A DNA stretch of 64,000 nt, from the NCBI RefSeq assembly GCF_009914755.1, contig NC_060940.1. One strand, 5' to 3'. The notes beneath the pieces were generated by a model. The model had not been told where the DNA came from. It worked only from the letters and a program-made list of their open reading frames with translations, and made no database searches. The DNA comes from the human T2T-CHM13v2.0 reference genome, Homo sapiens. The translations under genes were made by a program, and so were the position numbers. Below, piece by piece: positions 1 through 64,000 of this stretch. The stretch's first letter is position 1; each line of letters begins with the position of its first letter.

Positions 1-983
1 GACCTGGCAAAATCACACAGCAAATTGTCCCAAACCACACAAACCTCAAACCCAGGCCCTGGTTCTTCCCATGCCATGAGATCAGAGCCACTGCAACTGC
101 TGAAGTTTTCATGGGTGCCGGGCCCAAGCAGCAGGCATACATAAGTGATAGGGCCAGGGGTGAGGGTGCAGTGGGCAGGGAGGGCTGTGGCAAATTAGCG
201 AACCCATGTCCATTTGAAGGCAGCAACCCCACTCCGCTGGAAAAGGGGGCCCAGGTGGCCAGATCATTCCATTTTCAAACAGAGCCTGAAATATATGTTT
301 CTAAGGTAAAGTTGTCTGATATTTAGATGCTGATAATTCAAATTAATATATCTTTATTAATATGTAGTAGCCAAAAGAGCCCATCTCCAGGCTAAATTAG
401 ATGTCCGTGTGCGACCTCTGGGTTAAAATGATGACTCAGGACCAGGGACTAATGTGATTTTTGTAGTTAGGATTAGTTCCTGCTTCCTAACACCCCCTCC
501 CCACCCCTCAGACTCCTGTCATCCAGGGGTTCACAGAGGATGCTCTGGGGTGTCTGCCACCCAGGAAACTTGAATGCATCATTCTCTACCCAGAGGGCCA
601 AGTCTCAGCCCTCCTGAGCAAGGACGGTGGGGCAGGAAGGTGGAGACGGGATTGTTGCCTAGTCGGTCTGGAGCCAGCCGCTTGGCAGCAGAAATCAGTC
701 GGTAATCACATTGCCACAGCGGCTCCTGGGCTGCGTGCCAGGCAGTCTGCATGAAAAGTCTCCCCAGATCCTCCTCCAAATTACCTTGAGAAATCTATAA
801 ACGCGGTACACCACAGCAACAAAATCATATGATCATCTCAATAGATGCAGAAAAAGTAATTGACAACATTCAACATCATTCCATGATCAAATCTTTCAAC
901 CAATTACATATAGAAGAAATGGACCGCAATACAATAAAGGTCATATGTGACAAGCCCGCAGCTGACATCATACCTAATGGTGA

Positions 984-1451
<468 letters not shown>

Positions 1452-1743
1452 TAGAGCAATTAGGCAAGAGGAAGAAATGAAAGGCATCCAAATTGGAAGG
1501 GAAGAAATTAAATTGTTCCTCTTTGCAGATAATTTGATCTTATATATAAAAAAAAACCCTAAAGATTCCACCAAAAAACTGTTAGAACTGATAAGCCAAT
1601 TCAGTAAAGTTGCAGGATATAAAATCAACATAGAAAATTCAGTAGCATTTCAATATATTAACAATGAACTATCTGAAAAAGAAATGAAACAACCCAATTT
1701 ACAATAGCTATAAAATAAAATAAAATGCTTAGGAATAAATTTA

Positions 1744-2149
<406 letters not shown>

Positions 2150-2616
2150 CTATAAAACCAATATATAAAATATAGGGGAAAAACCCTATGATATTGGTCT
2201 AAGCAATGATTTTTAAAAATATGAACCCAAGAGCACAGGCAATGAAAGCAAAAATATACAAAATGGGATTACATCAAACTAAAAAGCTTCTGCACAGCCA
2301 AGGAAACAATCAACATAGTGAAGAAACACCCTACAGAACGGGAGAAAATACTTGCAAACCGTAAGTCAAATAAGGGGTTAATATCCAAAATATATAAGAA
2401 ACTCAACTCAATTGTAAGGAAAAAAACTGATTTTAAAAAATGGGCAAAGAATCTGAATAGACATTCCTCGGTGTCTCAAAAGATGACATACAAATGGCCA
2501 ACAGGTATATGAAAAGATGCTTAACATCACTAATCATCAGAGAAATGCAAATCAAAACCGCAATGAAATATTAACTTCTCACCTGTTAGAATGGCAATTA
2601 TCAAAAAAACAAGATA

Positions 2617-2982
<366 letters not shown>

Positions 2983-3085
2983 TTATGGAAAAGAATACGG
3001 AAGTTCCACCAAAAGTTAAAAATGGAACTACCATATGATTCAGCTGTTGGGTACAGATCCAAGGGAAATGAAAACAGTACGTTGA

Positions 3086-3391
<306 letters not shown>

Positions 3392-3883
3392 TGAGTGGAT
3401 CAAGGAAATGTCCTATATATACACAATAGAATTCAGCCTTTAAGATGAAGGAAATTTTGTCATTTGTGAACCTTGAGGACATTATGTTAAGTGAAATAAG
3501 CTAAACACAGAAAGACACATACCATATGATCTCACTTATACGTGGAGTGTAAAAAAGTTGAACTCACAGAAGGAGAGAATAGAATGGTAGTTACCAGGGG
3601 CTGGGGAGGGGTGAGAGGTGGGGAGATAGATGTTGGTTAAAGGGTACAAAGATTCAGCTAGATAGGAAGCACAAATGTGAGAGATCTATTATACAGCCTG
3701 TGACTCTAGTTAATAGCAATGTATTTGTAAAAATTGTTAAGAGTAGATCTAAACTGTTCTCACCACAAAAAATGATGAACATATGAGGAAATGTGTATGT
3801 TAATTAGCTCAATTTAGCCATTCCACAATGTATACATAATTCAAAACAACAATTATACACAAAAATATATACAATTTATGTCA

Positions 3884-4219
<336 letters not shown>

Positions 4220-5765
4220 TTAAAAGAGCCTAGGGAAAAAAAAACTCAAATCTCACATAACCCTGACAGATCGTAACTGTTACTGCTCACATGCAAGCTG
4301 AGAAAACAGAGGCTCAGAGAGTTTCGATGGCCAATCCACGGTCATACCGCCTGTGCAAGGTGGGCCTGGATAAGATACTGCATCACTGACCCCAAGGCCA
4401 CGTGCTTAATGCTCTGTTTCACTGCCTGCCTCTGAGTATTTTGGAGACTGTGCCTTCTACACTAAGGAGAAGTCAGCCTTGCACAAATGGGTTAAAGACA
4501 GGTCTCCGGCTGCAAGGGGGATGACTGGATGACTTTCCTGAAATAGATACAGGTTCTGTCTCGGCTCTCTGCCTACAGCACAAGGCTCAGAAAATGAACT
4601 GCCCACAGGCCCAGCCAGAGGCTTCCTGGGGTCCTGCTTATTCCAGTGTCAGACCAGAAGCCCCTGTATGGCCTTGGGCAAGTCACCTCGAAGCCCTTGG
4701 GCTGCCTCTGTCTGCTCATCTGTCAAATGGGCAGGATTTGCCTGGCCTGTGCAGCCTGACCTATTTGAGTAAGATCAGAAGGGCCAATGAGAATCTCACA
4801 GAAAAGTCAAAAAAAGACTGCCAGATGTTGTTCTGGTGATTCTTCTGGATTCTTCATCACTAAACATTGGGAGCAGCTTTCCTTGTCTGTAATGCCAAGA
4901 ATCCCAGCTCTACGCTTACTGGCAGGGCTCTGTCTCTGAACCTCAGTTCTCTCATCTGTGAAATGGGATGAGAGAATAATAGAATCTGCCATTCAGGCTG
5001 CCTTAGCCGTGAGTGGCATGGAAAAAAATCGTAAGTCAAATGGAGGCCATTATTATTGTTCTTGTCATTATTATTATTAATCCCAGAGGAGGCGGTGATC
5101 TGCAGGGTTATGAAATCACCCACGTGGATTGAGAAACCTTTTGCACAAAAATCCCCAGCTATCAAAACACCTAAACAGCCCAGTGGTGGCGCTGTCAGCA
5201 TCACCGGGGGCTGTCTAGGGGCCATGTTACCAAAGCCGTATGGCCCCTGCTTGACAGGGTGCCCAGTGCCTGCCAAGGCCCCCTCTTGTGCAGCCCAGAA
5301 GCAGCAAGCCATCAACTTCCAGAAAGTTCCCAAGTCCCAGGGATTTCCAAGCAAAGGAACAGACAGATTGGCTGAGGTTGGCTTCCTGGAGACACCCTCC
5401 GGCTTTCCAAGTTTAAGATCCAGGGAGCAGCAGTGGCAGCCAGCTCTCAAAAGCTTACCCGTCCACTCCTCCCGCCTTGTGCCATCCCGCAGGCCGTGCC
5501 CCAACATTAAGGTCCTCACTGTCACCTTCAGCAGACTGTCCACCTGAAATCCCAGCCCCAAAAGCAGGAAGGAGGGGAGCCTTAGGGAGAGGCAGCCACC
5601 TACTTGGATCTCTCGGTCGGGACCAGTCAGGATGCCCATGGTGCAGGGGTTCAGCTGGGGGCTGTGGCGTTCATCCCAAGCCTGGGTCGGTGCATGCAAG
5701 TGGGAGCCCAGCTCCCGAGCCAGGGTGGCTCCAGTGGCAGAGGAGCCAGCAATCCTTCCTGCTTC

Positions 5766-5891
5766 TAATCAGATTGAGGAGATGTGCAGGGAATGGCAGA
5801 AGCATCCCCAGGGAGGCCAGGTGGAACCAAAAGGCCTCGGTTGCTAGGGAAAGCTGAGCTGTTGCCTGTAGATACCGGGTCTCTAGGCGAC
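5766..5891 (-). promoter_or_regulatory. Candidate internal CNGB1 promoter/enhancer: homeodomain palindrome + EBF/Olf-1 + three RFX X-boxes
   Basis: TAATCAGATTG 5766-5776; TCCCCAGGGA 5805-5814; GTTGCTAGGGAAAG 5840-5853; GTTGCCTGTAGATAC 5861-5875; GTCTCTAGGCGAC 5879-5891. Confidence 0.5.
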
Positions 5892-6149
5892 CATCTGCCC
5901 GTTACCAGGCCCTCACATCATCAGTAACCTGTGTCTCTGCAAAGCTGGCCAAGAGCATCCTTCCCCAGCCATTGACAGCCCAGTTTTTCTTGCCCTGGGC
6001 CTCACACCCTCTGGCCCTGGCCCTGTGATCACCAACTCTGTCACTCCCTTGTCCCTCCCTGGGCCTGGAGCCCAAAAGTTCCCCAAGTTCAAAACTCTGG
6101 GTAAACATTTGTATGAAGATGTTCACGCCTGCAGCATCTGCCGGTAACT

Positions 6150-6460
6150 CTGGATGCATGTGCATTTGTGCAAGGCTGTCACGTGGATGTGTGCAAGTAT
6201 GTACATGTGTGCCTGTGTGCACACACATGTATGAATATGTATGAATGTGCTGCCTGTGCTTGTGCATATATGAAGCATGTGTGTGGGTATACGTGTGTGC
6301 ATGCCTGTACATGTAAGTGTGTGCATAACCCAGCATGTATGTCTGTGTTGGTGTGCTGGTGCATATGGGTATAGTGCAGATATGTGTGTGTGTGCCCATG
6401 TGTACTGCATTCTGAGAACATGTGTATAGTTAGTACACATCTGCACATGCATGTATGTGA
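6150..6460. repeat. Degenerate (TG/TA/CA)n alternating purine-pyrimidine tract
   Basis: gtgtgc/atgtgt-rich low-complexity sequence. Confidence 0.85.
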
Positions 6461-8570
6461 GCATAGTTGATCACTGGCCTTCAAAGGGTGTCTCAGATCC
6501 AGAGCAGTGGCAAATACAGGGGTTTTCCAGCCTGGGTGTTAGGTGTACAAGTTCAGCAAGGCAGCCACTTGTAGCTATACACCCCACACAGAAGCACAGC
6601 TCCATAGAAAGCAGAGGGCAAACAAGCTGCTCTAATGAAACCAGGCAGCAGCTAAGTTCCTCATCTTGCTGGGACTGCAGGGTGGCTCAGAAGGCAGAAT
6701 TAGGACAAGTCAGGAAGGGACAGAAGCCATAGGGAAGCAGGCTTAGTTTTGGTCTAAGAAATAATTTCACAAGTCAGCGGGGCATATGGATGACATGGAC
6801 AGCCTTTGAGAGGTTGTGAGCTCCCCGTCATTGGAGGTAAGCAAGTAGAGGCTGTGTGGCCTCCTGTCAAGGATGGAAAGAGTCTATGTGAACTGAGTAA
6901 GGATGGACTAAAAGCAGCTGACACTGAACAGGCTTCCAGCTCTGAAATCCTGTTTAACTATTTCCTGACTGGAACGAAAAGAGGCCACTGGGGGACGAGA
7001 ACATCAGTGGCCATCGATGGGGCACTTACTCCCCTACAACTTCCATCATCACCGCTGGCCCTGATGACCCCTCTGCAGGAGCCTTTTATTATCCCCCATT
7101 TTACAGATGTGGAGGCAGAAGCTCTGAGCGGGTACACCACTTGCCCCAGTCATTTCACTAACAGAAGCAAAGTGGAGTTGGCGTTTCTGATGCCAAAGCC
7201 TGTGCTCCTAACACTCACAGTGCTATCCTGTCTCAGGCCATGGCCAGAGGGACAGGTCAGGGAGAAAGGACGCGGGTCATGAGGTACCATGGTGGTCAGA
7301 GACACAGGGACATAATGCCAGGGGACTGGAGCAAGGAGAGAGTAACTTACTGTCACCTGGCCCACCATAACAGTCTCCTCACTGTTCTCCCTGCCTCAAT
7401 CTTTCTCCAACACAGCTGCCAGATCATGCCACTCTCCTGCTCATGAACCTTCAATGGCTCCCCATCGCCTTTGGGAAAACAAGTTCAAGGCTTTACAACC
7501 TGCTTTTGAGGCAGTCCTTCTTTCTTCTTCTTCTTCTTTTTTTTTTTTTTTAAGTAGAGATGGGGTTTTGCTATGTTGGCTAGGCTGGTCTCGAACTCCT
7601 GGGTTCAAGTGATCCACCCACCTCGGCCTCCCAGAGTGCTGGGATTACAAGCGTGAGCCACCACGCCTGGTCGACCTTCCTGAAACACTAACTTGGCTTC
7701 TGGGCCCCATACTCTTCTTGTCTCTGCCCTGCTCACTGGTGCCTCCTCCTCAGTCCTTTTTGGTTCCTCATCTCCCCAACCTCTGGTCTTGTCCATGAGC
7801 CTCTCCTCTATCCACACTCGCTCCCTGGGCATCTCCTCGAGCCCCACAGCTTTCAATGCCACCTACATGCCCAGAATCCCAATGTCACATCTCCAGCCCC
7901 ACCTCTCCTGCTCCTAACTCCAGGCACAGGTGTCCAACTGCCTGCTCTTCCCCATGCGTATCCCCCTGTCCAGTCATCCTTCCACTCACCCTCCATAGTG
8001 TTTCCTGATCTCCAGTGTTTAATTTTTATTTTAACTGAACTCTTCTGTGTGTTTAACATTGAAATATATGGATGTGGGTGGACGATCGACCATTACTGGG
8101 CAGTAGAGCAGAATCCAGGACAGCCCTAGAAGGCATCAAAGGCAACCAAGGTGGGTGGATATGGAGGGGAGGCAGCCTTGGCTTTGTGAATAAAGGGAGA
8201 ACTGGGAGCCCACTGCATATGTCCATGCAGACAACTAACATTTATTTGGTGCCCACTGTGTACCAGGCACTGTTCTAGGCTCTAGGGACATGGCAGTGAA
8301 AGCAACAGATAAAAGCCCCAGCCCTCTTGGAGGCTGCATTCTAGTGTGTGGGGGGGGGGATGTGGAGTGGTGGGTAATATGATTCCCAGGTCATGATGAG
8401 CACAGCAGGGGAACCCCAGCTTCTCGCAGCCTCTTTGGTCAAAGCCCAGCCTTACACAGCACAGAACAACAGAAAGGAGCTCCCATGAGCAGCAAAGAGT
8501 GCCCAGACCCCAGGAGCTCAGCCAACCCCAGCCCCAGGGCCGTTCCCAGACAGGTGAGCAAATGACTTAC

Positions 8571-8657
8571 TCAGTCACCTCCTCCTCTTCCTCCTCCTCC
8601 TCCTCTTCCTCTTCCTCCTCCTCATCTTCTTTCTCCTCTTCAATCCGGGACAGCTCT
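8571..8657 (-). CDS. CNGB1: CNGB1 exon 14 (poly-Glu: ELSRIEEEKEDEEEEEEEEEEEEEEEVT), c.1035-1121
   Basis: aactcag|agagctg ... gtgactga|gtaagt; in frame with exon 13. Confidence 0.95.
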
Positions 8658-9588
8658 CTGAGTTGGGGTTAGAGGCAGGAGGTGAGCCCACCCGAAGCTG
8701 CCCCGCTGAGTCTACCTCCTGCCTCTATTTTCTGTAGGATGTCCCATGACACCTGAGCCCAGACCTGGACTTTCCAACCAAGGCTCAACCTGGGGAGCCC
8801 CACCCGAGCAACCCTGAACTCTCTCTGGCAACAAACCCTCTCCTCTGCATGAGGGGACTGTCCCAGCCACTGTCCTGGTGGTGACCCTAGGTCAGCCTCT
8901 GATCCTCTCTGGGCCTCAGTTTCCCCATCTTAGCTATGTAAGTTATGGGCTTCAGAACCCGAGACCTCCCACTGTCACCAAGCATCTCTAGTAGGAACAA
9001 AGATTGCGACATCCCTGTGGAAGGCGACTTGGCAATCATGACCACAATTCCACATTCCCATGACCAATGACCCAGCAATTCCCCTCTAGAAATCTCCTGC
9101 AGACGTATTCACACATGTGCAAAGACATGCATACAAGAGTGCCTGATGCAGAATTGTTCATAATAACAAAATTTTGGAACCAACCTAAATGTCCATCAAT
9201 AGTGAAGAGGTTTAATGAATTATGGTACAGCCATATGATGGAATACTATGCAGCAGTGAAAAATGAAGATGCCCTCTATATCCTGAATGTGGAAAGACCT
9301 CAAGGTATATTGTTGAATAAATACAGGAAGGTGTAGATAGGTACATGTGCTATGCCATCTTCTGTACAAAAAGAAAAAAGGAGGGAGATGCGAGCTTGCA
9401 TGTACCCAGACTGTCTCTGGAGTGGCACATAAGAACCTGGTAGCCATTCTACCCATGGGAGAAGGATGGCTGTATGAAGGCAGGGGGAAGCAGGCTTGGT
9501 TCCTGCTCTGTGCCTTTTCATCTTTGAGATAAGGTACTGCATGCTTGGCACTTTCTCAAACAATAACTAATCTTTTAGGGTCTTCTCA

Positions 9589-9783
<195 letters not shown>

Positions 9784-11711
9784 TTATGGGATGTGCAGGA
9801 GAGTGGGCTTGGGCCTCTGAGTCCCAGGGAGCCTGCAGGGAGCCCTGGCTGTCGCCAGCAGTGCCTCAGTGCTTAGTCATGCAGTGGGGAAATGGCACTT
9901 TCCATTTTCAGCGGGACCAGATCGGTGTTCCGGTGATAGGTTGAAGCCTGTGCTCATTCACTCTGTCTCCATTATTTTCCCCCCTTCTCCTCTTGAGACA
10001 GAGCTTTGATTATGGTTGATCCTGTTTGTTTCTCACGGGGGATTCCTTCTTAAAGGTTTGTGCAGAGGCAGAAACAATGCTTCCAATCACAGCATCACAG
10101 GGATGCCAAAAGGCCCAGGTTCAGGGTCCACCTGGCCACATCCAGGTGCAGGTGGACTGGATTGTCCTGGGGGATGCAGAGAGAGCTTGCCCGCTTCCTG
10201 CTCTGTAGGTGCCACCCCCGGGTGACAGCACGCCCATACGTTCGGCATTTGCTTCTGAGAGTCCTTCCCTCCCTCCTGGGTCTAGAGGCTCCGCCCTCCA
10301 GGGAAACTCATCTTTCTCATGGGGGTGGTCCCAATTTCAGATGGGAGTCTAATTTTCAACACTTCTTCAAGTATCCTGGTCCTTGACAACAAAAACACCC
10401 TGGGCCTATAAGCCTGGCAGATGCTCAAAGGGAGTGCAGAGCAGTCTCATCAGGAACCTAAGCCTACCCCCAGGCAGGTGTCAGGGACAAAGGACAATGC
10501 CTGAATACTAGGTGTCCCCCGAAAGCTCCAGGGATCTTGGTGGACCTCAGCCAAACATGAATTAGTAATAGTGACTTTTTTGTTGTTGAGACAGGGTCTT
10601 GCTCTATTGCTCAGGCTGGAGCGCATTAGTGCAATTATGGCTCACCTCAGCCTCGACCTCCTGGGCTTAAGCAATCCTCCCACCTCACTCAGCCTTCTGA
10701 GTAACTGGGACTACAGGCATGCACCACCATACCTGGGTAGTAGTAACAATGACTTTAAATGGAAGCCGGCCTCAAGTCTTATCCTGAGACTTTGGCTGTT
10801 ATTGTTCATGATGTTGCATAACAACAATAATAGTAACAGCAGCTGCATTTTTGAGCACTTACTATGTTCCAGGCCCTGTGCTGAATGGCTTACGTGGAAT
10901 AACTCGATTAGTCCTCACATCAACATTTTGGGGTTATAATTTGCATCCCCATTTTATTTTCCCTCTTTTATGTTTTTCTCCCCATTTTACAGATGAGCAA
11001 ACTGAGACACAGATAAATACCTTCTTTTATGGGGTGCTTCCATTGCCAGGCACAGAGCTCCCCACTTCTAGGTACAGATATTATCCCTGTTTCACAGATG
11101 AGGTGCTGCCTGCCCTCTAGGGAAGCCCCAAGAGCATCCTGAACTAGCTGTTTCCATGGTTGCTCCCGGCTCCTCTGGCCCTGCAAACGCCCCTGGGGTT
11201 TGGCCAGGGAGGCTCCTCCAAGTGTGACCCTGAATCCGGTGGTGGGACGCTTTGTCTGTGTCAGTCTATGCTGCTGTCCAGCAATAGTGCCATGTCTCCA
11301 CTCTAAGCAGCCCCTTGGGATGCCAGTTCCTGCCTGGGCATAGCAGGGGACATCCAGGGAACAGAACATCTTGCCTGACAGCACGTGAGCTTTCACAGCA
11401 GCCCCAAAGGGCAGGAACAGTACTTTCCCCCTTTTAAAGAGAGCCAGCTCAGAGAGGCTGAGTGTCTTGTCCCAGGCCACACAGGAAGGTGGAGGCAGAG
11501 CCAGGTCCCCTGACTCCCGTTTTCCCAGTGCACTATCCCAGGTGATAAATGTGCCCCACGAGCGCCTCACTGGCATCAGTGGCCACTCCTTATGGGGTGC
11601 CGTCCTTAAGAATTGATGCTGTCCTTGCTTCCACACTTCCTTTCCTTTCCTTTCCATTAACATTTTCTTTTTAGGTCCTATTTAGTGCGTGGGTGTTTTA
11701 CAAGCATTTCC

Positions 11712-12083
<372 letters not shown>

Positions 12084-12429
12084 TAAAGATTCTGCAGCAC
12101 TGAGAGGAGGACGGTGCCCAAGATCACCAACCTGGAAGGGGAGGGATTGGGTATGCTGCCACACAGCCCCCAGGGCAGGCCCCCAGGAGGCGTGGTGCAG
12201 GAGCCCCTGGCCCACCCCTGGAGCTCCAACTGCCCCTCTCTACAGGCATCTGATTCATAGCTCGCCCAGCTTCTCCGTGGCCCTACCCAGGTGCTCAGGA
12301 GCTATGAGTGCCCTAGTTCCCATAGAAACTGCCACTCCACCCTGGCACACCACCTCCTGGTCAGTGGCCTCTCTGCCCTCAGGGCCATCAAATGAGGTTC
12401 TGACCCTGGCCAGTGAAAGTCAACAGCCT

Positions 12430-12808
<379 letters not shown>

Positions 12809-13914
12809 CTAAGGTCCCCACCTGGACCCCTGGGTCTCTGTCAAAGCCTGAGCCCTAACTCCAAACCTCCATCCTTTCTGGCAGGCCTGGGTCATGATAC
12901 CTCCTTCCTCTGCCTCTCCCTGGCTCAGGCTCACATCTCCTCCTACCTGGCCCCAAAGCACTAACCTCTCACTGGATGTTTCTCAAAGTATGGTCCCAGC
13001 CTCTACCCCGTCATCAGAATCATCTGAGAAAGCAGGTGCTTCTCAATAAAGCAGATTCTTCCATAACCATTGCTTGGTCATAAAAGAAAAAAGAAAGAAA
13101 GAAAGAAAAAAAAAACAACACAGAACCAAATTCCCAGCTCCCGGTACTCTTGAATCAGAAAGTCTGGGGTAGGACATTTTTCATAGTTGGCCCCAGGTGC
13201 TTTGGAAGTGTCCCTGCTTTGATTGCTTTCCCTGTCTCCAATGCTTGCTCAGCCTCAGAGTAATCTTTCTGAAGTCACTCCCCTGCTCAATCACCTTCAA
13301 TGGCTCCCCATTGCCTACAGCTTAGTTTCCTAAAGTCAGGCCCCAACTTCTCTAGTTTTATCTTCTGCATTAAGGATGCTGGGCTCCAGATTAGCTGAAG
13401 TCCCACCACTCTCCTGTATGCCACACTTTATTCCCTCTACTGGGATTGCCCCACCTCATCACCAGTTTGAGACCTCAGGGATCTCAAATCCAAAGGCCTG
13501 CCCAGCCAGGGTGATGATGTAAACAAATGAAGAGGCAGGTGCCACCTGCCTTCAGGTGCCAGCAGCTGCCCAGACTGTCCTCACAAGCACAGTGTGGGCC
13601 CATGACAGCCAAGTCCACCCAGTTTTCAAGAGAAGCCAGATTTTTCCATGTAAAGCTACCTGATTTTTAAATGTTGGCAATCAATTCTAATTTTTAAAAT
13701 CACTCCATGGCCCAAACAAAGACACATGTGGGCCAGCTGGGAGCCAGGACCCCCAGCTCAGGACCCCTGGCTAATTCCTCTCCTCCTGCAACCCAACACC
13801 GCAAGCCCAGGGCTATTCAGTCCACCCACTTTTAAAACCTAAACCCTTCTTTTAGCTTTATCCTAAGCAATAATATCAATGCAATCACAGGTTTGATGTG
13901 CTCATTTACACTCT

Positions 13915-14129
13915 TTTAATGTTAATGAAAACATTTGTTGCTGCTCATTGGTGTCCCCAAGCCTTGGAAGGAGAGAGTGTGGCCAGGCCTAGGGAGAACC
14001 TCTTCTGGGAAAAACTGTATCCTGTCGAGGTGCTGACGGTGCCAGGTACCACACTGGGGGCTGTGCACGCGTCCTCTCAAAGAGATGCTCAATACTGAGT
14101 CCTCCATCCATGGGGCTTTTTAATTTATT
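13915..14129 (-). terminator. CNGB1: Candidate GARP2 polyadenylation signals (AATAAA 14124-14129, ATTAAA 13915-13920)
   Basis: Plus-strand tttatt and tttaat downstream of the GARP2 stop; an Alu monomer (about 14140-14265) lies in this 3'UTR. Confidence 0.55.
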
Positions 14130-14559
14130 AATTTAAAAAAGGTTTTTTAGAGACAGGGTCTCACTGTGTTGCCCACGGTGGTCTCGAACTTCGGGGCTCA
14201 AGCAATCCTCCTGCCTCAGCCTCCCAAAGTGCTGGGATTACAGGCGTGAGCCACCACGCCCGGCTATGGGCCTTTTCCACAGCCCTCTGGGGGTAAGTCC
14301 TGCTGTCTAGCCTAAATCTTGCAGGCTGCCCATGGCTGGCCTTCCCCTTGTTCTGGTCTGGGAGGCTCTGGGGCTGGTGCAGGTGACTCTGGCTCCCCTT
14401 GTCCTGCCTGGGAGTGTGTGGAGAGGGAGGGGTTCGCTGTTCAAATAGGGTGGGGTGTCAGTGGCCACCTCCCCCGGGAAGGTCTTCTCTTCAGGGCATC
14501 CTTCTTTCCTTCCATCCATGTGTCCATCTGAGCTCTCCCAGATTCCCTTCTCCCTTATT

Positions 14560-14585
14560 TCAGAGACCTCCAGCTCCCATCACCC
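14560..14585 (-). CDS. CNGB1: CNGB1 GARP2-specific terminal exon, coding part (RVMGAGGL*); gives 299-aa GARP2
   Basis: tttgtttcag|gg gtg atg gga gct gga ggt ctc tga; 874+26=900 nt. Confidence 0.92.
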
Positions 14586-14734
14586 CTGAAACAAAGGAGA
14601 AGACAGGGTGGGTGGCTGGGTGGACAGGCGGAGGGAATGAGTGAGTGAGTGAGTGAGTGGATGAGTGAATGAATGGGGAAGGTAAGGGACACATATCCCC
14701 CAGCCTCTCAGAGTCTCCCCATGACATGGGACGT

Positions 14735-15198
14735 GAGTGGAATGGTGTCTCCCAAAAAGATAATTGCAAGTCCTAACCCCATTACTTGTGAATGTGACCT
14801 TATTTGGAAATAGCTTCTTTGCAGGTGTGATTAAGTTAAGGATCTCAAAGTGAGATCATCCCGGATTGAGGGTGGGCCCTAAATCCAGTGACTGATGTCC
14901 TTTTTAAAGAACGGAGAGGGAGGCTTGACACACACAGACACAGAGGTAAAGGCTGTGTAGAGACGGAGGCGGGCACTGGAGGACAGCCAGAAGCCAAGGT
15001 TTGCCAAGGACCGCAAGTGGCCACCAGGAGCAAGGAGAGCAGCATGGGCATGTCTCGCTCAGAGCCCCAGGAGGAGCCAACCCTGCTAAAGCCTTGACCC
15101 TGGACTTCTGGCTCCTGAACTGTGGGAGAATCAGTGTCTGTTGTTCTAAGCCGCCCAGTGTGCGCACATCTGTTACGGCAGTCCTAGAAAATGAAACC
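14735..15198 (+). mobile_element. MaLR LTR (MLT1-type)
   Basis: gtcctaacccc..gaatgtgaccttatttggaaatag..gttgttctaagcc..ctagaaaatgaaac. Confidence 0.8.
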
Positions 15199-16556
15199 AA
15201 GCCAGCTCCTCTCCCTGTCCCCATGAGCCTGCCCCCATGGCCACCCAGCGTCCACCCATAACCCATATGCTCCAGGCATTGCAGGGAGGCCCTGGCCACA
15301 GCTGGCGGGGAATCCTGCCTCCTTCCAGAGGGTTCTGATGCTCCATCCTCAGATGCAGACCCTCTGAAGGCTCTCTGCCCCAAGGAAACGTTTTTAGTTC
15401 CTTTAAGCTGTGGCTGCCAGGCCAGGTGGACTCGATTTGCTCTGTGACCCTGGGCAGGTGCTTTTGGTTCTCTGAGCTCTGCCCACTGCCTGCCCCAACA
15501 GCCATGAGGGTCTCTGCTCTGCTGCCCCAGGTTGGCCACGAGCTTCCATGAGAGACTGCTTATGCCCTGCTCTGAGACAGGCCAGCTCTCCTCCTCCTCA
15601 TGTCATCGCCATGATTACCATCAACCCTAACGCCCCCCACGCCTCTCCATCAGACCTGAGCTCCACAGTCCACTGGGCTGTGTGTGCTCCAGGCCATGGC
15701 GGCCACCCCCGGCTTCAGGGCACTCATGGAGACCACCATCAGACTAGCGGGGCTGGGGCTGGACACAGCCTTGCAGACACAGGGCAGAGCTCAGAGCCCT
15801 GGGACAGCCTGAGGCCTGTGGTTGAAGGGCTTGTGTTCAGGATGGAACAGGGGATGCCACCACCCACAGCCCCTGAACTCTGCTCACAACTAGAACCCAT
15901 CACAGGCCTGGCACATAGTAGGCTGTCCTTAACTATGTATTGAATGAATGAATGAATGAATGCCTGTCCACCGCATGCCTCTCTAGAGGCCATGAAGTGA
16001 AGAAAGAACAGATCCTGCCTCCAGCCCCTTCCTGGTCTCAGTCCTCTGTCCCCGATTCCTGGCTCAGGGCTGGGATAAAGGGCATCATATGCCTCCCCAA
16101 CCCAGCTGCAGGTGACAGGGACCCCCTCCAGCTCAAGGGAGCTGGAGGCTGTGGAGCCTGGTTCTCCCAGTGAGACCCCACCCCTCTCCCTTCAGCTTGG
16201 CCAAACCCATTTGCCAGGGGATGGGGGAAGCTCTCTGGGCATTACCAGCAGGAAGGAGAGCTCATCTGACTTAGCCCTGGGACTGTTTTCCCTGGATAGA
16301 AGCTGGACACTGGGCTCCGGGGGCCTCCAGCCACCATCTGGCTCTGGGCCAGGCTCTGGCTACCTGGCTACCTGAACAGAGGTAGGGCCTGCAGAGCATG
16401 GGGCTCTCTCAGCTCCAGCCCAGGAGACCCTAACTGCCCCCTGTGTGAGTCCAGGTCTGGCCAGGGACAGCCCCCCTGCCCACATACAGTCAGACCCAAG
16501 GACACCAAGCAACCCTTCCTAATATGTACATGGGGACTCAGTAATGTGTCACTTAC

Positions 16557-16593
16557 TGGTCTGCACATCACATATCCCAGGGGAGTCAGGCTC
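16557..16593 (-). CDS. CNGB1: CNGB1 exon 12 (EPDSPGICDVQT), c.838-874
   Basis: ctccatgcag|gagcct ... gacca|gtaagt. Confidence 0.95.
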
Positions 16594-17666
16594 CTGCATG
16601 GAGAGAGAAAAAAGGGAAAATCCTGCCACGGCCTCTTCACCAGCCTCCCCGTTTCAGCCACACCTTCTAGCACGTGACCTTGACCCACCTCTCCGGGCCT
16701 TAGTTGTCCCATGGGATGGAGAAGAGAGTCCCTGCTGTGCCCAGGGCCAATGAAGGATTTGAGGTGGGGGGAGGGGGCTTTGAGAGCTCGAGCCTTGGCT
16801 CAAGTGAAGCAAGGTGGGGGTGACCCCAGACAGCCACAGCAGCGGCACCTGCTCAGAGGAGCCAGGCCGAGCTCTTGAGTGACACAAAGGCCCAGGACCT
16901 GGCCAGGCCTTCCTCTCTCTGGGGCCTAGACAGCTTTGTTTACGGAACTCTTTACCTCCATTCTCACAGCCCTGGGTATGAGAATGCAGGTAAAGAGTTC
17001 TGTAAACAACTGACCATTGGTCAGCTGGGACAACTGCAGTTCTGAGAGGGCCAGAGCTGAGGCCACACAGCCAGGAGAGAGATTAGGCCTCCCACCTCCC
17101 AGTTCCAGGTGCTTCTATAAAGACGTCCAATTGCACCCAAGAAAAAAGGGCCAGGTTCCCGGTTCTTGAGGAAGGAAAAGAAGGGGTGACAGAGCTCATG
17201 AGCGCTCCCCCTGGCCACTCATGTTGGAGCCCTAGGCTATCAGGAATGCACATAGGGCTGCCGGCTCCTGTGAGCCTTACTTCTTCCCAGAATCTAGGTA
17301 TCTCTCATTTCTGGACCTTTGCACATGCTTGGAGGCCACCTCCACTGGGAAGCCCTTCTTGATGCTCCCAGGAGGCTCCACTTCTGTGCCCCATATCCTC
17401 TCTGCTCCCCCACGGAAGCACCTCCCCCGCTGACTGTGAACTCCTGGCAGGTGGGGCTGGGCCAGCATGTCTCAGGGAGTGGGTGGAATGAACGTGGGCC
17501 ATGCAGACAGGAAGGCTGGGGGAGCTGGGCTTCTGCCACAGGGTCCCTTCTTCCTACTGTGCCTTCACACCCCAGGGACACAGGCCAACCATCCTCCTCC
17601 TTACCCAAGTTCCCAAGACCCCTCCCACCACCACCAGGGCCACCACTCCATGAGCCCAGCACTGAC

Positions 17667-17742
17667 CTGTTCCCCTATTTTCCCATGTAGCACTGGCTGC
17701 GGCAAGGCCATCTCCAGCCTGTGCAGGACCCATGCCACCAGC
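17667..17742 (-). CDS. CNGB1: CNGB1 exon 11 (GARP repeat R4 [16 protein letters not shown]), c.762-837
   Basis: cacctgcag|gctg ... gaacag|gtcagt. Confidence 0.95.
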
Positions 17743-18587
17743 CTGCAGGTGGGAGAGAGTGTGCGGTGTCCAGGTGGGAAGGGTCATGGGTAAACTGAGG
17801 CTGGAGTCAGCTCGTTCCCAAGGCAGAAAACAAGCCTGCCAAAAGGCAGAGCCTGCCAGGAGCCAGAGCCCAGGTCTCCAGCCCTGAAGACCATTCTCCC
17901 CCCTCTCCACCCTCCCTCGGTGCTCTGGCTATTGTTCAGGCCCTAGCAGGTAGCTCGGCCTCCCCCCACCCTCCCACCCGTTCTCGGAAGGGAGTGCACT
18001 TTGGGCATCTCACACATGGAATGTGGCAATACCTGTCCCGATTTCCTTCCCTCCTTCCCTTCTTTTTTCTCCCATCTTTCTTTCTTGACTTGGTGGCCCA
18101 GGCTGATGTGATCATATCTCACTCCTGTCTCAGCCCCCTGAGTAGTTGGGACTACAGGCACATGCCATCATGCCCAGCTTTTTTTTTTTTTTTTTTTTAA
18201 TTTTTTGTAGAGATGGAGTCTTTCTATATTGCCCAGGCTGGTCTCGAACTCCTGCTGCCATGGCTTCCCAAAGTACCGGGATTACAAGCATGAGCCACTG
18301 CACCCAGCCTGTATCCCATTTTAAATATATGTATCCTTTGGCCCAGGAACTCCATTTCCACTTATTTATCCTCCAGATTTACTTGTGCGTGAACCCAATG
18401 ATGCATGCACGGGTTATTGACTGTGGCAAAAGAGTGAAAACAAATGTAAATGTCCACTGAGTGGTTAAATAAAAACTGGTGCATCCATTTAATGCAGCTG
18501 TTCAAGAAAGAATGCAGTAAGACCTGTGTGAATAAAAGCACTTCTAAGACACATTTTTCAGGTTAAGAAAAAAAAAAAAGAGGAAGC

Positions 18588-18923
<336 letters not shown>

Positions 18924-19144
18924 TCAGGTGTGTGTTGAAGAAAAGAAAAGTACCCAAAGCTTGAAAGCTTGGACGTGCATAGAAAATGTGGGAAAGGGCA
19001 CGAAGCTGATGTGGCTGCCTTGGGAAGGAGGCTGCACACATCCAGTTGAATTTTCTTCCAGGTTTCCAGGAGGTTGGGTGTTAGGCGGGGACAAGGTGCT
19101 CATCCTGCTCCCTGGTGGGAGGCGCTGCATTGAGGGTGGCTCAC

Positions 19145-19322
19145 CTGGCAGGGTCCCTGGTTGGTGGCAGGGAGGAGGTCTGGGCCTGGGAGCCGGGCTG
19201 GGGCTCTGGAGCTGGTGCCTCCTTGGGTTCCTCCTTGGGCTGCAGGGGGATGGGTGTGGGCAGGGAGGGGGTCTCCCGGGCCTGCAGCTTGGGCCCCATT
19301 TCCTGGGGGCGTCCTGGAGGCG
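19145..19322 (-). CDS. CNGB1: CNGB1 exon 10 ([13 protein letters not shown]...TRDPAR), c.584-761
   Basis: ctgcttag|cgcc ... gccag|gtgagc; matches ORF 19141..19392. Confidence 0.95.
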
Positions 19323-19738
19323 CTAAGCAGCGGGGAAAGCAGGAGCTAGAGACGCCATCCCTTGAGGGCTTCCTCCAACCCCTCAAGGGCACGGGGCCAG
19401 ATTCGAGTCGCTAACAGGACTGAATGGGGAGCCCTTTGGGACCACCTCACCCATCCCAATCCTCAAACAGACCAGACAGACAAGGGAACTGAGACCCAGG
19501 GAGGGGAAGAGACTTACCCAAGACCCACAAGTCTGTTCCAGGACACTGGCTTCCCAGCCTGGACTGGGGAGGGGATTCTGGTGTCCCCGCCAACAGCCTG
19601 CTCCAGGCAAGCCCTGAACCCCGTCCTAGTCTGGGTGGGGGCTAAGGGCCTCTGGGGGATCCTCCAGGGCCCAGTTGATCCCTGAGCCCAGCCCGTGACC
19701 ATCCCAGGCAGCCCCCTCCCGAGCTCCCCTCCCTGTAC

Positions 19739-19787
19739 CTGGGTCTGAGGCAGCACCTGTAGCAACTGCAGGCTCATCTCTCCAGAC
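19739..19787 (-). CDS. CNGB1: CNGB1 exon 9 (VWRDEPAVATGAASDP), c.535-583; alternative donor after 19757 removes 18 nt
   Basis: tcacccag|gtctgg ... cccag|gtacag; internal acag|gtgctg. Confidence 0.93.
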
Positions 19788-19988
19788 CTGGGTGACAAAC
19801 AGGGCGCAAGGTCATGGGCCATAGCAAGCTCTGTGCGCTTCCCCAACCGCCACTACCAGCTGTGTCCTGGCCCAAGGCGGGTGAGCCGGGGATGGGGGTG
19901 GGGGGTGTCTCTCCTTCTGAATCCCGGCCCCCTCTCACAGTCACTCCTCCCCATAGAGGACTCTCCAAAGTGGGGCATCGCCCCCTCA

Positions 19989-20558
<570 letters not shown>

Positions 20559-21057
20559 TCATACTCTGCTGTCACAGTCTGAAAACATTTTAAACAAACT
20601 TTTAAGGGGCCTGCATTTGCATTTTGCCCTGGGCCCCACAAATTATGTGGCTGGTCCTAAGATCAAGCATTGGATCCCAAATCCATCTGGCCTCTGGGAA
20701 GCTCCACTCTCTTCAGAGAAGCACCATGTTCCCAGGACAACCGGTTCCCCCAAGTATGGCCCAAAAGAAGGCTGGTGAGTCCTCTAGGTGCCCTCATCCT
20801 AAATTGCTTTAGTGGTCCCAGGAATCAGCTGCATATGTCTCAGAAGGAAGTAGAGGACCAAAAGACACAGAGAGAGAGCTGCAGCAAGGAATGAATGAAT
20901 GAATGAATGAATGAATGAATGAATGAGTGAATGAAGTGTGTGATTATATATACGTGTGTTCATTCATGCATTCATTTGTCCCATGTGTGCTGAGTCCTCA
21001 CTCTGTGGCAGGTGCTGTGCTGGGCACCAAGGGTTCAGTAGTGACCAGGACAAAAGC

Positions 21058-21187
21058 CCCTGCCCTCAAGGAGCCAGCAGTCTAATGAATGAATGAGTGA
21101 AGGAACGAATGAATGGGGTGAATGGAAATGAATGCATGTCTCTGGATTTCCAGCAGAAACTACAAACTGGGAGCTTCAAGCTTACTT
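21058..21187 (+). repeat. Copy 1 of a ~130-bp direct repeat (copy 2 at 23046-23201)
   Basis: Shared ccctgccctcaagg..cagtctaatgaatg..ctggatttccagcagaaa..ctgggagcttca.gcttactt. Confidence 0.9.
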
Positions 21188-21821
21188 TGGAAGTCTACAG
21201 TGTCCTGAAAACTTCTTGACTAAAAATTGAGGGTTTTACATAAAAAGCTAGATTTCTAGCTTCTCTGGAAAACCTGGAGGATCTGGCCACACAGGGCCTA
21301 AACGCCAGCAAGGAAGAGGCAGTTGAAACCAAGCAGGGCCCCTTCTCGGAGCTCCCTGGCTCCCCTCTTCGCCACAGTCCCCCTGCCAGTCTGCCACCCT
21401 TACTGATGGGGCAGCCACCCCTCCCTGAGTCAGCTCTGAGAACTCAGACACTGAGGCCAGCCCAGGCACCCTGATGTCCCCCACAGTGATCCAAGCCCTG
21501 CTTCCAGGCTCCACACGGAGCCTACCTACATGAAGCCCACCTGTGAGGAGCTCATCCCTGCCCCTCCCTATTCTCAGAGGGTGGCCCCACCCAGGGACCT
21601 CTCAGTCATCCCTGGGAACACCCAGGGACATCCCACCACAAACCATGAGCAGCACACGGTCCACTGTCCCCATTCTATGGCTGGAAACAGGCCCAGAAGA
21701 GACGGGAGGCATGTCCAAGGTCACACCCTGAGGTGGTAACAGACCCTGCTCCTGAAACCAAGGACCTGTTCCTCCCACCCACACATACAGACAACAGTGA
21801 CACTCAGGGATAGGGACTCAC

Positions 21822-21867
21822 CTAGTGTCTTGGGCCTCAAGGGCCTCATTGGGTTCATCTGTGCACC
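21822..21867 (-). CDS. CNGB1: CNGB1 exon 7 (CTDEPNEALEAQDT), c.413-458
   Basis: ccctgcag|ggtgc ... cactag|gtgagt. Confidence 0.95.
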
Positions 21868-22098
21868 CTGCAGGGTCAGAAAATACAGAAAGGCAGTCAG
21901 CAGCGGGAGACCTGCCCCAGCCCCCTGGGCAGCCTGGAGTGGGCACCGAGAGCTCAGCTCAACCCCAGGTTCAAAGCAGGGTCAGTCAGGTGAGAAGATC
22001 CAGCCTGGGCAGAGGCTCCCAAGGGGCAGGGCCCATCCCAGCAGCCCCTCAGCCCCTCAGCCCTGCTGCTGAAAAGCCATCCTGCCCCTTGTTCTTAC

Positions 22099-22129
22099 CT
22101 GTGTCCCCAGTGCTGCCATGCCCCAGGAT
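22099..22129 (-). CDS. CNGB1: CNGB1 exon 6 ([10 protein letters not shown]), c.382-412
   Basis: ctggcag|atcctg ... cacag|gtaaga. Confidence 0.95.
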
Positions 22130-22230
22130 CTGCCAGGGACAGACAGACAGACATGGGCAGGGAGCCCAAGGGCAGCCTCCCCACAGCCCCTCTCCAACCC
22201 GGCCCCTTCAGCCTCCAGCCCCAGCAGTAC

Positions 22231-22321
22231 CTGAGCCGGGTCCTCCGTGATGCTGTGAACAGGCTGCGGGATCACCTTCTCTACGCCCTTCATGAGCCAG
22301 GTCAGTACCCTGCGGCTGGGA
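22231..22321 (-). CDS. CNGB1: CNGB1 exon 5 (GARP repeat R2 [17 protein letters not shown]), c.291-381
   Basis: catcgcag|tccc ... gctcag|gtactg. Confidence 0.95.
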
Positions 22322-22366
22322 CTGCGATGGACAGAGACACCAGCCCGCCCTCAACTTCCCCTAGCT

Positions 22367-22438
22367 CAATGAGGCCCTCGAGGCCCAAGACACTAGGTGA
22401 GTCTCTGTCCCTGAGTGTCACTGTCATCTGTATGTGTG
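22367..22438 (+). repeat. Inverted copy of 21780-21851 (exon 7 3' part + donor + start of intron 7)
   Basis: 67/72 identity to the reverse complement, no gaps. Confidence 0.95.
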
Positions 22439-23045
22439 TGGTGTGGTTATTGGAAAGTACCTACATGTACCACTGGCCCAAGGCCAGTCCAGTGTCCAAA
22501 AGAACTTGGCTTGAATCCTAAACCACTGTCTCCCCACTGTGAGACTTCAGACCCATCACCTCCCCAAAAAGCTCCACGTCCTTCTCTGAAAAATAGGGGA
22601 TGCTGATGCTTCATGAGGCCAGGCAGACCGGGTGCCATTCAGAGCCCACCCTCCATGGGATGCTTAGGACAGAGCAGCTGACTTCCCTCTCCTCCTGCCT
22701 CCTGCTGTCCTGCTCTGAGCACACATCGTGCTCCCAAAGGGCCAAGGTTTGCTGCAGGTGTAATGCTGTGGCACAGGCTGAGCAGCCTAAATGTGAAGGT
22801 CACAGCCTCCCTGCCTGAGGCCAGCCCAGCCCCAGCCCTGCTCAGGCCCCAAGCACCATGGTCTGAAATGTCTGAGCCAACTGGGAGATTCCATGCAAAA
22901 GCCTGGATTTCTGGCTTTTCTGAGAAAAGCAGAAGCTCTGACCCCATTGGGCCTGCATCTCACCCAAGCACTGAGAAACGTCCGGCCCCCTGTACAGGGG
23001 CGCTCACTATGCAGCTCTGACCCACTGTTTCTTTTGGTCACATTG

Positions 23046-23201
23046 CCCTGCCCTCAAGGGGCTAACAGTCTAATGAATGAATGAGTGAATTAACAGTCTA
23101 ATGAATGAATGAGTGAAGGAATGAATGAATAGGGTGAATGGAGATGAATGCATGACTGGATTTCCAGCAGAAATTACAAACTGGGAGCTTCAGGCTTACT
23201 T
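23046..23201 (+). repeat. Copy 2 of the ~130-bp direct repeat, with an internal 28-bp tandem duplication
   Basis: See 21058-21187; taacagtctaatgaatgaatgagtgaa at 23063 and 23091. Confidence 0.9.
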
Positions 23202-23286
23202 AGGGAGAGCCCGCCCTCCACCTGAAGCTCACTTCAGCCAATTCCCAGGATGTCCCAGGGCTTTCCCCAGAATGACAGCAGAGCTA

Positions 23287-23481
<195 letters not shown>

Positions 23482-23743
23482 TCAGATCTAGGGCCTCAGA
23501 CAGGCCCATTTCTACCCTGCTTGGGGAGATCAAGTCAGGGGAGAGGAGAGAGACCCCCAGGGGTCAGAAAGCCAGGCTCCAGCTCAGCTCAACTGAAGTC
23601 TCTGGGAGCCCACCCTTAGCTTCTCTGAGTCTCAGTTTCCTCATCTGTGAAATGGGTCCGCCAGCCTCGTGGGCTCTGCGGCTCCGAGGGGAGAATGCGG
23701 GCCCCCCTGCCATGCCAGCCTGGGCTTCAGCACTCGCACTCAC

Positions 23744-23801
23744 CCTGAGGGCTTGGGTCTGCCACAGCCACTTCCTCCTCCTTGAATGACTCTTCGGGGG
23801 G
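23744..23801 (-). CDS. CNGB1: CNGB1 exon 3 (PPEESFKEEEVAVADPSPQ), c.160-217
   Basis: ccctctag|cccccc ... cagg|gtgagt. Confidence 0.95.
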
Positions 23802-24309
23802 CTAGAGGGTTCGAACAGGATCATGTAAGTCCTAGGTGAGACCAGCCTGGTTTGGACAGGGGCAGCCTGATTCTCCCTCAAGGGATCCCTGCCCCACAAA
23901 AGACCTGAACGACTCTTTCCTCAGGATCATCTCTGTAAATCCTGTTGGCCTTACCTTCCACCTGGGATACTCCCTTCCTCCTAGCCCCAGGGACCCCTCA
24001 TCTGGGGCTGGGGGCCCTCACAGCCCCCAAGGTCCAAGGTGGCCTCCAAGCCTCCCAGGCCTACAACATCCCCAGGAGGCTGCCCCACTTCAGTGGCCTG
24101 AGAGGAGAAAGGACCATTTAGAGATAGTTATGAAGCCTTGGGGCTGGCTGAGGGGAAGAGGGAGGTGAGAGGAGCCCACGCCCCTCATCCTCTGCCAGTG
24201 CTCTCCCTCTCCTTCTGGCCCAAACTTTCCATTCCTCCCTAGTAGCTAGGTGGAGTTTGGTCTCTGCCATCTGCCTTTCACCTGCCTCTGCAGCCACACC
24301 TCCTGCTAC

Positions 24310-25255
24310 TACGTGCACTTATGTGTATGTACAAACAAATATACATGCACATACATACACAGACACATAAATGTGTGCATACTCTCATGCACATACATAC
24401 ATGAACAGACATACAATGTGAGCATATATACACATACATATGCATGTATACAATGACACACAAATACCAACATGCATATATACACACATGCACAGACACA
24501 AAAATAAGTGCATGTGCACACACGTACAGGCAAAAACATATGTACATATACATGTGTATGTACATATGCATGCATGCCCCAACACATATATGTGCATACA
24601 GTCATATGCAAACGTGCATATACACACATGCATTCATACAGATACATACATGCGTATAACTGCCTGTGTACAGACACACAACATGCACATATGCATAGGT
24701 ACATTGCAGATGTATACAGGTGCAGAAATATGAGTATACACACATATACTCAGTCACACACATGTGCATATTTGCACATACACAGAAGCATGTCCATATG
24801 GACATGCATATACACACAGATTTCTGCACCTAAATATACATGAACATCCATGCACAGACACAAAATATGTATATATACACATGTGGAGACAGGCAAATAT
24901 GTGTATATACACATACACATGACACATTCACAGATGCACAAACATGCAGATACATAGAAATACATGAGTACACTCACATACTCAGAAATATGTAGACACA
25001 TACACACACATACACACTAGCATGTCACACAAGCACATGGAACCACAGACATACTAATACATGTGCACATAAACATATGTGCAAACACATATACATGCAT
25101 TCATGTACATATACATGTTCACATACATTGACATGTATACCCATTGTGCAAATACATGTGTGCACACACAGACATACCAAGGGCACACTACACACATATA
25201 TGTACATATACGTGTATATACATGCAACATATACACATGCATACGCACACCCTAT
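24310..25255. repeat. ~950-bp degenerate (CA/TA)n low-complexity tract
   Basis: Continuous acacat/atacat/catgca units. Confidence 0.9.
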
Positions 25256-25719
25256 ACCTGTTTCCTAAACACACCCTGCCCTTCTCTAGTAACAGCCTTT
25301 CCTCTGCCAGGAATGCCCAGCCTCTCCATCTCCCTCAGTTAAAATTCTGCTCCACCCTCTGCGTCTAAGAAGCTCTCCCCCATCAGCCTCCAATCTCCAA
25401 AGTTAAGATGACTCTCCCTCTTCTGAGCTCCCATAGTTTGGTCTGACACACTTATTTGGCTCCCCAAGAAGGGGAGAGTTGAGGCCAATGTTGAGACTCA
25501 CCACGTTCCCTCCTCTCCACCTGTGTCTCTTGGCAGAATGAACTGGCTGGGCTCTTGTCTGCTGAGTCCCCGGGGCAATGCCTATTCATCTTTATGCTTT
25601 CAGCACTGACCACAGGGCCTGGCATCAATTAGAAGCTAAATCAAATGTGTCGAATTGAGCTGCTGAATTAGTTGTCATCCAGCTCCTGAATGGATGGGTT
25701 GCAGAGGAAAAGTTCTGGA

Positions 25720-26200
25720 GAAATACTCCACAGTGTGGTCCATGGATCTGTGCCAGTCTGCAAACTGTTACTGGTCCATGATGATTAAGCAGTTTGCACC
25801 AGAATGTTTATCAATGCACTGCTTCCTTCATTGAGAAAGTCTTGGTACAAAATAAATAGCAACTAAACTAATCAGTGTACTTAGCTACAGAGTAGATTTA
25901 CATTCTGGTACAAACTGTTTAATCATCATGGACTAGTAATAAACAGTTCATGGACTGGCTCCTGTGAGTAGCTCTGTTCTGAACTCTAGAGGTTGGCAAA
26001 ATACGACCTGTGGGCCAAATCTAGGCTATTGCTTGTTTTTATAAATAAAATTTTATTGGAACCCAGCTATGCTCATTCATTCATGCATTACCTATAACTG
26101 TTTTCACACTATAATGGCAGAGTTGAGTAATTAGCAGAGATAGCATCACTCACAAAGCCTAAAATATTTACTATCTATCCTTTTACAGAAAATGTTAGCC
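25720..26200. mobile_element. hAT-Charlie-type DNA transposon remnants (including a MER58-like piece at about 25988-26200)
   Basis: tactccacagtgtggtcc...; ggttggcaaaatacgacctgtgggccaaatc..aaaatatttactatct..ttttacagaaaa. Confidence 0.6.
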
Positions 26201-26241
26201 TTGGGCAAGCCCTACCCACTGTCTGAACCTGAGTTTTCTCA

Positions 26242-26595
<354 letters not shown>

Positions 26596-26677
26596 TCACA
26601 GTAGCTCCCGCCACTTATGGGCCACTCTTATGAGTTGTACATTTCCTTTTCCTTCATCAACTTTAAAAACATTTCGA

Positions 26678-28866
<2,189 letters not shown>

Positions 28867-30313
28867 GAAATAAAATGCTTATAGTGCTATATTTTAAAAA
28901 AAGAAAGAAAGAAAAAGATAAAATGCCAGGTAAGACTTTTTTCATGATATACTGTGTTATTTCAGTCCTACCTTAAGTACAGGTTGTTTCTGGTTGATTT
29001 CTCCTTGGGGAATGGGGAGCCCCAGCCCTTATGACTGAACCCCTGCAGGATGGCCTGGCCAGTGCGCAGCGTGCAGGTCAGTGTGTGCTAACCCCTAGCC
29101 CTAGATGTGTTCTTGCCCCACATGAGTGTGCCCCACCCCTCTCCCAGCCATGGGCAACCCGGGCTTTGGCAGAGGGTCTGTATGCCCCTTTCTGCCAGGG
29201 ACCCTGGCCCCAGCTGAAGAGGGCAGCCCAGGCCCAGGATCCTTGCCCCCAAGCCCAGCTCCCCAGAGCCCACGGCTGTGCTGCCTGTCCTCTACTTACA
29301 GCCCTGACCTCTGTTCCCACTCTGGCATCAGCAGCCCAGCCTCTCCCACGAGAGGCTGTGGTGGGAACACAGCTCTAAGTGTCAGATCCCTGGCTCAGCC
29401 TCCCAAAAAATGAACTTGGGCCAGACATGACCCCTCTGGTCTTCCATTTCCCTGAAGGTGGGGGCACAGACACAATGTTTTCCCAGGTCGGGACTGCCAG
29501 AGCTCACATGTTGGGATAGCAGATTTCACTGACCCCAGCCAGCCCCAGGCAGCCCCGAGAGCCAGGGCTGAGCTAAGTGCATTCTACCCATGATCATACT
29601 CATCCTCGCTCTCACCACCACGCCCCGCCCAGCCCCTGCACTCAGTAAAATAAGAATTTTCATTATGTAGCACAGAAAGGTCAACAGAATCGCCTGAAGC
29701 AGCACAGCCAGCAGTGGCCAACTTGAGTTTACACTCAGGTCTGCCCGATTCCAGCTGCCCCACATGTATTCCCAGGTAGTCGTGGCATTTGCCGAGTGTT
29801 GGCCTCTTCCGCGGGCCAGGCCTGTAGACCCTTCCCAGCAGGCAGCAATTCTCGCTTGCATTTCTAAACCTTCTGGAAATGACTAAGGAAGCCTCCCCGA
29901 TCCCCCATTTTTCTTTTTCCTCCTAAATGAGAATTTTTGCAGGTCCCTCCCATCTTTCACCCGTGTCCCTGCTGACTGCACTTTGATGAGGGAGGCTCAG
30001 GTGGGAAGGGGGACCCACGAGTGGCAGCTCGGGGAGCCATGGTGTTGCACCACCAGCATTTCCAGAGTCTTCTGGAGAGCTAGTGAAAATATAGATTCCT
30101 AGGTCCCCCAAGTCCTCCTGGGGGACCTAGGAATTTGCATTGTACAAGCTGTCCTGAAAATTCTGATGCCCGCTAAAGTCCAAGCTCCACCAGATAGAGG
30201 GAAGCCACAGGTTTCCCACCGTGCCAGTTTGGTCCTACCTAAATGCCTTTCTAGAGGGAGAACATGGGGATCCCCTCGGGGTCCCACCGAGCCTCCACCT
30301 CACCCTGAGTTAC

Positions 30314-30382
30314 CTGCTTAGATGCCAACCGCCAGCCAGGAATTGCCTTCTTGCTGCCACTCGTAGCTGGCCCCTCAGACAC
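30314..30382 (-). other. CNGB1: CNGB1 exon 1 (non-coding 5'UTR); TSS approximate
   Basis: ...gcggttggcatctaagcag|gtaact donor; joins exon 2 gcatcaggATG; matches the remembered mRNA 5' end. Confidence 0.8.
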
Positions 30383-30387
30383 AAGGA

Positions 30388-30437
30388 AGATTAATTGGCA
30401 GTAGCTGGGCCGTGTGCAAAGGATTAGCAGGTGCTGA
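30388..30437 (-). promoter_or_regulatory. CNGB1: Rod-photoreceptor promoter motifs: CRX/OTX sites, a Q50 homeodomain site and an NRL half-site
   Basis: agattaattgg 30388-30398, ggattag 30421-30427 (CTAATCC on minus), tgctga 30432-30437. Confidence 0.7.
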
Positions 30438-32332
30438 ATGGGGGAGGGGGAGAAAAGAGGCTGTTGATGCCCAGGAAACCAGCAGCACCTCCCAACTCCC
30501 AGGGTCCAGCAAGGATGTGGGCCCCAGGGAAGGGCTCCTGCATGGCCCAGGTTTGGAGCACCATGGGTTGCCAGGGGACCTGCCCGGCTTACCAGGGGCC
30601 TGGCTTCCCATACACCTTGGCCAAGACACGGAGTGGCTGATGGGAGAATAACAGCTTGGAGTTCCCATGTGATGCCTGGAGACTCCTCATGGTAGCAGGG
30701 GCTTGTCAGCTCCCACTCAGCGGTGGCAAGAGGTGTACCCCAACTCTCCAGCCCCCAGGCCAGGACGCAGGCAGGTTCTTTCTGGCTTAGAGTCTTCTCT
30801 GGGCAGGGTCTCAGCAGCCCTGCCTTGGGCTCTGCCAGAAAGGCTGTGTCCCAGGCCTGGGCCTTGAGGATGGATCCAAGACCCGGCAGATGACTGAGGC
30901 ATCTGACCTGCCCTGTGAACTGAGGCTGGACACTTGAAGGGATACAGAGATCTAGGAGGAGAGGGTGCAAGGGACAGGGCCCAAGGAAGAGGGGCTCAGT
31001 GTGGTGGCCCTGAGGGATATTTGGCAAAGGGCAGGACTTGACTTAATTATCCGCACCATTTCTAGAGTTCTTCCTTTCCTTTCCTTTCCTTTTTTTTTTT
31101 TTTTTTTTAAGCCACAGTCTCTCTCTGTCACTCAGGCTAAGTGAAGTGGTGCAATCACAGCTCATTGCAGCCTCAACCTCTCAAACTCCTGGATGCAAGC
31201 AATCCTCCTGCCTCAGCCTCTCATAGTATTGGGATTACAGATGTAAGCCCCTGCACCTGGCCTAGAGCTCTTCCTTTGTGCCTGGCAGTGTGCCAGCCTT
31301 GGCACACTGAGCAAGACAGACATAGGCCCTGTCCTCATGGAGCTTACATTCCAATGGAGGAGATTACTGACAAATAAAGAATATTGCAAATTATGCTAAG
31401 TGCCATAAAAGAAACAAACAGGGCAGAAGCATGTTGTGGAGGGCAGTAGGGGCAGGTAGGCAGGCCCCTATGACGAGGTGGATGTATATTTGAACTGAGA
31501 CATGAAAAGTAAGAAAGACTCAGCTGTGAAAAAAGCTGGGTGAGTGGTGCTCCAGGCCAAGGACACTGCAACGAGAAAGGTTCTGAGGCTGGAATGAGCC
31601 TTGAGGAGCAGAATGGGAACCGGGGAGCCTGGAGCTTAACGGGTGCAGGGGAGAGTGGTGGGAGATGAGGTTGACAGAGGGCAGGGGCAGATGTTGTGAG
31701 ACTGTAAGCCACAGGAAGGAGTGTAGTTTTAGATGATGGTTTTGAACAGGGGCTGGGCATGATCTGTGTGGCTCTGTGTAGCAGGCAAGCATGGAAACAG
31801 GAAACTGGTCAGGAGGCTGCGGAGGGACAAGCTGATTGGTGACTGGATGACCCCTGGCTTCCCCTCCAGTGTTGGGCTTCAAGACCTCTGATAATGCAAC
31901 CTCTACATGGCAAGTGATTCACAAGAAAGTTCTTTCTGCCAGCAAGGCCAGACCCCAACGGTAAAGCTCAATGTACTCCCTGACCCTTCCCTACAAATAT
32001 GCCAGGCTGCAGGGGTCAGAGCTCCTCCCCAAGGAACAGCAGCAAGCCCTTCTGCTCTGCTTGGGCCTGAGACTAACACAGGTGACATTCGCCCTTGCCT
32101 GCAGCCTGACGGGAGGGATGATGGGGCTTGGACTATGCTGGTGGGAGTACAGATAGAAGGGAAAGGGGAGGAAAAAGGCGGGCATTGAGGGGCTCACCCT
32201 GGGAAACTGGGTAGCTGGTTTAGTGGGTGAACCAGTAAACCGCCCCAGGCTGGTTTACACATGTACTGAAAAGAAGAAGCCTGAGGCTGGAAGTTTGGAG
32301 GAAGAATTTTGGAGGGAAAATCATGAGCACTA

Positions 32333-32713
<381 letters not shown>

Positions 32714-33504
32714 TTAGGGAGAGGTCTACAGGAGATAGAAATTTTGGAGGCCTCAGCTTGCAGATGATGCTTAAAGCCACAGGACTGACTGATATCACCT
32801 CGGAAACCCAAGGAAACAAAGATGACCAGAGGTGGCACCTGGAACACGGGCTCACTCAGAGGATGCAAAAAGAGCAGGAGCTGGTAAAGGAGCCTGAAGG
32901 AGCTGCCAGGGATGGGGATGGAGAAGCAGAAGCATGGGGTGAGGTGAAAGCCAAGAGTAGTGGCTGTGTTGGGGTGAGGGAATGATCCAAGGGGCCACTG
33001 TCTGAGCTGAGACTTGAAATGCGTCCTGAGATTGGGCAACTTAGAGGCAGTTGGAGCCCCTGCAGAGTGGGAAGGAGGGAAAATTAGATGAGCCTGAGGG
33101 AACAGTAGTGGGCTCTAGGGTGGGGAAAATGAGCAAAACACAGCCACACACAGTGGCTAAAGTTTGGATGAAACTCATGTGCATATATATGGAGAGAAAG
33201 AAGCCAGATTCAAAAGAAGACCCCAGTGATCCATGCATACAAAATTCCCAAAAGGCAAAATTAGTCTGTCCTGTCTATGGCTACAAACACAAGTACATTT
33301 GCCACCTCTAGTTTTCTATAAAGCCTAGAGTTGTTAAATAAAGTTTTCCATAGTTGCCCATAAATAAAAGCACAGGTTGTACTACAAGATGGGAGAGTGG
33401 TTCCTTCTTGCTGGGTTGGGGGTTGTAATTGGGAAGGTGTATGTGGAAGCTTCTAGGGACTGGCAGGGCCAATGTCTTGCTTTCTTTTACTAACTTGGCT
33501 GGCA

Positions 33505-34860
<1,356 letters not shown>

Positions 34861-35742
34861 GAAATAAATTGGGGGTGGGGTGGTGAGTGGAGTCAACTCT
34901 GGGAAGGTTTTTTGTAAGGGGTAGCAGTTAGGAATGCTGTTCTGGAAGCTGTATGGAGCACTGGAGGAGGAGCAACTGGGGAAACAAATCCTACAAGAAT
35001 TTCACAGGAGGGGCTCCAAGACCCATCAGGTTCAGCCCCTGGGCAGGTATATGCAAAAGCACATGCCAATATATGCAAATAAGTTAGGATCTCCTGGGGT
35101 TTCCTCACCTTGGGGGTCTGTCTCTAATGGTTGTGACCAGGATGGTGGGCAGGCCCCAGGGCTTTGGGGTGCTGGCCTTGGGCACTCACAGCCTGGCTTT
35201 TCTGGGAGCCTGCAGTCCTGCAGGGGCTGAGGGTGGAGTATCATCTGCTAATCCCTGGCCTGCTGAGTCCACCACTCTCCCTGATCCCCTCACGCTTACC
35301 CTGGATACTGGCCACAGCTAATCTCCACTCCTGGAGACTCAAGGGCTGGCAGACAGTGCAGTGCCCTCTTCCCTGAGGGTTCCAGGGAGGGGAGATCCCT
35401 CTCAGCATCCAGATCCTCCTAACGGCAGATCCTAGAGTCCTTGCCTAACACAGAGGAGAGCCTTGAGTCCCAGAGAGAGGCGGTAATTAGCCCAGGATTA
35501 CACAGCCTGCAGTGGGCTCAGTAGCCATTTCTGGCCTGCCTTGGCCTGACTACCTCCAGGGAACCCCAGCTCCCCATCTGACATTTCCCAAGATGCCTGG
35601 CCTGTGCTAAGGCCTGGGAGACCACAGCCTTCAGGAAGGCTGGAAGGGAGTGGCCAGAGCACAGGAATTCTGGCACAGGCTCTTGTTAGAGCCTGTAGTT
35701 GCCAGGGTTGCTAAGGAGTGGGTGCCTCAGAATCAGGCTGCA

Positions 35743-35905
35743 ATGGGCATTGTCTGTGCACAATGTTCCTTTATTCTGCTGCTGTCCATAATAAGGGCTC
35801 GTCCACCTCCCTTCCTCTTCTGCCCATTGAGCAGTCAAAGAACTGAAAGTCCTTATAAGCCTGTGCACCTGGGCCTGGGCCCTACAGATAAGGTAGCTGC
35901 TATTG
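35743..35905 (+). CDS. TEPP: TEPP/SPMIP8 exon 1 (MGIVCAQCSFILLLS...DKVAAI); may be partly 5'UTR
   Basis: gcaATGG start, donor attg|gtgagt, in frame with exon 2. Confidence 0.7.
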
Positions 35906-36388
35906 GTGAGTCAGAAGCAGGGAGCCCTTGCTCTCTTCCCCATATCCGTGATCCCCCTCCCTGTCCCTCCCCAGGCAGTCACATCCCCTAAGGCAGCTTC
36001 CCCATGCCTTGTCACCATGCCCCCTCCCTGCTCCTCCATGATCTAAGGTCCTCTCTCCTCCTGCCACCCTAGCTCCCACCTCCACCTCTCACCTCTAACT
36101 CAGGGTCAGGAAGAAAGCAAGCTGTCTCAACAAATTCTCACTAAAGTGTAAATGACTGAAAGGCTCCTGGGACTATCTGCTTTTTAAAGGGAGGCACTGG
36201 GTATCCAGTAATGCTTTTCTAGTTTAAATATATCATGTTGCTCCCCTTCCTGAAAATCTTTCTGAGTCAATCTGTAGAATTTTGGGTAAATAGCTAGGGC
36301 AAGTCCATAATTATTCACCCAGAGGTATACGGCATACTAAGCTACATTCTGAACCCGCTTGCTGCTGCACTTTCCTGCTTATTATTTA

Positions 36389-36722
<334 letters not shown>

Positions 36723-36830
36723 CGAATAGACTCAAATACCACCTCTTTTAGACCATTCCTTGAATGTCCTAACCCCAGCCTCCCCAGAAACACACACTCT
36801 GTACTGACCTCCCTCACAGCCATGGCACAA

Positions 36831-36878
<48 letters not shown>

Positions 36879-37058
36879 GGAAGGGGAGTGGGAGGGTTGT
36901 CTCTGTTATCTTCTGTTATCTGAATGTTCCTGCCACCTCATGCTGAGCTCCAGAAAAATGGCCTGGCACACAGTAGGTGCTAAATAAATGTTTGGCAAGT
37001 AGACATCGGCACTGGCCAAGGTTGTTTTCATGCAGAGAAGGGTGTCTGGCCAGCATGA

Positions 37059-37322
<264 letters not shown>

Positions 37323-37552
37323 TAGGACACCAGTGTAGGATCCCCTTTGGGGAAGGGGCAGATGGTTTCAGGAAAGAGGAAGACAGATGCAAGGATGAAA
37401 GAGGCCAGTCCCAGCTCTGCTGCTCCCTGCCCAGGACACTTTGGCCAGGTCTGAGCCTCTGTTTACTGCTCAGTACAATGAGGATAATTGACAAGGCCTA
37501 CCTCAAAGTGTTGTTGTGGGGTTAGAAGGAGATAAGGCACAAAAAACACTTA

Positions 37553-38198
<646 letters not shown>

Positions 38199-39033
38199 GT
38201 TGTAATTAATGGAGAGAGAACTGGGCAGAGGTTGACAGGTGCAGTGGTAGGAGTCATAACAGTAGTAACTTCTGCCCAAGCATCTCTGTATGTGGAAAAG
38301 AGAGAGAAAGACCTCTCCTCACAGCCCCCATGCAGGAGAGGAAGACGTGTGGGCCTTCAGGGCAAAAGAGCCCCACGGGCCTAGTGAATAACCCCGCATG
38401 GACTGAGGAGCTTGCGTGTGGAGGGATTTAGAAGGTATTTAGCAGATAAAGTCAACAGGAGTAGGTGCAGGCGGGGCAGGGTAGGAGGCCAAACAGGGGG
38501 AGTGCAGGCCCATACCTAGGCTCCAGCTTGGGTGACAGGTGGGCTGAGGGTGTCAGAGACCGCACGGAGATTACCAGAGTTGCCACATGGGCCCTAATGG
38601 GAAACACAAGTGAGGGAAGTGGGTGGGGAGGCCGTGGGGAAGGAACACTCCACAGGGAAAAGGGGCACCCACACCTGCCCTATTTAAACGGCAGCCACGG
38701 GGTTCCCCGCAGACTGTGCTATGTTGGAGGGGCCAGCCAGGTCACCAGTTCTTCCAATTTCCCGCTTCTGAGAGAAGCCAGGAATCTAGATTTTTAAGGA
38801 AAGCTCTGATGTAGATATGTATTTTATTGTAAGCATATGCTTTAAGTAAAAGTAATAGTCAGAACTTCAAAGCTCAAAATGCTATAACAATATGCACAGC
38901 AACAAGGCTCACTCCCACTGCCCCCGCATACAGGTAACCACCCCCCCACCACATTCTTAGTTTCTGATGTCTCTCCCTGGTTTACTAATGGGAATATAAA
39001 CACATGTTATTTTGCTCCCCAACTTTTTATTAC

Positions 39034-41301
<2,268 letters not shown>

Positions 41302-42012
41302 TGATAAACATTTTCAAATGGAGAAAAGTTGAAAGAATACTACTATGAGTACCCACCACCTTCCTCCTGCTTCAGTTGATTTTTGCCATATTTTTGCTTC
41401 TCTCGCCCTCTCTCTTACATTCTTGGACACCCTTTAGCAAGCAGCTCCCAATGACAAAAACATCCTTCTACATGACACAATACCATTATCACACCTAGGA
41501 AAGCTAACAATACTTCTACAACATCTAATATCCAGACCATATTAAAATCTCCCCAATTGCCCTCAAAGATGTCTTTTCTGGCTTTAAAATGATTTTTTGG
41601 AACAAGAATTCAATCTAGGATTACGTATTTCAGTTACTTGTTATGTCTTTTGTCTTAGTCTAAAACAGTCCACCCAGTTTCCATTGCCCACCATCATACT
41701 GACTTTTCAAAGTCTCTAACAGTTGTGTTGTAGACAGTCCCATATGGTGAATTTGAGCCACTGTTTCTTCATGGTGTTTCTTATCTTGTTAATCTATTTT
41801 CTGTAAACCAGCAGCTAGGTGTAGAGATCTGAATCACCAGGTTAAACACTGCTGGCCAGAATCTTTCACAGGCGACAGATGCCGTGTTTGCCATAATGCT
41901 GCAGCAGGAGGCACAGAATTTCATTATCACATTATTTGTGATGCTAAGTTTGATTATTTGGTTAAGGTGATGACCTGAATATATATTCTCTGTTTCCAAC
42001 AGTCTATGTTTA

Positions 42013-43495
<1,483 letters not shown>

Positions 43496-43555
43496 AAAAA
43501 ATTTTTAAAGTACAGTGTGGGCCAAAGTTCTCCTATGACCTCTGACCACTGGTGA

Positions 43556-44224
<669 letters not shown>

Positions 44225-44466
44225 TGAAGCTGTGGCACTTGCGGTGGGTGGAGCCGAGACGTGCGCGCGGATCTGGAGGCAGGACTGCCCTTGGGGAGGG
44301 GGCGGAGCCAGGCGGAGCCTTCGGGCCGGGGGCTTTGCCCTGGTGGGGCAGCGGAGGCGGGACCTGTTCTCCGTACACGTGTGGGTGGGGCTGGATTGTG
44401 GGCGGGGCTGGATTGTGGGCGGGGCTTAGATGAGGAGGCGGGGCTTGTCCTGGGTGGGGCGGATGA

Positions 44467-44883
<417 letters not shown>

Positions 44884-45197
44884 TGAGGTCTGGGCCGCTT
44901 TCCTAGCGCACAGGCAATGCCCCTTGAAAACGTGAGAACTGGGAAAAATTGGCTCCAATACACCAGAAACAAATTGCAATTTCAAATGAATACATGTGTG
45001 ATTCCTACTAAACGGAGCACCTTGCCCTCCCTGACAACTCCACCCTTGCGGAGTGGAGGCGTTCGCATTGGGTGAAGGCGCCCTGGAACCCTTCAGGAGG
45101 GATGGCGGGGAGAGGGGGTGGCTCCCGAGGTCGAGTGAGGCGCCCAGAGAGGGTCGCCCCTTCCCATCTCGTGCTCACCCGCCCCGTTCTTTCCCAG

Positions 45198-45230
45198 GAA
45201 CACTTTCCGAAGCTTCGGCTCCAGCTACAG
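45198..45230 (+). CDS. TEPP: TEPP/SPMIP8 exon 7 (NTFRSFGSSY)
   Basis: ttcccag|gaac ... tacag|gtaggg. Confidence 0.9.
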
Positions 45231-45769
45231 GTAGGGGAACGGTCCTGTCCCGCCCCACAGCCAACCACGTTCTCATCCGACTGCTGGGGACAGCCTCGGG
45301 GCTCCCTGACTCTGAAACCCCCCTGCCCCAGCGAGGCCTGGCGAGGAGGAGGGGCCCTCCTGGGAGGGCGCGAGCTGCTTCGCTCTGGAGAGATCCGCCC
45401 CTGGCAAATGTGCAGCCCACTGGGGTGGGGGTGGACGCGGGAGGGGGTCCACATCCCACCAGGTTTGACTGGAGGAGGCCAAAAGGATAGGGCGAGGATG
45501 TTAACTAGAAGGAGAGAAAACAGACAAATAAGAAACACAAGGGAGAGAGCCAAGAATCTGCCTTTTAGGGTGCGGAGAGGCCCTAAGGGAGGGGGCTAAG
45601 TGGTCTTCCCGGCAGGGTCGCCCCACAAGTAAAGAGATAAGATAAGAACAAGAGTTCTTATCTCCAAGATAAGCACCTCTTGCAAGAGGTTGCAGGATAC
45701 TCAAACATTTTCATAACTAAGCCATCTCTCACCCTCCCGGCCCCACTTTGTACACTCCAGCCAGACTAG

Positions 45770-46181
<412 letters not shown>

Positions 46182-46684
46182 CCTTCATGCTCTTCAAAGC
46201 CCAGCCCAGATGTGCCATCCTCCTTGAAGTCTTCCCCCACCCTCTGCCTCTCCCCACCGGCTCACACTCCCTCCCATTGGTCACTACCTTTGTGTCCCTG
46301 AGTATCGAGTGCAATACTCAGACTATTGCACTGTCATTATTGACAGAAACCAGCCTTCCCGTCTCCCACACGGGGAAACGTTTCTGGGTTTTGCTACCAT
46401 ATGATGCCTAACAGAGTAGGTTCACTAAATGATTGAAAAATGGGTGAAGCTGTTCATAGTTAGGTATCAATGGGAGAGAAGGATGAGGCACAGTCAAAGG
46501 AGGGAGGTTAGCTTGAAAGCTAAGGAGGACAGCTGAAAATACAGAAAACAGGGAGCCACTGAAGTCTCCTGAGCCACATAGAGGCTGGCTGGAAGCTGTG
46601 TTTTCAGATCCTAGAGGGGAAAAGCCTGATTTTTCCCCTAGGACACCCTGGAAACCCCCACCTCACCCCTACTTCTCTCCACAG

Positions 46685-46715
46685 TCGTGTCAACTACCTG
46701 ACCCCCTGGCATTAA
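46685..46715 (+). CDS. TEPP: TEPP/SPMIP8 exon 8, coding part (RVNYLTPWH*)
   Basis: ctccacag|tcgtgtc...cattaa; spliced CDS totals 816 nt = 271 aa + stop. Confidence 0.92.
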
Positions 46716-46831
46716 TCTCTGGAAAGGAGGCTGACTCCCAGGCTGCCGGACGGTGCCACCTCAGGTCCCCTGGCCAGACCGAGGACTTATGGTGGCACCA
46801 GCCATCTCCCCAGGAGTTCAGCCTAACTAGA

Positions 46832-46837
46832 AATAAA
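46832..46837 (+). terminator. TEPP: TEPP polyadenylation signal AATAAA
   Basis: First AATAAA, 116 nt after the stop. Confidence 0.8.
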
Positions 46838-47588
46838 CCTAATGCTCCCTTAGAGACACACGCAATTGTCTCTGTCTGTGTGTGTTGCACAGCCTGGGAG
46901 AGGGTCAGGGCCACAGGATGACAGTATCTTACCCTTGCCCGTCCCCGGCCAACTCCTGGAGGACTGGTGGGGGGTTGGAGAAAAATGTCTGGTGACCTGG
47001 TTTGAGAGTCAGGGTGTAAGCCGCAAGGTCCAGCCAGAATTGAGATCCAAGAGCAAGAGATGTGCTCCGGCCCCTTGCCTGCAGCCCCACACCCAAGCCC
47101 CCTCCATTTCAGATCCTGAATTTGAGCCCTAAGAAGAAAGGGAGAGGGCTAGAAAGCTATTTTTAGGTGCCTTTTTGAAGCTCTTGTCATACTGGTGTGC
47201 TCTGGGGGGCTTCCCTGTGCCTGGGGTCCCCCTGAAGGTGTGGGAGCAGGCTGGGGCAAGGGGAGCTGGCCAGGCCTATGGCCTTGATTCCTGTGACGCA
47301 ACAGAATGTAGAGTCTAAACTTGCATGAGATGCATGAAGCCACTCAGAGAAGAAAGTTCCCCGCTCTCCAAAGCACCACCAATAAACATGTCATTTAAGC
47401 AAAAAGTCCTCTGCTCTATCCATGAAGCTTCAGGACTAGCCCTTGTCTACCCACCAACCATCCATTCCAAGCCACTCCTGTGAAAGGAAGGTATGATGTC
47501 CCGGGGACAGTGTGGGGACTTCTGGCCCAGATCTGGAATAACGCCATCCAGGGGGCTAGGGAAGAGCATCTCCAGCATGGTAAGGGGG

Positions 47589-47938
47589 TGTATTAGTCTG
47601 TTTTCATGCTGCTGATAAAGACATACCCAAGACTGGGAAGAGAAAGAGGTTTAATGGACTCACAGTTCCACATGGCTGGGGAGGCCTCATAATCATGGTG
47701 GAAGGCAAAAGGCACTTCTTACATGGTGGCAGCAAGAGAGAATGAGTGCCAAGCGAAAGCGTTTCCCTTATAAGACCATCAGATCTCGTGAGACTTATTC
47801 ACTACCACGAGAACAGTATGGGGGAAACCGCCCCCGTGATGCAATTATCTCCCACTGGCCCCCTCCCACAACATGAAGGAATTAAGAGCGCTACAATTCA
47901 AGATGAGATTTGGGTGGGGACACAGCCAAACCATATCA
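47589..47938 (-). mobile_element. THE1-type MaLR solo LTR
   Basis: tgtattagtc...gctgataaagacataccc...ggacacagccaaaccatatca; 5-bp TSD-like ggggg/gggag. Confidence 0.9.
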
Positions 47939-48191
47939 GGGAGTTAGGGCTGCTAGCATCTGTGCTTAGCTCCAGGACCTTTCAGATACCCTACTCCCAT
48001 CCCACCTGTGGGCAGCTGGCAAGCATGGACCCAGATCAGGATAAATAGCTACCAAGCTAAAAATCTACCTGCATAGGACTTCTGGTCCTGAAACCTGGGG
48101 CTTCAGGGACCCACAGACCTCCTGAAATCATGTACAGAATCATGTGTCCACTTTGGGACTGCACTTGGGAAGCCACTGGCAGAGCCGCCTG

Positions 48192-49746
<1,555 letters not shown>

Positions 49747-51948
49747 AGATCACATCGGAAATCTTCCCAGCAGCCATGGCCTTGGGGACAGTCCAGCCTC
49801 CATGGCCTCACCTCTAGGCCTTCCGGGGCCTGACCCCAATCCACTACGGTGGCCCTTTATCCCAACATGAACCCCCCTACAGCCTCCTTGCAGTTCCAGA
49901 GGCTCTGGGCTTCTGTCTGCCTCCAACCTTTGTTCAGAGCCTTCCTCTCACCAGAAATACCTTCCCCCACCTCTTCCTACCCAAATCCCACCCTGCGTTC
50001 CAGGCAGGCTACTCTCAAGTCCTCCCTTCTCCCCCCAACTCTTCTCTCAAATCACAAAAACAGGGACCATAGCTGTTCTCATGGGCTAACTCATGCCCTC
50101 TGGCCCGCCCTGGGCTCATTCACTGGCTCTTTTTATTCTAACTGGACCTGGGGCTCAGGAATGGGGCCTGTGGTCTCTTCCGGAACCAACACACCAATCA
50201 GGACTAAATTATTAACTGCTACAGAGTTATAGCGGTGTCGATTACAAAGTTACCTGCAAAATGATGTCCTAACCCAGGGCCTGGGGCTGGCAATAGGGAG
50301 GTTCAGGGATAGGGTGAGGGTCCAAGCTGCGGGCAGGGGTGGGGTAGGGGTCAGGGAGAACTCGTGAACATCATATTTTGTACTAGATATCAGCAGTTTT
50401 GACATTTTTTCACTGTACCTTTTGATTCACAAAAACCTCAAAACCGTCTCACCTGAAGTTTGTGCCTTGTGCCCTGTAGCACCTGCTCAGTGCCTGGCAA
50501 ACGGTAGGTGCTCAGTAATGCTTGTGGATGAACAAAGGCAGGAAGACAGACCCAGGGTGGGGATGGAGAGACACACAATAAAGAAGGAGCCCTCCCCTTG
50601 GCTCCATTTCACGGCCCTGAGGAAGACTGTGTATTCTGGCTGGAATCTTTGTAGATGAGAAAATCAATAGTGGCCAAGGCTTTTCTAGGAAGCACCACCT
50701 TCAAGGAACCAAGAAGCCATCTGCTTGAGGATTGGATGTGGAGCTCGTGAGAGAGTCTGGCCCTCCTTAGGCTGGGGGGCCTAGGGCCTTTGTGGCGCTG
50801 CTTCTGTCCATCTGGGAAGATGGAGCACAGTGGGCTTTGATTCTTCAAGGAGTTGAGAGGGGGCCAGAGGGGTTGGCCACGCCGTCTGCCTGCTGCTGAA
50901 GAGCTTTCCTACTGCCCTGCCCAGCCCTGGACTGGTCCAGGCCATTGTTCCCGGCTTTCTGGCCAGCAAAGAGTGAGCAGGAGCTCTGCATGGCTCAGAC
51001 CCCACTGCCTCTCCTTCACCCGTGTGCAGGTACCAGGCTCACCTGGCTAACCCCCACAATTCCAGGCCACTTTCATCACTGCGTGGCTGTGAACAAACCC
51101 TGGACCTCTTAAGCATCTGCCTCGCCCCCTTGTAAGTATGGAGTGAGGCTCAGACCTGCTGGCGGATGGGAAAAGGTTTCTGAACGGTGCATGGCAGGCC
51201 GGTGGGAGGGCTGACTCTCAGATGGGAGGGCTGGGCTGGCTCGCTCTTGCCTCTGACCTCCCAGCGCTACAGTCCTTCTGGGTGGCTACTATATGCCAAA
51301 CATGTCACACAGATCATTCCACTGTGCCCTTACCCTAAACCTCAGAAGAGAGCATTATTGACTCCATTCCACAGATGAGGACATTGAGGCTCAGAGAGCT
51401 TCAATGGAACCAATGAGTGGAGACGTGGGACTCTAGCCAGGGCTGCCTGTGGTGCTCTGAACCAGGACACCGCACTCAGTCTACTACGGTTCACGAGTAC
51501 AGGTTCCACCCCCAGAAAGCGGCATCCTCTCCCCCGTCCCCTGCAGGGCCAAGCATAGAGCAGAGCCAGTGCATGGTGGGAGTTTGGAAAAGCTGTCAGG
51601 ATGATGGGCTTCCTAGGAACATCCCCTTTGGTGGCCCAGCCTGCCCTGGCACCAGCTTCTAGGACCCAGGAGAATGGCCCCCTCCCCTTCCCACCCCTGG
51701 TGTCTCTTTCACTAGCCAGGGGGAATGACTACCTCCCAAAGGCAAGGCTGTGTCAGTCTCTCCCTCCTCCTTCCTTCTTCTTCCCAGCCCTAGCCCTCAT
51801 CCAGATGTCACCCTCATCCTAAAGCACCACACTTCCCATCCTCCCAGTGGTTGAGCCAAAAGGAATGATTAGCCAGAGGCTGAAGATATAACATTAGTTT
51901 ATACTCCTAGTCACGACATCTGAAGCTCCCCTTTAAGATGCTGTGCTT

Positions 51949-52242
51949 GGCTGGGTGCAGTGGCCTGTAATCCCAGCACTTTGGGAGGCTGAGGCGGGTG
52001 GATCACTTGAGGTCAGGAGTTCAAGACCAGCCCAGCCAACATGGTGAAAACCTGTCTCTACTAAAAATACAAAAATCAGCCAGGCATGGTGGCATGTACC
52101 TGTAGTTCCAGCTACTCAGGAGGCTGAGACAGGAGAATCACTTGACCCTGGGAGGCGGAGGTTGAAGTGAGCTGAGATCGTGCCACTGCACTCCAGCCTG
52201 GGTGACAGAGTGAGACACGGTCTCAAACAAGCAAACAAAAAA
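51949..52242 (+). mobile_element. Alu
   Basis: Alu consensus. Confidence 0.9.
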
Positions 52243-53978
52243 ATGCTATGCTGTAAGTGAAGGAGACACTCATCAGGTTTGGGACACAGGAAATTGGCCA
52301 TCCTGTAGGTCAGCATTCCTGGGCCGGTTGGTGGGAGAAGTACCTGTATGACCAGGTGCAGTGAGCAGCTGCTTAAGCCGGTTTGTGCTGTTTCTGCCAC
52401 TTACAACCAAGAGAGGCTAGTCGGAGATACCAGAGGGGAGCAGGCTGGAGGCCAGGAGGGGCAGGGAAGGGAAAATGGGCCATGGGTTGATCCTGGCGCC
52501 TTCCCAGAATCAGAGCACCAGGCCTGCTTCAGATGGGGAACTGAGGCCTGAGAGGGGCAGACAGAGGCCTTAGGCCATGTGTTACCAAAGGGCCTGGCCC
52601 TGAACCCGAACATCTGGGCTCCCAGACCAGGGACCCATTGGCTGCCCTGGTTTAGGCCCAGGCTGGAGCCTAGAGGCTGAGGGCCTGGTGGGAGGTGTAG
52701 GAACCCCACTGCTTTGTGAGGCAGGTAGGGGTAGGGACAAAGGAAGAAGCCACTGCAGGCTCCATGTGAGCTCAGCCATGTCCAGTCAGGGCCCCTCCTG
52801 CCCTGGCCCATGCATGCTGTCACCCACTTACAAGGGACAACCTGCGGCAGTAATTATAAAGCCTCACACACACGCTAGCACTTTCCAGGGGCCTCTCAGG
52901 ATGGGTGGGTTTTGCCTAGGTCACATGGCGAGAAAGCAAGCTGGGACTTGAGCCTGGCACGGAACCAAGGCCCCGGGCATCCTCTTCCTGGGAGGTAGAA
53001 GCCTGTGGGAAGGAACCACATGGTTTCTCAAGGGCAGGTTCCTCCCGTGACCACCCAGAGGGAGGAAGAAGAGCATGGGGACTGGGTCACATCTCGGTCC
53101 CCTGGCCTTTCGCACCTTCTGTACCCAGCTTTCGGGCCACCTGCAGTGTGGGCAGCTCCTTGTCCTTTTAACTCAGGGCAAGGTGCCCCTGCTGACCACT
53201 TTCACTGGCTCTCAGGTGCCCGGGCCTGGGAGGCTGTTTTTCCCTCTCTCTCCCCTACCTCTATCCCCACCTTTGAGCAACAGACAGAGCCTGAGTTGCA
53301 GCTGGGCCACGGGGGCAGGGACGGGGTGCAGGAGGAAAGGTGTGCTGGAGGGGCTCAGGTGGGAGGCAGCTGGGCTGACCATGCAGAAGGGTCACTGTGT
53401 GACAGGGTGGGTGGTTGTGGGGTGACAGCAAGTCCTCCCCCTCCTCTGGGGCAGGGCCGGGCTGGCTGCATCTGCTGCTGCTGCAGGCAGGCCCTTGGTT
53501 TTCCACTGGGGCTGCGCAAGCTCTCATGCTCACCAGGCCCAGTGCCTGGCTTCCAGGCTTCCATGAGCTGCTGCTCTCTCACAGGTCAGCTCCCACTTCG
53601 GGGGCTGTGGTTAAAGCCAATGGAAGTGAGGAGGCCTCAGGCTCATTCCTGAAAATCCCAGGTGTCCTGGAGTTGGTACTGTCAGCATCTTCAAACATCC
53701 CCACCAGGGACTTTCTATAGGGCTCTATTTAATTCTCACAACAACCAAGCAAGGCAAGGTGAACCTCCCCATTTTACAGATGAGGCAACTGAGTCCCAAA
53801 GAGGTTCCCAAGGCCACACAGCCAGAACGTTCAAAGCTCAGGATTCAAACCCAGCCCTATGCCCCAGTCTCCAAGCCGCCACTCAGGCCTGTGCCCCTCT
53901 CTGCCTCTCCATGTCCATCGTTCCCCTGTGGAAGAAGGAGCAGAACAAGCAGTGCAGTGGTCTGTGACGGTCAATGTC

Positions 53979-53984
53979 TTTACT
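53979..53984 (-). terminator. ZNF319: Probable ZNF319 variant poly(A) signal AGTAAA
   Basis: tttact on plus at the end of an AU-rich 3'UTR segment (53990-54180). Confidence 0.55.
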
Positions 53985-55801
53985 TCTAAAGCATACATTG
54001 GACTCACTATATATTAACATCAAAAGTGGCTACCTAAAATGGAGTCATTCTTTTTAAAAATCCAAATCCTCACATTTTTATATAAGATCCAAAATGACAT
54101 GAAATTAAACTCTACAATGTTATGAATAGTATAACAAACTGCTTTCAGAAAGCAAAATGAAAGGAAAAGAATTAGCAGTTGGGACGGTTGTAGGCCTGGG
54201 TTCCATGTCTTTTGAGGCATTGTGACAGAGAGCCAGCACCAAGGGGAAGGACCAGCCCCTCCCTGTGGCCACAGGAAGGAACTCAGTCAGACAGAGGAGG
54301 TGGGCGTGGCTGGTCAGCCTTCTTACGGTGACAGAGAAGCATGGTGGCATCTCCCTGCCCCTCAGGGCCCTTGGTGTGCCCACTGATTAGTCTTCTTTCA
54401 AGACCAGGGAGGGGTGGGGCTGGAAGAGGGCAGGGGATAGAGCAGGGTTCAAAATGATTATTTTAATAATAAAGGTCCTTCTGGGCTTCCTAAGGAGGGC
54501 CGTAGCCACCCAGCGATGTTGGTCAACTCCATCCACCAGGTCCCCCACAGGCTTCCTTAACCCACTTGCTCTTTCTGCTCCCTATGACTGGGATACCCTC
54601 TGCTTCATGAGCCTCATGGGCAGCCAGAGACCTAGGGGGACTCTAGGAGGACCCAAAGGACACTCTGGCCTTTGAAGTAGCTGGATGTTGTCCAGAACAT
54701 CTTGGCTGTACCAGACCCCTGGGGTCCAGGCCAGCAGCCACATTGATGTAGGGAGGGTACTGGGGGGGTCCCCACCCTGGCCTAGTCTTGGCTCTGAAGC
54801 AGGACTGGGTTGAGCTGACTGGGGCTGTGCCCCAAGCCCCTGACGCTTTGGTTCACACAATTCAGGGGAGGACACTTGTTTGCATCTGCTGGGGAGATCC
54901 TAGGCCTGGTCCTGCTTCCTCCCAGCCTCAGGTGGGCTGACAATCCCTGCCTTTCACACCAGCAGTTCTGTCTGCTGAGAGCACGGCACATTCCCCACCA
55001 CACCTAGGAACTGCACTACAAAGGTGGGAGGGGCGCTTCCAAAACCGGAGGATTTGCCCTTAGCAGAGACAGGCTGCTTTTCCTCCTGTCCCCAAGGATG
55101 GCACTGTCCCTTGGCTGAGGGTGTCACACGAACTTCTCAGCTTCCCCCTTCCCCCTGGGCCCACTGGTCTCCAGGCAGACCCAGCCCCAAGACCCACCCT
55201 GCACATCTCCCCTGCCAGAAACCTGGGGACACGTCGCCCCTGGCTAGAGCAGACGGAGAGGGCTGTGACTCACCCTCTGCCCTCCCAGTCCCCAGGCCTA
55301 CGTCTTAAAGCTGGCCTTCTCCCCCACACGGCAACTGATGCCTTACACCTAGCCCACCTCTGGGGCCCCAGCCCCACCATGAGCCTCCGCTTTCCTAACC
55401 TATGTGGCTGCTAGCTTGAAAGATATGGGAAGGCTGGGCTGGCATCACACCCTCCTTAGGGCAGGGAGAAGCCACTTGACTTCCAGCCTGGCTCCAGTGC
55501 CCCGGAAATAAGGGGGGTGCTGATGGCTCTCAAGAAAGTGAATCTTGTCATGGGAAAGAGGTTTGTGGAATCCGGATGGGCCACAGCAATCTGGCCGCCC
55601 GCACTGCCCGCTGGTGCCAGGAGTACGAGCGGCACACCCTCTCCCTGCCTCATACCCCTGCGTCCTCACTCCCGAGGTCTCAGAACACCGAGCTGGGTGG
55701 GGCCCTTGGTGCAAGGCAGCTGTGAGGAGCTAGGCTGCGCGAGGCCTGCTGGGCCCACGGCGCCGACTCAGGTCAGGCTGGCAGGGGCCACAGCCGCAGA
55801 G

Positions 55802-57550
55802 TCAGGGCAGGCAGGCGGCTACCTGGTAGGCGCCCTCCGCTGCCGCGGCGGCGGCACTGTGCTGCGCGCTGTGCTCCTGCAACAAGGCCACGTCTAGGAA
55901 GCGCTCCCCGCACCATACACACTTGAACTGCTGCTCGCGGGCGTGCACGCCCTGGTGCTTGTTGAGATGCTCCCGCTGCTTGAAGGCCTTGTCGCAGTTG
56001 GGGCACTTGTAGGGTTTCTCGCCTGTGTGTACCCGCCGGTGCCGCTGCAGGTCTGACGCGTACTTGAAGCGTTTCTCGCAGTCTGGGCACTTGAGTGGCT
56101 TCTCGCGGGCCGGATCGCAGCGGTGCTGCACGAACTCGGAAGAGGAGAAGAAGCGGCGTTCGCAAAGCGTGCAGCGCAGGGGCTTCTCTGCCGCCGCACA
56201 GTGGGCCAGCTGGTGCTTCTGCAGGGCCGACGCGCGCTTGTAGGCCTTGTTGCACACAGGGCACTTGAAGGGCCGCTCGGCCGCGCCGGGCAGGCACTTG
56301 TGCCGCAGCAGCTCGGCAGATTGGTCAAAGCCTTTCTGGCACACGGGGCACTTGAAGAGAGTCTCGAGGGTGTGCACGTGCTGGTGGTAGAGCAGGTGGC
56401 TGGGCTGCCCAAAGCCCTTCTCACATAGGCCGCATTTGAAGGGCTCCTCGGTCTTGTGTGTGCGCCGGTGGCGCATCAGTGCGTACTGCTGCTTGAAGCC
56501 CATGGGGCACAGGTCGCACTTGAAGGGCCGCTCGGCGCTGTGTGTGCGCTCATGCTGCCGCAGGTCCGAGGGCCGCTTGAAGGCCTTCTGGCACTCGCCG
56601 CAGCGGAAGGGCCGCTCCCCACTTGGCGTGCACGGGTGCTGCAGCAGCTCCGACGACTCCTTGAAATGCAACTCGCACACGTTGCAGCGGAACAGGTGGT
56701 GCTCGCCCGAGTGCGCGTACATGTGGCGCACCAGGTGAGAGCGGTGCTTGAAGGTCTTCTCGCAGACTGCGCACTTGTAGGGCCGCTCGGAGCTGTGCGT
56801 GCGCTTGTGGTGCACCAGGTGCGACGACTGGCTGAAGCTTTTGTCACACAGCGTGCACTTGTAGGGCTTCTCACCGGTGTGGATCCGCTCATGCCGAGAG
56901 AGCTCCGACAGGTGCTTGAAGGGCTTTTGGCAGATGGGGCAGCTGTAGGGCTTGTCGGCCTGTTCAGCAGGGGTGACAGTGGAAGGCGCGGGTGCTGCGG
57001 GAAGCGACGGGGCGGCTGTGGTGGCTGGCTCCGCTGCCTCAGCTGGCTTGTAGGTCTTTTCACAGATGGAACACTTCACCAGGCCACTGTGGGAGCTGTG
57101 GTGCTGTGCCAGTGAGGTGAGTAGTGAGAAGCCCATCTTGCAGACCCCACAGACGAAGGGCTTCTGCTCAGCCTGCACGCACTGGTGCTCCAGCAGGTCA
57201 GTGGCCTGGTGGAAGATCTTGAGACACTGTGTGCACTGGAATGAGCGGTCATGGCCCGCCAGACACTGGTGCTCATGCGGACTGGACAGGTGCGCCAGGT
57301 CGTGACCACACACGCCACATTTGGGGCCTGGCTCTCCTGCTGCCTGCAGGGGTGCGTGTTGTGGGGGCTGCAGGCCGGGGTCTGGCTGCAGGAGGATGCC
57401 ATAGACGGCACAGCCCAGGGGGTTCTCCGCCGTGCCCGGAGGCAGCGTGTGCTCTGCCAGGGCTGGCGGTGGCTCTGCATGGTGCTGAGGCTGCGGTGGC
57501 TGTGGCTGCTGCGGCTGCGTCTGTGGCGGCTGTTGCCAGCTTTCCGACAT
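55802..57550 (-). CDS. ZNF319: Zinc finger protein 319 (582 aa, single coding exon, 16 C2H2/C2HC fingers, no KRAB)
   Basis: Long ORF MSESWQQPPQTQ... with TGEKPY linkers; exon acceptor tctctacag| at 57807. Confidence 0.96.
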   Translation of the reverse strand: MSESWQQPPQTQPQQPQPPQPQHHAEPPPALAEHTLPPGTAENPLGCAVYGILLQPDPGLQPPQHAPLQAAGEPGPKCGVCGHDLAHLSSPHEHQCLAGHDRSFQCTQCLKIFHQATDLLEHQCVQAEQKPFVCGVCKMGFSLLTSLAQHHSSHSGLVKCSICEKTYKPAEAAEPATTAAPSLPAAPAPSTVTPAEQADKPYSCPICQKPFKHLSELSRHERIHTGEKPYKCTLCDKSFSQSSHLVHHKRTHSSERPYKCAVCEKTFKHRSHLVRHMYAHSGEHHLFRCNVCELHFKESSELLQHPCTPSGERPFRCGECQKAFKRPSDLRQHERTHSAERPFKCDLCPMGFKQQYALMRHRRTHKTEEPFKCGLCEKGFGQPSHLLYHQHVHTLETLFKCPVCQKGFDQSAELLRHKCLPGAAERPFKCPVCNKAYKRASALQKHQLAHCAAAEKPLRCTLCERRFFSSSEFVQHRCDPAREKPLKCPDCEKRFKYASDLQRHRRVHTGEKPYKCPNCDKAFKQREHLNKHQGVHAREQQFKCVWCGERFLDVALLQEHSAQHSAAAAAAEGAYQVAACLP

Positions 57551-58522
57551 GCTTGGGAAGATGAAACAGGGTTTGGAGAGTAATGGCTTCAGTTTCCCGC
57601 TTCACGTGACCCAATCCAGAGAGAGAAGCTGCCCAATCACAGAGATGGACAAGGACCTCAGACAAGGCACAGAAGAGGGGCTGGTCAGACAGCCCGAGTC
57701 AGTAACCAAGCGGACAGACTACAAGGCTCTGCCTACAGGACATGGGGGCTCTTCAAGGGAGGGTCCCAGCAGTGCCGGGGAGACTCTGCCTTCCCCAGTG
57801 ATCCGTTCTGTAGAGAAGAGAGAAAGTATGAGCTCGAGGAAGGAACAAGCAGCAGTTTCCTGGGCCCTCTCCCTGTCCTGCCCGCACTCACCACACCATC
57901 ACAAACCACACATCGGGGAAGGCAGAGGTGCTCAGGGCTGCAGGACTCCTCCCTTCTTAGGCAATCAGAGAGGTCTGCAGCCAGCTCAGCTCCTCCAGGC
58001 AGAGGAAATGGCAGCGGCCTCCACCCCCACCCACCTCAGTGCCCCGCCCCTGGGCCAGGACATCCCAGCCTCCACAAGTCCCCTCCAGCTTCCTGCCAAC
58101 CCTTTAGCTGAGACTCACAGGTGAGAGTCCGGGGTTATCTGCCTACAATACAGAATCCTCCTTAAGGCCCGCAGCTCCTCTCCTGTTGCTACCCTGAGTC
58201 TTAATACGGGCCACACCACTTAGAGCTAAGGAGGCCAGACCTCCCAGGTCTGAGAGCCCAGTGGCAAATGGCCTCTGACAGTCAATATTTAGGACAACTA
58301 CGTGGAACCAAGGACCATTTCAAAAACTCTCACCTATGAGGGACTGACCACACCCCTTCAACTATCCCTGACCACAGGCCCATTCTCTCTCCGCGTGACA
58401 GGATGGGTGGCCCTACAGGAACCAGAGCCCATAGGTGATGGGGGCTAGATGAGAGGGCCACAGAACCACCCAGGCTTGATGTCCACACAGCAGAACTTCC
58501 TCACTCTGGTTCTCTCCCAGAA

Positions 58523-58564
<42 letters not shown>

Positions 58565-58781
58565 GTCCTAAATCCTCTGAATCTCATAGTGTCAAGGCCT
58601 GCAGGAAAATGTAAGAAACTGCCCTGGTCTGCCTTGGCAATGCAGGATGCAGCATGCTAACCACAGAGCATTTCTCATCACCTCTCTAGAGACAACTCCA
58701 TTCCCTTACTCCAAGCCTATAAAGTTCTGGGTAATTGTTGGAAGGTAAAGCCCACCCAGCCCAGGCAAATCTCTAACTCAC

Positions 58782-59150
58782 CACTTTGTGGCAGCATGAG
58801 GTAATGCCAGCGAGAGGGAGGAACTTTCAGAGTCAGATGCAACCCACTTCCAGGTTCCCAGCTCATCTGCCTCTTACATTTAAAAGTTTGTAAGTTTTCT
58901 CCTGAGCAGAGGAAGAAGGAAGGAGAAGCCTTCACAGGACAGTCTGGCCTCTAACTGCTCTGCCAAAGAAATGTAAGAGTCAGGCTAAAAGCTGTCATCC
59001 TCAGCATCTTCCGGAAGGGAGGGAGGAGAGGAGCGGCTGCTCTGGGTGGAGGCAGCAGGTTGCTTGAGCAAGCAGGTACCACTCTAAGCCTTCTCGGGAC
59101 AGAGAGGGGGAAGGTGGGCTTCTCTGAGCGCCTGTAGGTCCGCTGTGCCA
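58782..59150 (-). other. ZNF319: Possible alternative non-coding first exon of ZNF319 (5' end approximate)
   Basis: Strong donor aaagtg|gtgagt at 58782/58781. Confidence 0.45.
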
Positions 59151-59689
59151 ACCCACTGTTTTGTTTGCTTTTTCTGGCATGAATGGCTGTCAGACAGTGT
59201 CCCCTGGCTTGGTCTGCAGCACCCCCTGCCCACCCTGGCCCTCCTGCAGCAAGGTGCAGCCAGGAAGCCTCTGTGATCACTCCGCAAAGGGGAGAGAGGA
59301 GGCAAGGAGAGGCAGGGGAGGCCCCCCACCTGCGCCCCACCCCGTCTCTTCTTCCTCCCTGAGAAACCGAATGAAAGCCGATCACCTCCCGCCGGCCCTG
59401 CCTGCAGGCCCAGCTGGGCTGCGTCCTGTCAGCCCTCGTCCGGGATGGCCCGGCCGCTGCGACCCGAGGGCGAGCCCCGAGGGCGGCCGGGCTGGAGAAA
59501 GGCCCCAGGGCTACAGGCCGGGCCCAGGAAGCGGCTGCGCCTCGAGGCCCGGCCTGGGCCGCCCAGAAGCTCAAGAGGCCGCTAGGTCGCGGCGGAGGGG
59601 CGCGGGGGGGCGGCCGGGCCGGCAGAGGAAGGGGTGCGGCGGGCGCGGGGGTGGCCCCCAGATGCGGCCCCGGGCGCCCCGCCGCTCAC

Positions 59690-59950
59690 CTGCTCCAGGC
59701 CGCCTGCAGGGCAGGCGCGGGGCGAGCGGCGACCAGCTGCTCTCTCGGCCGCCCCTTTATTCCGGCTCCATCCGCGGCGGCGCGGCCTACGCGCGCTGCC
59801 AATCCCCGGCCTCGCGTAGCGGCTGCGGCCGGACCGGGGGCGGGGGACGGGCTAGCGGCGGCCGGAACGGAGGAAGCGACGCGCGCTGCCGGAGTAGCGG
59901 GGCCGGGGCGAGGAGCGCCGGGAGGGCGGGCGGACGGACCGATGGCCTTG
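59690..59950 (-). other. ZNF319: ZNF319 non-coding first exon in the CpG island (5' end approximate)
   Basis: Consensus donor gagcag|gtgagc; CCAAT and GC boxes nearby. Confidence 0.6.
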
Positions 59951-60766
59951 CGGAGACGGGCGGACGGGCGGGCGGCGCGGGGGCCAGGGAGGCGGGGCCG
60001 GGGGAGGAGCGGCATCCCGGGCGGCGGCGGCCAATGCGGGAGGAGCGGGCGGCGCGGAGCGAGGCCGCCCCCTGCCGGGGACCCCGTGGCCGGGCCAGGT
60101 CGGACAAGCCGGGTGCTCCGGGCGGTTTTCGAGTCGCCAGGCCTGGGCGCCTCGACTAACCGAGGAAGGGCGCTCTGCTTCCGGCCACCCCGCTCGGGCT
60201 TAGGGGAGGGGGCTCCGGGTGACCGCCCTCGGCCCGGCTCTGCGCAGGAGAGGAGGGGCCTCCTAGAGGCTCTGGTCTGCCACAATTGATCCGCCCCTAA
60301 CTGCTCAGCTTGGCTTTTAGGGGCTTGGACTTTGGGCTGGTTTGAGGAGGGGGCTCCAGGACCTCTGATCCTGGCCGGGCTCGGGGCAGGCAGGGGTCTC
60401 CGCTGGGTCTAGTGCGCTGACCCGGGACTGTCGTGTCTGGTATGTCTGGTCCCGGGTGGCTGCAGACAGCAGCGGGCAGAAAGGTGAGGGCCCTGAGCGA
60501 TATATGAAATGGGTACACGAAGGCTGGGGAGGTCCCAGCGGGGTGCCGGGAGGCTGCAGGTGACCAGATCCGCGTGCGCAGCCGGCAGACAGCTTGGAGT
60601 CGGTGGGCTGAATCTTCACCACTGTCCTGCCGGGTTCCGCCCCTCCCGGCTCCGCCCCGAGGCGGTGCCAGCCCAGGCCCCGCCCCTGGGAGGGCGCTTC
60701 CGGCACAGCGGAACTCCGGGTGCCGGTTGAGGTTGCTGGTGGACCTGCTCTGGTGGTCTTGGATGA

Positions 60767-60871
<105 letters not shown>

Positions 60872-61684
60872 TGAGGAGTGAGGAAGTCTCTCCGGAGGGC
60901 GCGCGCATTCACCCTAGAGCCAGACGGGACCCGAATGTCTGGGGGTGGAGTGGGGAGGGAGGATGCGGGGCGGCTCTGGGAAGGAAAAGGGGACGCAGGA
61001 AGAAAGGAGGATCCAGAAGATATACCCCTCCCCCCCTCCCCAGACAAAGCTCCAGAGTGGCCCCACCTGGCTAGGGCCAAGTTGGGAGGCCAGACCTGGG
61101 TTCGGGTCCAGCCTCGCGCTGGCCCACTCTATCGCCTGGCACACATCCCTGTACCATCCTAGGTCCGTTTCCTGATTTGAATACAATTGCGATAGTAATA
61201 CTTGCTAAAGCGTAGGGAGAGCCTTTTCATTCATCCAGTAAATATTCACTGAGCACCCACTCCCTGCCAGGCTGGGGTCTGGTAATTCAGTGGTGAACAA
61301 AACCGTCGGCCTTACTTCCTGGGGCTTAGATTCTTAAATGCTAGGCCTTATCTTTGCTGAGTGCTTTACAAGCAGTAGCTCAGTTGATCCCACAATTGCT
61401 CTATCAGGTAGACATATACTTTCAGATGAGGCATTTGAGGCCCAGAAAGGGGACATGACTTGCCCAAGGTCATAGAGCTAGAAAGTGCTACTCCAGCTGC
61501 AGCCTGTCCAGCTTGGAAATGTGACCCCTGAACCACATTGTTGCATGCCCTGTTGTTTCCCATGGGGACCTTGTGCCCCAGAGTTGGAGACCCCAATGAG
61601 ACAATACTGGAGAAACAATTTCGCTATCTAGAAGCTGCTTCCAGCACCAGGCTGGAAACACACACTCAGAGCCACCATATATAA

Positions 61685-61939
<255 letters not shown>

Positions 61940-62435
61940 TGATGTGTGAAAGGCAAGTTGCCAAGACCCATAGACCCGTAGGTGCCTCATGAAGGGCAGA
62001 ATCTGGCCCCAACTAGAAGGAAGAAACCAGAAACCTCTAACACTGGTGGTGGGAAAGTCATTGACTTAGCAGAGAAAGAGCAGGTTTCAAGAACTGGGGA
62101 TTTTTCTGTCATCTTGGTTTTGAATTCGTAGCCTAAAATGTGTATTACCTCTGGGTATAATATTCTCCCTGTTCACGAGGAGGTGACCAAAGGAGAATCT
62201 GGAGCAGGGTGTCAAGGTCATGCCAGGCACTTTATTTCTGAGAGGGCCCTGGGTACGCTGGGTGTGCAAGGTTCAAATCCCACCCTAGCTCTGATCAGCA
62301 GGTGGAAGACAAAAAATGCCCAGGCTTCAGAGTCAGACCTCACTCCGCTGCCCACTACTCTGGGTGCCCTTTATAAGATACTAGACTTCTCAGAGCTTCA
62401 GTTTCTTCAAATCTAAAATGGGGGTAGCACTGGCT

Positions 62436-64000
<1,565 letters not shown>

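What the first reader, a model, noticed from the sequence alone, without database searches (positions are those of the whole stretch)
21780..22438. Intronic antisense copy of exon 7 + donor can form a 72-bp pre-mRNA stem around an in-frame GARP module
Seen: 22367-22438 (intron 4, ending 45 nt before exon 5) is the reverse complement of 21780-21851, i.e. the last 30 nt of exon 7, its GT donor and 42 nt of intron 7, at 67/72 identity. In the CNGB1 transcript three of the five differences become G-U wobbles and two become A-C mismatches, so 70/72 positions pair. The 515-nt loop contains exons 5 and 6 and the exon-7 acceptor. Exons 5+6+7 total 168 nt and begin and end in phase 2. Inference: the stem would mask the exon-7 donor and promote in-frame skipping of exons 5-7, deleting GARP repeat R2, and/or be an ADAR substrate that recodes exon 7. 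It is a non-Alu, gene-derived cis-antisense switch.
Basis: partly seen in the sequence, partly recalled or inferred. Interest (0 to 1): 0.82.

Follow-up and report, generated by a model that had tools for sequence, protein, structure and literature searches.

The report
Inverted exon-7 copy inside CNGB1 intron
An intron of the human rod-photoreceptor channel gene CNGB1 holds a backwards copy of the end of a later exon and its splice site, so the unspliced RNA should fold into a long double-stranded stem, but whether that changes splicing or RNA editing is untested.

Summary
Window 22367-22438 (CNGB1 intron 4) is the reverse complement of 21780-21851, which is the last 30 nt of exon 7, its GT donor and 42 nt of intron 7. 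Identity is 67/72, and the match extends to 77 columns with one indel. All five differences are transitions, giving 3 G·U and 2 A·C in the RNA.

The 3.1-Gb genome holds only these two copies, so it is not a dispersed repeat. Published hg19 variant positions give the same intron 4 and 7 lengths, so it is not an assembly artefact.

The intron-4 arm abuts a 26-nt perfect copy of intron-1 sequence, which also occurs only twice in the genome. I therefore read the arm as part of a ~103-nt chimeric templated insertion.

Folding predicts a -147 kcal/mol duplex with mean pair probability 0.95 in a 2.2-kb context. It buries the exon-7 donor. Exons 5-7 (168 nt) are in frame and encode GARP repeat R2.

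No RNA data or other species could be reached here. Exon skipping and editing remain inference, and there is no sign of selection on pairing.

Best reading: an old by-product of template switching that is probably an ADAR substrate and a partial donor mask, not a shown switch.

The parts
21776..21851 (-). Arm B, the parent copy. It holds the last 30 nt of CNGB1 exon 7 (21822-21851, c.429-458), the GT donor (21820-21821) and the first 42-46 nt of intron 7.
   Evidence: Donor context TAG|gtgagt. The exon encodes part of the GARP region.
22367..22443 (-). Arm A, an inverted copy of arm B in intron 4 (c.291-46 to c.291-122). In the CNGB1 RNA it is antisense to the exon-7 end and donor.
   Evidence: 67/72 identity, or 92.2% over 77 columns. 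It is the only other copy in the 3.1-Gb genome.
22444..22469 (+). A 26-nt perfect direct copy of intron-1 sequence 27192-27217, directly abutting arm A. Together with arm A it makes a ~103-nt chimeric insert.
   Evidence: Exact 26-nt match. The 26-mer occurs at only these 2 places in the genome at <=2 mismatches, with 0 reverse hits and 0 control hits.
27192..27217 (+). Intron-1 partner of the 26-mer, probably its source.
   Evidence: Its 221-nt context is otherwise unique apart from one weak 52-nt match elsewhere. The direction of copying is not settled.
21852..22366 (-). The 515-nt loop closed by the stem (64% G+C). It holds exon 5 (22231-22321), exon 6 (22099-22129), introns 5 and 6, the exon-7 acceptor, the first 16 nt of exon 7 and the last 45 nt of intron 4.
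   Evidence: Hub exon table.

Best explanation
What it is (shown). CNGB1 intron 4 carries a ~103-nt chimeric insert. It is a reverse-complement copy of the exon 7 / intron 7 junction (77 nt) joined end to end with a 26-nt direct copy of intron-1 sequence from 4.7 kb away.

How it arose (inferred). It came from one replication or repair template-switching event (a templated insertion) tens of millions of years ago. It was not built by selection.

What it does to the RNA (predicted by folding, not observed). While intron 4 is still present, the CNGB1 pre-mRNA can close a 72-77 bp near-perfect duplex over a 515-nt loop. The exon-7 donor sits inside the helix.

Consequences (inferred from what is known of ADAR and U1).
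- The duplex forms in only a fraction of nascent transcripts, because normal CNGB1 mRNA includes exon 7.
- Where it forms, it is a substrate for A-to-I editing of both arms. The best-placed sites are c.457 (UAG context, position -2 of the donor, Arg153 to Gly), c.458+11 (A opposite C) and c.291-73.
- It competes with U1 at the exon-7 donor, giving a minor share of exon-7 skipping, intron-7 retention or exon 5-7 skipping.
- I regard it as a tolerated by-product with side effects, not a demonstrated regulatory switch.
For: - The repeat and its limits are established.
- Arm A is unique in the genome and is not a transposon.
- The abutting 26-mer is perfect and occurs only twice in the genome.
- A reverse-complement copy of nearby sequence made in a single event is the signature of template-switch mutation as described in PMC8794818 (abstract read).
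- Duplex energy is -147.3 kcal/mol, against shuffled arms with mean -35.6 and best -55.4. Each arm alone folds at about -20.
- The stem is in the MFE and the centroid of the 701-nt fold, z -7.55, with 0 of 20 shuffles as stable.
- Mean pair probability is 0.948 over the 72 positions, and 69 of 72 are paired in the MFE of a 2171-nt context.
- The donor's P(unpaired) is 0.0007 with intron 4 present and 0.41 without it. Arm A is about 35% unpaired before arm B is made, with a 7-nt open stretch where pairing could start.
- The sequence contexts of the adenosines in both arms are tabulated.
- hg19 has the same intron lengths.
- A human-retina editome preprint names CNGB1 among the heavily edited photoreceptor genes (10.1101/2023.06.22.543349, passage read). 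It gives no sites, so this shows only that ADAR acts on this pre-mRNA.
- There is no sign of selection on pairing: 5/5 transitions has P 0.13, and 3/5 pair-preserving changes has P 0.21.
Against: - No RNA-level data of any kind were reachable, so duplex formation, editing and mis-splicing are all predictions.
- The equilibrium folding (0.95 paired) cannot be taken literally. If it held, exon 7 could hardly be spliced, yet the selected transcript NM_001297.5 includes exon 7. Kinetics, helicases or proteins must therefore limit the stem, possibly to zero.
- The heavy editing of CNGB1 reported in retina could come entirely from its intronic Alu pairs (inverted Alu-like pairs are seen).
- A recoding catalogue holds no CNGB1 site (PMC8897444, 0 of 3 supplementary files). 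As I recall it rests on GTEx tissues, which lack retina.
- The single-event origin is inferred. The junction between the two copied pieces shows no clear microhomology, and without other species the ancestral state is unknown.
Confidence: 0.5

Rival explanations
1. One reading: a selected cis-antisense splicing switch. The stem loops out exons 5-7 and masks the exon-7 donor. Exon 4 then joins exon 8, giving an in-frame GARP/CNGB1 isoform that lacks repeat R2 (56 residues).
For: - The geometry fits. The arms bracket exons 5-7 and the donor is inside the helix.
- Exons 5-7 total 168 nt, and their removal keeps the frame and removes R2.
- The R1-4 repeats are reported as the peripherin-2 / disc-rim binding region (10.1101/2020.10.01.322859, passages read), so a three-repeat isoform could differ in function.
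- A retina meta-analysis assigns 75.6% of CNGB1 expression to 25 unannotated isoforms out of 31 in total (PMC10111803 supplements). Their structures are not given.
Against: - None of the 3 RefSeq transcripts skips exons 5-7 (hub table).
- CNGB1 is never named in the main text of PMC10111803 (0 occurrences), which holds its Table 2 of 19 ORFs changed by exon skipping or novel exons.
- A masked donor more simply predicts loss of exon 7 alone (a frameshift) or retention of intron 7.
- There is no statistical sign that pairing was preserved by selection.
- The chimeric insert with an unrelated 26-mer looks like a mutational accident.
Confidence: 0.1
2. Inert in vivo. The duplex essentially never forms in rod nuclei because of co-transcriptional U1 binding, local folding of arm A, hnRNP coating or helicases. 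The insert is then a neutral fossil with no RNA-level effect.
For: - Exon 7 is constitutive in the selected transcript, and loss-of-function variants in exons 5-8 cause retinal dystrophy (table in PMC8218941). Strong masking cannot therefore be tolerated.
- Arm A is about 65% paired locally before arm B is transcribed.
- There is no evidence of selection on the arms.
Against: - A stabilisation of -147 kcal/mol over 72-77 bp with only a 515-nt loop.
- As I recall from the ADAR literature, inverted Alu pairs that are less similar and further apart are routinely edited in human pre-mRNA, so such duplexes do form in nuclei.
- ADAR is active on CNGB1 pre-mRNA in the retina.
Confidence: 0.3
3. A circular-RNA driver. 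The inverted repeat brings the exon-5 acceptor and a downstream donor together and promotes back-splicing of exons 5-7 (168 nt) or exons 5-6 (122 nt).
For: - The arms lie 45 nt upstream of the exon-5 acceptor and at the exon-7 donor.
- As I recall (Liang and Wilusz 2014, not read here), short inverted repeats of 30-40 nt are enough to drive circularisation in reporters.
Against: - The exon-7 donor lies inside the helix, so it is occluded rather than presented.
- A search for papers holding both CNGB1 and circRNA found 11, and none of the listed titles or abstract openings concerns a CNGB1 circle.
- The circles would be very small.
Confidence: 0.05

Closest known systems
Exon / intronic editing-complementary-sequence (ECS) duplexes that direct ADAR recoding, e.g. 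the GRIA2 R/G site next to a 5' splice site (recalled from the literature, not read here)
   Same: An intronic segment pairs with the end of a coding exon and its donor. An adenosine at position -2 of the donor sits in a UAG context, and editing it would turn an Arg codon into Gly.
   Different: - The partner lies in an upstream intron three exons away, with a 515-nt loop, instead of just downstream.
- The helix is far longer and more perfect (72-77 bp), which predicts promiscuous rather than site-selective editing.
- No editing has been observed, and conservation could not be tested.
Long-range pre-mRNA base pairing that loops out exons or masks splice sites, e.g. conserved complementary regions in human genes, or the MAPT exon 10 donor stem (recalled)
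   Same: Complementary segments in different introns bracket whole exons, and a donor lies inside a helix.
   Different: - No alternative isoform is tied to it.
- No co-variation or conservation is shown.
- It is far longer than typical regulatory stems.
- Its origin is a recent duplication rather than conserved complementarity.
Template-switch mutations / templated insertions that create reverse-complement repeats in one step (PMC8794818, abstract read; PMC5453318 and PMC9435742, search listing only)
   Same: A reverse-complement copy of nearby sequence creates a near-perfect stem at once. The insert is chimeric, with a second templated piece.
   Different: - From what I saw, the listed papers (PMC5453318, PMC9435742, PMC7954356) describe the events they study as short or short-range.
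- Here the inverted piece is 77 nt copied from about 0.5 kb away, with a second piece from 4.7 kb away.
- The ancestral state was not reconstructed.
Inverted Alu pairs in introns (ADAR substrates and circRNA drivers)
   Same: Intragenic inverted repeats within about 0.5-3 kb form dsRNA. Many such pairs lie in this window.
   Different: - It is not a transposon, with only 2 copies in the genome.
- It is shorter but more similar than any Alu-type pair in the window (92-93%, against under 90% for the other 36 pairs).
- One arm is coding sequence plus a splice donor.

Membership tests
ADAR exon-ECS editing duplex | An intronic segment forms a dsRNA helix of at least about 20 bp with exon sequence in the same pre-mRNA | tested here: met
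   72-77 bp, -147.3 kcal/mol. Mean pair probability 0.95. This is a prediction, not a structure-probing result.
ADAR exon-ECS editing duplex | A-to-I editing is observed, as A-to-G differences between RNA and DNA in the helix | not testable with these tools
   No RNA-seq access. PMC8897444 supplements: 0 of 3 files name CNGB1.
ADAR exon-ECS editing duplex | The complementary intronic element is conserved across species | not testable with these tools
   No primate or other mammalian genome is held. Within-genome divergence (K2P 0.075) suggests a lineage-specific element.
Splicing-regulatory long-range RNA structure | Complementary arms bracket regulated exons or include a splice site | tested here: met
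   The loop holds exons 5 and 6 and the exon-7 acceptor. The donor is inside the helix.
Splicing-regulatory long-range RNA structure | A matching alternative isoform exists (exon 4-8 or exon 6-8 junction, or intron 7 retention) | tested here: inconclusive
   It is not among the 3 RefSeq transcripts (hub table). CNGB1 is not named in the main text of PMC10111803, although that study counts 25 novel isoforms without giving structures. The Iso-Seq preprint mentions novel CNGB1 isoforms without structures.
Splicing-regulatory long-range RNA structure | Compensatory or co-varying substitutions keep the pairing | tested here: not met
   Only the two paralogous arms can be compared. Of 5 transitions, 3 give G·U and 2 give A·C mismatches (P 0.21 under neutrality). 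There are no double changes.
Inverted-repeat-driven circRNA locus | Both arms lie in the introns flanking the circularised exons and leave the splice sites free | tested here: not met
   The downstream arm covers the exon-7 donor itself.
Template-switch / templated-insertion mutation | A reverse-complement copy of nearby sequence from the same locus | tested here: met
   Arm A is an inverted copy of sequence 0.5 kb away and is unique in the genome. The abutting 26-mer is copied from 4.7 kb away.
Template-switch / templated-insertion mutation | A single event, shown by comparison with an outgroup lacking the insert | not testable with these tools
   No outgroup genomes are available.
Transposable-element inverted pair (Alu and the like) | The arms belong to a dispersed repeat family | tested here: not met
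   The genome search finds only the 2 local copies. Across the whole of intron 4, the only matches elsewhere in the genome are one 53-nt match at query 563-615 and short matches at query 735-840, the stretch around the AATGAATGAATGAGTG run.

The most novel reading that the evidence does not exclude
A lineage-specific accident of DNA replication gave the CNGB1 pre-mRNA its own built-in guide for ADAR. On this reading the intron-4 arm acts as an editing-complementary sequence that makes the end of exon 7 a retina-specific recoding site. The sites would be Arg153Gly at c.457, and possibly Asn, Glu, Gln, Asp or Thr codons at c.430-454. Editing at position -2 of the donor, or simple occlusion of the donor, would then couple editing to the use of exon 7. 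That would tune the output of GARP and the channel beta subunit, or produce an in-frame isoform lacking R2. It would be a datable example of a recoding or splicing element born in one step from a gene's own exon.
Probability: 0.2. Interest if true: 0.7.

Novelty: new member of a known kind. Interest (0 to 1): 0.5.

Why it matters
CNGB1 is a retinitis pigmentosa gene and a target of gene therapy. A 72-bp helix that buries a constitutive splice donor in its pre-mRNA would be a built-in brake on productive splicing and a likely ADAR substrate.

If it acts in rods, three things follow:
- It would define a deep-intronic stretch (c.291-46 to c.291-122) where variants could matter for diagnosis.
- It would suggest that an antisense oligonucleotide against the intronic arm could raise normal mRNA.
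- It would give a dated natural case of a structured RNA element created in one step by template switching from a gene's own exon.

If it is inert, it shows how far nuclear RNA folding departs from thermodynamic prediction. Either outcome can be settled with public retina RNA-seq and primate alignments.

Tried and rejected
- **Dispersed repeat or transposon origin: rejected.** The arm has 2 copies in the genome and the 26-mer has 2 copies.
- **Assembly artefact or a CHM13-private insertion: rejected.** The arms differ by 7%, and the intron lengths are identical in hg19.
- **A larger hidden duplication or inversion between 20700-22000 and 22300-23500: not found.** Sensitive blastn (word size 7) finds only the inverted 77-nt piece, the direct copy 21078-21193 / 23094-23207 and weak low-complexity hits. 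An exact-match scan adds only the 26-mer.
- **Microhomology at the junction of the two copied pieces: withdrawn.** I first noted 'TGG' (note 1). On inspection there is no clear microhomology.
- **Intron 1 as a transposon context, to fix the direction of copying: inconclusive**.
- **Known RNA families: none.** There are 5 matches at E <= 1, none reaches its gathering score and none overlaps the arms.
- **Selection for pairing: no signal**.
- **Literature.**
  - CNGB1 + RNA editing found 12 papers.
  - CNGB1 + circRNA found 11.
  - CNGB1 + GARP + alternative splicing + exon found 10.
  - CNGB1 + minigene found 25, of which 12 were listed.
  - CNGB1 + long-read + retina + isoforms found 14, of which 10 were listed.
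  - CNGB1 + inverted repeat found 1 paper, and the CNGB1 passages I read in it concern gene therapy.
  - Nothing I saw describes this repeat.
  - The one CNGB1 minigene paper I opened (PMC8303747) covers exons 8-10, exon 25 and the intron 23 / exon 24 region, not exons 4-8.
  - Farkas 2013 supplements: 0 of 6 files name CNGB1.
  - Gabay 2022 supplements: 0 of 3 files name CNGB1.
- **Comparative genomics:** no tool here holds primate or other mammalian genomes, so presence, age and co-variation across species could not be examined.

Full report
**1. The observation**

The repeat finder on 21000-23500 gives one strong inverted pair. Its arms are 21780-21851 and 22367-22438: 72 nt, 93% complementary, 515 nt apart. 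blastn extends the match by five columns with one indel to 21776-21851 / 22367-22443. That is 77 columns at 92.2%, with E 3.5e-20 in a 16-kb self-comparison and E 2e-22 in a smaller comparison.

CNGB1 lies on the minus strand. Against the hub's exon table:
- 21822-21851 is the last 30 nt of exon 7.
- 21820-21821 reads GT in the transcript. The donor context is TAG|gtgagt.
- 21780-21821 is the first 42 nt of intron 7.
- The other arm lies in intron 4 and ends 45 nt before exon 5.

The five substitutions are all transitions. In the CNGB1 RNA they become three G·U wobbles and two A·C mismatches (read from the printout; the A·C positions have pair probability 0). Exons 5, 6 and 7 are c.291-381, c.382-412 and c.413-458, which total 168 nt. 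Deleting them keeps the frame and removes 56 residues that include the second GARP repeat. Deleting exon 7 alone shifts the frame. Every factual element of the finding is therefore confirmed.

**2. Chance, repeat family or artefact?**

- A search of the window's own 3.1-Gb assembly with 21770-21860 finds two places only, the exon-7 locus and its inverted copy (2 of 2 candidates scored). The arms are therefore not a transposon family.
- By blastn, the 64-kb window holds 37 inverted pairs of >=50 nt with a loop <=3 kb. This is the only one at >=90% identity, and the only one touching an exon of a selected transcript. Three others touch alternative terminal exons.
- The 25 longest pairs listed by the repeat finder are 110-265 nt at 72-90%. 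Several coincide with the masked stretches of about 300 nt in the hub table. I take those for Alu-type repeats, although no tool named a family.
- An assembly artefact is unlikely, because the copies differ by 7%.
- The hg19 positions printed in the CNGB1 mutation review PMC8218941 are c.262 57998062, c.315 57996944, c.385 57996773, c.413-1 57996515 and c.522 57994756. They reproduce the window's spacing at one constant offset. hg19 therefore has introns 4 and 7 of identical length. This checks length, not sequence.

**3. What it is: a chimeric templated insertion**

Directly after the intron-4 arm, 22444-22469 is a perfect 26-nt direct copy of 27192-27217 in intron 1. Allowing up to two mismatches, this 26-mer occurs at exactly these two places in the genome, with no reverse hits and no control hits.

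Intron 4 thus holds a block of about 103 nt made of two parts. One is an inverted copy of sequence 0.5 kb away. The other, joined end to end, is a direct copy of sequence 4.7 kb away.

Exon 7 is coding sequence of the GARP region, so arm B is the parent and arm A the copy. For the 26-mer the direction is not settled.

A reverse-complement copy of nearby sequence made in one step, which creates a perfect stem at once, is what template-switch mutation produces (PMC8794818, abstract; related papers seen only in the listing). I infer such an origin.

The divergence of the arms is K2P 0.075, with a Poisson 95% range of 2-16%. Under neutral rates of 2.2e-9 to 0.5e-9 per site per year (rates recalled), that corresponds to roughly 17-75 million years. 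This would make the insert lineage-specific, probably primate, but no other mammalian genome was available to test it.

**4. What the RNA is predicted to do**

- The two arms pair with -147.3 kcal/mol. Two hundred shuffles of one arm give a mean of -35.6 and a best of -55.4. Each arm alone folds at about -20.
- In a 701-nt fold the stem is in both the MFE and the centroid. The z-score is -7.55, and 0 of 20 shuffles are as stable.
- In a 2171-nt context from exon 4 to 0.5 kb into intron 7, the mean pair probability of the 72 positions is 0.948, and 69 are paired in the MFE.
- The exon-7 donor (-3 to +7) has P(unpaired) 0.0007 when intron 4 is present and 0.41 when it has been removed.
- Before arm B is transcribed, arm A is about 35% unpaired, with a 7-nt open stretch.

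These are equilibrium predictions. They cannot hold literally in vivo, because the selected transcript NM_001297.5 includes exon 7 (hub table). Kinetics, proteins or helicases must limit the duplex.

**5. Likely consequences (inference)**

A 72-bp near-perfect nuclear duplex is a textbook ADAR substrate. The adenosine contexts are tabulated.
- In exon 7 the best-placed adenosine is c.457. It sits in a UAG context opposite U, at position -2 of the donor, and editing would change Arg153 AGG to GGG (Gly).
- c.458+11 is a UAU adenosine opposite C.
- c.291-83 is also opposite C.
- c.291-73 is in a UAG context.

Which contexts ADAR prefers is recalled knowledge.

A masked donor should lower U1 access. 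Under exon definition, the simplest outcome is skipping of exon 7 alone (frameshift) or retention of intron 7. The in-frame exon 5-7 skip needs an additional looping-out effect. The R1-4 repeats are reported to mediate peripherin-2 / disc-rim binding (10.1101/2020.10.01.322859, passages), so an isoform without R2 could matter if it exists.

**6. Evidence from the literature**

Nothing I could read describes this repeat.
That editing could be entirely from Alu pairs.
- The recoding catalogue PMC8897444 has no CNGB1 entry in its 3 supplementary files. As I recall, it rests on GTEx tissues, which lack retina.
- PMC10111803 counts 31 CNGB1 transcripts in human retina, 25 of them novel, carrying 75.6% of expression. 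The files give no structures. CNGB1 is never named in its main text, which holds its Table 2 of 19 full-length ORFs altered by exon skipping or novel exons.
- An Iso-Seq preprint mentions novel CNGB1 isoforms without detail.
- Farkas 2013 supplements do not name CNGB1 (0 of 6 files).
- The one CNGB1 minigene paper I opened, PMC8303747, covers exons 8-10, exon 25 and the intron 23 / exon 24 region, not exons 4-8. The other minigene papers were seen in the listing only.
- The search for CNGB1 with 'inverted repeat' found one review, whose CNGB1 passages concern gene therapy.

**7. Selection**

Only two sequences can be compared.
- Five of five differences being transitions has P about 0.13.
- Three of five being pair-preserving has P about 0.21 under a simple neutral expectation.

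There is no evidence that pairing has been maintained by selection.

**8. Verdict**

My estimates:
- Duplex forms, with editing and/or partial donor masking, in a minority of transcripts: 0.5.
- Inert in vivo: 0.3.
- Selected exon 5-7 skipping switch: 0.1.
- circRNA driver: 0.05.

It resembles exon-ECS editing duplexes and long-range splicing structures. It qualifies structurally, but the defining functional features could not be tested. I file it as a new member of a known kind. Interest is moderate (0.5), because the question can be settled quickly with public retina RNA-seq and primate alignments.

Noticed in passing
window 23046-23207 and 21058-21193: A second intron-4 / intron-7 duplicate. 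It is a direct (not inverted) copy of about 135-160 nt at 90-94% identity, 576 nt from the chimeric insert. The intron-4 copy has an internal 28-nt tandem duplication (23063-23089 / 23091-23117). Its divergence is similar to that of the inverted arms, so it may belong to the same complex event.
   Followed up: partly
window 12445-12635 and 14143-14266: Inverted pairs (74-111 nt, 77-84%) link intronic sequence to the alternative CNGB1 exon 13892-14585 listed under 'exons of other transcripts'.
   Followed up: no
window 18122-18328 and 18570-18881; 26662-28876: A cluster of mutually similar ~300-nt repeats lies in CNGB1 introns, coinciding in part with stretches masked in the hub table. One closely spaced inverted pair is at 18.1-18.9 kb. 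I take them for Alu-type repeats, though no family was named. They could account for the heavy CNGB1 editing reported in retina.
   Followed up: no
window 24295-25250: A diverged tandem-repeat tract (self-matches at about 62% identity with offsets of about 150-550 nt) lies in intron 2, just beyond the RefSeq enhancer 23842-24341.
   Followed up: no
window 16936-17009, 25752-25959, 30063-30165: Self-complementary (palindromic) stretches of 74, 208 and 103 nt at 86%, 68% and 75% identity lie in CNGB1 introns.
   Followed up: no
literature, PMC10111803 supplements: A human-retina meta-analysis assigns only 24.4% of CNGB1 expression to annotated transcripts. It lists five highly expressed novel isoforms (6.8-26% each) whose structures are not in the readable files.
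   Followed up: partly
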